Positions 1 to 64,000 of a DNA stretch of 64,000 nt are shown here, piece by piece. The DNA comes from an uncultured Methanosarcinaceae archaeon. Lineage in GTDB: Archaea > Halobacteriota > Methanosarcinia > Methanosarcinales > Methanosarcinaceae. The translations under genes were made by a program, and so were the position numbers. The DNA is taken from the NCBI GenBank assembly GCA_963727895.1, contig CAVSHT010000008.1, positions 1 through 64,000 of the forward strand. Reading direction: 5' to 3'. The notes under the pieces were generated by a model. It did no database searches, had not been told where the DNA came from, and saw only the letters and a list, made by a program, of their open reading frames with translations. How positions within the stretch are numbered: the stretch's first letter is position 1; the number at the start of each line of letters is the position of its first letter.

Positions 1-47
1 AGTGGAGAGATCATTGGTAGGATTATTAAGAATACAAAAAATAGAAC

Positions 48-1279
48 TTATATCATCGTTTTTTCGAGTCTGTAAATTACCTGTTTTCTTGTATTCTTCA
101 AATTTTTCATTTTCTTCCGACTCTCTATATTCTTCATATTTGCTATTTTTTTCGTATTTATGCTGCTTCCAGGTTTGATCCAGCTCTCTGGAATTCTGTT
201 TTCTATTTCTTCCCATTTCCTTTCACTGATATTAGTATTAGTATTAGTATTAGTATTAGTATTAGTATTAGTATTAGTATTAGTATTAGTATTAGTATTA
301 GTATTATACATTTCCGGATAAGCAGAGCCAAGCTCATCTATAACCTTTTGGAATACAAAATTATTCGTTTCATTCAGGTGTATAAGCTCTAAATATGCTT
401 CTTTCCTGTTGGAAGTATATGGAAAAACTTTCATGAGAATTTCATATACTTTATCTCTCATGTTCTCATCTTTATCCGAGAAAAAATCAATAAGCTCTTT
501 CCAGAGTAAGTCTTTATTGTCCATATCTGAAAATGAAGATACAAGTACATTAGCAGCCTCATTCCGAACATAGTCATTTCTGGCTCTTGCAAGAGTCAAG
601 AAATCATCCCATATTTTTTTCTTGTCGGGCATCTCAGGGAAAATAGAAACCAGTGAATCTATAGCCTGTCCTTGAATGTTCTCATTTTCGTTTTCTGTAA
701 GCCTGAAGATCTCATCCCATGCTTCTCTTTTTTCTTCATCTGCCAGTTCTGGAAAAACCAGACTTAAAATCAAAGCCGATTTCTGTCTCACATAAGAATA
801 TTCTGAAGATCCCATCTCAAGAAGATTTTTCCATAACTGCTGTTTATCGGTAATTTCCTTTATTAAATAAGGAAGAGAGTTGACGATTACTGTAGCTACG
901 TCTTCCATGCTTGATCTTGAGTTTATCAGTCCGGCAAGATTTTTCCATGCCTCATTTTTGTCTGTCATGAGAGAAAAAACACTGACCAGAGCATTAGCTG
1001 CGGCTGTCATTACCGATTCTGCCGGATATACTGTTAAATTGATAAACTTATCCCAGGCAAGCTTTCTATCAGGTATATTTGGAAAAATCGTTATAAGGGA
1101 ATTAATAGCTTCCACTCTAACTGTGTCATCTTCATCCGAACAAAGCTTTAAAAGATCTTCAAAAGCCTGTTTTCTGTCAGGCAAAACCTCAAAAAAACTT
1201 ATATCTGTTTTGCAGCCTTTATTCTTTCATCTGATATCTGACTGAAAGTTTTATTATGTATCTCTGGCTGCTCACTCAA
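48..1279 (-). pseudogene. HEAT/ARM-repeat protein, frameshifted near the N-terminus
   Basis: ORF 48..1184 has ~40-aa helical repeats (PDKxxxWxxLxxL...VRxxAAxxLxSxF). The probable true N-terminus (TTG 1279, MSEQPEIHNKTFSQISDERIKAAKQI, RBS-like GGTGGGA upstream) is in another frame and stops at 1199. Confidence 0.65.
231..306. repeat. (ATTAGT)12 microsatellite encoding poly-(Asn-Thr)
   Basis: 12 perfect hexamers at 231-302 plus ATTA, inside the HEAT-repeat ORF. Confidence 0.95.
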
Positions 1280-1876
1280 AAATTCCCACCAACTTTGCTT
1301 TAATACCTTTAGATTTTAATCCTTTATTTCGAATATTTCTATCTGACAGGTTTACTCATATAATTATTGATTTTAGATTTTTGTGGTTATCGATAATAAT
1401 TATAAAATTTAAGAACGAAAATTGACTGCTACTTTTTAGAATTTAATTACAATATTATAGTAAAAATCAACTGGAAATCAACTGGAAAAAAGTATAAACA
1501 GCTTAATAAGATTCTTTAAGGCAAAAAGTAAGGATAAGTTTTTGCTGATATACATTTAATTTTGGATTATCACAAAAATTTTCAATTAAAGATAAATCGC
1601 ATTGTATTTATTGTATTATATTATTGTTTATTTCTGTGAGTATTGTATTATAGTATTTATTTTTAGGAGTAAAAATTAATTTAGTTAGTCCTAAATTTTT
1701 GACACTGGACGTAGATCGTTGCTGAATTTGGGATCTATGTAATCTTGTTATATAACTCAATAAAATTTCAAGCCTTACTCTATTAGTTTTCTATTAAAGC
1801 TAAACGAGAAAGAGGCTAAAGAAAAAGAAAGACGAGAAAACAAAATAAAGTGTGTGTTAAATAGAAGGCGTGAACG

Positions 1877-3229
1877 ATGCAGCAACAGGACGTAATAAAT
1901 AAACAGCTGGCACAAAAAATAGCAGATTTTATCGAACTTGTTATCCCTTATCTGATTGTTGGTTCTAAAAAAGCGGCTGAAGAAGCTTGCAAACAAGTGG
2001 GGGCTGAAGTATGGGAGACTAAAAGAAAGCTATGGGAAAAGTTATGTTCAACAAATTGTGTTGAATTAAAAGAAGCTGCAGCAGACTTGATTATTGCTCC
2101 CTCTAATTCGGATGTAAAGCAATTTTTGATTCAGAATATTTTAAAATTGCTTGAAAACAAACCTGATTTAGTTCAGGAAATTTCATCTTTTATAGATTAT
2201 AAAACTGCACAGGAAATTCTAACCAAAGATAGGTCGGCCAGAATTGTAAAAAAAACCTTAAAACAGGATTTAAATCAAATTTTAATTGATAGAATCCAGG
2301 TACTTGAAGAGTTTAATAGACTACTTGAAGCATTCATAGCGAAGAAGGTCATTTCTCAGGGTCCAGAACTATCAGAAAAGAATGCTGAAAAATCTGCTCC
2401 TGGTCTAAAAATTGGTGAAAAGACTGCTAGTGACTTACGAATAGAGCAAATTGCAGAAATAAAACAAGTCAAAAAAGCCGATTTTACAAAAACTAATGCT
2501 GATAATGTCAATGTTGAAATTCAAAATGAATTTCAAAAGGCACAGAATCTTTTATCGATTATCTCTTGTCTTGAAAAGCCAGAAAAAGAAGAGATTCTAG
2601 AGGAAGCCCTTGATTTTGCTTCCAGGATCCATTATGGAGATTTAAGGTCACAGACACTTTCTCTGGCTGTCCTGTACTTGGACGGGCCAAAAAAAGTCAA
2701 ATATATTGAGAAAGCTCTTGAATCTGCTTCGTATATTCAGGATGAGAACGAAAGAGCCCTTGTTCTTTCCTCCCTTCTTCCTCATCTGAGAGGATCAGGT
2801 AAAGAAGAACTTATTGAAGATCTATTTTGCGTTTCTCACCATCTCAAATATGGAGATACAAAATTTCAGATACTTTCTTCGCTTGTTCCGCATCTTTACG
2901 GATTAAAAAATGAAGTCGCTATTGAAAAGGCTCTTGAACTCATAGACGTCATTTTCTCAGACTATCAGAAATTACAGGCTCTTTCGTTTCTTATTCCATA
3001 CATGAAGGGACAAAGAAAAGAAGAGACCATAGAACAAATTTTTGATTTAGCTTTTGGTCTTAAAGATAAAGATATGAGACCTGAGGCTCTCTCATATATT
3101 CTCCCGCATCTGGATGAAGCTAAAAAAGAAGAACTTCTTAAAAAAGCTCTTGATTTAGCTTCCGGAATCATGTCTGAGTCTCAAAAAACTGAAGCTCTAT
3201 CTTCACTTGCTCCTTATCTTGATGAGTAA
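1877..3229 (+). CDS. Alpha-helical repeat protein (six ~36-aa C-terminal repeats)
   Basis: 450-aa ORF with repeats of the form EKALExASxIxxxxxRxxxLSSLLPHLxxxxKEExI. Confidence 0.8.
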   Translation: MQQQDVINKQLAQKIADFIELVIPYLIVGSKKAAEEACKQVGAEVWETKRKLWEKLCSTNCVELKEAAADLIIAPSNSDVKQFLIQNILKLLENKPDLVQEISSFIDYKTAQEILTKDRSARIVKKTLKQDLNQILIDRIQVLEEFNRLLEAFIAKKVISQGPELSEKNAEKSAPGLKIGEKTASDLRIEQIAEIKQVKKADFTKTNADNVNVEIQNEFQKAQNLLSIISCLEKPEKEEILEEALDFASRIHYGDLRSQTLSLAVLYLDGPKKVKYIEKALESASYIQDENERALVLSSLLPHLRGSGKEELIEDLFCVSHHLKYGDTKFQILSSLVPHLYGLKNEVAIEKALELIDVIFSDYQKLQALSFLIPYMKGQRKEETIEQIFDLAFGLKDKDMRPEALSYILPHLDEAKKEELLKKALDLASGIMSESQKTEALSSLAPYLDE

Positions 3230-3559
3230 TAAAGAGAATTAATAAGCAAAACTTTGACTCCTGAGTTGTTTAATAAATTGTTCTAAATAATTATCCATAA
3301 AAAGAATCTATTAAACTGCAATCCAGGCAATAACACAGATTCTAAGGTGTTAACCTCACCTTTTGCTTTGTGTTATTCCATTTTTTGTCATATATTTCAG
3401 AGGTCTAGAGAGTATAAATTAGTAAATTTTTAAACTTCTATTTCTGTGCCTTTAGATTTATATTGCTTAAACTTTCAATATTTGTCACGTCCTAGAAGTA
3501 AACTTTTCATATCGGTGTGGAGATATAGGCTTTTATATAAAATAAGGGGGCTACAAAAA

Positions 3560-4171
3560 TTGGTTTCTTCCAAAATTACTCCTGTTTTTTCTCTGATAGT
3601 ATTTGCAGCTATTCATAGCCTGACTGCGAGCCTGCCATTCAAACGTATTCTTGTGCGTGGTTTTGGTTCCAGGGCATACAGGTTATATATGCCAGCATAT
3701 AGCCTAATTGCAGTGCTGACCATATTGCCTCTTATTTATCAGCTCTACAAAAATCCAGGGCGGGTTCTCTACAAAATACCTTCTCCCTGGCGCTGGCTGA
3801 TGGTCGGGGGGCAGTTAATTGCTTCACTTATTGCCCCCAAGGCTTATAATGATGCTCCGCACAGATTCAAAATAAGTTCACAGCTCTCTGCCCCAGGTAC
3901 TCCAGAAGCTGGCTCTCTTAATGTCCGTGGCGTTTACCGATGGATACGGGACCCTTTCCTTTTTTCAGGTCTGATTATAATGTGGCTCACTCCTATTATG
4001 ACCATCAATCTGCTTCTCATATATCTTTTGATTACAGTATATCTGTTTCTTGGTTCCTTTCACTGGGAAACAAGACTGGTAGCTCAGTTTGGTGATGAGT
4101 ATCGTGAATATCAAAAAAGAGTTCACAGGATAATTCCTCTATTAAAGAAAAGCAGTACAGAGAAGCAGTAA
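3560..4171 (+). CDS. Isoprenylcysteine carboxylmethyltransferase-family membrane protein
   Basis: TM helices, GVYRWIRDP motif and E(T)RLVAQFGDEYREYQKRV; start taken as TTG 3560 after GGGGG. Confidence 0.75.
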   Translation: MVSSKITPVFSLIVFAAIHSLTASLPFKRILVRGFGSRAYRLYMPAYSLIAVLTILPLIYQLYKNPGRVLYKIPSPWRWLMVGGQLIASLIAPKAYNDAPHRFKISSQLSAPGTPEAGSLNVRGVYRWIRDPFLFSGLIIMWLTPIMTINLLLIYLLITVYLFLGSFHWETRLVAQFGDEYREYQKRVHRIIPLLKKSSTEKQ

Positions 4172-4289
4172 AAAAGCAAATTAATATTCATCTAAAGCAG
4201 ATGTTCATCTTTATGCAGTGGTAACCAGCAAGTTTAGTCCAGACCAGACAATTTGTCAAACTGGAGCTAACTTTACTTGTTAACTATAC

Positions 4290-4397
4290 CTAGTGTCAAG
4301 AAAATTTATTTATTGGTCATCTAAAGCTCAGAATCATTGTGCGCTGACAAGAAGCTACTAAAGATCATGCTCAATAATTAAATTGCCATGACACTAG
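4290..4397. mobile_element. Putative MITE (~108 bp)
   Basis: Terminal inverted repeat CTAGTGTCA...TGACACTAG, no ORF. Confidence 0.5.
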
Positions 4398-4429
4398 TTA
4401 CTAATATCTATAATGTCAGTCTCTTAATT

Positions 4430-5179
4430 TCAAGTTCTCTGAAGATAAAATGCTATTGGGAATCCAATCAAAGTTGGAATCCAGAACGAAAATACTCTGT
4501 AGCTGAGTACAACAACAACCGCAATTGAACTAGGCATTCCCAGACTCGTATAGAGGGCAGCCATAGTACTTTCCACAACTCCTATTCCTCCGGGTAGAAT
4601 AAAGGCTATTTTTCCTAATAGAAGAGGAAGTCCATAACCTACGAGCAGAATTTCTGGTTCTACAGGAAAACCTGCAGCTATGAAGAAAAAATAAAGAGTT
4701 GACATGTCAAAAATGGTATAAATCAAAGCCCCAAAAAGAGGGTTTTTCCAGCCTCCATTATCTAACATTTCAAGAGCTGCAAAAAACCGGTTTACTGAAG
4801 CCTGGGTTGTAGCAGGTATATAAGTTTTATGCAGTCGTCGAGCAAAATAAACTGAGATTCTGATAATAATATGTGTGAAATTTGCTCGGTTTTTTAACCC
4901 CCAGTTTATTGCTGCAAAGCCAGAGAAAAGTAAGGTGAGGATTAGAGCAAAGGCAAAAAACTGTACATAAGAAAGACTGTGAGCTAATAAAAGGTGTAAA
5001 ATACCGGCTACAGCTAATATTATTAAAATTATATTGTTAAAAATTGTGGGCAGGGTGCTTGCAAGTCCAGCACCTTCAGCGCTGACCCCATATTTTCTTA
5101 CCCACCGATAAGTTGCTGCTGCGTTTCCGAAAGGGCCTCCTGCCAGCATGCCTATACTTGAAGCTGCAAGAGTTATTAT
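4430..5179 (-). pseudogene. Lysylphosphatidylglycerol-synthase TM / flippase-like (UPF0104) protein, 5'-truncated by IS6
   Basis: LPGGIGVVES...YRVFSFWIP motif; the N-terminus is replaced by IS6 sequence at 5180. Confidence 0.8.
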
Positions 5180-6036
5180 GGTTCCGTTGCAAAAAATCTT
5201 AGAATAAGCCTGTAAATCTATGAATAATGAATAAAAGTTAAAATATTCAAAAAGATATGTCAATATTATAGAACTATTCCAAATAATTGATTAATATATT
5301 TAGCTTCATTAAAGCCAGAGTAATTTAAGTTCTTGATTTGTCCTTTTTTAATCATATTCATAGCTTCAATTCCTTTTAAAGTTTTAATGGCTGTATGAAA
5401 AGACTGAAATCCTAACATTGGATTAACTATTCGTTTAATGGATCTATGATCCTGTTCTATAATGTTATTCAAATATTTGATTTGTCGAATGCCTACGTTT
5501 ATAGGTAGTATTTTATCATTTTTCAGTTTATCTATAGCAGGTGGATAAGCTGGATTTTTGTCAACTGTGATTACTCTTGGAATTTGATTATGATTAGAGT
5601 TCAAAGCTTTCTTAAAGAAACGTTTTGCTGCTTTTTTATTTCGTTTTGCACTTAACATGAAATCAATTGTATCTCCATTTGAGTCAACTGCTCGGTAAAA
5701 ATATTTCCATTCACCTTTAACTCTGATATAAGTTTCATCAACTCTCCAAGAGTCGTTTGTTGGTCTTAAATGCCTTCTGACCTTCTTTTCGATTTCAGGT
5801 GAATATTGATGTACCCATCTCATAATGGTTGTATGGTTGACTATTATCCCTCTTTCTGCCATCATTTCCTTTAAATTTCTATAACTAAGTGGGTATTTTA
5901 AGTACCATCTAACATTCAATAAAATAATTTCACCAACAAAGTGCTTCCATTTAAAGGAATTAGATAGCATATCACTATCTTTGATTTCATTTTTATTTTA
6001 ATTATATCCTTAGCAGATATTTTTTGCAACGGAACC
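5180..6036 (-). mobile_element. IS6-family element copy 1 (857 bp), transposase 5266..5970
   Basis: TIR GGTTCCGTTGCAAAAAA at both ends; 234-aa DDE transposase (WRVDETYI, ITVDK, NNIIEQDHR); no target-site duplication (TSD). Confidence 0.97.
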
Positions 6037-6039
6037 GGA

Positions 6040-6195
6040 TATTGTTCCAACCCTGAAACCACTGATTATGAAACCATGGGTATCTATGTACCTGGTGCCT
6101 ATATGAATGGTACTGCCAACGGTGATGGTACATACACCTGTACAATCAACACAGAAAACAAAGTCAACAATTACACTGCAAAAACTGCACCAATA
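6040..6195 (+). pseudogene. Internal fragment of a tannase-like (alpha/beta hydrolase) gene
   Basis: Hand translation YCSNPETTDYETMGIYVPGAYMNGTANGDGTYTCTIN...YTAKTAPI resembles bacterial tannase N-terminal motifs; cut by IS6 on the left. Confidence 0.5.
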
Positions 6196-6501
6196 GAATT
6201 TACCAATTCAAGATTTTACTTAGATGAGTACGCCATGTCCTCATAAATCTCATTGATTTCAAAGATTGCGGCGGTTTGTTAAATCAATGGGTCAAACTGT
6301 GGGGAATCATTATCATATCCATCTGTAATGGTAACAGCAGCTACTATATTGGATTTGATTCCTATACACATATGAGCTTTCAACCACTTGTGTTCCTTTT
6401 TTCTGCCATATTTCTCGCCCTCGTATGCGTTAAAAGAAGTCGCTCTAAATCCGGTTGAATCAATAGCAAACTCAGTTTTCTACACCAGCTACCGGTAATG
6501 C
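6190..6501 (-). pseudogene. Degraded IS5/IS4-type (DDE_Tnp_1) transposase fragment
   Basis: Hand translation FAIDSTGF...KWLKAHMCIG...NDSPQF...EDMAYSS with stops and a frameshift. Confidence 0.7.
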
Positions 6502-6643
6502 AAAAATACTGTCTACATAACACCTGCACAAGAATGTGAAATTACTACTCGAAAATGGATATTTACAGAGTGGTTAAAATATAGAGGTCCCAAAAACGTC
6601 AACTAATTAACTGAGGAGCACAAAAAAGAAAGATGGTGAAAAA

Positions 6644-7504
6644 ATGAATAATGAGACAGTTGATAAAAAAGGAATTGCTTTGTTTCTTGTACTTGCTTTC
6701 TTTCCACCTGTTGTATTGCTTATTATATTAAGCAGCATTAAAGAGATCCCCACTGACAAAAAGACAATTTATTATAATTTATTTATGTTAACAGTTATGT
6801 TCTTTCCGGGAACAGCGGCTTTTTTAGTTAGAAAATTCATTAATAAAGAAGAATCAACGAATTCAATGATGAAATTTGGCTCTTTAAAACCTTATCTACA
6901 GGTTTCTTTATTTATTCCACTTTTATACACCATAATTTATGCAATTACTGGTCTGTTTTATCCTCCAGATTTCACACTGAATACTTTTATGGCTCAGTGG
7001 GGAATTAAGGAAATACCTGTTGAGCCTTCTTTGTTTATTTTTGTGTTTTTTATTTTCACGATTTTAATTGTTCCTATTATTAACTTCATTCCAGCCTTTG
7101 GAGAAGAATTTGGATGGAGGGGTTATTTACTTCCGAAATTACTTCCTCTTGGGAAAGATAAAGCGCTTATAATTTCCGGTATAATATGGGGTCTCTGGCA
7201 TTTGCCTTTTCTTTTACTTATCAACTATGGAAGTTATCCAAATAAAATAGCAGGATGTATAATATTTACTGTCTTGCTCACTTTGCTTGGGATTTATATT
7301 GGAACTTTGACTCTTGAAAATAAAAGTACACTTCTGGCTTCATATATGCATGCTGTTATTAATGCGCAGGATCATGGGATTTGGATTCTCATATATCCAA
7401 ATTACAATCACCTGATAGGTGGAGGAGAAGGAATTATAGGAATTATTGTTCTGCTTCCAGTTGCTTTATATTATCTTAAAAAAGTTAAGTTCATTACTCT
7501 CTAG
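6644..7504 (+). CDS. CPBP (CAAX/Abi) intramembrane metalloprotease
   Basis: GEEFGWRGYL, WGLWH and HxxxN motifs; multiple TM helices. Confidence 0.92.
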   Translation: MNNETVDKKGIALFLVLAFFPPVVLLIILSSIKEIPTDKKTIYYNLFMLTVMFFPGTAAFLVRKFINKEESTNSMMKFGSLKPYLQVSLFIPLLYTIIYAITGLFYPPDFTLNTFMAQWGIKEIPVEPSLFIFVFFIFTILIVPIINFIPAFGEEFGWRGYLLPKLLPLGKDKALIISGIIWGLWHLPFLLLINYGSYPNKIAGCIIFTVLLTLLGIYIGTLTLENKSTLLASYMHAVINAQDHGIWILIYPNYNHLIGGGEGIIGIIVLLPVALYYLKKVKFITL

Positions 7505-7585
7505 AAGAGTAGATTAATAGAAGAAATAGAAGAAAACTTATTTTTTGGTAATAGTACAATTTTAAATGGTCTTTTTAAATGGTCT

Positions 7586-8035
7586 TTATATTAGATGCGT
7601 GGTATTATTAAACGTTGATGTTGCATTTTTAATGTTTGTTGTTACATTTTTAATATCTGAGGATACATTATTATAAGCAGTAATTGTAGTCTTATATATT
7701 TTTGTTGGGTTGTCCATTGATACATTATCGTATGCAGTAGTTGTAGTATTATATATTTTTGAAAGGTTATCGTAAGTTGCTGACATGTTTTGATAAATAG
7801 ATGCTGTATTATTAACAGCTTTTGTTAAATTGTGATACGATACTGATAAATTATTGGATACAGATGTAGTATTATTATAAGATGTTTTTATTTTATTATA
7901 AGCAGATGTTGTATTATATTCATTACTAGTATTATTATCACTGTTTTTTAATGGAGTTTCGTATTTTATGGCTAAAAATATTATCACTAAAACTAGTGTC
8001 AAAATAATTTTAGTTCTGAGTTTCATTTTTATCAT
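7586..8035 (-). CDS. Membrane-anchored or secreted Asn/Thr-rich heptad-repeat protein
   Basis: N-terminal hydrophobic helix followed by 7-residue repeats rich in N-x-S/T. Confidence 0.7.
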   Translation of the reverse strand: MIKMKLRTKIILTLVLVIIFLAIKYETPLKNSDNNTSNEYNTTSAYNKIKTSYNNTTSVSNNLSVSYHNLTKAVNNTASIYQNMSATYDNLSKIYNTTTTAYDNVSMDNPTKIYKTTITAYNNVSSDIKNVTTNIKNATSTFNNTTHLI

Positions 8036-8283
8036 CTAGAAGCCTATTATATGGGACTATATGTTTTTTTGAAAATATTTTCAGTCAGTACGCAGAGAAG
8101 ACAGAATATTTAGAGTATTTAAAACTTTTTTTGATATATTTATCCACTTAATAAAAAATAAACGCTTTTAGCATTGTGAATTGATCAATATCTTATACAA
8201 TTGAATAATATTGAATTTTCATTTCAATTGCTTAGATTCTACTTAATTATAATTACTTTATTTTTCTTCAATAAGGTATTTTT

Positions 8284-9140
8284 GGTTCCGTTGCAAAAAA
8301 TATCTGCTAAGGATATAATTAAAATAAAAATGAAATCAAAGATAGTGATATGCTATCTAATTCCTTTAAATGGAAGCACTTTGTAGGTGAAATTATTTTA
8401 TTGAATGTTAGATGGTACTTAAAATACCCACTTAGTTATAGAAATTTAAAGGAAATGATGGCAGAAAGAGGGATAATAGTCAACCATACAACCATTATGA
8501 GATGGGTACATCAATATTCACCTGAAATCGAAAAGAAGGTCAGAAGGCATTTAAGACCAACAAACGACTCTTGGAGAGTTGATGAAACTTATATCAGAGT
8601 TAAAGGTGAATGGAAATATTTTTACCGAGCAGTTGACTCAAATGGAGATACAATTGATTTCATGTTAAGTGCAAAACGAAATAAAAAAGCAGCAAAACGT
8701 TTCTTTAAGAAAGCTTTGAACTCTAATCATAATCAAATTCCAAGAGTAATCACAGTTGACAAAAATCCAGCTTATCCACCTGCTATAGATAAACTGAAAA
8801 ATGATAAAATACTACCTATAAACGTAGGCATTCGACAAATCAAATATTTGAATAACATTATAGAACAGGATCATAGATCCATTAAACGAATAGTTAATCC
8901 AATGTTAGGATTTCAGTCTTTTCATACAGCCATTAAAACTTTAAAAGGAATTGAAGCTATGAATATGATTAAAAAAGGACAAATCAAGAACTTAAATTAC
9001 TCTGGCTTTAATGAAGCTAAATATATTAATCAATTATTTGGAATAGTTCTATAATATTGACATATCTTTTTGAATATTTTAACTTTTATTCATTATTCAT
9101 AGATTTACAGGCTTATTCTAAGATTTTTTGCAACGGAACC
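8284..9140 (+). mobile_element. IS6-family element copy 2, transposase 8350..9054
   Basis: Same TIRs and transposase as copy 1; no TSD. Confidence 0.97.
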
Positions 9141-9157
9141 ATAATAACTTTATTTCT

Positions 9158-9355
9158 TTACTCATTTGGACTCAAAGGATCCATTCTGAAAAGCAAAATC
9201 ATGAATAATGCAGTTACAGTTCCTGTCCCTAATAAAAGTGGATCTTTGGTGAGACTCAGGAGCACACCAACTACCAGCAGTAAAGCCCCAATTGTTAGTA
9301 ATATCTGAAATTTTCTCTCCAATATATTCCCCTCGCTTCCGACTTGAATGATCAA
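9158..9355 (-). CDS. Small two-TM membrane protein
   Basis: Two hydrophobic segments; start uncertain. Confidence 0.5.
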   Translation of the reverse strand: MIIQVGSEGNILERKFQILLTIGALLLVVGVLLSLTKDPLLLGTGTVTALFMILLFRMDPLSPNE

Positions 9356-9717
9356 TTCTTAAGTATCGATCAGGCGCTTAAAAAACAACCAGCAATTTTT
9401 CCCTATTTCTAATTGATTCTTCTTCATTATCTACTTTTTTACAGAACAATTATGTTATAAGTTTCAGAAGTTTTGAAATCTAAAATTTTTGAATTTGTAT
9501 GCTAAAAATAGCAAACGCCTGGAAATATAAAAAGAAAAATTTAATCATATGAAGTAAAATGATCATAAAATTAATCTGAAACGAAATAAATTAACAAAAA
9601 CAAAAAATAATTCAGTGAAAAAGTAAAATTTAGTTTAAGATGTTTAAGGCGGGGTTAAAGTAAATTAAAGCTATATAGCTCAAATATTAAAAGATAAAAC
9701 CAAAAAATACTCTAGTT

Positions 9718-11479
9718 TCAATATATCCTACACTTTCCTTTTATGAATATTACAGAAAGTCCGGGAATAGGAAGTTTTTCCTGAATCAGTTCAGATAGTT
9801 TAGAGTTCAAAATTTTCGTTTTGATTTCATACTCTGCTTCCTTTTCATCCTCGATTTGATATGTCGCATTCTCAGTTATACCCGATACTTCTCCATTTGC
9901 ATCAAGATCGAAAATAGAAACATCAGGGGTTATTGCCTCAACCACTTTTCTAAGATCAAGGACTACTTGCCCACCGGTCATGGCTGCCACCTCATTCTGG
10001 AGTACAAGCACAAGCACGTTGCAGCCTGTAGTTGCGGCACTTATAAGCCCTAGAATGCCTGAGTGAGCCAGGGAGAAATCTCCGATTACAGCGATGCCTT
10101 TTTTATCAAAACCACATGCAACAGAGATTGCTGAGCCAAGAGCAAAACTAACATCAACTGTTGCAAGGGGTTCGGGTGCGCTCCTGACGGAACAGCCCAT
10201 GTCCCCGGCAATCCGCACGTCAAGCGTACTGAGAAAGCGGTAAAGGGGAAGATACACGCAATCGGTACAGACTTCGGTCCTGCTTTTTTTTGCGATTTTG
10301 GGCAGAGCGGCATTTACTGCTTGTTTTGGAGCTTCTTCAACTATATGAGTGAATGCAAACTCTATATCTTCAGGTCGAATCTGCCCGTATGGAAGATGTT
10401 CCGTTTTTTTCCCATAAACGTTGTCTATGATCCTGATTTGTTCTTCTATGAAAGGTTCGGACTCTTCGGCAACAAGTACCTTCTGGTTACTTCTCAAAAA
10501 TGCCTTTATTTTTTCGAGGGGAAGAGGATTTACAAGACTAAGGGATAGGTGAGAGATTTCTGAATGGAAAACTCCAGCATGAAACTTTTTCTTCCTCAAC
10601 ACTTCCTCAACGATCGAAGATACGAAACCTGAAGAAATAATCCCTATTTTTCCCTGCCTGAAATCTGAGCTGCATTGTAAATTTTCAGTTGTCTGCTCCT
10701 TTTTTTCTGCTGCTTTTTCTACTGTTCTTTCTCTTATCTCATTAAAGTCAGTGTTTTCAGATTCTTTTTCTAGCAAAGGGTATGTTTTGGAGTGAAAAAG
10801 CTGGTGTTTTTCAGCCATCCGACTTTTCCATATTGCACGGTCAAACTCAGGATGAAGAGGTGAAGACTCAGGCAGTCTTTTTATCATACCCTTACTTCCT
10901 TCAAGGCCTGCAGTAACCCTCAAAATAACAGGCGTCTTTGTTTCTTCAGAAAGTTCATAAGCTCGTCTTAAAGCTCGATATGCAGTATCAGAGTCAGCCG
11001 GATCAAAAACAGCTACTTCTGCAATTCGACCATACCAGCGGGAGTCCTGTTCATTCTGAGATCCCTTCGCTCCAGGATCATCTCCTGCAATTATGACAAG
11101 ACCGGCTCCTATGGTATGTGTAACCGAGGTAATAAGAGGGTCTGAAAGAAGATTCATCCCCACATGTTTTACAAGCACAAGTGCTCTTCTGCCTGAAACC
11201 GATGCTCCGAGAGCAATTTCAAGGGCAACCTTCTCATTTGTGAGCCACCTGGCACTATAATTTCGCACTCGCTTGGAAGCTGCTACACCGGAGATAAGAT
11301 CCTTTGCTTCTAAAGCATCTAAAAGTTCTGTTTTCCCAGAGTTTTCTTAAAAAAAGTTCCATAAGGGAAGTAACGGGGTAACCGGGAACACCTGTTATGA
11401 AGCTGACATCACTGTCAAGGGCTGCAAGGTAAAGCGCTTCAAATCCGGTACATTCTGGTTCTTCTTTTTCTTCTTTCAA
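9718..11479 (-). pseudogene. iorA: Indolepyruvate:ferredoxin oxidoreductase alpha-subunit-like protein, frameshifted
   Basis: GVPGYP in ORF 11255..11521; NEKVALEIALGAS, KHVGMN, GDDPG..SQNEQD and GDMGC in ORF 9718..11268; frame break at ~11260-11345. Confidence 0.8.
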
Positions 11480-11644
11480 ACTGACCCCACGCTGCTGGAA
11501 TTTAAAGAATGCAGAACTCAAATTCTGTATAATTATAATATTAATTAAATATCAACAATTTTATTTTTATTTGAGACTTCTATTTTGAGTTCTTGCTTTA
11601 TTAATTTCTGCTTGCTTTATTAATCTCTTCGTTCTCAGTTATTT

Positions 11645-12579
11645 TTAAGTCTTCTCGATGGCAAGAGGCTTGATCTCAGTACCAGGAACTATGGATTCTT
11701 CAGGTCTTCCGAACCAGGGAAGAGAGGCAAGTGCACCTATTACTCCGTTGCCGTCAAGCATGATTTCCACGCCGTTTTCTCTGGCGCATTGCAAAGCCTC
11801 GGATTTCAAGATTCTTTCAGTCCGACAGCGATTGCTGTAATTACATAACCCTTTTGCATAGAAATCCGAAAGAACCACCATTCCGGTTTCGGGCTGAAGC
11901 AGTGTATTTCTTAAGCGCTTTTTTGAAAGCATCTACCAGCCTTGATTTCGCTTTCTCATCCACACAACCGAATTCAAGTAACTGTAGACATGCAGTTCTG
12001 GGTCTTTTCCGGAACAGGGAAAAGCTGGACAAGAGAATGTGAGAGATAAACAGCTTCATGACAGTCCAGTTCCCTTGCAATATTATGAGTAAGAGTCCAG
12101 GTGGCACCTATTTCTTTTGAGTCAGTATCATCTATACCTATAAGGACACGGTCTCTGCGAGGAACTACAAGTTTTCCCCTTGCGCATTTTTCGCCCCCGG
12201 ATTGAGATATATCATAGCGAAGAACTCCATCTGCAAACGCTCTGCAACGAGTTGCGCCCACGCCTCCGCCTCCTAATCCAGCATAGGTGATTTCTACTTC
12301 ATCTCCCTGTACTATTACAGATTCAATACCTGCAGCTGCAATCGAAGGTTTGAGTTCGAGCTTTGAAGTTCCGATTTTCATGAAATAACGGATCATATTT
12401 CCTGTCGAACGGACTTTCAGGACAAGAGGAGCTTTTGCATAATGATAAAGGGACCAACAGGCCCCGCTATAACAATTAGAGTGTTCAATTATCTCTGCAT
12501 ACTCATTTGCTGCATCACAGATAGCATAAATGCCTTTATAAGGCACAGTATAAGGATCTTCCAGGATTACTTCCTTAAT
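11645..12579 (-). pseudogene. mmp11: Methanogenesis marker protein 11, split over three frames
   Basis: PYKGIYA...IIEHSNC, YAGLGGGGVGA, IGIDDTD..GATW, GVIGALASL across ORFs 11974..12546, 11841..12107 and 11645..11932. Confidence 0.8.
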
Positions 12580-12971
12580 ACCCCTGCTGTCCAGTACACA
12601 GGCGTTTATATGTTTTGTAATTCAGAAAACCTCCTTTTTAAGAGAATAATAAACTGGGAGGGAAATTTATTTAATCGAAATGCTCACCGTTTATAGATAT
12701 ATATAGATATCGTAATTATAGCAGTTCGATAGATAAAATCCAATAATACGGATGGCCGAATGACAGATTTTGTGTAAACAACATAGTCTTGGTATTTGAC
12801 TTATACCTATGAGAACCGACATCCACAGGTTCTAATTTTATAAATCATTCGCGCTCATGTGAGGTAACCTTTATAAAACAACTATTTATCTTTTTATCGG
12901 TAGGTTTGCTGACTTCTTTTTACGGAAATTTGAAGGAGACCTTGAAACCTAATTTGATTCACTGAAAAAGC

Positions 12972-13550
12972 TTAATCACTATGACTTTTTTTCAGTATCC
13001 ATGCCATATTTTGGCCAAGATTTTTCATATTGTCAATGCCTTCTTGATCCTGTTCTACTTCTCCGATAGCATTCCCGTAAGCCATATTCCAGTAACTTGA
13101 CCCTACCAGAAACATTTCCTTGCTATGTAAAAAATTGTTCAGGGTATTAAAGGCACTTATAGCACCGCCCCGACGAGCAGCAACAACTGAAGCTCCGACT
13201 TTATATTTGAAAAGCCCTCTATTTCCTGCAAGTACCATGCTTGCTCTGTCAATTAAGGCTTTCATTTAAGAAGTCACACCAGCTGAATATACTGGAGACC
13301 CAAGAATAATTCCGTCTGAAGCTACCATTTTTGCAAAACATTCATTAAAAAAATCATCTGTAATAATACATTGCTTATTTTTGTTTTTATGGCAAGTCCA
13401 GCAAGCTTTACATCCTTCTACTTTTTTACCAGATAGTTGAATAAGTTCGGTTTCAATGCCCTCTTTTTCTAGTTCCTCAAATACGGTTTGAATCAGAATT
13501 GCAGTATTGCCGTCTTTTCGTGGGCTTCCATTAATACCTATAACTTTCAT
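12972..13550 (-). pseudogene. Iron-sulfur flavoprotein (Isf/flavodoxin family) with an internal ochre stop
   Basis: GSPRKDGNT, CxxCxxC(5x)C, LGSPVY; in-frame TAA at 13266-13268 then MKALIDR...RRGG. Confidence 0.9.
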
Positions 13551-13773
13551 GTTCTTCAACTACTTTTTCGTATTTCTCAAGATGTTATTTTTACCTGTTA
13601 TTTTATTCTGATTTCCAATTACGGTAAGTTACTATAAGCGACTACTGAAAGTTTTTATGTTAAACTTCTATTGTGAACATCAAATTTTTCAATATTAAGA
13701 GTCTCTAAATTGAGTTTTTCTATATTGAGAGTTCTTAAATTGAGAATTTCTATTTTAAAGTCATAAAGTCATA

Positions 13774-14118
13774 TTATCTTACAAAGCCTTCATCTTTAAG
13801 GCTCACATATCTGCCTTCCCCGATAATAATATGGTCAAGGACGTCAATTCCAAGGAGTTTTCCTCCTTCTACCATTTTCTCAGTGACCATTATATATTCT
13901 CGGCTAGGACTTGGGTCTCCAGAAGGATGGTTATGAACCATGATTACTGATGCCGATGACTCCATAAGAGCGGACTTGAAAACTTCACGTGGATGAACAA
14001 TACTCGCATTCAAGCTACCGATAGATACGACTTCCTCTTCAATGATCTGGTTTTTTGTATCAAGGCAAAGCGTTATAAATTTTTCTTTTTTTGTTCGCGC
14101 ATTTTATGATACATTAAT
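13774..14118 (-). pseudogene. radC: 3' half of radC (JAB domain), interrupted
   Basis: LMYHKMREQK/FITLCLDTKNQII..VSIGSLNASIVHPREVF..HNHPSGD..LDHIII; no 5' half upstream; frameshift in an A-run at ~14090. Confidence 0.9.
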
Positions 14119-14149
14119 GTCTAATTTATATTTATTGGCAATACATCGG

Positions 14150-14965
14150 TTTTTCATAAGAGTTGTGAGGTCATGGATGTTTTCGTACAAGGATCTTTTT
14201 GAAGATGAAACCAAGGCTTCAAATTTGCCCGCCAAGCCCAAAACTTTGAAGGCTAAGGCAAATCATTAACCATCTTTTCTGAACCTGTTAGCACCTTATA
14301 TAGAAAGATAGCCTGTGCTCTCCCAAAAATAGTGTGGAAAAAAAGGAGTGAATGTTGGGGAAATTCCTAGAAACCCCAACGCTCAGAGAGTGCCGCAAGA
14401 AACCGGCGTTCATCAGGAGGAGGTGTGCGCAGAAAATCCAAAAACTCACACACCTCGTTTTGCTAGATACTTAAAGAGGTATAATAGGTATTATGCCATA
14501 CTATCTATAAATATTTATATATAAACATTCGCAGACTCTATACTATTTCGGCAAACCTCTCTAGACTGGCTGGTGGATTTGTCCCCGTGCCTTGCACGTA
14601 TATCTAAATATAAAGAGAGAAACAAAAAAACCAACTATTAAGGCTCGCTGATGGTTTTTAGGTAAAGTCTTGATTTCTTAACAGTCTCACGACCAACCAT
14701 AAGGTCTTTTACAACTCTTTTGAAAAATCTCCTTAAAAATCCAACCCTTCCACCGCTAGCGAAAACAATAATCTTGTCGCCGGCAATCTCCTTCCGGCGA
14801 CAAGAATGAAGTGCTATTATACTTTTGTTTAACTAATAAAAGTCAAAAAAGCGTTTTTGTTTGTCTGTCTGCTTGCTGTCTCTCGCACGTAACTAGTTAA
14901 TTATAAGGAAAAAGGGAAATTTTTCGTTTTTCAAGAGGGGGAGACTTTAGGAAGTTGTCTACCTC
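14150..14965. other. Highly structured non-coding region (candidate large ncRNA or origin)
   Basis: Long-range IR 14150-14166/14711-14727 (16/17) with further nested complementary blocks; local hairpins at 14222-14265, 14354-14380, 14420-14456 and 14772-14805. Confidence 0.5.
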
Positions 14966-15014
14966 ATTTTGTATGTTTTTGTGTTTTGTCTGTTTTGTCT
15001 GCCTTACTTGATTT

Positions 15015-15626
15015 TCATTCAAAATCAATACGGCAATCGTAGGGGTCCATAAAACGCACTCTCACACGCTCCCCCGTTCGGATTCCATACTGCTCCTCAA
15101 CAGGTGTGCAGGCATTGAAGCATTTAAATGATTTACCGTTAATGGTTTTTGTTACATACCCTCCGCCTGTAACCATTTGTATGAAAGAGTAGACAGTTTC
15201 TTCATCTATTGAAAATGGATCTAACTTATGGTTTCCCATTCTTTTAAATAGTATAGGTCGATTCTTTTTCTCTCCCCATTCATGTGCACAAAAAAGTTGG
15301 TTTTCTATGTTGTCTACACAAAACACAATCCTATAAGCTGCTTTGATAACACCTATGGCTGTTGCGTCCTGTTTTTCGTTTTCGTTGAGTTCATGTCCCT
15401 GCCCATCACATATGTCTAAGTACTTCTCATACTCGGCGTCTGCTATTGCAACATTTATCTCCTCTTTGAGGATCCTGTTATACTCTGATTCCTTCAAACC
15501 ATATGCTTTAATTATCTTTTTTAAGTTTTCTTTCCTGCTAAGATCTATGCGTGAAAATTCGGGAAACTCTTTTTTAATCTCCTCATACGACCTCAAATCC
15601 CAGTTGAATTGTCTCATTTCCTTCAC
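15015..15626 (-). CDS. Hypothetical protein (~200 aa), last gene of the element operon
   Basis: Clean ORF with globular composition and AAGGTGAAGGA RBS-like sequence; no family recognised. Confidence 0.8.
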   Translation of the reverse strand: MKEMRQFNWDLRSYEEIKKEFPEFSRIDLSRKENLKKIIKAYGLKESEYNRILKEEINVAIADAEYEKYLDICDGQGHELNENEKQDATAIGVIKAAYRIVFCVDNIENQLFCAHEWGEKKNRPILFKRMGNHKLDPFSIDEETVYSFIQMVTGGGYVTKTINGKSFKCFNACTPVEEQYGIRTGERVRVRFMDPYDCRIDFE

Positions 15627-15651
15627 CTTACAATATTCTATGACGTGTAGT

Positions 15652-15912
15652 TTAGGCTCTAATTTCAGCGTTCTTTGTTGTCCTGAGCAACTTACCCTTC
15701 ATTTTTCTAACTTCGGCTATTTTTCTTCCTTTCTCCCTCATGGCTTCACTTGCTTCACTTGGGTCTTTTCCAAGCCTAAACGCCCACAAAACACATTTTG
15801 AATCTTTTGCCCAAGGTCCAGCTGCACAGTGCTCTACATCAGAATAAGAGTTTGAGCAACAGTTTAAACAGTGTTTTCGAATAGTTTGAAGTAATTCAAA
15901 TTTGGTTGTCAT
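15652..15912 (-). CDS. Small Cys-rich Zn-finger-like protein of phage/mobile-element type
   Basis: IRKHCLNCC...VEHC...CVLWAFRLGKDP pattern; ATG 15912 follows GGAGG and sits 1 nt after the upstream stop. Confidence 0.75.
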   Translation of the reverse strand: MTTKFELLQTIRKHCLNCCSNSYSDVEHCAAGPWAKDSKCVLWAFRLGKDPSEASEAMREKGRKIAEVRKMKGKLLRTTKNAEIRA

Positions 15913-15913
15913 C

Positions 15914-16075
15914 TTAAATATCCTCCACAATTTTTGTTAAATGAATCGAATGCCTTGTTTTCGTTACCTGAAGAGTATCTCCTTCGTGCCAATTCATGTC
16001 GTCAAGGATTGCTTTTTCCAATGGAAGCTTGTGATCCTCACTACACTCATTTTTTTCAATCATTACTACATACAT
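15914..16075 (-). CDS. AbrB/MazE/SpoVT-like micro-protein (53 aa)
   Basis: Hand translation MYVVMIEKNECSEDHKLPLEKAILDDMNWHEGDTLQVTKTRHSIHLTKIVEDI; LP...W.EGD.L pattern; GGGTGA RBS. Confidence 0.7.
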   Translation of the reverse strand: MYVVMIEKNECSEDHKLPLEKAILDDMNWHEGDTLQVTKTRHSIHLTKIVEDI

Positions 16076-16079
16076 TTTA

Positions 16080-16244
16080 TCACCCTACAAATTTTGATAT
16101 TATAAGTGAATTACATTCTAATTTTATTGTGAGTTGTGTCTCATGTGTAATGTTCAATTTTTTAGTCATTCGTGAGGGTAACATTAGACTCATAGTACCT
16201 ATTGAGTTCGCTTTAACAGCATTTTTCACGACTAAATCTTGCAT
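16080..16244 (-). CDS. AbrB/MazE/SpoVT-like micro-protein (54 aa)
   Basis: Hand translation MQDLVVKNAVKANSIGTMSLMLPSRMTKKLNITHETQLTIKLECNSLIISKFVG; TTTATATA box ~25 nt upstream. Confidence 0.7.
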   Translation of the reverse strand: MQDLVVKNAVKANSIGTMSLMLPSRMTKKLNITHETQLTIKLECNSLIISKFVG

Positions 16245-16542
16245 ATGATCACTCAAAAATTTTTATTTATATATAAATATGTTTATATGAGTATATAAAT
16301 CTAATTGATAAATAAATAGAGTTACCGCTAACGATTCCTGTAACCTGCTGAAAAATATATGAATAAAATTTCGTTTTTTAAGTGCAACCGCGCCCGTAGC
16401 AGAAAAACAATAATTCCATAGGAACTCACGAAGATAATAAGATACACAATAATATCAATTGTTAAATGTATATATATTTATATATTTATCTATTTATATA
16501 TAACGTATGAACTATATATCTTGCAAAAGCAACATTTTGTAT

Positions 16543-16640
16543 AAAGTGTTTCCATTTAAAGGAATTAGATAACATGTCACGATCTTTGAGTTCCTTTTTA
16601 TTTTATTATATTCCTAGCAGATATTTTTTGCAACGGAACC
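16543..16640 (-). mobile_element. Diverged IS6 left-end remnant
   Basis: TIR ending at 16640 plus the first codons of the transposase, with several substitutions relative to the intact copies. Confidence 0.85.
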
Positions 16641-17716
16641 GTTTCTTCTATGATAAACCTCTTTGTTGTGAAATTTTTCAGGAAATTTTCATATGATAAA
16701 ACCGTTTCTTTCTTAACCGATGAAGAGGCTATCCTACTCTCTTTTTTTGATGAAAATGATCAGATCAAACTTCCTTCAGGTGGAACTCTTCATCATTTTA
16801 TGAAGTATAGGTTTGGAGAGGAAGGAATCAATGAAATAATTATGCTTTCAGGTGAGAAAATTCTCAAACTTTCTGTGGAAAAGGAAGCTAAGATCGATTC
16901 CACTCCACTTGAAGCTTCAAGATACGATAAACATGCTGATTACGATCCTCATTATGAATACAAAATGGATAAGGCACATATTACAATGGTTGGAACTCAC
17001 CCTGTTTTTATGACTCATACAAAAGGAGTTGCTGGTGACTCTTCCAAACTTATCAACCATATTAAAGCTCTAAAAAATATGAATGCTAATCTCAAATTGT
17101 ATTCTGCAGATGGAGGCTATGATTCATTCCTTAATCATTCTAACATTTGGTATCACCTAGCTGCAAAACCGATCATCTCCTACGCTTCAAATGCCGTAAT
17201 CAATCAAGAAGGTGAAGAGGAAAGAATCAATCACTGGGTAAATAAAAAATGGAAAATCGGTGGCGATGTTCATGCACCAATGGAAAACAAACTCAAATTT
17301 CTCTATGAGATTGGAAGAAAAGAACAGGTAGAAATGTACCTGAGAAACCAGAAAAATCAAAGATGAGGCTTTTGATGACCAGTATAAAAAGAGAGCTGAA
17401 TGTGAAAAATACATGGACATATTAAGTGTACAGTAAAATTCGATATTAGAATAATCAGAAATCAGAGTAGAAAACTCTACTCTCTATTGAGTTTCATAGC
17501 ATATCATTTGTATTCGGTTAAGGAATTTTATACAAAATTTTGAATACCACATATAGTGATTTTCCAGCTTGAATGTTACGATTTCGGCATGAAAAATAGC
17601 ACTTTTTGATGTTTTTTTCCTTAACCGAATACAAATGCATGGCATATCAACTACTGGTGTTGACAGAAATACAAAATAAAATTGGAAATCAGAATTCATT
17701 CGGGATATATTTTTAA
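16641..17716 (+). pseudogene. Methanosarcina DDE transposase (ISNCY, ISMac19-like from memory); 5'-truncated, frameshifted and MITE-interrupted
   Basis: KIDSTPLEASRY, SADGGYDS; frameshift at ~17352; C-terminus LLVLTEIQNKIGNQNSFGIYF resumes after the MITE. Confidence 0.8.
17505..17637. mobile_element. MITE (133 bp), probably IS4/ISH8-group derived
   Basis: 21-bp perfect TIR CATTTGTATTCGGTTAAGGAA; 10-bp TSD CATAGCATAT/CATGGCATAT (1 mismatch). Confidence 0.9.
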
Positions 17717-17891
17717 AGAAGTGAGCATCAAACTAGATTAGGAATTTTAAAAGCTAATTTAAGATCCTTTAGTATCATAAACTCAAATAGCAATATTTAA
17801 GAGTAAGACTTGTATCATAATCAATAATATGATATTCAAATAGTCACTATCATCGAATTTAATTAATTTTTTAAACCGAATAAGTGATAAT

Positions 17892-18416
17892 ATGTCAGTG
17901 GTTCCTAAAGAAAACCTTTGCAGTTATTCTCACTGCTCTTCCAGATGAATACAATGAAGTTCGTAAACACTTAGTAAATGTGAAGAAAGAATCTGACATT
18001 TATGGAACTATCTATGAAAGAGGAGTATTTTCCTTTAAAGGTCAATCCATGGAAATTGTGATCGCTCAGATTGGCGAAGGCAGTGAACAGGCAGCTTTGG
18101 AAGGAGAAAGAGCAATTCGATATTTCAATCCAAGTATTATACTTTTTGTAGGAGTAGCTGGTGGAGTTAAAAATGATGTAAAACTTGGTGATGTGGTAGT
18201 TGCTAGTAAAGTTTATGGATATGAGTCGGGAAAAGCTGATAAAAGCTTTGAACCACGACCTCAACTAATGTTGCCGAATGCTAATATTTTAAATGAAGTA
18301 AGATCCCTAACTCGAAATGATGATTGGTTACAATATTTTGGTGATCAAGTTCCTAATCCATCTCCTAATGTATTTGTCAAACCTATTGCTACTGGTGGAA
18401 AAGTAGTAGGCTCATC
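17892..18416 (+). pseudogene. MTA/SAH nucleosidase (PNP_UDP_1) domain protein, 3'-truncated by IS6
   Basis: AVILTALPDEY, GTIYERG, LFVGVAGG..DVKLGDVVVA..VYGYESGK, IATGGKVV; the likely ATG at 17892 is out of frame with the domain. Confidence 0.85.
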
Positions 18417-19273
18417 GGTTCCGTTGCAAAAAATCTTAGAATAAGCCTGTAAATCTATGAATAATGAATAAAAGTTAAAATATTCAAAAAGATATGTCAA
18501 TATTATAGAACTATTCCAAATAATTGATTAATATATTTAGCTTCATTAAAGCCAGAGTAATTTAAGTTCTTGATTTGTCCTTTTTTAATCATATTCATCG
18601 CTTCAATTCCTTTTAAAGTTTTAATGGCTGTATGAAAAGACTGAAATCCTAACATTGGATTAACTATTCGTTTAATGGATCTATGATCCTGTTCTATAAT
18701 GTTATTCAAATATTTGATTTGTCGAATGCCTACGTTTATAGGTAGTATTTTATCATTTTTCAGTTTATCTATAGCAGGTGGATAAGCTGGATTTTTGTCA
18801 ACTGTGATTACTCTTGGAATTTGATTATGATTAGAGTTCAAAGCTTTTTTGAAGAATCTGTTCGCTGTTTTTTTATTTCGTTTTGCACTTAACATGAAAT
18901 CAATTGTATCTCCATTTGAGTCAACTGCTCGGTAAAAATATTTCCATTCACCTTTAACTCTGATATAAGTTTCATCAACTCTCCAAGAGTCGTTTGTTGG
19001 TCTTAAATGCCTTCTGACCTTCTTTTCGATTTCAGGTGAATATTGATGTACCCATCTCATAATGGTTGTATGGTTGACTATTATCCCTCTTTCTGCCATC
19101 ATTTCCTTTAAACTTCTATAACTAAGTGGGTATTTTAAGTACCATCTAACATTCAATAAAATAATTTCACCTACAAAGTGCTTCCATTTAAAGGAATTAG
19201 ATAGCATATCACTATCTTTGATTTCATTTTTATTTTAATTATATCCTTAGCAGATATTTTTTGCAACGGAACC
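18417..19273 (-). mobile_element. IS6-family element copy 3, transposase 18503..19207
   Basis: TIRs and intact transposase; no TSD. Confidence 0.97.
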
Positions 19274-19321
19274 AGAAATATACTTTCTAATAGTATATAA
19301 CTATGTTTAAGTATCAATACC
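19274..19321 (-). mobile_element. 48-bp IS1 left-end remnant
   Basis: Nearly identical to the IS1 end at 39036-39083 (AGAAATATACTTTCTAATAGTATATAACTATGTTTAAGTATCAA..CC). Confidence 0.9.
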
Positions 19322-19422
19322 AAAAATCTTAACTGAGAAAATCAACAGGGAAAAGAGATTTTTGGAAGAATATTTTTCTCATAAGGCAAATTCTTTATAA
19401 TTCTAACCTAAATTAATTTACA

Positions 19423-20940
19423 ATGTTTACTATAGTCCAAGAATTAAGGTCTTTTTCAGTTCTGTTTTTTCTTTCAGTTCTTTTTATCTTTTTTATTTTT
19501 CCAGTACCTTCTTCTGGATTGACAGAAGCGGAAGTAACTCCTGTTAATACACCTCAAGGAGCAGTCGTATTGATCGTAGATGGTCTGAGCGCTCCTTTTA
19601 TCTATCCAGAGCTCACACCGCATGCTCTTGATGGAACGCCCCTTGAAAAAGCAGAACTTGAAAATATACCAAAAATAGCTAAAGAAAGTGTTAGAGTTCT
19701 GGAATTTCGTGCTCTTCAAACTTTTACCGAAGGAGGACATTCAGTTCTTGTCACGGGGAATCCCGGTGCAGACAGTGAGCTTGTAAGCTTCAAAGACGCA
19801 ACAATTTTCGATGTTCTACACAAAAACGGCTATCTCTGTATTGCGGTTATGGAAAAAGGCGATTTTGGGTCAATGTGTGCTGAGCAGGATATTATCCTTA
19901 AAGACGAAAACAACTCGATAAACAACATGAAAATAGTTCTTGAGCAACATGCAAATTCGCCTGATATCAGAATACCTGATGGACTTGTAGATATTCTAAA
20001 AAACGCAGCCAATGAGGCTCCAGAATATGTGAATTCAAAAGAGACGCGTGAAAAATATAGTGGATACGACAGATGGGGAATCGAAACTGCTTGCGATGTT
20101 ATCAAGTATATGACTAAAAACAATCCAGATCATAAGTATTTGCTGACTGTCAATGTAGGAGCTGTAGATTCAAGTGGACACCACAGAGATAATTATGGGT
20201 ATATAGACTGCATTGAATGTCTTGATTCTGATATTTCTCCACTTTATGATCTCTGCAAGAAAAATAATCTTGCTTTTGTACTGACAGCAGACCATGGAAT
20301 GGGTTTTTCTAAAAACAATTCCAAAGGTGGGCATCAATCCGAAAAATTCACGAAAACTGATGAAGCACAGATGATTCCCCTGATAGTACATACTCAGGAC
20401 GTCAAGAACGAGATCCTCAAGAGTAAATGTAGTCAGGAAGATTTTGCTCCAACGCTGCTTGGAATTCTTGATATTCCAGACAGACCAAGGTTTGTAGAAG
20501 GAAAACAAATCCTCCTGACAGATCACGTAAATCTTATGGTAAAATTTCCAGAAAAGGGCTCTGCAGAACTCAGACAGGATGGAAATGTTATAGCTTCCCT
20601 GAAAAATGATGATCAGTTCCTTTTCCTTGGACTTAAAACTGGAAGTACTTATACAGTCAGGTCTGCACTTGATTCCGGAACCAGCCTTGAAGAACAGGAA
20701 AAAAAGCTCACTCTTGAAACCGACTCAGTAATGGAATTTACTGAAAAAGAACAGAAAAACAAAGAAAACATAGAATTGTCGTCATCTTCTGACAAAAACT
20801 CAACTTTTACGGCAGGTCTTGTTAAAGGTAACTCTGAACCTTCAAGTTCAAATTTAAAACATTTTCTTGGATATTTTGTAATAGGAATGGTCAATCTTGT
20901 GGGTTTTGTGATGATCGCAAAAATTCTGAAAAAAAGCTGA
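19423..20940 (+). CDS. Membrane-anchored alkaline-phosphatase/sulfatase-superfamily metalloenzyme
   Basis: Signal peptide, LIVDGL, DSSGH, LTADHG, GGH, DFAPTL and a C-terminal TM helix. Confidence 0.85.
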   Translation: MFTIVQELRSFSVLFFLSVLFIFFIFPVPSSGLTEAEVTPVNTPQGAVVLIVDGLSAPFIYPELTPHALDGTPLEKAELENIPKIAKESVRVLEFRALQTFTEGGHSVLVTGNPGADSELVSFKDATIFDVLHKNGYLCIAVMEKGDFGSMCAEQDIILKDENNSINNMKIVLEQHANSPDIRIPDGLVDILKNAANEAPEYVNSKETREKYSGYDRWGIETACDVIKYMTKNNPDHKYLLTVNVGAVDSSGHHRDNYGYIDCIECLDSDISPLYDLCKKNNLAFVLTADHGMGFSKNNSKGGHQSEKFTKTDEAQMIPLIVHTQDVKNEILKSKCSQEDFAPTLLGILDIPDRPRFVEGKQILLTDHVNLMVKFPEKGSAELRQDGNVIASLKNDDQFLFLGLKTGSTYTVRSALDSGTSLEEQEKKLTLETDSVMEFTEKEQKNKENIELSSSSDKNSTFTAGLVKGNSEPSSSNLKHFLGYFVIGMVNLVGFVMIAKILKKS

Positions 20941-20990
20941 AAATAGAAACCGTTGAGCCGGTTTATCATGTCGACAATGATGTTTTCGCT

Positions 20991-21013
20991 CAAGCCTTTT
21001 TTCAAAAGGCTTG
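20991..21013. terminator. Hairpin between convergent genes
   Basis: CAAGCCTTTT-TTC-AAAAGGCTTG, perfect 10-bp IR. Confidence 0.55.
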
Positions 21014-21289
21014 TTATAAATCGTATACATTTCCACGGGCTTCCTTTAAAGTAACATCAACATTTTCCACATGAGCAAACATAGGTCCTTTCCTGAGTTC
21101 ATCTATATAAAGTTCCACAGCTTCAGGTCTGCCTTCGGCAATGACAAAAACCCTGCCATCTCTTAAATTTCTGGGGTTAGATTCTACACCCAGACGCTGG
21201 GCTGCAGTTCTTGCAAATTTTCGAAAACCTACGCCTTGTACCCTTCCGGATACAAGTATTTCCGCCCGTACAGTTTCTCCATAGGTCAC
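21014..21289 (-). CDS. acyP: Acylphosphatase
   Basis: VSGRVQGVGFR and RNLRDGRV motifs. Confidence 0.95.
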   Translation of the reverse strand: MTYGETVRAEILVSGRVQGVGFRKFARTAAQRLGVESNPRNLRDGRVFVIAEGRPEAVELYIDELRKGPMFAHVENVDVTLKEARGNVYDL

Positions 21290-21553
21290 AGAAGGCTATT
21301 TTGAATAACTCTGATATATATTTATGGTTATATCGGCTGTTTTTAAAATGAAAGTATTTTTTGGATGTAAAATACTATACAAATAGATTACTGAATGTGG
21401 AAACGACACTAAAAAAAGATATTGATATTGAATTGATAGAATGAATAATTCTAGAATAAGAAAAAGTAAGGTTTAATCAAAAAAATTCATCATAGAACCT
21501 AATCGGAGATGTGATTAATCTTCATCCTGACTACAATTTCAAATTTTAGCACT

Positions 21554-21997
21554 TTATTTTTGCCACCTATAGTGAATTCCTCGTTTTGAAAGCCATTTTT
21601 CTGAACCATATTTGCCAATTAAGTCTAAGTGGTAATCTAGATTCGGATGCACGGATCTCAAATAATCAAGTTTATTACAGCTATAGCGATCACTGCACTC
21701 CCAGCACCCGAGGTATCTTTTACTTTGAGCACACTTCCTAATCTCGCAGACAGGTTTCCCACCTCCTTCTCTGCAAGGTACAGGGCATTTTAATGATTTG
21801 ATTTCCTTAAGTACTTTGATAAATACCGGATATTCTTCAAATACAGGATTTTTCTCAGCTTTAAGCTTTGCATACTCATCAAACTGAAGATCGGAAAGCA
21901 TTTCTTCAAGCTTATGAACGAGATCAAAAAAATCCTTGTTAGAAGGGATGCAATCGACGCAACATAAACCACACCAAGCTGTGAACTTTTCATTCAT
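21554..21997 (-). CDS. DUF3795-type Cys-rich protein
   Basis: CGLCCxxC ... CxxxCR..C.IRKCA..K...GCWEC pattern. Confidence 0.8.
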   Translation of the reverse strand: MNEKFTAWCGLCCVDCIPSNKDFFDLVHKLEEMLSDLQFDEYAKLKAEKNPVFEEYPVFIKVLKEIKSLKCPVPCREGGGKPVCEIRKCAQSKRYLGCWECSDRYSCNKLDYLRSVHPNLDYHLDLIGKYGSEKWLSKRGIHYRWQK

Positions 21998-22299
21998 CTT
22001 TTTACCTCAAGAGAGAGTAATGTTAATCTCAAAGTATGCTATCAAAATTATATATTACACGTATTCTTCTTTATAATATATATTATCTGAATATCCAATA
22101 GTTTCCGAATTAAGTTCATGGTCCTGTAAAATATTTGAAGTACACAATAGTAATATAAGTTTGATTTTTCACAGATCAACAGATTGATTAAGTGGAATAG
22201 CTTCAATTGAGTTCAGCGATACCAAACAGTTGGTCTGAGATAAGCAGTGTTTAATTGCAACCTCTATTTTTTGGCTAGATTTATAGGAAATGATTTATA

Positions 22300-22752
22300 A
22301 TGTCAAGCAAGACAACATTCGAAATAGAAGACAAGTGTCTTCCTCCTTTCTTCGTAAAGCAGAAAGTCTCTATTGAAAAAGGAGAAGGAATTTATGTATG
22401 GGACGAAGAAGGGAAAAAGTATATTGATTTCACAGCAGGTTGGGGTGTGACATGTATTGGTCATGCAAACCCGGTAATCACTGATGCTCTTATTGATCAG
22501 GGAAGAAAGATAATCCAAAATCCCAATTCAGGACTTACATATTCTCCTGCACGTGCACGTCTATTGTCCTTGCTGACAGAAATTCTGCCTTCTAATCTTA
22601 CAAGAGTATTTTTCACAAATAGTGGAGCTGAAGCAAACGATGCTGCCATTAAACTTGCTCGAAAAGTAACAGGCAGACCTGATATCATTTCTATGGATCA
22701 AAGTTTTCATGGGCGTACTATCAGTACGACATCGGCTACAGGCCAGGCAAAG
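22300..22752 (+). pseudogene. Class III PLP aminotransferase (ArgD-like), 3'-truncated by IS6
   Basis: GEGIYVWD..GKKYIDF..G, FFTNSGAEAND, SFHGRT; cut at 22753 before the PLP-binding lysine. Confidence 0.9.
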
Positions 22753-23609
22753 GGTTCCGTTGCAAAAAATATCTGCTAAGGATATAATTAAAATAAAAAT
22801 GAAATCAAAGATAGTGATATGCTATCTAATTCCTTTAAATGGAAGCACTTTGTAGGTGAAATTATTTTATTGAATGTTAGATGGTACTTAAAATACCCAC
22901 TTAGTTATAGAAATTTAAAGGAAATGATGGCAGAAAGAGGGATAATAGTCAACCATACAACCATTATGAGATGGGTACATCAATATTCACCTGAAATCGA
23001 AAAGAAGGTCAGAAGGCATTTAAGACCAACAAACGACTCTTGGAGAGTTGATGAAACTTATATCAGAGTTAAAGGTGAATGGAAATATTTTTACCGAGCA
23101 GTTGACTCAAATGGAGATACAATTGATTTCATGTTAAGTGCAAAACGAAATAAAAAAACAGCGAACAGATTCTTCAAAAAAGCTTTGAACTCTAATCATA
23201 ATCAAATTCCAAGAGTAATCACAGTTGACAAAAATCCAGCTTATCCACCTGCTATAGATAAACTGAAAAATGATAAAATACTACCTATAAACGTAGGCAT
23301 TCGACAAATCAAATATTTGAATAACATTATAGAACAGGATCATAGATCCATTAAACGAATAGTTAATCCAATGTTAGGATTTCAGTCTTTTCATACAGCC
23401 ATTAAAACTTTAAAAGGAATTGAAGCGATGAATATGATTAAAAAAGGACAAATCAAGAACTTAAATTACTCTGGCTTTAATGAAGCTAAATATATTAATC
23501 AATTATTTGGAATAGTTCTATAATATTGACATATCTTTTTGAATATTTTAACTTTTATTCATTATTCATAGATTTACAGGCTTATTCTAAGATTTTTTGC
23601 AACGGAACC
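22753..23609 (+). mobile_element. IS6-family element copy 4, transposase 22819..23523
   Basis: TIRs and intact transposase; no TSD. Confidence 0.97.
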
Positions 23610-23612
23610 CAA

Positions 23613-23670
23613 AGAAGTTATTCAGAGAAGTTATTCAGAGAAGTTATTCAGAGAAGTTATTCAGAGAAGT
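23613..23670. repeat. 13-bp tandem repeat (AGAAGTTATTCAG)x4 plus a partial copy
   Basis: Seen directly; no spacers. Confidence 0.95.
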
Positions 23671-23797
23671 CATTTAAACCCTTGATAAATACTATCAAAG
23701 TTTCAATATTTGAATCTTCACAAAGCTTTAGATAAAATGTTAAGATGAATAAAAAAGCCGACCCTTACTTATACCGGAAAGTGCATAACGATCTTTA

Positions 23798-24655
23798 ATG
23801 AAAGTCATTTCAGTTGTTGGGTATAAAAAATCGGGTAAAACATCCGTAGTTTCAGCCCTTGTCCGAAATCTTTCAGGGTTTGGGACCGTAGGCACTATAA
23901 AACATATGGGTGAGCAGAGACTCAATCCAGAAGAGACCGATACAGGCAGGCATTTTGATGCTGGGGCTGACATGGTAATAGGAATAACAGGTACGGAAAC
24001 AACAGGTACTGAACTTGTCAGCTTTTCCAGAGACTTGAACCTTGAAGACGCTCTTGATATGCTTTGCGACCAGGGGTTTGATTTTGCTGTGGTTGAGGGA
24101 TTTAAGAAAAGCAATCTTCCAAAAATTGTAATTGGAGACCTTCTTGGCGTTTCAAACATCATTTTCAGGATACCGGTAGATATTGACATGCATGAGGAAC
24201 TTACAGCTTCTCTTGTAGGAGTAGCCCTCGCCCAGCCTGACCGGTACACTCTGGAAGCCCTTGTAAAGAAAGCCAGAAAAAATCCTATAATCAGAAAAGC
24301 AGGTGCAATTGGCACTTTTACTGGCATAGTCCGTGAGCTTGATGGAGAAGAGAAAACTTCCAGGCTTGAATTTGAAAAATACGAACCAGAAGCTTCAAAA
24401 GTTCTTGACCAGATCCGAGAAGAACTCAAACGAAAAGAAGGCATCCTTGAAGTCCTGATCCACCACAAAACAGGCGTGATCAAAACCGGAGAAGACATAG
24501 TATACATCGTTATCGCAGCCGCTCACAGGACAGAGCTTTTCCCTGTCTTAAGCGAAGCAATAGAACGCATAAAAGCCGAAGCTCCAATCTGGAAGAAGGA
24601 ATTCACGGAAAAAGAAGAATTTTGGGTCCACGATAGGGAACATCCTGAAAATTAA
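23798..24655 (+). CDS. moaE: MobB-MoaE fusion (molybdopterin synthase large subunit with MobB domain)
   Basis: N-terminal VVGYKKSGKT P-loop and VEGFK; C-terminal GAIGTFTGIVR..IK.EAPIWKKE. Confidence 0.93.
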   Translation: MKVISVVGYKKSGKTSVVSALVRNLSGFGTVGTIKHMGEQRLNPEETDTGRHFDAGADMVIGITGTETTGTELVSFSRDLNLEDALDMLCDQGFDFAVVEGFKKSNLPKIVIGDLLGVSNIIFRIPVDIDMHEELTASLVGVALAQPDRYTLEALVKKARKNPIIRKAGAIGTFTGIVRELDGEEKTSRLEFEKYEPEASKVLDQIREELKRKEGILEVLIHHKTGVIKTGEDIVYIVIAAAHRTELFPVLSEAIERIKAEAPIWKKEFTEKEEFWVHDREHPEN

Positions 24656-24714
24656 AAAAATGAATCAAAGCAGAAAAGAAACCGAAATTAGAGAAAAATC
24701 CCGGAAATGATTTA

Positions 24715-25437
24715 ATGGGTGAAAAAACAGACCTCAAAGAAACCGAATTTAAAGAATCAGAATTTAAAAACCCAAAGCCTGCGAAAGAGCAAAAAAAATT
24801 AAGAAGCGCCATCGTACTGGCAGGCGGCAGAGGCAAACGGATGGGCACGGTCGAAAAAGTCCTTCTTGAATTCGAAGGAAAAACGATTCTTGAGCGTCTG
24901 CTGGAAAGCCTTTTTCAGGTTGTGGATGAGGTTATTGTCTCGTTTCGGGACAAAAATCAGGAAGAAAAGTTCAGACCTGTGCTTGAAAAGTTTCCCACCC
25001 GTGAAATCCGTTTCTGTTTCGATACTCTGGAAGATGTCGGTCCTCTTGAAGGAATCAGGGCTGGACTTCTTGAATCCAGATCCGAATATTCTTTTGTCTG
25101 CGCAGGCGATATGCCTTTTGTAAATTTAAGGGTTGTAGATCTGCTTTTTGAAAAAGCAATCGGACACGATGCTGCCCTTCCAAAATGGGAAGATGGAAAA
25201 TTTGAGCCTCTACATGCAGTTTATTCAAAAAAAATGATTTCTGAAATTGAAAAAGCCTTTAAGAACGGAAAACGTTCAGTACTGACATCGGTTCTTGAAA
25301 TGAAGGATGTAGTTTTTGTTGAGGTTTCAGAAATTCAAGAAATTGATCCTGAACTGAGGATTTTTGTGAATATAAATACGGTTGATGAGATGCAACGTAT
25401 TATAGAGCTTTCGAACAAAAAAGAAAACTCAAAATAA
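24715..25437 (+). CDS. mobA: Molybdenum cofactor guanylyltransferase
   Basis: LAGGRGKRMG..K, GPLEGI, GDMPF, EPLHAVY, NINT. Confidence 0.95.
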   Translation: MGEKTDLKETEFKESEFKNPKPAKEQKKLRSAIVLAGGRGKRMGTVEKVLLEFEGKTILERLLESLFQVVDEVIVSFRDKNQEEKFRPVLEKFPTREIRFCFDTLEDVGPLEGIRAGLLESRSEYSFVCAGDMPFVNLRVVDLLFEKAIGHDAALPKWEDGKFEPLHAVYSKKMISEIEKAFKNGKRSVLTSVLEMKDVVFVEVSEIQEIDPELRIFVNINTVDEMQRIIELSNKKENSK

Positions 25438-25467
25438 ATTCGATCACAAGTTTAGGATAATTTTTGG

Positions 25468-26324
25468 GGTTCCGTTGCAAAAAATATCTGCTAAGGATAT
25501 AATTAAAATAAAAATGAAATCAAAGATAGTGATATGCTATCTAATTCCTTTAAATGGAAGCACTTTGTTGGTGAAATTATTTTATTGAATGTTAGATGGT
25601 ACTTAAAATACCCACTTAGTTATAGAAATTTAAAGGAAATGATGGCAGAAAGAGGGATAATAGTCAACCATACAACCATTATGAGATGGGTACATCAATA
25701 TTCCCCTGAAATAAAAAAGAGGATAAGAGGACATTTAAGACAAACAAACAATTCATGGAGAATTGATGAAACTTATATTAAAGTAAAAGGTGAATGAAAA
25801 TATTTTTACCGAGCAGTTGACTCAAATGGAGATACAATCGATTTCATGTTAAGTGCAAAACGAAATAAAAAAGCAGCAAAACGTTTCTTTAAGAAAGCTT
25901 TGAACTCTAATCATAATCAAATTCCAAGAGTAATCACAGTTGACAAAAATCCAGCTTATCCACCTGCTATAGATAAACTGAAAAATGATAAAATACTACC
26001 TATAAACGTAGGCATTCGACAAATCAAATATTTGAATAACATTATAGAACAAGATCATAGATCCATTAAACGAATAGTTAATCCAATGTTAGGATTTCAG
26101 TCTTTTCATACAGCCATTAAAACTTTAAAAGAAATTGAAGCTATGAATATGATTAAAAAAGGACAAATCAAGAACTTAAATTACTCTGGCTTTAATGAAG
26201 CTAAATATATTAATCAATTATTTGGAATAGTTCTATAATATTGACATATCTTTTTGAATATTTTAACTTTTATTCATTATTCATAGATTTACAGGCTTAT
26301 TCTAAGATTTTTTGCAACGGAACC
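25468..26324 (+). mobile_element. IS6-family element copy 5, transposase inactivated (TGG>TGA at 25795)
   Basis: TIRs; ORFs 25534..25797 and 25846..26238 in the same frame. Confidence 0.95.
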
Positions 26325-26460
26325 ATAATAAGTATATTTTGGGACATTTCGTTATAATTTATCGTGTTAGCATGTGGTATGTTAACATACATTTTTTAAT
26401 AACACAAAGTCTAACATTATATAGTAGGTATAAACAAAAAATACCAGAACAAATTTTAAA

Positions 26461-26572
26461 GCCGGTAATCAGGCTGGATTACTGGTCTTATATAAAGAGC
26501 CAAAATTGGCTTCTTTCATTCGACGAGATGTGAGGGGTTTTACAACCCTTTCCCCTCTCTTCATATTCTTAC
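26461..26572 (+). ncRNA. Candidate small structured RNA
   Basis: Three adjacent hairpins with G-U pairs on the + strand, in an otherwise AT-rich intergenic region. Confidence 0.3.
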
Positions 26573-26892
26573 CAGTCTTTCTCATTTTATGAATATTTCA
26601 TTTTGACCCAGCTTTTTTGTTGATTTGTGTTAACTTCTAGAAAAACTAGATATTTTTTGTGCAAAAAAGCCTGATTTTCGTTGCAATAAACTTTTATTAG
26701 TATTGATACATAAATAAAACTTCATTAACAAATGAACTATAAAAACAAAAACATTCAAAAAAATCTATGAGATAATACCTCAAAAATCTTGATTTATATT
26801 AAAAATTGATTCATGCAAAAAATCGTGTTTTTCAAACATGATTATACAAAATATTTTTTTGCACAGAGAACACTTTTACTTAGTGACATTGT

Positions 26893-27171
26893 TTATATAG
26901 AGTGGATCTGATTTACGTGCCTTTTTATATCATAAAGGCTTTGGCGTGAATCAAGAAAATAAAAACGTTCCGTAAGAACATTTTCTTTCTTTAGCCTGCT
27001 TATTGCATATCTCACTGTACGCGGAGGAAGTATTGTTTCACGAATTATGTCCTTCTGTGTCATCTGCCCCTTTGCCTCAAGTGTTTTGAATACCAGCTTT
27101 GCTGACGGAGGTAGTTTTTCAAGTTTTTCATAATTTATATCGTTCAGAGTTTCTTTTTCAACAAAAACGAT
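26893..27171 (-). CDS. Small winged-helix (MarR-like) transcriptional regulator; start codon unclear
   Basis: Hand translation ...LEKLPPSAKLVFKTLEAKGQMTQKDIIRETILPPRTVRYAISRLKKENVLTERFYFLDSRQSLY; absent from the ORF track. Confidence 0.8.
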   Translation of the reverse strand: MVFVEKETLNDINYEKLEKLPPSAKLVFKTLEAKGQMTQKDIIRETILPPRTVRYAISRLKKENVLTERFYFLDSRQSLYDIKRHVNQIHSI

Positions 27172-27651
27172 CCCTCATAGTGAATCACCAATGCCATAGA
27201 GAATTTCTTTATGTTTAAATATTTTGGCTCAAATTTGAAAACTATGTATCAAAAGGGCATATGTTAAATTTAAAAGTCCAAATACAAAATAATTAGCCAC
27301 AATTAATTATACAACTGTACCTTCCAGTACCCCAAAAGTAAAACAGCTCGAAAATTGATATCAGAAAATTGATATAAAGATTTCAAAATAAGGATAATTG
27401 AAGTTGAGACTTCAATAGATGAAGAATTTGTTAGTAACAATAAATTCAAATATACCATCCATATATGAGGCTGCAAAGTTATGGAAACCACTCTAAATCA
27501 GTTTCAAGAGCCTGAAATTATAAATAACAATGCATCAGGCTGCTTGTTTAAGTTAATGGAGTTTATGACTTCATGTGATTTCTATAGAGCTCTTATTAGA
27601 GCTCTGAAATCACCAGATAGAGATTAAAGCTTTGAAATTCTCAGACAGAAA

Positions 27652-28116
27652 TTATAGCTTTAAAATTCCCATATCGAGACTTAGGGATATAATTATTGCA
27701 ACAATTGAAAGCACTGAAATGATCAGGTAATTTGCACGCTCTTTTGACACCGAAAGACTGCACAGCAAATATTCCAGTCCTTCAAAGTCATTCTCAGAAA
27801 GTTTTTGTCGATTTTTGACTTTTTCCAGCAGATCCAGGTTTTTGACAACGCCAATCCGTCTCTTTGCAATATGGTATCTGTGCGTGAAAAACCAGAGGTA
27901 ACCAACGACTCCAATATACCAGATTGCTTTTCCCCAGAAAACACTGCAATGGTTAGCTATAACTATGCTTCTTAATAGTATGGCAGAAATCAATCCAATG
28001 TAAAAGTATAAATTGATTACTGGCATCCCGTATCTACGCGGAACTTCAAATATTGGAGTTTTAGATTTAAATTCGATCATCGTTTCCCCTACCTGATTCT
28101 TTGAGAATATCTCCAT
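27652..28116 (-). CDS. Hypothetical three-TM membrane protein
   Basis: 154-aa ORF with three hydrophobic helices; IS1 inserted at its start. Confidence 0.75.
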   Translation of the reverse strand: MEIFSKNQVGETMIEFKSKTPIFEVPRRYGMPVINLYFYIGLISAILLRSIVIANHCSVFWGKAIWYIGVVGYLWFFTHRYHIAKRRIGVVKNLDLLEKVKNRQKLSENDFEGLEYLLCSLSVSKERANYLIISVLSIVAIIISLSLDMGILKL

Positions 28117-28118
28117 TT

Positions 28119-28858
28119 GGCATTGGTAATTAAAAATAGATATATATGCTTATAACATATATTTCTTCATTAACTGCCCCAGATGCAATAGTTCTAATTA
28201 CAAAAAGAATGGTATAGTTGGCGGGCGTCAACGGTACAAATGCTCTGATTGTGGCTATAACTATACGGTAGAGCTAAAATCAACTGCTTTTTCCGCTTCT
28301 GTAAAAAGACAGGCTTTACAACTTTACCTTGAAGGATTAGGCTTTCGTTCAATAGGAAGATTTTTAGGGGTGAGTCATGTTTCTGTCCAAAGATGGATCA
28401 AGAAATTTGGTCAGGAGTTAGAGGACCTAAAAAGTGAAAATGAGATATCTATTGTTGAAATGGATAAAATGCACACTTACATCGGTAACAAAAAAAATAT
28501 TGCTGGATCTGGATTGCTGTTGATAGAGTTGGGAAAAAGTTCATCAACTGCTCTTTTGGTAGCAGAGGAACAGAAGCTGGAAAACTACTCTGGGAAAAAT
28601 TGAAGAAAAAAGAGATTGGAGAAGTGATGACAGATCACTGGAGAGCATATGCAGAGTTTCTTCCTGAAAAGAGTCATACTCAATCAAAAGCAGAAACATT
28701 TACAGTTGAGGGATATAACAGCATATTGAGGCATTTTCTAGCAAGATTGAGAAGAAAGACAAAGTGTTATACAAAAAGTCTTGAAATGCTAAAGTACTCG
28801 GTTATTCTATTGATGAAATACAGAAATAAAGAGTTAAATATGTTTAGTTAACAATACC
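28119..28858 (+). mobile_element. IS1-family element (InsA/InsB; insA start codon ATT)
   Basis: Ends GGCATTG.../...CAATACC; 8-bp TSD CTCCATTT; A8 slippery site at ~28490. Confidence 0.95.
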
Positions 28859-29685
28859 CTCCATTTTTATCTCCAGTTATTATTTTGAATATATTTTTTT
28901 CAATTTACTCAGATTTTTCAATATATTATTTTCATGCTCCACCTTTACACCGGAAGTTAAAATCCGGTTGACTACTTCATATTATAACTAGTTTTCCAGT
29001 AATGAAAATAAAATTTTCTAGTAATGAAGATCAAAATTACACTACCTGATAAAAAATATTAGATATAATTGTTTATTACACATACAAACAGGAAGTCGAA
29101 TACACAGCATCCGTATAGAAAAACTAATTTTTTGATTATGCAAAAAAACTCTCTAAATCAAGAATGGAAAACTGAATTATAACCCAAATGTGACAGAAGC
29201 TTAAATATTAATATGAATAACTCCGCCATACGCTTATGTTTTTCTCTACAATTATAATTTAGATACTATGTTCTTTGATTTTTTTATATTTTCATTTTTC
29301 CAATAAATTCTATGCCGAAGTAAGGTGTTTTTGTAATAATAAACTTTATAAATTAAAAACTTCTGTTATATTAAGGTTATAAATCACAAATTGTATGTAA
29401 ATAACAAATTATGTGCGGTTGCACAAACGTTCTAGAATTGAATGTTACTACGACTTGCATTCAGTTATCATAAATCAGTTATCATAAATACTAATTGTTA
29501 TTAAATTTCCATGATGTGGTAATTAAAACTTCAGACTATATACATAATTCAGTGATTTTATACATAATTCAGTGATTTTTTTAATATTGAAGCGAAGTTC
29601 TAGTGAAACATTCTGAAATATCTAATAATATGAAATAAATAAAAAAGAGAAAAATAGAATTTTGAAATGCTTAAGGCTTCTTACA

Positions 29686-30420
29686 TTAATTTTCAGCGAC
29701 CAGTTCAGGATTTCCATTTGAAAAGACTCTGGAAACCCTTACTTTCCATTTTCCATCTAAATTATCTTTGTTGGCTTGAATGAGATTATAACATTGCTTG
29801 GTCTTTCCCCTGGTTTTTGAAGAACAGAAAGTACCTGCATTTACCACAAGCATGTTGTTAAGGTTCCATACCCAAGGAATATGACAATGCCCGCAAAGGA
29901 CAAGATTCACCTTGCAGCGGTTTAGAAGTTCAAGTACATCGCCTGCATCTACAAGAACTGTGTTTTCTCTGCCAGCCAGAGGTATGGGAACAAGATGGTG
30001 GTGCATGGCAAAAACCTTGAAATTTTCCCTGGAAAAAGCTTCTTTAATCCAGCCATAGTTTTCCCTGCCAAGATGACCTTCATCAATATCGGGCTGTGAA
30101 GAATCAGCTCCTACAACTGTAATATCCTTAATATTTCTCGAAAAGTACCGGTTTTTGAACATGTCTTCAAAGTGCACGTACCCTGCATTTTTGGAATCAT
30201 GATTGCCCGGAACAAGGATTTTATCCTTACATTCAATCTTATCAATAAATTGCTTTACTCCATCATATTCTGCTGAAAACCCATTCTCAGTAAGGTCACC
30301 AGTAATCACAACAAGATCAGGATTCAGCCTATTTATGCTGTTAACCATAGAATCTGCAACTTCTTGAACAAAATATGCATCTGAATAATGAATATCGGAA
30401 AGATGTACGATTTGTATAAT
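29686..30420 (-). CDS. Metallophosphoesterase (calcineurin-like, CpdA/Icc type)
   Basis: HLSDIH (upstream of the ORF-track ATG), TGDLT, PGNHD, HHH and GHCH motifs. Confidence 0.92.
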   Translation of the reverse strand: MIQIVHLSDIHYSDAYFVQEVADSMVNSINRLNPDLVVITGDLTENGFSAEYDGVKQFIDKIECKDKILVPGNHDSKNAGYVHFEDMFKNRYFSRNIKDITVVGADSSQPDIDEGHLGRENYGWIKEAFSRENFKVFAMHHHLVPIPLAGRENTVLVDAGDVLELLNRCKVNLVLCGHCHIPWVWNLNNMLVVNAGTFCSSKTRGKTKQCYNLIQANKDNLDGKWKVRVSRVFSNGNPELVAEN

Positions 30421-30823
30421 TTTTTATTCCTCTTTATATAAATATTAATATTTCTCTTTTTTGTTATACTCCGAACATAGGATTTCTGTGCTATTATATA
30501 TAGTTACCTCACAAAATTCTCATATTTACAAATATCTAATTATAATTCATTAAAAAATGAAGTTTAAATCTCAAATCCGGTCTCATTCACTATAAATATA
30601 TATCTAATATTTATTCATGATAGAATCTATATAAATTTCAAATTTAACTTTCTGGATATTTAAGCTGCCCACTTTGGTATTAGATACCAGTAGTTGAGCG
30701 CGCAGAAAACTTTTTCATACGAATTCCAAATTAAAATTTGAGAAGTAAAATTTGAGAAAAAGACATGATTTTTAGAAAAATGGTTCGTTAGAGCACAAAC
30801 ATTGAGCTGCCTGACCAAAGTCA

Positions 30824-31011
30824 TTGCGCCGATTTATCATGTCGACGAACAGTAAATTTACTATATAAATCAGCCCTCTTGAACGAAGCGAAAAAGGCTT
30901 CGTGCTGTCGCGACTACATCGCAACTCCCAGAAAATCGGAGATTTTCTGTAATCCCTAAGAACAATTTGGGCCGTCCTCCCGAGACGGGACTCGGGTGAT
31001 GGGACTCGGGC
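30824..31011. repeat. GC-rich intergenic repeat or hairpin element
   Basis: 23-nt motif shared with 20953-20975; hairpin CAGAAAATC-GGA-GATTTTCTG at 30929-30949; GGGACTCGGG x2. Confidence 0.55.
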
Positions 31012-31105
31012 AACAAATAAATTAATAATGAGTTATGACTATTCACCTACGTTTCAGCTTCATTCTTATATTTTTCATTTAATTTACTTTAATCAAGGTG
31101 AATTT

Positions 31106-32440
31106 ATGTCATTAGCAAAACTTAGAACACATTATACAGTCGATGTCAAGCCTGAAAAAGTTGACAACGGTCAGAAAATTACTTTGGCAGGCTGGGTCCA
31201 TGAGGTAAGAGACCTCGGAGGGATCTGTTTTGTAGTACTTCGAGATCGTGAAGGAAAAGCTCAGGTCACTCTTATAACTAAAAAAATTGATAAAGAGCTT
31301 TTTGATGCTGCAAGAAGGCTTATCCGTGAATCTGTAATCACAGTAACTGGCTCCGTTAAATTTGAAGAGAAAGCTCCAAACGGATACGAATTGCTTCCTG
31401 AAGAGATCACTGTCCTGAATATTGCAGATTCTCCATTGCCAATGGATACTACAGGTAAGGTGGAAGCTGAACTGGATACAAAGCTAGATTCACGATTTAT
31501 TGACCTCAGGCGGGCTGAGACTACTGCAGTTTTTAAAATAAGGCACCAGGCTCTCCAGGCGATCAGGGAATACTTTGTAGAAAACGGATTTATCGAAACC
31601 GCAACACCCAAGATCGTAGCGACTGCAACCGAGGGCGGTACCGCACTTTTCCCTATTACTTACTTTGACAGAGAAGCTTTTTTGAACCAGAGCCCTCAGC
31701 TCTTCAAGCAAATCCTTATGAGTGGCGGTTTTGACAGGGTTTTTGAGATAGGTCCTATTTTCAGGGCAGAAGAGCACGACACCCGCAGGCATTTGAATGA
31801 AGCTACTTCGATCGATGTTGAGGTAAGTTTTGCAGACCATTTCGATGTAATGGAGATTCTCGAAAACCTTGTGGCTTATGCCTACTCTCAGGTTATTGAA
31901 AAGTGTAAGTCTTCCCTTGAAACACTCGGAATTGAGCTAAAAGTTCCAAAAACTCCTTTCCTGAAGCTTACCTATGACGAAGTAATCGAGATAATAAACG
32001 CTCGTTCGGAAGAAAAAATGCATTGGGGAGATGATCTTGGTACTCTCGGAGAGCATATCGTGGGCAACTACGTATACGAGACAACAAGAGAATCTCATTA
32101 TTTTATCATCGATTGGCCAACTGAGATTAAACCTTTCTATGCCATGCCTTATGAAGACAGGCCGGAATTCAGCAAGTCCTTTGACATGATGCACCGAACA
32201 ATGGAACTCTCGTCTGGAGCTCAGCGTATTCATCTTCTTGATTTGCTTAAGAGCCGGATAGAATCACAGGGTCTGAACCCTGACGGGTTTGAGTTCTACC
32301 TTAAAGCTTTCGAATACGGAATGCCTCCACATGCAGGCTGGGGTATGGGTTGTGAACGTTTCATCATGACAATGCTTGGAACCGAAAACATAAGAGATAC
32401 CGTACTCTTCCCCAGGGATAGGAGAAGACTTTCTCCTTAA
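31106..32440 (+). CDS. aspS: Aspartate--tRNA(Asp/Asn) ligase, archaeal non-discriminating type
   Basis: [45 protein letters not shown]; start at ATG 31106 after GGTGA. Confidence 0.97.
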
Positions 32441-32530
32441 ACTCCTTTTATTTTGAAGTTTCAAAATTTTCGGTTTATCTAAATTAAAATCTAATGATTT
32501 TATTCAGGGTTCAACCGGAAGGGAAAATAA

Positions 32531-33235
32531 ATGACTGAAAGGAATACATCCACAGATTCTCCGGAAAAACGTGCATCTGGCATTGCTGCATCCCGACTGG
32601 TAGAATCAGGAATGGTAGTAGGGCTCGGAACGGGCTCAACTGTTGCATATACGATAAAAGAACTTGGCAGGCGGGTAAGAGAAGAAGGACTCGAAATACT
32701 CGGCGTTGTAACTTCATACCAGTCTGAAATGCTTGCCATAGAAGCTGGCATTCCTCTAGTAACTCTTGCCCAGTATCCTGAATTGGACATTGCTATTGAC
32801 GGAGCAGACCAGATTGATTCAAAGCTGTATGCAATCAAGGGTGGAGGAGCTGCACATACACGGGAAAAGATAGTATCATCATCAGCAAAACGTTTTTTGG
32901 TTGTAGCCGATGAATCAAAGATAAGTACCCAGCTTGATAAGGTCGTGCCGATCGAAGTTCTCCCCTTTGCAAAAACTCTTGTAATTAAAAGAATTGAGGA
33001 ACTGGGTGGAAAACCAGAATTGAGGTCTGCTCTGAAAAAAGACGGACCTGTAATTACTGACAATGGGAATTTCGTACTTGATGTAAACTTTGGAGTAATA
33101 AATGACCCTGAAAGCCTGGCTCTCCAATTATCTTCAATTCCTGGAGTAGTTGAACATGGAATTTTTTCCAATGTGGATGAACTCTATATAGGAAAAAAAG
33201 ACGGATCAGTGGAGATAGTCCTGAAGAATTCATGA
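32531..33235 (+). CDS. rpiA: Ribose-5-phosphate isomerase A
   Basis: GLGTGST, DGADQ, IKGGGAA..REK, TDNGN, PGVVEHG. Confidence 0.97.
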
Positions 33236-33610
33236 GAAATAGAACTTTTCAAAGTTGTCATGGAACAAAATAAGGGCTTCAAGTGTTTTTTCAGATTTTC
33301 ATCGTTCTTAATGAAAATTCTGAAAAATATTGAGGAACATAGTATGTATAGCAGAGGGCTATCTTTCTGAGTTTGTTTTATTTCCTATGTGAAAACACAG
33401 TTTCACCCTTAGGAATTGATGTATAGCCGGTATGTTTTTATAGAAGTATTATCAGTAATTCCTGATCAAATACTGCTTTAGAGAAGCAACTAATAATTTG
33501 TATTTTCAGACTGATCTCGGGCTAAAAGTAACTATAATCCAGGAAAACTTCAAATTATCGAGTAAAAATCTTCGACACAATGCTTCACATTTTAAGGAGG
33601 TTTTGGTTCA

Positions 33611-35257
33611 ATGGAAACAGGTAGTAACCAGCCAATTATAATAATAGATCCTAGAAAAGAGCAGACAAAGGGAAAAGAAGCGCTCAGTATGAATATTGCG
33701 GCTGCAAAAGCAGTAGCCAGCATAGTCAAGAGCACGCTAGGTCCGAGAGGAATGGACAAGATGCTTGTCAATCCTATCGGAGATATTACAATTACAAATG
33801 ACGGTGCAACCATTTTACATGACATGTCCATTGAGCACCCGGCAGCCAAGATGGTAGCGGAAGTTGCAGCATCACTTGAAAGCTCAGTTGGTGATGGAAC
33901 TACAAGTGCTGTTGTGTTCACAGGTAGCCTGCTGGAAAAGGCAGAGAGTCTTATTGAGAGTGGAGTCCACCCGACAATTGTTGTTAAGGGATACAGACTT
34001 GCAGCTGAGAAAGCTGTTGAGTTTTTTGAGAATCTGGCAATTTCAACTGGCGAGAACGAAAAGGAGCTGCTCATAAAAGTTGCAAAAACTTCGATCACGG
34101 GCAAGGCTTCCGAGAAATACAACCGTTTGATTGCGGAACTCTGCGTGGCTGCCGTACTTGCTGTTCGCGAAAGAGGCATAGCTGACCTTAAAGATGTAAT
34201 TATCACAAAAGATGTAGGCGGCAAGATTGAAGATACCGAATTCGTAGAGGGTATTGTACTAAATAAGGTTGCTCTTGACAAAGAATTCTCCCTCAAAATC
34301 AAGAATCCCAGAATCGCCTTGATCGATACTCCTATGGAAATTGCTAAGACTACAAACAAAGCAAAATTGCAGATCAGCGAATATGGCGAGCTTGAGAATT
34401 ATGTAAAGCAAGAAGAAACAGTCTTGTTAGAAATGGCAGATTACATTATCAGGGCAGGCGCAAATGCGGTTTTCTGTTCCAAGGGTATGGATGACAAGAT
34501 CGCGGCTTACCTCCAAAACAGGGGAATTTATGCCACCCGCAGGGTTAAGAATGAGGATATGCAGCACCTTGCAGATGCCACAGGTGGAAGGCCTATTCGC
34601 AATATTAAGGAACTGACCCAGAAAGAACTCGGAGATGCCGGGCTCCTCGAACAAGATCGTGACGGTGACCAGGGTAAAACCTACCTTAGAGACTGCAAAG
34701 GTGCAAAATCCGTATCCCTTGTTCTTAGAGGTGGTACTGAACATGTAGTTGACAATCTTGAGCGTGCAATTGACGACGCCCTCAGAGTTGTAAAATGTGT
34801 AGTAGAAGACGGCAAGCTTGTTGCTGGTGGTGGAGCTTCCGAGATAGAAGTTGCACAAGAGCTTCGGGCATACGCTCCCAGCGTAGGTGGACGCGAACAG
34901 ATGGCAATCAGGATTTTTGCAGATGCCCTTGAAGAAATTCCGAGGACAATTGCCAGAAATGCAGGTCTTGACACTATTGACACAATAGTGAATCTCAGAG
35001 CAAAGCACGCTGAAAACAAAAATGCAGGCCTGAACATTAATACAGGTGCTGCTGAGGATATGCTTGAAAAAGGTATAGTTGATCCCCTCAGGGTTAAGGT
35101 CAACTCCGTCAAAGCCGGTTCCGAAGCTGCAGTAATGGTGCTCCGTGTGGACGATATACTCCGTGCCCAGAGTTCCTCCATGCAGGATGTCAAACCTGAG
35201 CATATGGCAAGTACCTACGACGGCATGGCAGCTCCTGGTCTCAACATGCACAGATAA
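33611..35257 (+). CDS. ths: Thermosome (group II chaperonin) subunit
   Basis: STLGPRGMDKM, TNDGATIL, GDGTTS, LRGGT, GGGASE. Confidence 0.97.
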   Translation: METGSNQPIIIIDPRKEQTKGKEALSMNIAAAKAVASIVKSTLGPRGMDKMLVNPIGDITITNDGATILHDMSIEHPAAKMVAEVAASLESSVGDGTTSAVVFTGSLLEKAESLIESGVHPTIVVKGYRLAAEKAVEFFENLAISTGENEKELLIKVAKTSITGKASEKYNRLIAELCVAAVLAVRERGIADLKDVIITKDVGGKIEDTEFVEGIVLNKVALDKEFSLKIKNPRIALIDTPMEIAKTTNKAKLQISEYGELENYVKQEETVLLEMADYIIRAGANAVFCSKGMDDKIAAYLQNRGIYATRRVKNEDMQHLADATGGRPIRNIKELTQKELGDAGLLEQDRDGDQGKTYLRDCKGAKSVSLVLRGGTEHVVDNLERAIDDALRVVKCVVEDGKLVAGGGASEIEVAQELRAYAPSVGGREQMAIRIFADALEEIPRTIARNAGLDTIDTIVNLRAKHAENKNAGLNINTGAAEDMLEKGIVDPLRVKVNSVKAGSEAAVMVLRVDDILRAQSSSMQDVKPEHMASTYDGMAAPGLNMHR

Positions 35258-35303
35258 AACCTTAGATAAAGTAGTTAGTTAGTAATAAAGATCTCAAAAA
35301 GGC

Positions 35304-35336
35304 AGGCTGCAAACTCTGTTCAGCAGCCTTATTTTT
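35304..35336. terminator. Hairpin plus T-tract between convergent genes
   Basis: AGGCTGC...GCAGCCT followed by TATTTTT. Confidence 0.45.
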
Positions 35337-35373
35337 AATATTTTTACGTTTTAAATGGAATATTCATGCCTGA

Positions 35374-36045
35374 TTAAATTTCTCCGTAAAACTGCCTGTA
35401 ATCTTCAATTGCTTTTTTCGCCTGGGCAGGAAATTCTTTTTTCATATATTCAATGAATTCGTCCCTTGATTGAATATCCTTGAGGACTTCAAGCATACGG
35501 GCAGCAAATTTTTTTGATTCCATACTTCCTTTACGGAGTTCAAAAGAGAGGCAAAGAGCTTCTTTAGGAAAGTACTTTCTTCGAATCCAGGGAGAAACTG
35601 AGCCAAGAAGTACTCCGTCTTTTAAGATACTATAAGCTGGTACCCCTATGAGTTCGAATCTATCCTTTCCTGCCAGTTTTTCAAGGTTTTCGCTGAAATA
35701 GGAATGAAGTTCAATATATATATTGGGCTTTAACTCTTCAATAGCCTTGATAATCTTTTTTCCGATTCTAAGATAGTACCCAGGATTCAAGGTTGAAATA
35801 TACTTTCCCCGGTCTACAAGTGGAATTAAAGCCAGAGTCCCGGTTTCTGGTGGCTTTATGCCACTCAGAAGTCCAGTCGTATCTTGCCATTCGTCCCCGT
35901 GAAGACCTGCAACAAAGAGTCTGACTGGCTTTCCACTACCGTAAACTTTCATCCAGGCATCAGGTTGTAATTCTTGAAGCTTTTCTATGCATTCATGGCT
36001 TCGGGAAAAAGAATTTCTTGAATTCTCTATATCGTCATTGTTCAT
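35374..36045 (-). CDS. DUF2119-type Zn-peptidase-like protein
   Basis: LFVAGLHGDEW, YISTL, YIELHSY, GSVSP; start at ATG 36045 after GAGGT. Confidence 0.8.
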   Translation of the reverse strand: MNNDDIENSRNSFSRSHECIEKLQELQPDAWMKVYGSGKPVRLFVAGLHGDEWQDTTGLLSGIKPPETGTLALIPLVDRGKYISTLNPGYYLRIGKKIIKAIEELKPNIYIELHSYFSENLEKLAGKDRFELIGVPAYSILKDGVLLGSVSPWIRRKYFPKEALCLSFELRKGSMESKKFAARMLEVLKDIQSRDEFIEYMKKEFPAQAKKAIEDYRQFYGEI

Positions 36046-36067
36046 CTGTTTTAATACCTCAGACCTC

Positions 36068-36766
36068 TTATTCTTCGGGCTGAGCTTCTTTGAGAGGTTC
36101 TTCTTCAAGCAGAGGTTTTCTGGTGACCACATAGATTTCCTGCTTCTTGGGATTGATAACCTGCTGAATTTCAAGCCCGAGATTTTCTATTTTGCTCAGG
36201 ATGGGTTTAGGATTCTTCTTTGTTGGTATTTTAATAACCTGAAGAAGCTTTCCCCCGGGTTTCAGCAGAGGCAGAACTCTCGAGAGAGCTTTGATTGAAT
36301 CCTCAGGCTCCAGTGTCATATCTGAAAGAATAACATCTACAGGCTCTTCAAAAAGTGAATTCAGAGGAATAGTAAAAACGTCTCCAAACATAATCTCAAC
36401 GTTTTCTTTTTCATATGCAATTTTTCCAAGTTCGCTTCTGAAGTCCTTGCTAAATTCAATACCTTTTATATGGCCTACAATTTCCGCGGCAAAAATAAGA
36501 AAACCTCCCGCGCTGGATCCAAGGTCAAGCACATTATCCCCCGGTTTAAGGATCTCAGTTTCATCCTGAATTCGTTTGAGTTTGAAATAACCCTGAGGTT
36601 GGTCCAGACCCTCAGTAACTTCAATAACATCTTCAGTAGAAACATCTCTCGATACCTTTGTTACTGTCGTGCCGTTAACCTTAACGTTTCCGTCAAGAAT
36701 AGCCGTTTTAGCTCTCCCTCTTGATTTGAAATAACCCATATCTACAAGGTATGCATCCAGTCTCAT
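36068..36766 (-). CDS. S4-domain FtsJ/TlyA-like RNA methyltransferase
   Basis: MRLDAYLV..SR..AK..I..G.V (S4) and VLDLGSSAGGF. Confidence 0.9.
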   Translation of the reverse strand: MRLDAYLVDMGYFKSRGRAKTAILDGNVKVNGTTVTKVSRDVSTEDVIEVTEGLDQPQGYFKLKRIQDETEILKPGDNVLDLGSSAGGFLIFAAEIVGHIKGIEFSKDFRSELGKIAYEKENVEIMFGDVFTIPLNSLFEEPVDVILSDMTLEPEDSIKALSRVLPLLKPGGKLLQVIKIPTKKNPKPILSKIENLGLEIQQVINPKKQEIYVVTRKPLLEEEPLKEAQPEE

Positions 36767-36980
36767 GGGGCATTGTATCGGCAGAGCTTGTATATATAGA
36801 TAACAAGTAAGTGCTCAGAGAAATAGAAAATAAATGGTCACATGGTAAAAATCGGTAGAAAGGATACTAAAACCATGATAACATTCAGTTGGTTAACCGG
36901 ACTATAAAATAAGCAGGCTGTTTGAGGGATATCATTGGCATATAATATTCTATACGTTTACCCTGATAAACACTTCTATC

Positions 36981-37171
36981 GGCTCTGTAGAAATCTTAAT
37001 ATTCAGGCAAAAATCAAAGTTAACAATAATTCAAAGAGTACTCTCACTTGTTGTATAGATTTGTTGGTTTCAATCTACTAACAGTGGATTTGAGAGTTTT
37101 TCTACAGATCCATTAGTTAATTCAGTTAAAATTAATGAAAACTTTTCGTATCAGAGGATTTCTACAGAGCC
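36981..37171. mobile_element. MITE (191 bp)
   Basis: 15-bp perfect TIR GGCTCTGTAGAAATC; an additional degenerate right end at ~37098-37111; no TSD. Confidence 0.75.
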
Positions 37172-37381
37172 AAAATTTTAAAAACTGAGTTTTTACTTAA
37201 CGCGTAATTTGTTGAATTGTTCGTAAATTCTTGGTGGTTACAAAAAGGGAAATTTAATCAAAAATTGGATTTTAAAGTTAATTTTCGTTGTAGATATATT
37301 TTTATTGAAAACTATTTGAACTATTAATAATATTAGTTAAATATAAAATATTTTTCTTATTTATGGTATATATATATTAAA

Positions 37382-38123
37382 GGTATTGTTAACTAAACAT
37401 AGTTAACTTTTTATTTCTGTATTTCATCAATAGAATAACCGAGTACTTTAGCATTTCAATATCTTCGTATAACACTTTGTCTCTTTCTTCTCAATCTTGC
37501 CAGAAAGTGCCTCAATATGCTGTTATATCCTTCAACAGTATACGTTTCTGCTTTTGATTGAGTATGGATCTTTTTTGGAATAAACTCTGCATATGCTCTC
37601 CAGTGATCTGTCATCACTTCTCCAATCTCTTTTTTCTTCAATTTTTCCCAGAGTAGTTTTCCAGTTTCCGTTCCTCTGCTACCAAAAGAGCAGTTGATGA
37701 ACTTTTTCCCAACTCTATCAACAGCAATCCAGATCCAGCAATACTTTTTTTGTTACCGATGTACGTGTGCATTTCATCCATTTCAACAATAGATATCTCA
37801 TTTTCACTTTTTAGGTCCTCTAACTCCTGACCAAATTTCTTTATCCATCTTTGGACAGAAACATGATTCACCCCTAAAAATCTTCCTATTGAACGAAAGC
37901 CCAATCCTTCAAGGTAAAGTTGTAAAGCCTGTCTTTTTACAGAAGCGGAAAAAGCAGTTGATTTTAGCTCTACCGTATAGTTATAGCCACAATCAGAGCA
38001 TTTGTACCGTTGACGCCCGCCAACTATACCATTATTTTTATGAATTGGAACTTTTGCATCTGGGGCAGTTCATGCAGAAATATAGGTTCTCATAATAAAT
38101 ACCTATATTTAAGTATCAATACC
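37382..38123 (-). mobile_element. IS1-family element, degraded
   Basis: IS1 ends; stop in insA and frameshift in insB; no TSD. Confidence 0.93.
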
Positions 38124-38343
38124 TAATATAAATATGTATTGAATTATATATGAAAAAGTTCTACGAGAAAGATCTTGTATTCCAACTTAAAAATATTTTG
38201 AAAATTCTACGTATTAAAATTATAATGTACATACTTTTCAACATGTTTCCATAAATAAAAAATAATTTTTTTGAAAAATAGGAGAGATTTTGTGCTTTAA
38301 AGCCCGTAGGTAAAAAAATTTCAGACAAGTGAAAAGAAAATAT

Positions 38344-39083
38344 GGCATTGTTAATTAAACATAGTTAACTCTTTATTTCTGTATTTCATCAATAGAATAA
38401 CCGAGTACTTTAGCATTTCAAGACTTTTTGTATAACACTTTGTCTTTCTTCTCAATCTTGCTAGAAAATGCCTCAATATGCTGTTATATCCCTCAACTGT
38501 AAATGTTTCTGCTTTTGATTGAGTATGACTCTTTTCTGGAAGAAACTCTGCATATGCTCTCCAGTGATCTGTCATTACTTCTCCAATCTCTTTTTTCTTC
38601 ACTTTTTCCCAGAGTAGTTTTCCAGTTTCTGTTCCTCTGCTACCAAAAGAGCAGTTGATGAACTTTTTCCCAACTCTATCAACAGCAATCCAGATCCAGC
38701 AATATTTTTTTTGTTACCGATGTAAGTGTGCATTTCATCCATTTCAACAATAGATATCTCATTTTCACTTTTTAGGTCCTCTAACTCCTGACCAAATTTC
38801 TTTATCCATCTTTGGACAGAAACATGACTCACCCCTAAAAATCGTCCTATTGAACGAAAGCCCAATCCTTCAAGATAGAGTTGTAAAGCCTGTCTTTTTA
38901 CAAAAGCGGAAAAAGCAGTTGATTTTAGCTCTACTGTATAGTTATAGCCACAATCAGAGCATTTGTACCGTTGACGCCCGCCAACTATACCGTTCTTTTT
39001 GTGACTGGAACTATTGCATCTGGGGCAGTTCATGAAGAAATATACTTTCTAATAGTATATAACTATGTTTAAGTATCAAAGCC
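38344..39083 (-). mobile_element. IS1-family element, apparently intact (insA 38599..39033; insB reached by -1 frameshift at A8)
   Basis: MNCPRC...YKCSDC Zn ribbon plus HTH; 8-bp TSD GAAAATAT. Confidence 0.96.
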
Positions 39084-39203
39084 GAAAATATATCTACGAA
39101 AAAAAGCCAACTGAAAAAAAGTAAAATAAAAGCACACTGAATCTTAGTTTTGACGGTAATATTGATAATCGTAAGTATAAAAATAGTTTTTACTTTTTAA
39201 ATA

Positions 39204-41843
39204 TTACCTTTTATCTTCGAATCTGATAGTGTATTTTGTTTCGTTCTCCTTTTCAAGCTCGATTGTTCCTTTAATTTGTTCAACGAGAGCATTTACAAGT
39301 TGCAAGCCCAGAGTTTCTGAATTTTTGAAATCTACTTTTTGAGGAAAATGAGCACCGTTATCCGAGTAGGTCAAGAGTAAAACTTGAAGGTAGCTCTGTA
39401 AGCTCTTTTTCTGAAGTTTCACCTATTTTTTGGCATTCTGCTTCATTTTGACAAAGGGAAATTCGGATCATTCCTTCAGTACCTTTTGAAAAAGCATATT
39501 TAAGGGAATTTGAGAAAAGTTCATTAATTATAATTCCCAGTGGAACTGCTGTATCAATTCCAAGAAGCGTACTGTCAACTTCAAGGATAAGCCTGATCTT
39601 CTCATCTCCGGTTTTATAAGAATTCAGGATGTCCGCAGTCAATTTCTTAAGGTATGCTGCAAAATCAATACTTGACGCATCCTCTGACTTATAAAGCTCT
39701 TCATGAATAATGGACATGGAAATTACACGGTTTTCGCTTTCCCGAAACGCTTCAACAACTCCTTTATCATCGAACTTGTCAGCCTGAAGGCTGAGCAGGG
39801 ATGACACTATCTGAAGGTTATTCTTTATCCGATGGTGGATTTCTCTCATGCCAATTTTCTCGGCTTTCTCAAGGGTTTCCTCAACTTTTTTTCTCTGGGT
39901 AATTTCATAGGCATATCCCTGGATAAATATCGGTTTCTCCTGAAGCATTGCAAACATTGTGGATTAATTCATGGATCCATCTTACACTTCCATCCTTTCC
40001 GCCTGAGCCTGTATTCATGCTCCATGATCGAGTTTGACGACGAATTCATTTTTTCCATACATTTCTCAAGCATATGCATATCTTCAGGATCAATAAGACT
40101 ATATAATTTTATTCGGCCTGAGGTAAAGTCGTCTTCGGAATACCCTGTTATTTCCTCGACAGCTCCTTCCATTAACAGTGGGCTAAAATCACTCTTCAGC
40201 TTAAATGAAATTCCTTTGAAATTCTGTAAAAATGACCTGTAGAGTTCTTCGCTTTCCCTCAGTTTTTCTGAAGACTGTTTAATTTCGGTAACGTCTTCCA
40301 TTACCCCAAGAGCTCTGCACATACAGTCTTCTTCGTCCCGCAGATATACTCCTTTATTTTTTACACAAAAATATCTTCCATCCTTTCGCTTGAACCTGAA
40401 TTCTTCATTGAACTTTTCTCCTGTATTCCAGCAATTTTTCAATGTCTGCTGCACTCTTTTATAATCTTCAGGATGAATATGTTCAAGCCAGTCGTAATAA
40501 TCCAGTTTTTTAATTTCGTTATTATTGTAACCAGTAAGCTCTGTGACTGCCCCCGCCCATTCTACATTACCGTTTTTCATGTCAATATCATATATCAGCT
40601 GCCCTGTTTGTTCTGCAATAATCCGATATCTCTCTTCGCTTTTTTGTAACTGATCTTCTATATTTTTGCGCCCTGTAATATCAAGCATAACTCCTATGAG
40701 CCCTTCTACAGTCCCACAAAAACTGTTGTATACGGCTTTATTGAAAATGAAATCCCTTTTGATCCCGTCAGAACACATTACTTTTGCTTCGTAAGTATGA
40801 CTTCCTCCCTTTTGGAATAACTGCTTGTCCATTCTTTCATAAATTTCCTCAAGTTCTGAAGAGCTTTCTTCGTAAAGATCGTATGTTGAACGTCCGATTA
40901 TTTTTTCTTTTGAACTTCCAATAATCATTTTTGCAAAAAGCTCATTACAGCCCTGATAAATACCTTCCCGATTTTTGTAAAATACAGGAGCTGGAATAGT
41001 ATCCAGCAGTGTTCTCATGAAATGAACTTTGTCTAAAAGTGCGGTTTCCACGTCATTTCGTTGAATTACAAATGAGAGAATTAATGCAGTAGCATTCAGG
41101 AAACAAGCATCTTCATTGGTAAACCTTTCCTTTTTTGTACTGTGAACTGTCAGCACTCCATACGGCTTTTCGATATTTCCAATGAGTACACTTATTCCAC
41201 TAATTATATCCTGGGACTCTTCAAAACCCATTGCCTTGAGAGTATTTTTCCTATTCAGCTTTTCTATAAAAATAGGTCGGCTTGAAAGTACAGTATATCC
41301 TGCTCTTGAAGCCGAATCTTTTTTAATGATTCTGCCTGTATTTTCTGGTTTCCAGCCAATTCCTGCCTCAAAGATAAAGTTTCCATCAGGCAAAAGTTTT
41401 AGAATGCTGCAATATTCTACACCAAGCATGGATGCAACTAAATGAAGAGTCTGATCAAACAAAGTCTGAAAATCGGAGGATTTGAGAAACAGATTTGAAA
41501 TTTGAGAAAGTGATTCATGTTCTCTTTTTCTTAAAAGTAGTTTTTTTTCAGTTTTTTTGAGAGAAGTGACCTCAAATGCAGATACAGCTACGCTTTTGCA
41601 GGTAAGTAAAGGAGTGAAAACTAGTGAATAAATTTTCTCGCCTGTTTTCAGTTCAGTCTGTAAGGGTTTCTTTCGGGTTATTGCTTGCCAAGCAGTCTTT
41701 CGGATTTCATCAGGTGCTTTATCTCCAATATTGATTTTAAGAGCTTCAAGTAATGATTTTCCTGCCCTATTTGCGTAAAGAATCATTCCTTCTGTTCCGA
41801 TTTTCAGGATAGGGCCAGGGCTATTTAACAGAAATTCTCCCAT
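39204..41843 (-). pseudogene. GAF/PAS sensor histidine kinase (HisKA_2 type) with three frameshifts
   Basis: PAS and GAF domains, EIHHRIKNNLQ, NELFSNSLKY, SDNG, LGLQLV; frame breaks at ~39997, ~39937 and ~39375. Confidence 0.9.
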
Positions 41844-42320
41844 CCAGTTATCTTCTGTTCCCTCGCCCAGATTGTCATTTCGATTTATACCAGGACCCCC
41901 GTCCCTTATTTTATAAACTCATATGAATAAGTTGTTTATCAATATTAGAGTTTATACAAAAAGTTTAGACTATATATAATAATTTGAATATGATATATAT
42001 TTTAAGTGCTAGTTGTCTTTTATCTGTAAATCCTTATAACATATTAATATTATGATAATCACTTAGGAATAAATTGTGTATGTTTTTAAATAAAAGTCCA
42101 ATTTACACATAGAATTATTTTTCCTGCGTTTATAATAATTCTAGCATTTATCAATTTACTATTCTATCAAAATCTACAGCAATATCCTGAAAATGTTATG
42201 TTTAATAGTGGCACACATACTAACATATTTAAAAGAAATATATAATAAAAACATCCAAATAATATAAAAACAAGTATTGAAATCAAGATTAAAGCTTAAA
42301 ACTGTGAGGAATGTATTTTA

Positions 42321-42491
42321 ATGGACGATCTTAATCTACTCAAGAGAAAACTTGATTATATGACTATACCTGAGCTTTTTGAATACGTAAAGGAACATTA
42401 CCCTGAAAATGAAGAACTATGGGTAGGTCCCAAAAAATTAATCATCAGAAAAATTCTGAACTTTGAAAGAAATAAGATGAACGAAGAATAA
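42321..42491 (+). CDS. Small hypothetical protein (56 aa)
   Basis: Hand translation MDDLNLLKRKLDYMTIPELFEYVKEHYPENEELWVGPKKLIIRKILNFERNKMNEE; GAGGA RBS. Confidence 0.7.
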   Translation: MDDLNLLKRKLDYMTIPELFEYVKEHYPENEELWVGPKKLIIRKILNFERNKMNEE

Positions 42492-42604
42492 ACTTGAAGA
42501 GCTGATTCAGTAACTAGAGAAACTGTTTTTAGTTTTTTTAAAATTTTCAAAATTTTTTTGCGTTTTAAGTTGAGGTATTTACACATTTTCTATTTTTAGT
42601 TATA

Positions 42605-42734
42605 GAGCTCATCCCAAAAGTAGTTTTTATTCAACATCAACAATAATTTCAAAACCATTTTCCGCATCATAAGGTTTATTGATTATTTCAAATTCCAGAT
42701 ATGGTGACATAACTCTAAGTTTTGGGATAGGCTC
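42605..42734. mobile_element. MITE (130 bp)
   Basis: Ends GAGCTCATCCCAAAA / TTTTGGGATAGGCTC. Confidence 0.85.
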
Positions 42735-43251
42735 ATAGAGAAATCTCTGAAATTACCTCCCTTAAAATAATGAGCTTACGAAAGATAAATATTTGCTGGA
42801 AATGTGATTTTTATGCACACCTTTCATTTATATGAGACTACAAATTGGTCTGCTTTGTAGTGTACCTTTCGAGTATTTTATTTTATAATTAATTACAGAA
42901 TTTCTGAGAGATTAAGTTATAACGTCTCTTGTAACTCTAAATTATTTTGAATCATTTAATTCTTTTTTATTCGTGGCTTTTAAAAATGAAAAATTCTATT
43001 AGTAGTATCATGGTATGTACTCTACATGTATTCTTCCTTGCCTGAAACCTTTCGACTTCACAATACCATTTAATTCCTCTACGATATCTTCAATTTTTCA
43101 GGCTTTTTTACTAAATCTTTTCTTTTTCCTTCATGCATATTCAGCATAATAGTCAACAGTTTAATTGCTCCTTTGCCAGTGTTATTAGAGATAACTATTA
43201 TAAAATAACCACATATTAAAATAGTTTGTATTTATAAATTATTTTAATATT

Positions 43252-44097
43252 ATGCAATTAGAATACGAAAAATATCCCTGGCTATTTAGAATAAATTCAA
43301 GAAGAGTTAAGTACAAAATAAAACTACTTTCTCATTACAATGTTCTCTATTATCTTGAAACTCATTTAGTAGACCATTGTAATTTGAACTGTAAAGGTTG
43401 TCTTCATTTTAGTCCATTATGCCCACCAAAGTTCACAGATTTTAATCAGTTTTCTAGAGATATCACCAGATTATCGGAAATTTTTAAAAAAATAAAGATG
43501 TTTCGATTACTAGGTGGAGAATCTTTATTACACCCAGAAATACTTAAATGTATATTATTTTCAAGAGAAAAATTACCGACATCTGATATCCATCTAGTGA
43601 CCAATGGACTGTTGCTCCCGAAAATGACTCCTTTATTTTGGAAAACAATAGCAGATCCTAAAGTCACTATTGATGTTACTGCGTATCCTAAAGTACCTGT
43701 AAAAGTAGATGTTATAAAAGCTTCTGCAAAGAAATATGATATAAAACTAAACATTTATTTTCCAACAAGTTTCTATAAAATATCAAAAAATTTTAATGGC
43801 GATTGCAATACTAAAAAGTCATTAGATATATGTCGTACACATTTCTATTGTCCTTTCCTTCATGAAGGGCATATATATTTATGTGCACATATGACAATGT
43901 TAAAAGAACTATGTGAGACTTCACCTATCCCACTTCCAAATGTAAAATCAATTGATGGAATTAATATCCATGAAAATATTAATGGGAAGGATATTATTAA
44001 TTATACAATGAAACCTGCATCGTATTGTGGTTTTTGTGACTGGACAAAATACAGTTATTTTCCGTGGGACGTTAGCAAACGAAAAGAAGAAGAATAG
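43252..44097 (+). CDS. Radical SAM protein (low GC)
   Basis: HCNLNCKGC (CxxxCxxC), LLGGES, VTNG, C-terminal Cys cluster. Confidence 0.9.
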   Translation: MQLEYEKYPWLFRINSRRVKYKIKLLSHYNVLYYLETHLVDHCNLNCKGCLHFSPLCPPKFTDFNQFSRDITRLSEIFKKIKMFRLLGGESLLHPEILKCILFSREKLPTSDIHLVTNGLLLPKMTPLFWKTIADPKVTIDVTAYPKVPVKVDVIKASAKKYDIKLNIYFPTSFYKISKNFNGDCNTKKSLDICRTHFYCPFLHEGHIYLCAHMTMLKELCETSPIPLPNVKSIDGINIHENINGKDIINYTMKPASYCGFCDWTKYSYFPWDVSKRKEEE

Positions 44098-44286
44098 CTT
44101 GTTTAAAATGGTAAAATTTACATTGTCACACTTCGCTATAAGAAACAGGGTATTCAGCTGAAATAAATTTTCTTTTCGAAAAAATACTGCTGAATTTATA
44201 AATTTTAGATTCAATAGAAGATTTTTATGATCTTTTACACAAAAAACTGCGTGGATTTTTATTACCATAGATTATAGTATTCATAT

Positions 44287-44416
44287 GAGCCTATCCCAAA
44301 ACTCAATATTGCTTATCTGAATCCTATATTCCGGATAACCAATCGAGTCTCAGATCACGAAAAACAATTCTAAAAATTTATTGATCTGAGTCTAAAATTG
44401 GTTTTGGGATGAGCTC
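44287..44416. mobile_element. MITE (130 bp), same family as 42605..42734, inverted
   Basis: Ends GAGCCTATCCCAAAA / TTTTGGGATGAGCTC. Confidence 0.85.
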
Positions 44417-44553
44417 ATATATTAATTTATCACACAGTATAAAATAAAATATAAATCTATTATTTAACAAAAAGCTGGGGAAATTTTTGAGTTCCACAGC
44501 AAACTGCAGGGAATTAAACTGAAATAATAACAGCTAAAAAGATTTTGGCAATA

Positions 44554-45801
44554 TCAAAAGAGCGCCCTTAAGAATGTTCCAAAAGTTTTCATAAGTCTGA
44601 AGGAACTTCCTGAAAACATGAGCTTTCTCATAAGGATAGAAGGATGATCCATATCTCCGTACTCGGTAATAGTGTTTAAAATTGAAGGGGTATTCAGAGA
44701 ACCTATAAGATCATTTAACTGCTTATCTTCCAGCTTCCCCACATAATCATGAATCTTCATGCCGATGTCAAGCTCTTTTCCAATGCCTTTCCGCCAGAGT
44801 TGATCATATTCAGAAAGCTTTTTTGCGGAGTTATCTCCTTCAAGGGCTGCCTTTGCTGCAACCTTTCCAGCGATTTTTGCCGAAAAAGCTCCAGTATAAA
44901 TTCCTCCTCCTGAGGTCGGTTTTGCCTGTCCTGCTGCATCGCCAACCAGCAGAACTCCATTAGATACAGTTCTTTCCTGAGGACCTATTGGAATTCCCCC
45001 AACTACGAAATCAAGCATACCTCCTGAATATCTTGCTTTTACATGAGGATTGGAGTGAAGGAACTTCTCAAGGTAAGAAAGAGGAGAACAATCTTCTTGA
45101 CCACTTTTCCAGGCAAGTTCAGGTTTAATGGCAAGTGCGATTCTTGAGACTTTTTCATTAACTGGTACGGTCCAGGCAAAAAAACCGGGAGCAGTAGTAC
45201 CGGGAAAAAGTTCAACAAAATCACTGTCATCCGAGGCATATGGAGCTTCAATCTGCATACCCGGAAGTACACGGGCGGGTTTTTCAAGTCCTGCATAACT
45301 GGCTATCCGGCTTTTTACGCCATCGGCTCCTATCACAACAGGAGTGCATATTGTTTCAGGTTTGCCATTTTTGAGTATCCTGAGCTTTACCTGCGAACTT
45401 TCTTTTCCTTCCTTACCGGTTTCTGTGCTATTTTCTAATCCTACAGCCCTGGTTTTGAGAGAAAGATCTACACCTTCTTCAACAGCCATTACTGCAAGAG
45501 TTTGGTCGAAGTTTTTCCTTGAGACAACATATGCTTTGGTCTTTTTTCCATCTATTGGCAGGCACTGCCCATCAGGAGCATATACAAAAGCCCCGCGTAC
45601 AGAGTTGAACACAAACTCGTCCGAAGGCTTGAGATCGCATTCTGCAACTGCTCTGGTGCTCAAAAGTCCAGTACAGCCTACAGGTGACCCTATAGAAGCA
45701 TGTTCCTCAAGCAAGAGAACTTTTGCTCCATTCTGGGCTGCATAGCGAGCTGCAGTAGACCCCACAGGTCCGGCTCCAACCACAACGACATCATACTTCA
45801 T
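44554..45801 (-). CDS. Geranylgeranyl reductase-family FAD oxidoreductase
   Basis: VVVVGAGPVG, GADG, VGDAAGQ..P.SGGGI. Confidence 0.92.
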   Translation of the reverse strand: MKYDVVVVGAGPVGSTAARYAAQNGAKVLLLEEHASIGSPVGCTGLLSTRAVAECDLKPSDEFVFNSVRGAFVYAPDGQCLPIDGKKTKAYVVSRKNFDQTLAVMAVEEGVDLSLKTRAVGLENSTETGKEGKESSQVKLRILKNGKPETICTPVVIGADGVKSRIASYAGLEKPARVLPGMQIEAPYASDDSDFVELFPGTTAPGFFAWTVPVNEKVSRIALAIKPELAWKSGQEDCSPLSYLEKFLHSNPHVKARYSGGMLDFVVGGIPIGPQERTVSNGVLLVGDAAGQAKPTSGGGIYTGAFSAKIAGKVAAKAALEGDNSAKKLSEYDQLWRKGIGKELDIGMKIHDYVGKLEDKQLNDLIGSLNTPSILNTITEYGDMDHPSILMRKLMFSGSSFRLMKTFGTFLRALF

Positions 45802-46231
45802 GCCTATTACCTTGAAAATAAGTCTTTTCCATAGCAGGAAACTTAATATATTCTTTTAATAAATACAGTTAATATAACAAAGTTTATATCTCAACAAAGT
45901 GATAAAATGTTGATGTGACCTTCATAACAGAGTAACCTGTTATATATTACAGAGTTATATATTAAAGGGGTCTTTTTATTGATAATAATAATTATTTGAT
46001 GGTCCAGTTGTGTTTCATTGATTCAATTTTTTAGTTATCAGAAGCTTTCCGAGTATCAGAAGCTTTCCGAACTTCATAAGTATCATAAGCTTTCTGGGCT
46101 TATACACAATCAGAAGCTTTCAATACTTCATAATCTTGATATACTGATACATAAATTCAGCGTGAGATTAAAACATAAAACTGAAAGATCAGGTATTTAA
46201 CGATTTCTTAGAATCATTACCAGGATTTTCC

Positions 46232-48607
46232 ATGCACCAGAAAAAAGAAAAATTCCAAGTATCGAACTCTCAGAAAACAGAGAAAAGTAACCGTAGTAGA
46301 GAAAAAGTCCGACCTTTGGATAAAAAAAGTTCTAAAATTAAGGATGATAAAACTTTCCAGGCTTCAAGTAACAAAGCTTCTAGGAGCTCAAATCTAAAAG
46401 ATTTTCATACCCAAAAAAACAAGGTTGGAAGCAAATCCAAAGATTTTAAAGGAAAGCTTCCTGAGAATAAACAGGCTTTCAGCAAGAGCCTTGGCTTTAA
46501 AAAAGATTCAGATCTGGTATCCTCAAAGAAAAAAAATATTGGACGTTTCGAATATGAAGATGACCATATATTCTGGTGCGAAAAATGCAACCTGCCACTA
46601 ATAGGAACAAAATGCGGAAAATGCGGCAGCAAAGGAGAAATAATTCAACTATCTCAGCCTGCAGATGTCCGTTTTTGTTCTCCTTACGAGAGAGAAGTCC
46701 TTAATAAGCAGCTTTATTCATCTTTTGGATGTAATCCTCTGGGTAAAAAGCTCACTCTTCTAAATAAAATTCCTGGTGAGGATAAAACAGATGAAGTAAT
46801 TGTAGACGGATTTATTTTTGGAATTCTCCGATTTGAGCTTTCAAAAATGGATTACACTTTTGAACCTTCCCTGCAAGGAGCAAAAATTCTCCTAAAATCT
46901 GCCGAAGACAGGAAAATCGAACTCAAGAAAATAAATAGGCATCTTAATGGAAAAAGCATTTCAGCAGGATCTATTGAGGCGTTTGATAGCAGTATAAAAG
47001 CAGGAGATTTTGTCCTTGTGACTGCAGGCAGCCTTACAGGTTATGGAATTTCTTTAATTGATGCAAGCTTTTTTGAAAAAGACCTGAGAGAAAATCCATC
47101 CAAGTGGAATGATCAAGCTACTGGAGAGGTTAGTGAGAAAGTTGCCGAAAACGACTCTGAACCAGAATTTTCGCCAAAAACAGAATACTTACTAAAAATG
47201 GAATCCTCGCAAAAATCCGAGATAAAGGCTCTCCGAATTAGAAAAATTGATAGTAGTGAAGCTTCGCTTCGTCCTGAAACCCCAGATCTTGCAGCATGCA
47301 TAGAGGCAAACAAAAAACACCTCCAATTGCTTGGAAAAAATGCAATCAATACTATTCGCGGAATTATTTCCAAGAAAGAATATCAAAATCTGCCTGTCTA
47401 TGTTTCCTTCAGCGGTGGAAAAGACAGTCTTGTAGTACTTGATTTGGCACAGTCTTCTCTTCAGAAAAGGGAACTTAAAGCTTTCTTCCTGAACACAGGG
47501 ATTGAGTTTCCAGAAACCATCGAGTTTGTACGAAACTTTTGCCAGGAAAGGGAAATATATCTCAATGAAGCAAGTGCAGGTTCAGCTTTCAGGGAGCAGG
47601 TAGGAAAATTCGGCCCTCCTGCAAAGGACTTTCGCTGGTGCTGCAAAGTTTGCAAGCTGGCATCGGCAGAAGACTTTGATACAGGAAACAAAGCCTCATC
47701 TAGTAAAGGAAACATTGAAGTGGCTTATCTGACAATTGACGGTAAGAGAAAACACGAATCTTTCTCCAGGGCAAGGATTGCAGCAAGCGAAACAAATCCT
47801 TTCGTTCCTGCCCAGCTCAATATTTTTCCTATAAAAGATTGGAAGGCAATTGAGGTGTGGCTTTATATTTACTGGAGAAAACTTTCCTATAACCCTCTCT
47901 ATGACCTTGGTTTTGAAAGGGTGGGCTGCTGGCTTTGTCCATCTGCTCTTGCTGCCGAGTATTCCAGGGTAAAAGACCTGCACCCTGAAATGTATGCTAA
48001 ATGGAATTCTTTCCTTCTAAAATGGGCAAAGTCCAGAGGGCTTTCTGAAAAATTTGTAGAGCATGGCTTCTGGCGCTGGAAAGAATTGCCTCCTAAGATG
48101 CTAAAGTTAGCCGAAGAATTAGAAATTTCTATTGTTGCCAGAAAAAACATTGAATATTTTGAAATTGAAGTCGTATCAGGAATTTCTCCCTGCCGAGCAG
48201 GCGGCTTTTCAGTAGAAGCAGGAATTAAAGGCATCAAAGAAAAAGAAGCTGCTGGTTTTTTCAATGTACTCGGGAATATGGTATACGCAGAAAACCTGGG
48301 GATGCTGCTGGTTAAAACTGAAACTGGAACCGTAAAGTTTTTTTCAAACGGGAACCTGCTTGCAAGTTCAGAAACAAAAGAAAAAGCAATCTCACTTTTT
48401 AAGGAAGCTGCAAAACAACTTACAAGGCTTTCTCAATGTACTGGCTGCGGGATTTGTGTAAAAGCCTGTCCTGTTGGAGCAGCTTCTCTTGAAGGAAAAA
48501 CGCCGCTTGTAAGCGAAGCCTGTATTAGGTGCGGAAAATGCACGGAGTCCTGTGTTGTGACCAGATATTTTGATAAGCTTGTACCTGACTTGGATCAAAG
48601 GTTATAA
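46232..48607 (+). CDS. PAPS-reductase-family protein with PUA-like and 4Fe-4S ferredoxin domains
   Basis: WCEKCNLPL, SFSGGKDS, RWCCKVCK, RVGCWLCP, CTGCGIC...CIRCGKC. Confidence 0.92.
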   Translation: MHQKKEKFQVSNSQKTEKSNRSREKVRPLDKKSSKIKDDKTFQASSNKASRSSNLKDFHTQKNKVGSKSKDFKGKLPENKQAFSKSLGFKKDSDLVSSKKKNIGRFEYEDDHIFWCEKCNLPLIGTKCGKCGSKGEIIQLSQPADVRFCSPYEREVLNKQLYSSFGCNPLGKKLTLLNKIPGEDKTDEVIVDGFIFGILRFELSKMDYTFEPSLQGAKILLKSAEDRKIELKKINRHLNGKSISAGSIEAFDSSIKAGDFVLVTAGSLTGYGISLIDASFFEKDLRENPSKWNDQATGEVSEKVAENDSEPEFSPKTEYLLKMESSQKSEIKALRIRKIDSSEASLRPETPDLAACIEANKKHLQLLGKNAINTIRGIISKKEYQNLPVYVSFSGGKDSLVVLDLAQSSLQKRELKAFFLNTGIEFPETIEFVRNFCQEREIYLNEASAGSAFREQVGKFGPPAKDFRWCCKVCKLASAEDFDTGNKASSSKGNIEVAYLTIDGKRKHESFSRARIAASETNPFVPAQLNIFPIKDWKAIEVWLYIYWRKLSYNPLYDLGFERVGCWLCPSALAAEYSRVKDLHPEMYAKWNSFLLKWAKSRGLSEKFVEHGFWRWKELPPKMLKLAEELEISIVARKNIEYFEIEVVSGISPCRAGGFSVEAGIKGIKEKEAAGFFNVLGNMVYAENLGMLLVKTETGTVKFFSNGNLLASSETKEKAISLFKEAAKQLTRLSQCTGCGICVKACPVGAASLEGKTPLVSEACIRCGKCTESCVVTRYFDKLVPDLDQRL

Positions 48608-48666
48608 GGTGTAAATAATCAAAATACCGGATTAGTATACCGGATTAGTAAAGACAAATTTACATA

Positions 48667-48864
48667 TTAAAAATTTAAATACTTTGGTGCTAATGATATA
48701 TTCATGCCTTCGTTATCATCTAAAATTTTGCATGACACCACACAGACTGCATAAACAGTTTCTTCACTCAATCGAGCAAGCTCTATCCTTTTTCCGGCAA
48801 CCATCCTGGAGCAATCTAAGCCATCGGTTGCAATCATTATTTTTTTGAAATTAACAATTTCCAT
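48667..48864 (-). pseudogene. Universal stress protein (UspA) 5' fragment
   Basis: FKKIMIATDG...IELARLS...VYAV.VV; similarity is lost after that. Confidence 0.75.
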
Positions 48865-49374
48865 GAAACCCAATTGTATTATTCTTTGGGAATGAATATA
48901 ATATCGTCGTGTTTCGTAAAGTGAAAAAGTCATGAAGATTCTGATCTTCGACAATATGAAAGGAACAGGAATCGGTTATTACTTAGAAATTTGCGTGTCG
49001 TGTCCTTGAGTAGTGATCAATTCTGTAAAGGCTGGATGTAAAACAGCAACATCAGTCTCTGCATAATTACCATCATCATGGGTCGGTTGAATAACTACTT
49101 TTTAGCAAAAGTTCTTATGTTTTCGGGGCGCACATCTTACAAATAGTTATTACGTACCACTCAGTTTATATATTCATAGAGTTCTGGAGAGATTACTTCC
49201 CAGGAGCACTCTATGTTCAAATATTGGCTTCTAAGTATTAGATTCGATTCATCTTAGCAGACTTCAATTCAATTAGAATCTTTTCTAAATAAGTCCAACT
49301 GTCTTTAAAATTAGGCTTGCAAAAAATCCATCTTTAAATTCATTTACATACAGATCATCAGGAAGGAATCAAAA

Positions 49375-50808
49375 ATGACTCTGAAACCCAGAACCGCAGA
49401 ATCTTCTCAGATTCGTTTGATTGACCTTATGTCAAAGCCTTTCTTTATAGTAGCTTCCATCGAAGTCGGAAACACCACAACTAAATCTATCCTCACGGAT
49501 ACAAATATGGATACTGGCATGACTTATATTATTAATAAGGTAGTTAGGATGACCAGAGATGTATGTCCTCCGAAACTCGGAGAAACAGCATTTGGAAAGA
49601 CGCTTACAGGTGTGGAACTTACTCGTGAGGCAATTGCGGAACTGGTACGTGATACTCTTATCGAGTCGATGGAAAAAGCTAACCTGGATATAAAAACCGA
49701 TCTGAACTTCGTTGTTCGCTCCACGGGCGTAGTTGCAGGTTTTGAATGTCCAGAAGAGGTGGGCGAATTTATCAAAGCTCTTGCAGATGGTTGTCTAATA
49801 GCAGGAGTTCCACCAAAGAATATGACACCTCCGATGTCAATTTCAAATATTTCTAAAAAGTTCCGGAAATATAGCAAACTGGAAAAGGTGATCTTTGATG
49901 GAGCTGTAGCTGGAGTAACGCCGCCTATTGGTTCAACCGGTATTGAAATAGTTGCAAATGAAATGGAAGGAGAACTTGCAACAGCAGGAATTAAGGAAGC
50001 AGCCAAACTTACAGATGTTGATTTCAGAAACCCCTGTTTTTCAATTGACTTTGGTACAACTCTTGATGGTAGGATCACAAACTCTGACCAACCATACGCA
50101 AAAACAGTAGGAAACTTCTGTGGTTATGCGGGTGCAATTCCTGATGCAATTGTCCGTGGTTCGAAACTAGTGGATCCAAAAGTAGGGACTGCTCTAGAAG
50201 TTTTTGAGAAACAGAGAACGCCTTCTTTCTTTACCTTGGAAATTCAGGCTAAAACAATTGAAGAGTATGCAAAGAGCATCCATGAACTTATTATCATAGA
50301 AAAGGTTCCAAAAGGTAGAAAAATATATGGAAGCGTGCCTGTAAATCCGGATGTGGCTGAGGAAGTAGGTGTAACACTTATAGGTTGCGATGTAGGTGAA
50401 AATGGCAGTGATATGAATAAGCTCAGTGGTATCGGTATGGAGATCTATAAAACCCACGGACTTCAGATGGTCCACGCTGTCGTTGACGAGGTTATGGCAG
50501 GAGTGGTCTGCAGGCTAATTAAGATCGCAAAAGAAGAGGGGCTTGTTTTTGAAGATACAACTTTTGGAATAACTGGCAGAGCAGGCATTACAGGAAACAA
50601 ACCCAAACTGGTCCTGAAGTACCTGGAAGAAATTAACCTTGCTTCGAAAATAGATGAGAGAGTAGTCTTTGTAGATGACGGGCTTGCAAGGGGAGCAGCT
50701 GTTATGGCTCGTTGTATGAACTCTCTGGGCTCACCGCAAAATCCTCTCGGTGGCAAACACGGTGGGAAATGCATCCTTCCACAGAGGATAAAACTTCAAG
50801 CAAAATGA
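49375..50808 (+). CDS. mmp14: Methanogenesis marker protein 14
   Basis: VASIEVGNTTTK, FVVRSTGV, NEMEGEL..AGIK, DFGTTLDGR, DDGLARGAAVMARCMN. Confidence 0.9.
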   Translation: MTLKPRTAESSQIRLIDLMSKPFFIVASIEVGNTTTKSILTDTNMDTGMTYIINKVVRMTRDVCPPKLGETAFGKTLTGVELTREAIAELVRDTLIESMEKANLDIKTDLNFVVRSTGVVAGFECPEEVGEFIKALADGCLIAGVPPKNMTPPMSISNISKKFRKYSKLEKVIFDGAVAGVTPPIGSTGIEIVANEMEGELATAGIKEAAKLTDVDFRNPCFSIDFGTTLDGRITNSDQPYAKTVGNFCGYAGAIPDAIVRGSKLVDPKVGTALEVFEKQRTPSFFTLEIQAKTIEEYAKSIHELIIIEKVPKGRKIYGSVPVNPDVAEEVGVTLIGCDVGENGSDMNKLSGIGMEIYKTHGLQMVHAVVDEVMAGVVCRLIKIAKEEGLVFEDTTFGITGRAGITGNKPKLVLKYLEEINLASKIDERVVFVDDGLARGAAVMARCMNSLGSPQNPLGGKHGGKCILPQRIKLQAK

Positions 50809-51202
50809 TGCTGAAAAACCAGAAACGACAAAAATCAAAGTTGTCTAGCTCACTCCGCTGCAATCATCGGTTATGTTTGTAACAATGTTTCAGATAGGCT
50901 CTAAACTTTTTACATTATTTGAGGTTTTTATTTCAGTTGATATCCCGCAGATTGCTCCAGAGACGGGAACTTCCCTAAAAACATAGGGAACTGAATAATA
51001 TCCACTGTGTGAATATACTATTTCTTGCAGGGGGACGCCAGAGTAATTTTCATTTTCTACTAATCTTCCTTCGTCAGAATCTGTATTATAATGCTTTTAC
51101 CGGTAGCACAATTTCTTATTTAATTGCGTTTTCGGAACATTATAACTTACCAAAAACTTTACATTCTAATATAACAATAATTTTAGTGAGTTATCTTGAA
51201 AT

Positions 51203-51290
51203 GAGCTAATCCCAAAAAATAGTTTTTATCATCGAGTTTTCAGGTTTTTTTCAAAATCGGTGTCATAGTCTCGATTCAAAATACGAAATA
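51203..51290. mobile_element. Half-MITE of the 130-bp family, cut by IS1
   Basis: GAGCTAATCCCAAAAAATAGTTTTTAT matches the start of 42605; no right end. Confidence 0.6.
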
Positions 51291-51301
51291 AAATAAATAA
51301 A

Positions 51302-52043
51302 GGCATTGATACTTAAACATAGTTATATACTATTAGAAAGTATATTTCTTCATTAACTGCCCCAGATGCAATAGTTCTAATTACAAAAATAATGGTATAG
51401 TTGGCGGGCGTCAACGGTACAAATGCTCTGATTGTGGATATAACTATACAGTAGAGCTAAAATCAACTGCTTTTTCCGCCTCTGTTAAAAAACAGGCTTT
51501 ACAACTTTACCTTGAAGGATTGGGCTTTCGTTCAATAGGAAGAGTTTTAGGGGTGAGTCATGTTTCTGTCCAAAAATGGATAAAGAAATTTGGTCAAGAG
51601 TGAGAGAACCTAAAAAGTGAAAGTGAGATATCTATTGTTGAAATGGATGAGATGCACACTTACATCGGTAACAAAAAAAAATATTGCTGTATCTGGATTG
51701 CTGTTGATAGAGTTGGGAAAAAGTTCATCAACTGCTCTTTTGGTAGCAGAGGAACAGAAACTGGAAAACTACTCTGGGAAAAATTGAAGAAAAAAGAGAT
51801 TGGAGAAGTGATGACAGATCACTGGAGGGCATATGCAGAGTTTCTTCCAGAAAAGAGTTCATACTCAATCAAAAGCAGAAACATTTACAGTTGAGGGATA
51901 TAACAGCATATTGAGGCACTTTCTAGCAAGATTGAGAAGAAAGACAAAGTGTTATACAAAAAGTCTTGAAATACTAAAGTACTCGGTTATTCTATTGATG
52001 AAATACAGAAATAAAGAACTAGATATATTTGAGTAACAATGCC
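51302..52043 (+). mobile_element. IS1-family element, A9/TGA variant, degraded
   Basis: IS1 ends; ATT start, TGA at 51601, A9 run, insB frameshift; no TSD. Confidence 0.93.
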
Positions 52044-53019
52044 AAAAATTGGTACTAAATAATTTTGATTACGAATCAATTTATTATTCTGTGTTAGAAG
52101 GCATTGAAGATACTAAAGGCTTATTCTCACCTATAGAATTTACAGATGAAGAAAAAAATGCTATAAAAGTTGCTACTAAAGCCGCATATGATCGTATAGA
52201 TAAAGTGCTTATTGAGCACCAGATTAGCAACTATACAAAGTGGATTAATACAGTTAATAGATTACTTCGTGAGTTTGGCAGAACAAATAATACTGGGTTC
52301 ATATTTACATTGAATCAAGATTTATTTATTGAGAGATTTTATCAAAATCCAGTTAAAGGTCATCCTTGTAGATATCCAGAAGCAAGACTTTCTATTCCTG
52401 GAATCTATAAGTCTCCAGTATGGTTTATGGGCGAAGACGATAATCCAGTCAATGGAACCTTTACAGAGCAGGAAGCTAGGTAATATTATACATTAAAAAC
52501 AACGAATATTACACTTTGCCTAAAAAAAATAAATTTAGCTCAAAAAGTAGCAGTTTATTAAAAGAAGGAAGTTATTTTCTTATAAAACTCCACGGATCAT
52601 ATAATTGGAAAAGTTATGATGGATCAGATATGATGGTCATTGGGAGAGGTAAAAGAAAACAAATTCACAAAGAACCTCTCCTAACTTATTACTATGATCT
52701 TTTTAAAGAAGTTCTCTTTCAAGATCAGCGTAGATTACTTGTCATAGGTTATGGCTTTGGCGATGAACATATTAACAGTGTACTGTCTGAAGCTGTAAGG
52801 GAACATAAATTAAAAATATATATTCTTTCTCCGGAGTCACCAAAAAGTTTTAAAGAGAAACTCTGTGATGGATCCCAAAAGTCTGAAGATACTATAAATA
52901 TATGGGAAGGAGTTTCAGGTTATTTCCAATGTATAGAAGATGTTTTATTAAAGGATGTTTATGGGAATCAATTTGAGAAAGAACAATTTTATGATCTTTT
53001 TTTTGGTAATAGTAATTAA
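52044..53019 (+). pseudogene. SIR2-like (SIR2_2) domain protein, 5'-truncated and frameshifted
   Basis: IFTLNQDLFIE in ORF 52049..52483; LIKLHGSYNW and LLVIGYGFGDEHIN in ORF 52516..53019. Confidence 0.85.
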
Positions 53020-53166
53020 GAACAATATAACTTCTCTTGAAAGCCAACCTTTTTTGTATATTACGTTCTTTTTTCAATTCAAAATGTTTTTGTCATATAA
53101 GCTTAAAAGTATTATTCGTGTGAATTAGAGAAAAGAACACATATAGCGAGGATAGGCGAATTGTGA

Positions 53167-54879
53167 ATGCTAATAGGAATTGATGTAGGAGGCACTACCA
53201 CAGATGCAGTGCTTATCCAAAATGGAGAAGTGTGCAGTACTGCCAAGGTTTCCACTGAGCATGGAAATCTGTTAAATTCCCTGCTTGAAGCCCTTGATGC
53301 TGTCAGCAAAGATGTTCCTCCTGAACAACTGGAAAGGGTAGTATTCAGTACAACCGTGATAACAAATCTTATCGCTGAAGGTAAAACAGACCGTGTAGCT
53401 CTGGTATTGATTCCAGGACCTGGGGTTAATCCGGCAAGTTATACTTTTCCTGACAGCTTTTATCTGAAAGGGGCTATGGATTACAGGGGAAGAGAGATCG
53501 ATCCTCTCGATGAAGCTGAAATAAGGAAAACTGTAAACTTAATCCGAGAATCAGGATTTTCAATAGCAGCTATTATAAGTAAGTTCGGACAGAGAAATCC
53601 GTCCCACGAACTCAGAATAGAAGAAATCTTCAAGGAAATCTATCCTGATTGTAAAGTGGAACTTGGGCATAAAGTTTCGGGAAAATTAAATTTCCCGAGA
53701 AGGGTAGCAACTACTATGCTTGCCTCTGCAACCCGAGAGCATTATCAGGAATTTGTTGAGAAAATCAGGAAAGCCCTTGAAGAGAGAAATATCCGTGCTC
53801 CTGTGTATATCATGAAAGCGGATGGAGGAACTCTTCCGGTTGAAAAATCAATAGAATTCCCTGTGGAAACTATTTTTTCGGGTCCTGCCGCCAGTACAAT
53901 TGGAGCACTTGCCCTTACCCTTGAAGGACAGACCTCAGTGGTAGTAGATATAGGGGGAACTACCACAGACCTTGCCTTAATCCTTTCAGGCAAACCTCTT
54001 CTTGCTTCAAAAGGCGCAAAACTTGGAGATTTCCTTACACATGTTAGAGCTTTTGCCGTCAGATCAATAGCTATAGGAGGAGACAGCGTTGTAAGGGTTA
54101 AGGATTCAGACAACGGGACAAAGGTAATAACAGTCGGTCCTGACAGAGCAGGTCCTGCTTACTGCATGGGAGGGAAAGAAACTACCCCGACTGATGCCTT
54201 GAAAGTTCTTGGGCTTATAGAAGTAGGAGATCCAGAGCTTGCAAGTGAGGCAATCAAAGTCACAGCTTCTGAGATTGGAATATCCGAAACTGAGACTGCA
54301 TCTCTGATTGTTGACAAAGTTTCAGGGATGATTGCTGATGCGGTTAATGAAATGTTCTTAGAATGGGAACCGGAGCCTGCATACAGGGTATGGGAGGTTC
54401 TGCAAGAGAAGAATATAAGGCCTGATAATGTGGTTGGAATTGGAGGGGGAGCAAAAGGTCTTATTGCAGAAATTGCGAAAAAACTCGGTGCAAAGCCTGT
54501 TATCCCTGAATATGCTGAAGTAGGAAATGCCATAGGAGCAGCCATTGCAAGACCTACGCTTACTCTGAACCTGCATATTGATACTGAACAAAAAATCTAC
54601 TCAGTTGCTGAGGAAGGAAAGATTGTCAATCTCAGCACAACAAACATTGGCAATTTAAATAAAATACATCTCGACGAAGCTGAAGCTCTTGCCGCAAAAC
54701 TCCTGAGAGCACGTGCAGAAAACTTTGGAATTTCCGAGTATGCAGATGAAGCTGAAATTATTAATAGCGAAGTGTTCAATGTCGTCAATGGTTGGCATAC
54801 TTCAGGGCGGCTTTTTGATGTGAATATGCAAATCCCTGCAGGCTTGATTCCTGAATGGAAAAGGAGGGAAAAAGCATGA
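53167..54879 (+). CDS. Hydantoinase/oxoprolinase-family (HyuA-like) ATPase
   Basis: IGIDVGGTTTD, STT..TN, SGPAAS, DIGGTTTD, PTDA, NAIGAA. Confidence 0.93.
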   Translation: MLIGIDVGGTTTDAVLIQNGEVCSTAKVSTEHGNLLNSLLEALDAVSKDVPPEQLERVVFSTTVITNLIAEGKTDRVALVLIPGPGVNPASYTFPDSFYLKGAMDYRGREIDPLDEAEIRKTVNLIRESGFSIAAIISKFGQRNPSHELRIEEIFKEIYPDCKVELGHKVSGKLNFPRRVATTMLASATREHYQEFVEKIRKALEERNIRAPVYIMKADGGTLPVEKSIEFPVETIFSGPAASTIGALALTLEGQTSVVVDIGGTTTDLALILSGKPLLASKGAKLGDFLTHVRAFAVRSIAIGGDSVVRVKDSDNGTKVITVGPDRAGPAYCMGGKETTPTDALKVLGLIEVGDPELASEAIKVTASEIGISETETASLIVDKVSGMIADAVNEMFLEWEPEPAYRVWEVLQEKNIRPDNVVGIGGGAKGLIAEIAKKLGAKPVIPEYAEVGNAIGAAIARPTLTLNLHIDTEQKIYSVAEEGKIVNLSTTNIGNLNKIHLDEAEALAAKLLRARAENFGISEYADEAEIINSEVFNVVNGWHTSGRLFDVNMQIPAGLIPEWKRREKA

Positions 54880-56447
54880 AACTGGGGCTTGGAAAACTCA
54901 GGGATGTACTGAAAACAGGTTCTGGAACAGATTATGATAACGGGAAAAAAGAGCAGGTAGAAGAGAACGATAAAGCGGAAGAATTTCAGAAGATAAAAAA
55001 TGAAGAAATCAAGCCTGAGTTACTGAAGGGAAATAAAATGGAATTAAAAAAGATCGAACTGGAATCAAAAGAAGAAACTTTGTCCCCGGCAGATCGTACT
55101 GATGCCAAAAAGACAGGTCTTATTTTCTTCCCTGCCTTTGATTGGGCTATTTCGCCTACGCACCCAGAAAGAGAAGAACGTCTTCTCTATACCAGAGACC
55201 AGATTTTTGAAGAAGGACTGATGGACCTGCCAGAAATAGCTGAATATAAACCTCGCCTTGCAGAGTTAAAGGATATTGCCAGGGTTCATTTCTGTGTGCC
55301 TGATATAAAAGCCCAGGCTACAACTCCTCATCTGATCGCGGCAGGCAGTTGCCTGGTGCTTGGGGATGCCCTGATGAAGGCAGAGGTTAGAAACGCTTTT
55401 GCACTTATAAGGCCTCCTGGACACCATTCAATGACAGTAGCGCACGGGAACAGGGGGTTTTGCAATATCAATAATGAAGCCATCCTTGTGGAGTACCTGA
55501 GACAAAAATACGGAATCCACAGGATTGCAATTGTAGATACCGATGTGCATCATGGAGATGGAACTCAAGATATTTTCTATAATGATCCTGATGTGCTTTT
55601 TATCTCTTTCCATCAGGACGGAAGGACTCTTTACCCTGGCTCAGGTTTTATAGACGAACTGGGAGGCCCAAAAGCCCTTGGCAGAACTATTAATATCCCC
55701 CTGCCTCCGGGAACCCCTGATGAGGGTATACTTTACGTGCTTGATAACCTGGTGTTTCCGATTCTTGATGATTTTAAACCTGAGCTTGTCCTGAATTCAG
55801 CGGGACAGGATAACCATTATACCGATCCTCTTGCAAATATGCGTTTTTCCGCACAGGGGTATGCAAGATTGAATGAAAAACTTGCTCCAGATATGGCTGT
55901 GCTTGAAGGGGGTTACGCAATCCAGAGTGCACTTCCTTATGTAAATACAGGGATAATTCTTGCAATGGCAGGACTCGACTATTTCTGTGTAAGGGAACCT
56001 GATTTTAAACCCGGAATGTTTGTTCAGGCTTCAAGGGACAAAAAGAAACTGGAAGAAATAATTGCAGCTCAGCTTGAAAACTGGAAAAACAAAGATAAGC
56101 TTGTAGAGGCTGAAGTGGCAAAACATGGAGATTTTTACAGGCGGAAAAAACAGATCTTTTATGATACTGATATGATTCAGGAGTTCCAGGAAGAGTCTAT
56201 CAGAATGTGTCCTAATTGTCAGGGCTACAAAACCATTGATTCCCATGCCCACCAGAGTGTAAATGATACCAGGATTTTCGGAGTTTCTGTTCCAATTTAC
56301 GCCTGTGAAAATTGCCAGGCTGAAGCAAGGGAAGAGTACAGGAAAAGGCTCAATCATCCTGAATACGAATACGTTTACCTTCAGGATAAAAAAGGAGATG
56401 AGTACAGGGCATATAATATGAGGAAAAAGCAGGAAACAGTTTATTGA
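54876..56447 (+). CDS. Histone-deacetylase-family amidohydrolase with C-terminal CxxC..CxxC
   Basis: HPER, RPPGHH, GFC, DTDVHHGDGTQ, SAGQD, LEGGY; ATGA overlap with the upstream gene. Confidence 0.93.
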   Translation: MKLGLGKLRDVLKTGSGTDYDNGKKEQVEENDKAEEFQKIKNEEIKPELLKGNKMELKKIELESKEETLSPADRTDAKKTGLIFFPAFDWAISPTHPEREERLLYTRDQIFEEGLMDLPEIAEYKPRLAELKDIARVHFCVPDIKAQATTPHLIAAGSCLVLGDALMKAEVRNAFALIRPPGHHSMTVAHGNRGFCNINNEAILVEYLRQKYGIHRIAIVDTDVHHGDGTQDIFYNDPDVLFISFHQDGRTLYPGSGFIDELGGPKALGRTINIPLPPGTPDEGILYVLDNLVFPILDDFKPELVLNSAGQDNHYTDPLANMRFSAQGYARLNEKLAPDMAVLEGGYAIQSALPYVNTGIILAMAGLDYFCVREPDFKPGMFVQASRDKKKLEEIIAAQLENWKNKDKLVEAEVAKHGDFYRRKKQIFYDTDMIQEFQEESIRMCPNCQGYKTIDSHAHQSVNDTRIFGVSVPIYACENCQAEAREEYRKRLNHPEYEYVYLQDKKGDEYRAYNMRKKQETVY

Positions 56448-56491
56448 GATCAAAAAATCTCTTTAAACAGAAAATGAGTTGTTAAAAATAT

Positions 56492-57231
56492 GGCATTGGT
56501 ACACAAAAATAGATATATATGCTTATAACATATATTTCTTCATGAACTGCCCAAAATGTAATAGTTCCAGTCACAAAAATAATGGTATAGTTGGCGGGCG
56601 TCAACGCTACAAATGCTCTGATTGTGGATATAACTATACAGTAGAGCTAAAATCAACTGCTTTTTCCGCCTCTGTTAAAAAACAGGCTTTACAACTTTAC
56701 CTTGAAGGATTGGGCTTTCGTTCAATAGGAAGAGTTTTAGGGGTGAGTCATGTTTCTGTCCAAAAATGGATCAAGAAATTTGGTCAAGAGTGAGAGAACC
56801 TAAAAAGTGAAAGTGAGATATCTATTGTTGAAATGGATGAGATGCACACTTACATCGGTAACAAAAAAAAATATTGCTGGATCTGGATTGCTGTTGATAG
56901 AGTTGGGAAAAAGTTCATCAACTGCTCTTTTGGTAGCAGAGGAACAGAAACTGGAAAACTACTCTGGGAAAAATTGAAGAAAAAAGAGATTGGAGAAGTG
57001 ATGACAGATCACTGGAGAGCATATGCAGAGTTTATTCCTGAAACGATTCATACTCAATCAAAAGCAGAAACATTTACAGTTGAGGGATATAACAGCATAT
57101 TGAGGCACTTTTTGGCAAGGTTAAGAAGAAAGACAAAGTGTTATAAAAAAGTCTTGAAATGCTAAAGTACTCGGTTATTCTATTGATGAAATACAGAAAT
57201 AAAGAACTAGATATATTTAAGTAACAATGCC
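56492..57231 (+). mobile_element. IS1-family element, A9/TGA variant
   Basis: IS1 ends; 8-bp TSD AAAAATAT; TGA at 56791; A9 run. Confidence 0.95.
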
Positions 57232-57866
57232 AAAAATATATAGGTATTTTTTCTTTTTTCCTGTTTATTCCTTTATTTTTCTGGTTTTTTAGCTCTGTTC
57301 TTATTTTATTCTCTTTTTTTCAATAATTACCGGATAGAGAATTAATTGTTTTAAATTTTAAGAGTCAAAATTAGAACACTTTTTGTGTAAGTACCCTTTT
57401 TGAATGAATTGCAAAAATTGTTTACATTTTTTGTTATTTGATACAGATCCGACTGTTTATCCAGGGCACTTTCTATATATATTAATTTTACTCTTGTATA
57501 TCTGAATAATTGGGCTATTCATAAATTTGTAAAAAATATAAAAACCTGGATTAGCTGGCTGGAATTTACTGAAACGCATCTCTTTATTTTTGAAGTCAGT
57601 ATTTAAATGAGTATGTGTAAAAAATAAAACGTAGTCAGCGTTAACTTATTTTTATTGTAGTTTATAAAATATTGTAAGTGGTAAAATGAGAACGTCTAAA
57701 ATAATTATAATAAGTTAATACGTTATTTTAAGGGTATTTCTTTTTAATTTCTTTATAAATAGGTTAATAAAAACCGATATGTTTATATTGTATTTGTAAT
57801 TAGTTTCTAATTAATTTGAGAATGTTATACATTTAACTTCTTTTAATATGTAGGGAGGAATTTGAA

Positions 57867-60800
57867 ATAAACAGAATAAAACTTTTATTACTAACTTTTT
57901 TAATACTTATTTTAAGCTCCGGTATTGGGGCAGCTACTGAGATTCGTGTTAGTTCTGGGGGGTCTATACAGACCGCAGTGAATAGCGCAAATCCAGGTGA
58001 TACAATCATTGTGGGTCCAGGAACTTATACTGAAAACATTGTGATAACTAAAACTAGCAATCTGGTACTTATGTCATCATCGTCAAATCTTGATGACACG
58101 ATAATTGCTTCCAACGACACAACAAAAGATGTGATTTCTGCTAGTTCCAGAACCAATCTGGTAATTAAAGGATTTACAATTAGTGGAGCTGCAGCAGACC
58201 ACTCAGGAATCCATCTAAATAGCTGCAGGGACTGTACTATTGAGAATAATAAATTTTTAAATGATGATATGGGAACATATGTAGAATCTTGTATTAATAC
58301 TATAGTACGCAACAATAAGGCTACTAGAACTGATGAATCTAAAACAGGTAGGGGAATTAACATTGAAAGATCTGCATCTACCACTGTTTCGGGTAATACA
58401 GTTTCAAGTCACAAGTTTGGAATTTATTTTGCTGGATCCCAGCCTAATACTATCTCAGGAAACAATATAACTCAGAATAACAACACAGGCATAACCTTAG
58501 AGGATTCTACGAATAGTATAATAGAAAGCAATACCGTCAGCTTGAGTGGGGATAAAGGAATCTATCTGAAAAACTCAGGCAAGAGCAGCCTGAAAAATAA
58601 TATCCTTTCTTCCAATGGAGGAAATGGGATTAATCTCGAGTTAACTAATGAAACCAAAGTTCTGGATAACATAATTTTAGGTAATGCTAAAGATACCAAT
58701 ATCCATGGTTTATTCGTGAATACATGTAGAGATAATTACCTGCAAAATAACACGGTCTCAAACTGTCAATACGGCGTAGCTATGAGATACTCCGAAAATA
58801 ACAGTTTTGTAAACAATAATGCACATGACAATGATAGAGGTTTCTACGTATCCTATACATCAAGCAGAAATACTCTTTCGGGCAATAAAGCAAATTCTAA
58901 CAATAATGGTTTTATTATAGAGCGTGGAGCAAATAATAATATTTTGGAAAAGAATGAGGTAATTTCAAATTCAGCTAGTGGAGTCTCGCTGGATAATGCT
59001 ATCAGCAATACGATATCCAATAACAACGCATCTTTAAATGCCAGAGGTATTTATTTACTCTCATCATCCAGTAAAAATACGATTATAAGCAATACTGTAA
59101 ATTCTAACAAAAACGATGGAGTTGTTCTTGAGAATACAAGTGAAAATAACGTTACTGGCAATATTGTAAATTCAAATACCAGATACGGTATTTTTGTAAC
59201 AAGTTCCAACGATAGCTCTGTAGTAAATAACATAGCACAGAACAATGTAAGGGGTATCAGCCTGCAGGGGTCATTAAAGGATATAATCTCTAAAAATACA
59301 CTTACTGACTGTTCTGGTTCTGGATTATTCCTTACGACTTCCAGTGAGAATAACCTTTCTCAAAATGTAGTTTATAGCAATGGAGAAGGTATCTCTCTTG
59401 ACTCTTCCCCAAATAACGTAATCTCAAGCAATAATGTTAGTTCAAATGGTAATGGAATTTACATGTGCCCAAGAAGTATTGGAAATACAGTTTATGATAA
59501 CTATTTTAATAATACCAAAAATGCAAACATTAAAAATAACAAAAGCAACTGGAACATCGACAAAAAATCAGGCAAAAACATTATGAGGGGACCAAATCTT
59601 GGAGGTAATTTCTGGGGAAGTCCGTCGTTTATGGGTTTCTCTGATACTAATCTTGATAACGACAGTGATGGAATTATTGATATTCCCTTCGTTTCAGAAA
59701 ACGGTATCATCCCCTACGCTAACGGTAATATCACAGATAACTATCCGTTGATACGTGTAGTAATACCAATTCCAAGCTTTGATGTAAGCACTAAAAAAGG
59801 TTTTGTCCCTCTGACGGTTCGGTTTACGGATCACTCACAAAATGCGGATTCGATAAGCTGGGATGTTAATGGTGACGGAAAACCAGACAATACAAACAGC
59901 AGTTTTACTTATGTATACACTGTTCCTGGAACCTATAACGCTATTCTTTCAGCAACCAACAAAAATAGTACAGAAACAACAACTGTACAAATAATTGCAG
60001 AGGTATTTAAAGTTCAGCCGATTGCAGACTTTAATGCCAACCCAACGAGCGGTAATGTTCCTCTTTCTGTCCAGTTCACTGACCTTTCACAAAACACCAC
60101 ATCAAGGAACTGGAACTTTGGGGATGGGGCCACTTCAACCGATCAAAGTCTATCGCATACTTACAATATAGCAGGAACTTATACTGCTACCTTAACTGCA
60201 ACAAATGAAAATGGGACTTCTTCAAAGAGTACCTCAATAACTGTTACAGAACAAAGTAGTTCAGATGATTCAGGTAGTTCAAGCAGTTCAGATGATTCAA
60301 GCAGTGGAAGCAGCCACAGCAGCAGTAGTAGTGGCGGCGGCGGTGGTGCCGGCAGTTCCCCAGAAGCTCAAAGCAATGTTGAGGTAAAAGAAATTTCACA
60401 AGGTTATGTTACAAATGGCAAGCCTGTAGAGTTTGATTTCTCCAAGAATGCAACTTGTGTTGTGTATGCAAGCTTTGATGCAAAGAAGACAGCAGGTAAG
60501 ACAACAGCAATTGCAGAACAGTTAAAAGGCAAATCAATTCTGGTTTCAGTACTGAATTCGACTGAGATCTATAAGTACTTCAACATATGGGTTGGAACCG
60601 GCGGATTTGCAACCTCAAAGAATATTGAAAATCCAGTAGTGTGCTTCAAGGTTGAAAAATCCTGGATACAGGACAAGAAAATAGATCAAAATTCAATTGT
60701 CCTCTCTAGATACAGCGACAAAAAATGGTCACAGCTTCCTACAAAACTATTGAAGGAAGATGATAAATACCTGTATTTCACGGCACAAACCCCTGAATTC

Positions 60801-61031
60801 TCGTTCTTTGCAATAACAGGAAAAGCTGTAGAAAAACAAAAAGTGGCTGAAGCAAAGTCTTCAACAAACACTTCAGGGATTAAGCAGAATAACACAACAG
60901 TAGTAAAAACTGAACAAACACAGAAGACTGAGCAGAAATCTGAGAATGGAAGTCTCACAAGCATTCCAGGATTTGAAGCGATTTCTCTTATAGCTTGTCT
61001 TCTTACAGCATTTGTGTATAAGAGGAAATAA
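57867..61031 (+). CDS. Cell-surface protein: NosD beta-helix, 2 PKD, PGF-pre-PGF, PGF-CTERM
   Basis: N-rich beta-helix repeats, GGNFWG, PLTVxFTDxS..W.FGDG, GSSPEAQSNVEVKE, IPGFE plus TM; the signal peptide lies upstream of the ORF-track GTG 57978. Confidence 0.92.
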   Translation: MNRIKLLLLTFLILILSSGIGAATEIRVSSGGSIQTAVNSANPGDTIIVGPGTYTENIVITKTSNLVLMSSSSNLDDTIIASNDTTKDVISASSRTNLVIKGFTISGAAADHSGIHLNSCRDCTIENNKFLNDDMGTYVESCINTIVRNNKATRTDESKTGRGINIERSASTTVSGNTVSSHKFGIYFAGSQPNTISGNNITQNNNTGITLEDSTNSIIESNTVSLSGDKGIYLKNSGKSSLKNNILSSNGGNGINLELTNETKVLDNIILGNAKDTNIHGLFVNTCRDNYLQNNTVSNCQYGVAMRYSENNSFVNNNAHDNDRGFYVSYTSSRNTLSGNKANSNNNGFIIERGANNNILEKNEVISNSASGVSLDNAISNTISNNNASLNARGIYLLSSSSKNTIISNTVNSNKNDGVVLENTSENNVTGNIVNSNTRYGIFVTSSNDSSVVNNIAQNNVRGISLQGSLKDIISKNTLTDCSGSGLFLTTSSENNLSQNVVYSNGEGISLDSSPNNVISSNNVSSNGNGIYMCPRSIGNTVYDNYFNNTKNANIKNNKSNWNIDKKSGKNIMRGPNLGGNFWGSPSFMGFSDTNLDNDSDGIIDIPFVSENGIIPYANGNITDNYPLIRVVIPIPSFDVSTKKGFVPLTVRFTDHSQNADSISWDVNGDGKPDNTNSSFTYVYTVPGTYNAILSATNKNSTETTTVQIIAEVFKVQPIADFNANPTSGNVPLSVQFTDLSQNTTSRNWNFGDGATSTDQSLSHTYNIAGTYTATLTATNENGTSSKSTSITVTEQSSSDDSGSSSSSDDSSSGSSHSSSSSGGGGGAGSSPEAQSNVEVKEISQGYVTNGKPVEFDFSKNATCVVYASFDAKKTAGKTTAIAEQLKGKSILVSVLNSTEIYKYFNIWVGTGGFATSKNIENPVVCFKVEKSWIQDKKIDQNSIVLSRYSDKKWSQLPTKLLKEDDKYLYFTAQTPEFSFFAITGKAVEKQKVAEAKSSTNTSGIKQNNTTVVKTEQTQKTEQKSENGSLTSIPGFEAISLIACLLTAFVYKRK

Positions 61032-61355
61032 AAGTACATTTGAAAAGAAAAGATAAAAATAAAGATGAATATGAAATAACAAAATATTGAAGGAGCTTAA
61101 GCAGATCCCAAAAGATAAAATCGCAAGCGAAAGCTTTTGGGTGAAAACTTGATCCTTCACCCTATTTTTTATATTTTTACTTATTTGTGTAGTTTCCTTG
61201 TAATTTTCCAAGTAATTTTTAGAATTATTTAATTTATTTATAATTTACTTTTTACTTCATATAGGTACAACTCAATCAATATATTTATATTGTTTAGCGC
61301 TTATTTCATAATTTATTAAAGATGTTTCAGTAGAATTCTACTTTTGGATTGGGGA

Positions 61356-63662
61356 ATGAAAATGAAAAAATCAATTATTTTGTTAATAGTCGTTCTCATT
61401 TTTGCATTATTTTCGGGGATTGGGGCGGCTAAGGACATTACCGTTAATTCGACTGATTCTATACAAGCGGCTGTGAACAGTGCGGTTTCAGGCGACGTAG
61501 TTATTGTGAAACCCGGAGTATATAATGAGAATATCAAAGTTTCTACTCCGAATCTTGTAATAAGATCGGAATCAGGGAAGCCTGAAGACACAGTAATTAA
61601 AGCTATCTCAAATACAAGTGGGTTTAACGTTGCAGCAAGTAATACGACAATTAGTGGATTCAGGATTGAATCTGGAGAAAGAGGAATCTCTCTGGTTGGA
61701 TACAGTAGTTGCACAATTACTGATAATGATCTTTCGGACAATATATATGGGATATTTCTGATTAGCTCAAATAACAACAATATCTCGGGGAACCAAGCAA
61801 ACTCGAACAAAATGTTTGGAATTCACCTTGACAGTTCTGAAGGAAATATTCTATTGAATAATACTGTAAATTCAAATACAAGAGGCATTGATTCTATAGT
61901 TTCAAACAATAACAAAATTTTAAACAATATTGTTTTGAATAATAGTCAGTATGGAATGTGGATTTCTCAATCTAACGATAACAACATTTCCGGAAACACA
62001 GTTAAAGAGTGTGGTAATGGCGAAGCCGGAAGTGGCGGTATCCATCAAAATTCATCCAGCAGGAACATAATCTCCGGAAACGTTATCGCTTTTAATAAAG
62101 GTTACAGCATTTTTGAGTGCCCAGCTTGCCACAATAACCGTGTGTATAATAATTACATAAATAATGAGCGTAATGCAAATATCAAAACAAAAGATACTAC
62201 CTGGAATATAGAAAAAACCGCAGGCATAAACATTGTCGGTGGATCATATATAGGAGGTAATTTCTGGGGAACACCCGAAGGCACTGGATATTCCCAAACC
62301 GCAGCTGATAAAGATGAAAATAAGGATGGTATTATTGATTTTGCATATATTGACAGCTCAAATAATATTATCGATAACCTGCCTCTTGCACCTGTTTCCA
62401 CTCCACAACCGCCAATTCTACCTGTTGCAAACTTTAGTGCCAATATGATTAGTGGTTATGCACCACTCGCTGTACAGTTTACGGATTACTCGCAAAATGT
62501 AGTTTCCAGAAGCTGGGATATTGACAATGACGGAATCGTAGACAGCACCAATGAAAGTTTTGTCTATGTATACCAGAACCCAGGAAACTATACCGCTAAC
62601 CTTACAGTGACCAATGAAAATGGTACGAACTCAACAACGATACAAATAATGGTAGAGGAATTTAAAGTTCAGCCGATTGCAAACTTTAGTGCCAATCCAA
62701 CGAGCGGTAATGCTCCTCTTTCTGTCCAGTTCACTGACCTTTCACAAAATGCCACATCAAGGAACTGGAACTTTGGAGATGGATCCACTTCAACTGATCC
62801 GAATCCATCGCATACTTACAATACAGCAGGAACTTATACTGCTACCTTAACTGTAACAAGTGAAAATAGTACTTCTTTAAAAGGTATTTCAATAACTGTT
62901 ACAGAACAAAGCAGTTCAGATGATTCAAGCGATTCAAGCAGTGGAAGCAGTCACCACAGCAGTAGTAGTGGTGGCAGTGCCGGCAGTTCCCCAGAAGCTC
63001 AAAGCAATGTCGAGGTAAAAGAAATTTCACAATCCTATGTTACAAATGGAAAACCTGTAGAGTTTGATTTTTCCAAGAATGCAACCTGTGTTGTGTATGC
63101 AAGCTTTGATGCAAAGAAAACCGCAGGTAAGACAACAGCCATTGCAGAACAGCTAAAAGGGAAATCAATTCTGGTTTCGTTCCTGAATTCTACTGAAATC
63201 TACAAGTACTTCAACGTCTGGGTTGGAACCGGCGGATTTGCAACCTCAAAGAATATTGAAAATCCAGTTGTGTGCTTTAAGGTTGAAAAATTCTGGATAC
63301 AGGATAAGAAAATAGATCAAAATTCAATTACACTCTATAGATACAGCGACAAAAAATGGTCACAGCTTCCTACAAAACTATTGAAGGAAGATAATAAATA
63401 CCTGTATTTCACGGCACAAACCCCTGAATTCTCGTTCTTTGCAATAACAGGAAAAGCTGTAGAAAAACAAAAAGTGACTGAAGCAAAGTCTTCAACAAAC
63501 AATTCAGGGATTAAGCAGAATAACACAACAGTAGTAAAAACTGAACAAATACAGAAGACTGAGCAGAAATCTGAGAATGGAAGTCTCACAAGCATTCCAG
63601 GATTTGAAGCGATTTCTCTTATAGCCTGTATTCTTACAGCATTTCTATGTAAGAGGAAATAA
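61356..63662 (+). CDS. Cell-surface protein: NosD beta-helix, 2 PKD, PGF-pre-PGF, PGF-CTERM (paralog)
   Basis: Signal peptide ending SGIGAA; same domain order with a shorter beta-helix. Confidence 0.93.
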   Translation: MKMKKSIILLIVVLIFALFSGIGAAKDITVNSTDSIQAAVNSAVSGDVVIVKPGVYNENIKVSTPNLVIRSESGKPEDTVIKAISNTSGFNVAASNTTISGFRIESGERGISLVGYSSCTITDNDLSDNIYGIFLISSNNNNISGNQANSNKMFGIHLDSSEGNILLNNTVNSNTRGIDSIVSNNNKILNNIVLNNSQYGMWISQSNDNNISGNTVKECGNGEAGSGGIHQNSSSRNIISGNVIAFNKGYSIFECPACHNNRVYNNYINNERNANIKTKDTTWNIEKTAGINIVGGSYIGGNFWGTPEGTGYSQTAADKDENKDGIIDFAYIDSSNNIIDNLPLAPVSTPQPPILPVANFSANMISGYAPLAVQFTDYSQNVVSRSWDIDNDGIVDSTNESFVYVYQNPGNYTANLTVTNENGTNSTTIQIMVEEFKVQPIANFSANPTSGNAPLSVQFTDLSQNATSRNWNFGDGSTSTDPNPSHTYNTAGTYTATLTVTSENSTSLKGISITVTEQSSSDDSSDSSSGSSHHSSSSGGSAGSSPEAQSNVEVKEISQSYVTNGKPVEFDFSKNATCVVYASFDAKKTAGKTTAIAEQLKGKSILVSFLNSTEIYKYFNVWVGTGGFATSKNIENPVVCFKVEKFWIQDKKIDQNSITLYRYSDKKWSQLPTKLLKEDNKYLYFTAQTPEFSFFAITGKAVEKQKVTEAKSSTNNSGIKQNNTTVVKTEQIQKTEQKSENGSLTSIPGFEAISLIACILTAFLCKRK

Positions 63663-63746
63663 ATCCGTATAAAAGAAAATAAAAATTTGACAAAAAATAA
63701 AAAGAAGTAAAGTATTATTTGAATAAAAGATGAACATTTAATCTTT

Positions 63747-64000
63747 GGTATTGTTAACTAACTATAGTTAACTCTTTATTTCTTTATTTCATCAATAGAA
63801 TAACCGAGTACTTTAGCATTTCAAGACTCTTCGTATAACACTTTGTCTTTCTTCTCAATCTTGCCAAAAAGTGCCTCAATATGCTGTTATATCCTTCAAC
63901 AGTATACGTTTCTGCTTTGGATTGAGTATGGATCTTTTCTGGAAGAAACTCTGCATATGCTCTACAGTGATCTGTCATCACTTCTCCGATCTCTTTTTTC
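63747..64000 (-). mobile_element. IS1-family element, partial (runs off the window)
   Basis: Right end GGTATTGTTAACTAA and insB 3' part. Confidence 0.92.

What the first reader, a model, noticed from the sequence alone, without database searches (positions are those of the whole stretch)
13774..16300. radC-integrated element with an uncharacterised four-gene operon: AbrB-like, AbrB-like, Zn-finger, orphan
Seen: radC stops abruptly at ~14118. On the same strand lies a tightly packed operon with 4-, 1- and ~25-nt gaps, RBS-like motifs and a TATA box at ~16270. The first two genes (16080..16244, 15914..16075) are 53-54-aa proteins missed by the ORF track, both with a swapped-hairpin AbrB/MazE pattern. 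They are followed by a CxxCC..C..C protein and a 200-aa orphan. Established: radC is a recurrent integration target for genomic islands, and small AbrB-type regulators often head plasmid, virus and toxin-antitoxin operons. Inference: this is the core replication, maintenance or satellite module of an undescribed archaeal integrative element, with the orphan acting on the adjacent structured region.
Basis: partly seen in the sequence, partly recalled or inferred. Interest (0 to 1): 0.8.

Follow-up and report, generated by a model that had tools for sequence, protein, structure and literature searches.

The report
Decayed mobile element inside archaeal radC
A Methanosarcina DNA-repair gene (radC) was cut in two by a site-specific mobile element; this genome keeps only the element's last 2.4 kb, a small operon of two AbrB-like regulators, a zinc-finger protein and a rare protein of unknown fold.

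Summary
Only the 3' (JAB) half of radC is present (13774-14120), and it carries a frameshift. In 47 of 50 congeners with a radC match, the gene is an intact 229-aa ORF. One congener (G217) has radC split at the same point by a 31-kb element that carries a tyrosine integrase, a Prim-Pol, and an AbrB-like gene followed by an orphan homologue. The att cores match, and the 26 nt of element DNA next to the core are 81% identical between G217 and the window.

In the window only the attR-proximal 2.4 kb of the element survives (14121-16501). IS6-family insertions removed the integrase end, attL and the radC 5' half. Host homology resumes at 23674, beside mobB-moaE.

The four ORFs look real: tight spacing, Shine-Dalgarno-like motifs, TATA boxes, and a coding pattern of substitutions against a second decayed copy on contig C5. 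Both micro-ORFs fit an AbrB/MazE profile, but below curated cut-offs. The zinc-finger protein has four invariant cysteines, and its relatives lie in the early or replication regions of other mobile elements. The 200-aa protein belongs to a very rare family (28 clusters in 1.84 billion). Its model is confident, has no fold match, and is predicted to form a homodimer.

This is probably a regulatory, DNA-binding accessory module and not the replication core. Its function is not shown.

The parts
13774..14120 (-). radC 3' remnant. It corresponds to residues ~113-229 of the 229-aa congener protein (the JAB domain), has no 5' half, and is frameshifted.
   Evidence: PF04002 match with E 1.8e-41 and 8e-42. 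tblastn with intact G232 RadC matches residues 121-229 at 94%. Frames were read.
14086..14092 (-). A7 run where all four compared radC sequences have A8. The 1-nt deletion puts MYHKMREQKK out of frame with the JAB domain.
   Evidence: Alignment of the window with G232, G273 and G217. Translations.
14108..14120 (-). att core at the attR junction, ACATTAATGTATC. It contains the 10-bp palindrome ACATTAATGT.
   Evidence: Aligned with ACACTTATGTACC in intact G232 radC and with ACACTGATGTATC (attR) and ACACTGACATATT (attL) in G217. Palindrome I15.
14121..14146 (-). Element arm next to the core. It is conserved with the G217 element (21 of 26 nt identical).
   Evidence: In one search the DNA match to G217 runs to query position 1247 (window 14146), whereas other genomes stop at 1215-1224.
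14125..15014 (-). Non-coding 'tail' of about 0.9 kb between the orphan stop codon and attR. It contains CAGACAAA-type runs, a perfect 12-bp hairpin (14772-14805), and a conserved block (14204-14599) present in seven copies in this genome.
   Evidence: No Rfam match in 12500-18000. Found in this genome only among 59 genus genomes, apart from one 36-nt hit. RNAalifold covariation term +1.79.
15015..15617 (-). Orphan gene of 200 aa (P0001). Member of a rare family. Predicted to have a long helical hairpin followed by a helix-helix-beta-hairpin C-terminal part, and to form a homodimer.
15652..15912 (-). Zn-finger protein of 86 aa with four invariant cysteines (C15, C18, C29, C40).
   Evidence: Codon-position substitutions 11/6/28.
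15914..16075 (-). ORF2, an AbrB/MazE-like protein of 53 aa.
   Evidence: phrog_661 E 3.8e-5. TIGR01439 E 0.0015 and TIGR02609 E 0.0012, both below their cut-offs. Profile A4 against PDB.
16080..16244 (-). ORF1, an AbrB/MazE-like protein of 54 aa and the first gene of the operon.
   Evidence: hhalign against an AbrB-like profile built without ORF1: probability 81%, E 1.2e-5, 42 columns. Codon-position substitutions 17/8/30.
16257..16501 (-). Promoter and upstream region. TATA-like boxes lie at 16292-16299 and 16264-16277. Non-coding stretches are conserved with the C5 copy, including CGGGCGCGGTTGCACTTAAAAAACG.
16540..16644 (.). Terminal fragment of an IS6-family element. It marks where the surviving element DNA ends.
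   Evidence: About 90 copies of this ~100-nt end occur in the genome. Homology to the C5 copy ends at 16501.
22819..23523 (+). IS6-family transposase (PF13610) next to the point (23674) where homology to congeners resumes. That point lies 72 nt upstream of where radC would start.
23798..24655 (+). mobB-moaE, the conserved divergent neighbour of intact radC in congeners. It marks the far host flank.

Best explanation
Window 14121-16501 is the attR-proximal remnant of a tyrosine-integrase integrative element that inserted site-specifically in the middle of radC, at codons ~112-117 between the N-terminal half and the JAB domain.

Shown: the junction, the empty sites in congeners, and an occupied site with both radC halves, an integrase and a short imperfect direct repeat in G217.

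Later decay:
- IS6-family elements removed the integrase end, attL and the radC 5' half. The boundaries are shown; the mechanism is inferred.
- The radC remnant acquired a frameshift (shown).

The surviving operon is a transcription unit with TATA boxes and SD-like motifs. I infer the following roles:
- The two AbrB/MazE-like proteins act as dimeric DNA-binding (auto)regulators at the conserved upstream region.
- The four-cysteine protein is a small nucleic-acid-binding factor of a type common in the early or replication regions of prokaryotic mobile elements.
- The 200-aa protein is a symmetric homodimer, probably DNA-binding.

Together they would form an accessory regulatory or maintenance module that is exchanged between different integrase backbones. 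It is not the replication core.
For: Integration into radC:
- radC is intact at 229-231 aa in G232 and G273, with mobB-moaE as its divergent neighbour.
- 47 of the 50 genus genomes with a radC match have it full length (59 genomes searched).
- G217 holds residues 1-120 at C72:316-675 and residues 113-229 at 31672-32022. Between them lie an integrase (PF00589), a Prim-Pol (PF09250), a 533-aa protein that by my reading of its sequence has a Walker-A-like GSGKS motif (no Pfam family matched), and an AbrB-like gene followed by an orphan homologue.
- The att cores align, and 21 of 26 nt of the adjacent arm are shared by G217 and the window.
- At least seven genomes are closer to the window in the radC 3' DNA (88-90% identity against 84% for G217) and have intact radC. 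This points to independent hits or to excision.

Decay:
- No radC 5' half was found in the assembly at E <= 1 or E <= 10.
- Host homology resumes at 23674 beside an IS6 transposase.
- An IS6 end lies at 16540.
- The genome holds 51 near-full-length IS6 transposase matches.

Operon reality.

AbrB-like nature:
- Profile A4 hits PDB 7xi6 'C56' at E 2.6e-5. Four of the other five hits are MazE or PemI chains or 3o27, all with E about 1.
- The G225 homologue hits PF04014 at E 9.5e-4.
- ORF2 hits TIGR01439 at E 0.0015.
- ORF1 against profile A8: 81% probability, E 1.2e-5.

A module that moves between backbones:
- G268 has a 194-aa integrase, a 73-aa ORF, the Zn-finger protein and the orphan.
- G225 has a 224-aa integrase, an AbrB-like gene, a Cys-rich protein and the orphan.
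- Both lie away from radC, which is intact in both genomes.

Zn-finger context:
- 52 metagenome loci.
- An AbrB-like ORF lies directly upstream in 4 of them.
- Prim-Pol, AAA_25, VapE, AEP or DnaB helicase-primase genes, or integrases, lie nearby in 9 of the 17 loci whose neighbours were scanned (16 metagenome loci and one viral contig).

Orphan:
- Model pLDDT 87.6, pTM 0.80.
- Homodimer score 0.52 (median of three runs) against a best control of 0.01. That mark was reached by 20 of 30 proteins solved as pairs of one chain and by 1 of 23 proteins solved as single chains. The runs agree in at least 0% of their contacts, and the partner's pLDDT is at least 75.
Against: - No integrase, attL or replication gene is linked to the module in the window, so its origin from a G217-type element rests on the junction and a 26-nt arm.
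- The gene content next to attR differs. G217 has DUF3006 and an MBL-LTD gene where the window has a 0.9-kb non-coding tail, and G217 has no Zn-finger gene next to its orphan homologue.
- Every AbrB assignment is below the curated family cut-offs. Searched alone, neither ORF1 nor ORF2 hits any PDB chain at E <= 10.
- No DNA-binding domain was detected in the orphan by Pfam, PHROGs, NCBIfam, PADLOC or PDB sequence search.
- The winged-helix idea rests only on the order of secondary-structure elements.
- One of the three dimer runs scored 0.00.
- Expression is untested.
Confidence: 0.7

Rival explanations
1. The AbrB-like genes and the orphan form a toxin-antitoxin or abortive-infection type addiction or defence cassette carried at the end of the element. 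The AbrB/MazE-type protein would be the antitoxin and repressor, and the 150-200-aa protein the toxin or effector.
For: - ORF2 gives weak hits to TIGR02609 'addiction module antidote' (E 0.0012). ORF1 gives a weak hit to phrog_4681 'antitoxin' (E 0.12).
- The G225 AbrB-like protein hits PF04014 MazE_antitoxin (E 9.5e-4).
- In G217 the AbrB-like gene and the orphan homologue form a tight two-gene pair with a 16-nt gap.
- The orphan copy is broken in 2 of 5 loci while the AbrB-like gene stays open: a TAA stop in G225 and an IS cut in the C5 copy.
- The module sits with different integrases.
Against: - Neither the orphan nor five other proteins tested (the three other operon proteins counted separately) match any PADLOC model at E <= 0.1, apart from one weak HTH hit for ORF2 (8 proteins tested).
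- No known toxin family was found by Pfam, NCBIfam or PDB search.
- The orphan model is a helical-hairpin dimer with no recognisable catalytic fold.
- The Zn-finger gene lying between the AbrB-like genes and the orphan is atypical for type II toxin-antitoxin systems.
Confidence: 0.15
2. The operon and its 0.9-kb tail are the replication or packaging core of a small satellite-like element. The orphan would be an initiator or small-terminase-like DNA-recognition protein acting on the repeats and hairpins downstream.
For: - G268 and G225 show compact arrays of a short integrase, small regulators and the orphan, with no other recognisable replication gene nearby.
- The tail has short CAGACAAA-type runs, AT-rich stretches and a perfect 12-bp hairpin.
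- The orphan has an N-terminal helical part, a long helical hairpin and a beta-containing C-terminal part, and is predicted to self-associate.
- Two family members carry an inserted segment that looks HTH-like to me on reading it in the alignment.
Against: - In five of the seven tail copies no orphan gene lies upstream; the gene identified there is an HTH protein in three of them and a DDE transposase in one.
- G217 has the orphan without the tail, and carries its own Prim-Pol and P-loop protein elsewhere in the element.
- None of the 52 metagenome Zn-finger loci holds an orphan homologue.
- No initiator or terminase fold match was found.
Confidence: 0.1
3. The region is not an integration remnant. 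radC was simply truncated by IS6-mediated rearrangement, which placed unrelated mobile DNA next to it.
For: - The genome is riddled with IS6 copies: 83 transposase matches, 51 of them at least 200 aa.
- Neighbouring genes are also broken: FMN reductase by a TAA stop, and fragments of a phosphorylase-superfamily (PNP_UDP_1) gene and of an aminotransferase.
Against: - The break is at the same nucleotide core as the G217 integration, and the adjacent 26 nt of element DNA are 81% identical between the two.
- No IS end lies at 14121. The nearest one is at 16540.
Confidence: 0.05

Closest known systems
Small integrase and prim-pol integrative elements of Methanomicrobia and other archaea (Makarova et al. 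2014, PMC4158269; passages read)
   Same: The full G217 relative has a tyrosine integrase, a Prim-Pol, a P-loop protein, many ORFs of unknown family, and flanking direct repeats.
   Different: That paper states that tRNA genes are the most common targets of archaeal elements. Here the target is the middle of a protein-coding gene, which is inactivated. I did not test the AbrB-Zn-orphan operon against that paper's families, and its supplements were not read.
Tn554-family elements, which insert at att554 inside staphylococcal radC (bioRxiv 10.1101/2020.09.30.320143; passages read)
   Same: radC is the specific target, and a 3' radC remnant is left behind.
   Different: The host is bacterial. I recall Tn554 as having a three-gene transposition module (recalled, not checked). 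G217 has a single 402-aa integrase next to attL. Homology between the recombinases was not tested.
AbrB-like regulators of Sulfolobus plasmid-virus hybrids (pSSVx C68; recalled from Contursi et al. 2011, not read here) and MazE/PemI antitoxins
   Same: All are proteins of roughly 50-85 aa (PDB chains 56-85 residues) with the G-x-(I/V/L)-x-(I/L)-P...(L/M)-G/N...L signature. Profile A4 hits PDB 7xi6 'C56', 3o27, and the MazE/PemI chains 1ub4, 1mvf and 2mrn.
   Different: Only 7xi6 is significant (E 2.6e-5); the others have E about 1. The origins of 7xi6 and 3o27 were not checked in any call. The window has two tandem AbrB-like genes.
Small Cys4 proteins in early regions of phages and integrative elements (an unnamed family; no Pfam or PHROG model matched)
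   Same: The motif (K/R)xCLxCC...V..C...C.LW.(F/Y)R.G is shared by 51 ORFs in the 52 metagenome loci. They often lie next to primase-helicases or integrases.
   Different: The window protein belongs to a tight subgroup of 10 database proteins with 51-90% identity. The function of the wider family is unknown.

Membership tests
RadC (PF04002, JAB domain; full-length Methanosarcina RadC of 229 aa) | JAB domain match above the curated cut-off | tested here: met
   141-143 bits against a cut-off of 22.1.
RadC (PF04002, JAB domain; full-length Methanosarcina RadC of 229 aa) | Uninterrupted full-length ORF including the N-terminal half | tested here: not met
   Only residues 121-229 match in frame. 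The A7 frameshift is shown. No 5' half was found in the assembly.
Tyrosine-recombinase integrative element | Integrase gene inside the element | tested here: not met
   There is none between 14121 and 23674. The G217 integrase homologues in this genome lie on contigs C5 and C9. The feature is met in G217 (PF00589).
Tyrosine-recombinase integrative element | Target split, with a direct repeat (att core) at both ends | tested here: inconclusive
   The window has attR only. G217 has both halves, overlapping at residues 113-120, and the core ACACTGA..TAT at both ends.
Tyrosine-recombinase integrative element | Empty site in relatives | tested here: met
   47 of the 50 genomes with a match have full-length radC.
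SpoVT/AbrB-MazE swapped-hairpin superfamily (ORF1, ORF2) | Score above the curated cut-off of PF04014 or TIGR01439 | tested here: not met
   No Pfam hit at E <= 1 for ORF1 or ORF2. ORF2 scores 18.2 bits on TIGR01439 against a cut-off of 28.3.
SpoVT/AbrB-MazE swapped-hairpin superfamily (ORF1, ORF2) | Profile-level similarity to proteins of this fold | tested here: met
   Profile A4 hits 7xi6 at E 2.6e-5, and MazE/PemI chains and 3o27 at E about 1. ORF1 against A8 gives 81% probability, E 1.2e-5.
SpoVT/AbrB-MazE swapped-hairpin superfamily (ORF1, ORF2) | Swapped-hairpin dimer in a 3D model | not tested
Type II toxin-antitoxin system | Recognisable toxin partner next to the antitoxin | tested here: inconclusive
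   No toxin family was found for the Zn-finger protein or the orphan in Pfam, NCBIfam or PADLOC. A new toxin cannot be excluded.
Small terminase (TerS) | Fold or sequence match to a TerS | tested here: inconclusive
   No Pfam Terminase hit. No TerS appears among the rows listed. Only residues ~26-111 of the model were effectively tested.

The most novel reading that the evidence does not exclude
The AbrB-Zn-finger-orphan operon could be a self-contained, portable module that hops between unrelated integrase backbones in Methanosarcina. On this reading the 200-aa protein founds a new fold of dimeric effector. That effector would be either a DNA-recognition factor that acts on the multi-copy non-coding block (for element replication, packaging or hijacking), or a new toxin or defence effector held in check by the AbrB-like proteins. 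The element family itself would be the first archaeal mobile element known to target radC.
Probability: 0.15. Interest if true: 0.6.

Novelty: new variant of a known kind. Interest (0 to 1): 0.4.

Why it matters
- It documents site-specific integration into the middle of a protein-coding gene (radC) in a methanogen. Archaeal elements are usually described at tRNA genes (PMC4158269, passages read). Together with the staphylococcal Tn554 family, it shows that radC has been hit by mobile elements in both bacteria and archaea.
- It identifies a very rare protein family with a confident predicted structure and no detectable relative. The family is tied to mobile elements of one genus and is a clean target for structural and functional work.
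- For this particular window, the biology is that of a dead remnant in a genome overrun by IS6 elements. The immediate significance is therefore modest.

Tried and rejected
Searches and checks that gave nothing:
- Rfam on 12500-18000 at E <= 1: no match.
- tRNA scans of the window and of seven related loci: none, so there is no tRNA target.
- RNAalifold on six tail copies: covariation term +1.79. Only one hairpin (columns 228-263) has a pair with compensatory changes. There is no case for a structured RNA.
- Conserved ORFs in the tail: none seen on reading the frames; the copies differ by indels.
- ESM Atlas: no usable hit.
- tblastn of the orphan against 50,697 phage records: no match.
- The HNH-fused family member P0015 matched phages only through its HNH part. 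The apparent full-length hit, Cronobacter phage GAP52 gp070, gave hhalign probability 0.2% against A3 and was rejected.
- Foldseek against PDB (first model only) and against BFVD (second model): nothing at E <= 0.001.
- VIA-align wide search: best Z 5.1 and 5.5, on generic helical hairpins such as photosystem I subunit K (rmsd 1.6 over 53 residues). No small terminase, replication initiator or winged-helix protein appeared in the listed rows. The C-terminal part was barely tested.
- PADLOC: no defence family.
- A1 in viral contigs: none. A2 in viral contigs: one locus, beside DNA polymerase III and RecA genes.
- Sequencing runs: no RNA holder listed.
- An att-like pattern searched across the genome found no second radC-type site. 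The two hits were AT-rich look-alikes.

Ideas not pursued:
- Whether the short (193-224 aa) integrases of G268, G225 and L037 are halves of SSV-type split integrases was considered but not tested.
Full report
WHAT IS THERE

All features lie on the minus strand, in this order:
- A promoter region with TATA-like boxes at 16292-16299 and 16264-16277.
- ORF1, 16244-16080, 54 aa.
- A 4-nt gap.
- ORF2, 16075-15914, 53 aa.
- A 1-nt gap.
- A Cys-rich protein, 15912-15652, 86 aa from its ATG.
- The 200-aa 'orphan', 15617-15015.
- About 0.9 kb without a convincing ORF.
- A RadC JAB-domain reading frame, 14097-13774.

Each start codon has a Shine-Dalgarno-like motif upstream. None of the four proteins hits Pfam at E <= 1 in a meaningful way. 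The region has no Rfam family and no tRNA.

radC IS REALLY BROKEN, AND BY INTEGRATION

- The JAB match covers PF04002 positions 17-120 of 121.
- The N-terminal codons MYHKMREQKK are in another frame. The window has an A7 run (14086-14092) where G232, G273 and G217 have A8.
- In congeners radC is a 229-231-aa gene lying divergent to mobB-moaE.
- I searched the 59 genus genomes with the G232 protein. 50 had a match and 47 of those had it full length. G238 has a 1-149 piece. G217 has two separate halves. The window's genome has only residues 121-229.
- In G217 the halves (residues 1-120 and 113-229) lie 31 kb apart on one contig. The DNA between them encodes a 402-aa tyrosine integrase next to the 5' half, a 533-aa protein, a Prim-Pol, large secreted proteins and, about 3 kb from the 3' half, a 50-aa AbrB-like gene directly followed by a 170-aa homologue of the orphan.
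- The junctions align as follows:
  - intact site (G232): ACACTTATGTACC
  - G217 attL: ACACTGACATATT
  - G217 attR: ACACTGATGTATC
  - window: ACATTAATGTATC (14120-14108)
- The 26 nt of element DNA next to the core are 21/26 identical between G217 and the window.
- G217 is not the window's closest relative at this locus. It shows 84% DNA identity, against 88-90% for at least seven genomes that have intact radC. The two occupied sites therefore reflect site-specific integration, not one inherited accident.
- A genome contigs record titled Methanosarcina sp. Z-7115 carries the G217 orphan homologue at 99% identity on a contig of the same length. The genus is therefore Methanosarcina.

THE WINDOW HOLDS ONLY A REMNANT

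- Homology to a second copy of the module on contig C5 ends at 16501. At 16540 begins a ~100-nt IS6-family end that occurs about 90 times in the genome.
- Between 16540 and 23674 lie IS6 transposases (18503-19207 and 22819-23523) and gene fragments or genes of host-like families: a phosphorylase-superfamily fragment, a sulfatase-like gene, DUF3795 and an aminotransferase fragment.
- Homology to congeners resumes at 23674. That is 72 nt upstream of where radC would start, next to mobB-moaE at 23798-24655.
- No radC 5' half exists in the 19-contig assembly, which is 84% complete.
- The G217 integrase, P-loop and other element genes have their homologues on other contigs.
- The genome holds 83 IS6 transposase matches, 51 of them at least 200 aa. 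Neighbouring genes are also broken.

THE FOUR GENES

The C5 copy (C5:341213-342119) is 73% identical. Its ORF1 is frameshifted and its orphan is cut by an IS after about 20 codons. Substitutions between the two copies fall mostly on third codon positions in ORF1 (17/8/30) and in the Zn-finger gene (11/6/28). The signal is weak in ORF2 (21/21/28) and absent in the upstream DNA (25/20/26).

AbrB-like genes:
- A profile of seven small proteins from these loci hits PDB 7xi6 'C56' at E 2.6e-5. It also hits three MazE/PemI chains and 3o27 at E about 1, so five of the six hits look like this fold.
- ORF1, left out of the profile, matches it at 81% probability, E 1.2e-5.
- ORF2 hits TIGR01439 (AbrB family) at E 0.0015 and phrog_661 at E 3.8e-5.
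- All of these scores are below curated cut-offs. No 3D model was made for either ORF.

Zn-finger protein:
- The large protein collection holds only 10 relatives.
- Four cysteines are invariant.
- A metagenome scan gave 52 loci with more distant relatives.
- An AbrB-like ORF lies directly upstream in four of those loci, and none has an orphan homologue.
- In the longer loci the neighbours include Prim-Pol/AAA_25, Prim-Pol/DUF3987, VapE-like, AEP and DnaB proteins, integrases, a DNA methylase and a small terminase.

Orphan:
- The word-indexed collection holds one other protein, at 62% identity, on the same 1,454-bp contig as a 90%-identical Zn-finger protein.
- An exhaustive profile search found 28 representatives among 1.84 billion.
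- By genome, the family occurs in 4 of 59 genus genomes. In a phylum-wide sample of 401 genomes it was found only in two Methanosarcina genomes.
- One member is fused to NUMOD4 and HNH_3. No other Pfam family recurs.
- Many members end in an acidic, aromatic tail (read from the alignment).
- With 26 sequences the AlphaFold model reaches pLDDT 87.6 and pTM 0.80. It has short N-terminal helices, a long helical hairpin (44-68 and 79-110), then helices at 117-129 and 141-153 and a beta-hairpin at 154-167.
- No library gave a convincing fold match.
- A homodimer is supported by the model. The score is 0.52 (median of three runs) against a best control of 0.01. That mark was reached by 20 of 30 proteins solved as pairs of one chain and by 1 of 23 solved as single chains. 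The runs agree in at least 0% of their contacts, and the partner's pLDDT is at least 75. One run scored 0.00. The interface is symmetric, through the hairpin tip and residues 138-154.

THE MODULE TRAVELS

- In G268 the order is a 194-aa integrase, a 73-aa ORF, the Zn-finger protein and the orphan.
- In G225 the order is a 224-aa integrase, a 201-aa ORF on the other strand, an AbrB-like gene, a different Cys-rich protein, and an orphan with an in-frame TAA stop.
- Both lie away from radC, which is intact in both genomes.
- A metagenome locus has a 193-aa integrase directly followed by the Zn-finger gene.

THE 'STRUCTURED REGION'

- The 0.9 kb between the orphan and attR belongs to a family of seven copies in this genome: C8, C5, three on C4 and two on C3. 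It was not found in the other 58 genus genomes, apart from one 36-nt hit.
- In three of the C4/C3 copies the gene just upstream is an HTH protein of 72-103 aa that is truncated by IS6; in the C3:72120 copy it is a DDE transposase, and in the C4:82030 copy the upstream side is cut by IS6. In all five C4/C3 copies a 227-235-aa protein of no known family converges from downstream.
- The tail contains CAGACAAA-type runs, a perfect 12-bp hairpin (14772-14805) and a hairpin with one compensatory pair. RNAalifold gives no net covariation support.
- Its role is unknown. It could be a shared end region of an element family, an origin, or regulatory DNA.

READING

The integration story is well supported. 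Function is inferred. AbrB-type regulators probably control a small operon whose products are small DNA-binding or architectural proteins of a mobile-element accessory module.

Three rivals remain:
- a toxin-antitoxin or defence cassette;
- a replication or packaging core acting on the tail;
- a pure IS6 accident. The shared core and arm argue against this one.

LITERATURE

- Three full-text searches combining radC, Methanosarcina, integration site, provirus, integrase and related terms found no description of this element.
- Passages of bioRxiv 10.1101/2020.09.30.320143 state that the Tn554 family inserts at att554 within staphylococcal radC.
- Passages of PMC4158269 describe small prim-pol integrative elements in archaea and name tRNA genes as the usual targets. 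Its supplements were not read and might list related Methanosarcina islands.

Noticed in passing
G217 loci L026:1-20000 and L006:1-12100 (G217:C72:~680-31670): A complete ~31-kb element sits between the two radC halves. It carries a 402-aa integrase, a 533-aa P-loop-like protein, a Prim-Pol, a 1333-aa protein, large PKD-type secreted proteins each preceded by a small AbrB-like ORF, a DUF3006 gene and an MBL-LTD gene. It could be a provirus or an integrated plasmid.
   Followed up: partly
L019:7570-10120 (G000:C5:339570-342119): A second, decayed copy of the module lies next to genes I read as pdxS/pdxT (no family search run). ORF1 is frameshifted, ORF2 and the Zn-finger gene are open, and the orphan is cut by an IS after its N-terminus. 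The tail block is present.
   Followed up: yes
window 14204-14599, and G000 C4:4223-4586, C4:36421-36844, C4:81620-81914, C3:56409-56835, C3:71428-71853, C5:339586-339980: A seven-copy non-coding block specific to this genome. It has conserved TATA-like stretches and hairpins, and always lies in mobile-element debris. Its function is unknown.
   Followed up: partly
G000 C4:80701-81384, C4:4823-5530, C4:37081-37782, C3:70482-71189, C3:57071-57757: Five paralogues of a 227-235-aa protein with no Pfam match (only one was tested). Each converges on a copy of the non-coding block.
   Followed up: no
window 12972-13559: The NADPH-dependent FMN reductase gene is split into two 97-aa ORFs by a TAA stop where congeners have glutamine. 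It is a pseudogene.
   Followed up: yes
window 11645-12546: A TiaS-like gene (303 aa in G232) is broken into at least two ORFs here.
   Followed up: no
window 5266-5970, 8350-9054, 18503-19207, 22819-23523, 32531-33235: Five 234-aa ORFs of identical length; the two tested (18503-19207, 22819-23523) are IS6/IS240-family transposases. The whole genome has 83 tblastn matches, 51 of them at least 200 aa. This is a massive IS expansion.
   Followed up: partly
window 16650-17366: A single-copy 238-aa ORF with no family hit. By eye it looks like a fragment of a DDE transposase (recalled resemblance, not tested).
   Followed up: no
window 17884-18444: A fragment of a phosphorylase-superfamily (PNP_UDP_1) domain, cut off by the IS6 copy at 18503.
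   Followed up: no
window 16330-16480: Non-coding DNA upstream of the operon promoter is conserved with the C5 copy. It includes a GC-rich island (CGGGCGCGGTTGCACTTAAAAAACG) and a GTTAC...GTAAC inverted repeat. These are candidate operator sites.
   Followed up: no
L037:9396-10231 and L005:6258-8026: Short (193-194 aa) tyrosine recombinases lie directly upstream of Zn-finger genes. They may be C-terminal halves of integrases that split on integration.
   Followed up: no

Follow-up and report, generated by a model that had tools for sequence, protein, structure and literature searches.

What does a non-coding fold-back of about 580 nt, spanning positions 14150-14727 of a 64,000-nt stretch of DNA (hereafter, the window), do in the chromosome of an archaeon? 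The host is a methanogen, it carries methanogenesis marker 11, and the region of the element is archaeal chromosome. The first-pass annotation, made from the sequence alone, proposed a large structured RNA, or else a single-strand DNA origin or packaging signal, with a decayed inverted duplication as the fallback.

The complementary blocks on which this proposal was built are real. The ends (14150-14166 and 14711-14727) pair at 16/17 positions; moving inward, GAAACCAAGGCTT (14207-14219) faces AAGTCTTGATTTC (14666-14678), AACCATC (14268-14274) faces GATGGTT (14650-14656), the series TTATAT/AGATA/GTGC (14296-14318) faces 14594-14613, and AATAGGTAT (14483-14491) faces ATACTATT (14540-14547), with the perfect palindrome TATAAATATTTATA at 14506-14519 and side hairpins at 14223-14263, 14354-14380 and 14420-14456. 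One block needs correction: AACCTCT (14554-14560) is present, but its partner reads AGAGGTA rather than AGAGGTT. The terminal complementarity extends further than had been noted, and forms an imperfect inverted repeat of 41/43 nt (14147-14187 versus 14688-14730; Table 1). The duplex of the two arms has an energy of -31.5 kcal/mol, compared to -18.1 +/- 2.9 when the right arm was shuffled 300 times (0/300 as good), and mononucleotide shuffling of 13900-15000 produced a 17-mer inverted repeat with at most one mismatch in 6 of 200 cases.

Folding of the window copy against shuffled sequences gave the excess stability that the proposal predicted: -155.8 kcal/mol for the plus strand of 14150-14727 (z -4.60) and -168.1 kcal/mol for the minus strand (z -4.47), with 0/100 shuffles as good in either case. 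Folded as DNA, the interval 14147-14730 had a z of -2.92 (0/100 shuffles as good). It should be noted that the core of this copy still folds unusually well when the arms are removed (z -2.94 and -2.37), and that the explanation favoured below does not account for this.

Table 1. Coordinates of the features discussed (positions in the 64,000-nt window; the strand is given where one is assigned)
Feature	Position	Strand	Description
RadC-like JAB gene, flanking	13774..14102	-	Pfam RadC, 3.6e-42
Inverted repeat, left arm	14147..14187		Left of the conserved core; window copy only
Repeat copy C8 (window copy)	14194..14923	+	nhmmer with a profile of the copies, E 1e-147; blastn; alignment A1
Hairpin P_A	14223..14263	-	ATTTGCC (14223-14229) with GGCAAAT (14257-14263); conserved loop AGCC..AAACT
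A5 (14325-14329) and A7 (14338-14344) on the plus strand	14325..14344	-	Minus strand: U5 and U7, immediately 3' of P_C
Predicted small RNA, ~160 nt	14338..14499	-	Putative start ~14496-14499, then P_D, CCUCC, P_B, P_C, U7
Hairpin P_C	14354..14380	-	GTTGGGG with CCCCAAC
Hairpin P_B	14389..14410	-	AGTGCCG with CGGCGTT; weak, varies among copies
Motif GGAGGAGG	14416..14423		GGAGG invariant in 7/7 copies (A1 columns G317 G318 A319 G320 G321)
Hairpin P_D	14420..14456		Three unrelated stem sequences pair at the same place in different copies
Central A/T block	14506..14530		BRE/TATA-like box on each strand; palindrome TATAAATATTTATA
Inverted repeat, right arm	14688..14730		Overlaps a block conserved in other copies (14712-14769)
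Perfect 12-bp G+C-rich hairpin	14772..14805		Insertion limited to the window copy; missing from the others in A1
'GTCTG module', diverged copy	14855..15010	+	Unit of ~150 nt; 6 solo occurrences in the genome as well

The stretch 14150-14727 belongs to a non-coding repeat that is present seven times in the genome, and of which it is a rearranged copy. Using blastn and nhmmer, we detected seven diverged copies of the core, five full and two partial; the window copy (C8) consists of a core of ~560 nt and a right-hand module. In its full form (~0.75 kb), the repeat has the gene of an unannotated winged-helix protein of 230 aa on one side and a convergent HTH gene on the other. The winged-helix gene is found upstream of five of the seven cores, together with three GTTAC/GTCAC half-sites, and the window copy has neither. 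Copies are 68-95% identical, and near-identical pairs occur only within the lineage of C4c, C3a and C3b; between distant copies, the identity of the core is ~68-71%, no better than that of the neighbouring gene. The genome is dense in IS6 and IS1 copies, with many split genes, and IS elements flank copies of the repeat. Two copies, C8 and C5, are solo and lie in unrelated contexts, one of them breaking up a gene; C5 adjoins a truncated PNPOx gene, and the 13-bp sequence at which the two meet is found again next to the gene of a tyrosine integrase. The flanking RadC-like gene of the window copy has a frameshift in an A-run near the gene start, and a TATA-like box lies at 14121-14139; the metagenomic DNA runs X1 and X3 have one extra T behind 14085 in this gene. 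X1 is also the nearest metagenomic relative, a variant with ~95% identity over 14204-14494, which diverges left of 14204, before the closing stem. Among sequencing runs, none of RNA was found to contain the locus, and the four DNA runs compared yielded contig variants only.

The annotation was right that the element holds no credible open reading frame: those of the window copy do not exceed 75 aa, none is conserved among the copies, and the indels between copies do not come in threes. Two small candidates were examined and rejected. An ORF after the GGAGG motif (MFLMVTKLLVS...) is present in five copies and missing from the window copy and C4b, and C4c does not preserve the minus-strand ORF of 20 codons that lies in the right block.

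Comparison of the copies shows that the excess folding stability is peculiar to the window copy. The cores of two full paralogs fold no better than shuffles (z +0.19 and -0.30 for C5; -0.42 and -0.71 for C4c). When the minimum-energy structure of the window copy was projected on the seven-copy alignment, so that the structure came from one of the aligned sequences, only local helices held; the outer nested helices were paired in 45-73% of cells, versus 33-51% for slid controls. The closing stem exists in the window copy only: the equivalent duplexes of other copies (-9.7 to -12.1) are no better than shuffles, the arms were found in one of the five full copies tested, and the stem is missing even from X1. 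Two further changes in X1, 14299 T>G and 14604 C>A, break long-range pairs.

These comparisons bear on the first proposal, a single structured non-coding RNA of ~580 nt in which nested long-range helices make a functional fold-back. We consider it very unlikely. The z-scores of the window copy, with and without the arms, speak for it, as do one long-range helix that is compatible with the other copies (columns 362-370/710-719, ~14315-14323 with 14608-14617; 86.5% paired, no double change) and a different 14-bp long-range pairing in the lineage of C4c, C3a and C3b. It is contradicted by the two paralogs, by the weak pairing of the outer helices, by the restriction of the closing stem to the window copy and by the internal promoter-like box with U7/U5 or T5 tracts on both strands. 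Known families of structured RNA do not help either: Rfam 15 (including ROOL, GOLLD, OLE, HEARO, group II intron, RNase P and SRP) gave no match in the 64-kb window and none in three loci holding other copies. Within 13900-15100 there were six sub-threshold hits, the best of which (21.1 bits versus a gathering score of 48) was to an unrelated vertebrate lncRNA. What stands of the original idea is that secondary structure is likely to be under selection, only as short local hairpins; a fold-back of the whole element is not a property of the family.

The arms also raise the possibility that the interval 14147-14730 is a mobile element of the MITE or foldback kind, with the 41/43-nt inverted repeats as its termini. 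Inverted arms as long as those of transposons around a non-coding unit of ~580 bp, several copies of that unit in an IS-rich genome and solo copies in two unrelated contexts, one interrupting a gene, would all be expected of such an element. We nevertheless regard it as extremely unlikely: the arms are confined to the window copy and have no second copy in the genome, no direct repeat flanks them, near-identical copies occur in one lineage only, and the right arm is internal to conserved family sequence that runs to ~14923, its block being 85-87% identical to three other copies. As for the fallback, a decayed inverted duplication fits the terminal 41/43 nt but not the whole element, as the left half aligned to the reverse complement of the right half gave semi-global scores no better than shuffles in 5/5 copies (z -0.19 to -1.56).

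The features that are shared by the copies are short. (i) Hairpin P_A is paired in 87.8% of cells over seven copies, with one C-G to U-A double change; its minus-strand form is clearly more stable in 5/7 copies, nearly equal in C4a and slightly less stable in C5, and a T-run follows it on the plus strand. (ii) Hairpin P_C is paired in 90.5% of cells, and one of its pairs is G-C in two copies, A-U in three and U-A in one; in X1, the change 14382 C>T lengthens the stem. Two U-tracts follow P_C on the minus strand in 6/6 copies that have the region, and from their sequence we read them as a predicted archaeal terminator. (iii) Hairpin P_D has a stem of 8-10 bp at one position, made of GAGGTGTG/CACACCTC in the window copy, GAGTGCAA/TTGCACTC in C4b and TGCAGGAG/CTCCTGCA in the others; its inner part is paired in 86.7% of cells. 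X1 both repairs and damages this stem: 14428 C>T turns a C.A (plus strand) or G.U (minus strand) into a Watson-Crick pair, and two pairs are lost through 14423 G>T and 14456 C>G. (iv) GGAGG, which on the minus strand is CCUCC lying between hairpins, is invariant, and this motif and the central TATA block are (near-)invariant across seven copies while flanking positions vary. The difference in stem sequences between copies fits selection for structure rather than a shared protein-binding site. The covariation statistics are weak because the family comprises only ~5 independent lineages, and the strand signals for the conserved structure disagree: in 5/7 copies the plus-strand form of P_D is the more stable one, and RNAalifold found 24 versus 17 pairs, and 6 versus 2 compensated pairs, on the plus versus the minus strand.

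One alternative is that nothing here functions, and that the core is no more than the DNA separating the winged-helix and HTH genes of a duplicated cassette, which IS-mediated rearrangement has scattered. The hairpins with T-runs would then be ordinary terminators of convergent genes, or chance, and the window copy a decaying fragment with a fold-back from a small inverted duplication. We judge this unlikely. The IS-crowded genome with its split genes and IS-flanked copies, the core being conserved no better than its neighbour gene, whole-core z-scores near zero in two paralogs and the disrupting changes in X1 are all in keeping with decay, and P_A followed by a T-run on the plus strand, with P_C followed by U-runs on the minus strand, is what facing terminators would show. 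It is hard to reconcile with three unrelated sequences holding the P_D stem at one position, with double changes that preserve pairing in P_C, with the (near-)invariance of GGAGG and the TATA block amid varying flanks, and with the solo copies C8 and C5, which retain P_D, P_C, GGAGG and the TATA block in unrelated contexts.

We tentatively favour a promoter-bearing small-RNA locus, probably with one minus-strand RNA of ~160 nt, although we place this reading somewhat short of an even chance. It depends on the central A/T block, where BRE/TATA-like boxes read AAATATTTATATA on the plus strand (14509-14521) and GAATGTTTATATA on the minus strand (14530 to 14518). An AAA-NN-T-rich TATA element is read on the minus strand at one column in all seven copies, and 14509-14521 is the sole exact match to AAANNTTTATATA in the 64-kb window; allowing one mismatch, TATA-like motifs are not enriched in the A/T-rich window (14 observed versus 9.2 expected). 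We read the block as a putative archaeal BRE/TATA promoter. A gene for a promoter-driven archaeal small RNA should have BRE/TATA ~19-25 nt upstream of the transcription start, and PMC5378194 reports a TATA-to-start spacing of 19-22 nt in a species of Methanosarcinaceae; the predicted start of the small RNA follows from the position of the TATA element and this spacing. In 4/5 copies, the minus strand of the domain P_D-P_B-P_C is more stable than its shuffles (z -2.08, -1.96, -2.91, -2.65 and -0.56), and on the plus strand z falls below -1.9 in only 2/5 copies.

According to the favoured explanation, the stretch would be a copy, detached and rearranged locally, of a ~0.75-kb non-coding repeat specific to the lineage, in which selection appears to keep the central BRE/TATA-like block, GGAGG/CCUCC, three to four short hairpins (P_A, P_C, P_B and P_D) and the U-tracts. 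The central promoter would fire leftwards and give a minus-strand small RNA from ~14497 to 14338, consisting of a 5' leader, P_D, a single-stranded CCUCCU, P_B, P_C and U7, possibly with read-through to P_A (~14195); a divergent plus-strand transcript is also possible. Ribosome-binding sites are possible pairing partners of the exposed CCUCC. What the analysis shows directly is the family of copies, its conserved features, the hairpins and the folding statistics; the transcription of this RNA, its strand, its ends and its function are all predicted from sequence. The long-range stems of the window copy would have come from the 41/43-nt inverted repeat and other complementarity in that copy alone, at the junction with radC. 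Because the central TATA-like block is conserved, and U-tracts lie inside the element on both strands, several short transcripts fit better than one RNA, and small RNAs are a more likely product than one large folded RNA.

Whether the element acts at the level of DNA was considered next to the small-RNA locus. An integrated element, plasmid-like or carried by an integrase, could have its replication origin here, or another region to which proteins bind, with unwinding at the A/T centre and the winged-helix protein as initiator or regulator; or the element could be the single-strand origin or packaging signal suggested at first. The winged-helix gene beside five copies, followed by the GTTAC/GTCAC repeats, would suit such a module, as would the DNA fold (z -2.92), the junction of C5 with PNPOx at a sequence also found by an integrase gene, and a distant homologue of the protein that adjoins an Orc1/Cdc6 gene. 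The protein is also weakly similar in fold to winged-helix domains, among them those of the initiators Pi, RepE and Cdt1 (Foldseek E 0.1-0.5); the fold matches are not significant, and the structural comparison (VIA Z 5-7.8) indicates a generic winged helix. Against it, the window copy has neither the winged-helix gene nor the repeats that go with it, no direct repeat of the core occurs more than twice, the hairpin stems vary in sequence between copies, the protein has no relative in viral contigs, and its distant homologues sit among chromosomal surface-protein genes. No Rep, relaxase, capsid, terminase, phage or conjugation gene was found among the window ORFs scanned and no integrase in the window; ARAGORN detected no tRNA there either, so a tRNA-like att site at 14730-14770 was rejected. 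A DNA-level element is improbable on our assessment, and a single-strand origin or packaging signal, on an archaeal chromosome with no Rep, relaxase or phage genes nearby, found no support.

A further reading gives the protein a partner. The core might be the gene of a new lineage-specific structured archaeal RNA family, and RNA and winged-helix protein might together make up a bipartite module of an element that integrates or is mobilised by IS; the RNA might serve in copy control or maintenance, or act as an anti-Shine-Dalgarno regulator from a bidirectional promoter, and the copy in the window would act in trans as a solo RNA gene. We give this a low probability. The core is confined to one species among 59 genus genomes searched and was not found in 58 other species of the genus: blastn with the window copy against 60 relatives gave only chance-level matches of 24-39 nt, and with the C4c copy against 58 genus genomes only matches of up to 65 nt. 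Phage and plasmid collections held no match to the element. An exact-pattern scan gave 15 matches in genome contigs, all in bacterial records, and 8 in viral contigs, and nhmmer, run on 95 fetched loci that did not include the 8 viral ones, detected no core (best E 0.015). The search with the winged-helix protein recovered 80 metagenome loci with only one close relative, whose contig ends before the core; closer relatives exist at 46-90% identity. The protein had no match in Pfam, NCBIfam, PHROGs or the ESM Atlas, and the neighbouring 203-aa ORF is an orphan (2 proteins).

If the transcripts exist, the repeat would represent a family of small RNAs with several copies, linked to an uncharacterised family of winged-helix proteins, in Methanosarcina-type methanogens, whose RNA repertoire is poorly known, and a concrete locus for studying anti-Shine-Dalgarno regulation in archaea. 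If they are absent, the locus is a caution that a striking folding z-score of a single sequence can stem from a copy-specific inverted repeat, and that it vanishes once paralogs are compared.

Four kinds of known systems are relevant for comparison. ROOL, GOLLD, OLE and HEARO are large ornate bacterial non-coding RNAs, all represented in Rfam; the element resembles them in its size of ~0.6 kb, the lack of an ORF, the multi-hairpin look and the association with mobile DNA, and differs in having no Rfam model at gathering score, an unconserved global fold and an archaeal host. The elements sso, ssi and Frpo are single-strand origins or promoters of rolling-circle plasmids and conjugative elements, and radC-like genes often lie in leading regions. 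A long imperfect fold-back in non-coding DNA beside a radC-like gene is common to these and to our locus, but the latter is on an archaeal chromosome, without Rep, relaxase or conjugation genes, and has the fold-back in 1/7 copies. The Rep-plus-origin modules of iteron plasmids (RepE, Pi) are matched in five copies by a winged-helix protein of ~230 aa, short repeats and an A/T-rich block, and are unlike the element in that its fold matches are generic and non-significant, its core has no iterons and the window copy lacks the gene. The fourth comparison is with the intergenic small-RNA genes of Methanosarcinaceae, namely Methanosarcina mazei and Methanolobus psychrophilus (PMC5378194). According to this work, intergenic regions often have at least two small RNAs, sometimes mutually antisense, and conserved multi-copy small RNAs are known. 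Our locus differs in that its transcript is only predicted, has no Rfam match, is tied to a winged-helix gene and is limited to one species; it agrees with them in the archaeal family, the intergenic position, the paralogous copies, a BRE/TATA-like box at the distance expected from the predicted start, the short hairpins and the predicted U-tract ends.

The fold-back at 14150-14727 can be readily recovered in the window: its outermost arms (14150-14166 versus 14711-14727) are complementary at 16 of 17 positions, the palindrome TATAAATATTTATA is found at 14506-14519, and the nested blocks described in the first-pass annotation are present in the sequence, except that one of them reads AGAGGTA and not AGAGGTT. 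Folded as RNA, the segment reaches -155.8 kcal/mol on the plus strand (z -4.60) and -168.1 kcal/mol on the minus strand (z -4.47), with none of 100 shuffles as good in either case; the DNA fold of 14147-14730 has z -2.92. The closing stem is a 41/43-nt imperfect inverted repeat (14147-14187 versus 14688-14730) with a duplex energy of -31.5 kcal/mol, a value that none of 300 shuffles reached (-18.1 +/- 2.9), and without these arms the core of the window copy still has z values of -2.94 and -2.37, an excess that the arms do not account for. A 12-bp hairpin inserted to the right of the closing stem has a short run of U 3' of it on the minus strand; in a variant from the metagenome sequencing run X1, the left arm of this hairpin has one base more and the right arm one base less. 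A tRNA search of the window found none, and no Rfam family reached its gathering score there, the sub-threshold matches being noise.

By sequence comparison, 14150-14727 belongs to one copy of a genomic repeat family. A blastn and profile search of the whole genome detected five full and two partial core copies (see the table), and distant copies share 68-87% identity over the aligned pieces. The repeat units are flanked by IS elements, and in three copies a convergent HTH ORF follows the core; the window and C5 copies are solo cores that lack the winged-helix protein gene discussed below. Searches of 58 other species of the genus and of phage and plasmid records detected no core, and pattern scans gave none either. 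The GTCTG module, which also occurs alone at six further places in the genome, contains GTCTGTCTGTCTG, the palindrome AGACGCATGTCT, CAGACAC, CTGTCTGC and TATA-like runs, and could be an operator/promoter module or a small mobile unit. It should be noted that a short hydrophobic ORF (MFLMVTKLLVS..., 14-20 codons), located 3' of the SD-like GAGGTGAT, is present in copies C5, C4a, C4c, C3a and C3b (columns about 545-600 of the 7-copy alignment) and missing in the window copy and C4b; divergence among copies is too small to judge coding.

Locations of the repeat family and of associated features (plain coordinates are window positions; C, contig)
Feature	Location	Strand	Remark
Full core copy	C8 14194-14923		window copy
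Full core copy	C5 339576-340330
Full core copy	C4 36855-36111
Full core copy	C3 71417-72162
Full core copy	C3 56846-56099
Partial core copies (n=2)	C4 4597-4030; C4 81609-81948
P_A, P_B, P_C, P_D	14223-14263; 14389-14410; 14354-14380; 14420-14456		short hairpins of the core
U-tracts, window copy	U7 14344-14338; U5 14329-14325	-
Perfect 12-bp G+C-rich hairpin, TCTTGTCGCCGG ... CCGGCGACAAGA	14772-14805		insertion only in window copy
GTCTG module, ~150 nt	14855-15010		right-hand end of repeat unit
Solo GTCTG modules	C14:36299-36445; C14:74498-74641; C5:363948-364094; C5:181571-181714; C3:28100-28244; C5:341008-341111
~230-aa protein genes, C4	C4:37084-37782; C4:4826-5530; C4:80701-81384	-; -; +
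~230-aa protein genes, C3	C3:70482-71189; C3:57074-57757; C3:43681-44355	+; -; -
~230-aa protein genes, C14	C14:37084-37767; C14:4182-4772	+; -
Fragment of ~230-aa protein gene	C4:20305-20457
RadC-like JAB gene	13774-14102	-	left neighbour; Pfam 3.6e-42
Intact IS6 (IS240-type) transposase genes	5266-5970; 8350-9054; 18503-19207; 22819-23523

At -9.7 to -12.1 kcal/mol, the closing-stem columns of copies C5, C4c, C3b and C3a do not surpass their shuffles, and the same holds for whole-core folds of the paralogs C5 (z +0.19 and -0.30) and C4c (z -0.42 and -0.71). We also projected the MFE structure of the window copy onto the 7-copy alignment; 63.1% of cells were paired, a value that counts the source sequence itself, compared to 33-51% with slid partners. 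The helices that are kept are local, i.e., P_A (87.8%), P_C (90.5%), inner P_D (86.7%) and a small hairpin in columns 681-693, and the single long-range helix retained (8 bp, columns 362-370 with 710-719, 86.5%) shows no double change. The outer nested helices of the first-pass annotation have 45-73% of cells paired across the seven copies. A single large RNA, proposed initially from the fold of the window copy, is very unlikely in the light of these comparisons. The fallback explanation, a decayed whole-length inverted duplication, is unsupported because the left half is not the inverted right half in any of five copies. A MITE, to be weighed with inverted-repeat arms that have no second copy anywhere in the genome, is extremely unlikely. 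The conserved core does not include the left arm, and the radC/arm/core junction is particular to this genome because an X1 contig matching 14204-14494 at ~95% identity loses its resemblance to the window left of 14204, and radC-bearing contigs from runs X1, X3 and X5 diverge from the window at 14092-14116. The initial observation was real and the sequence is non-random, but the eye-catching 580-nt fold-back is peculiar to a single rearranged copy, in which it arose by accident.

The core itself has several conserved features. On the minus strand, the central A/T block contains AAA, two bases and a T-rich TATA in all seven copies. The methanogen box A consensus is AAANNTTTATATA, and the A/T-block motif fits it. 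In the window copy the box is present in both orientations, the plus-strand box (14509-14521) being the one place in the 64-kb window where the motif is matched exactly; at up to one mismatch it is not enriched (14 seen versus 9.2 expected). GGAGG, which is CCUCC on the minus strand, is invariant (7/7 copies), and the adjoining P_D has three unrelated stem sequences among the copies, all of them pairing. One position of P_C is G-C, A-U or U-A depending on the copy and so stays paired; in P_A, 6-8 bp are retained and one pair has switched from C-G to U-A. Two U-tracts lie 3' of P_C on the minus strand in 6/6 copies. Two C>T changes in the X1 variant, at 14428 and 14382, close plus-strand mismatches, and the same changes convert G.U and U.G wobbles of the minus strand to Watson-Crick pairs; two P_D pairs are lost in this variant through 14423 G>T and 14456 C>G. 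A non-functional remnant, a reading to be set against this retained pairing, is somewhat unlikely.

The window is archaeal, as indicated by methanogenesis marker protein 11 (TIGR03280, E 2.9e-87; split ORF 11645-12546), and encodes a thermosome, DUF2114, DUF2119 and PKD/NosD surface proteins, interspersed with several IS6 and IS1 transposases; an orphan 203-aa ORF is the right neighbour of the element. Marker protein 11 (minus strand) consists of 190-aa and 95-aa ORFs, the FMN reductase (12972-13559, minus strand) is split into two 97-aa ORFs, and a class-III aminotransferase (22300-22779) is interrupted by an IS6 copy. The RadC-like gene is frameshifted just after its ATG at an A/T homopolymer (14086-14094), either as a real pseudogene or as a homopolymer assembly error; X1 and X3 contigs have one extra T after 14085, and with it the frame would remain open. 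The interrupted genes for marker protein 11, the FMN reductase and the aminotransferase indicate that pseudogenes or frameshift errors are widespread in this genome, which is IS-rich and 84% complete. The 497-kb contig C5 carries more than 40 copies of a ~520-nt IS1-like sequence (89-95% identical, e.g., 201501-202031), also found at window 56479-57165, and the genome has evidently undergone strong IS expansion. The C5 solo copy begins ~55 nt beyond the point at which a PNPOx-family gene (C5:339405-339527, positions 4906-5028 of locus L011) breaks off; this gene is intact in a relative (135 aa) and cut here at residue 35. CCAATAGGCAGGT, the 13-bp sequence at this break, is found again as CCAATAAGCATGT 135 kb away, in the region C5:202901-204339, beside a tyrosine integrase gene (PF00589, 9.7e-14) that abuts a 3' PNPOx fragment (71% identical). 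The two sites may be ends of one integrated element, later separated by rearrangement; the suggested mobile-element context is only a lead because the arrangement of the two halves is not that of a simple insertion.

In five copies, a ~230-aa ORF is located upstream of the core across a spacer of ~235 nt, which contains a TATA-like box and GTTAC/GTCAC/GTTAC half-sites. The protein has eight copies (75-90% alike) and one fragment in the genome, no match in Pfam, NCBIfam or PHROG, and 44 of 44 database relatives unnamed or called hypothetical. Its predicted model (pLDDT 75.8) combines an N-terminal helical part with a C-terminal winged helix of generic type (VIA Z 5-7.8; every Foldseek match E >= 0.09). 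Six of 58 genus genomes and many wetland/peat metagenome contigs, some of the latter with two each, encode distant relatives (27-45% identity); downstream there is no detectable core, and a conserved ~270-nt region with GTAAC/GTTACGG repeats, similar to the spacer above, is followed by about 1 kb with few ORFs. In one metagenome contig (L128), such a homologue (2944-3480, plus strand) is divergent from an Orc1/Cdc6 gene (1139-2500, minus strand; Cdc6_lid 2.9e-17, Cdc6_C 9.2e-15), 440 nt apart. A DNA-level origin or binding region, considered here together with the half-sites and with the lack of integrase, Rep, relaxase and phage genes among the window ORFs scanned, is clearly unlikely. What we consider worth following up is smaller than the fold-back, namely a lineage-specific non-coding repeat with a putative promoter and three to four conserved hairpins, linked to an uncharacterised winged-helix protein family.

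The strand signals conflict. The P_D-P_B-P_C domain (135-140 nt) exceeds its shuffles in fold stability in four of five copies on the minus strand (z -2.08, -1.96, -2.91, -2.65, -0.56) and in two of five on the plus strand (z -3.19, -0.80, -2.91, -0.27, -0.86). For P_A, stability clearly favours the minus strand in 5/7 copies and is near-equal in 2/7, and P_C leans the same way; conversely, the plus-strand form of P_D is the more stable one in 5/7 copies, and RNAalifold gives that strand more pairs and more compensated pairs. Our tentative preference is for the minus strand, since it is in that direction that the canonical box, hairpins and U-tracts line up. We hypothesize that the core is an sRNA gene, a prediction drawn from only about five lineages. 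Applying the BRE/TATA distance of ~19-22 nt from the start site, stated for a Methanosarcinaceae species in PMC5378194, the minus-strand box (14530 to 14518) would place the RNA start near 14496-14499. The predicted RNA of ~160 nt would comprise P_D, an unpaired CCUCCU, P_B and P_C and would terminate at U7; transcription might also continue as far as P_A near 14195, the limit of homology among core copies. CCUCC could putatively pair with Shine-Dalgarno sites, e.g., the winged-helix gene's own UCAGGAGG, although such pairing is generic. A divergent plus-strand transcript might also arise from the same A/T block. Archaeal termination efficacy is linked to terminator U-tracts (PMC8716108), and many intergenic regions of a Methanosarcinaceae species contain at least two sRNAs, some of them mutually antisense (PMC5378194).
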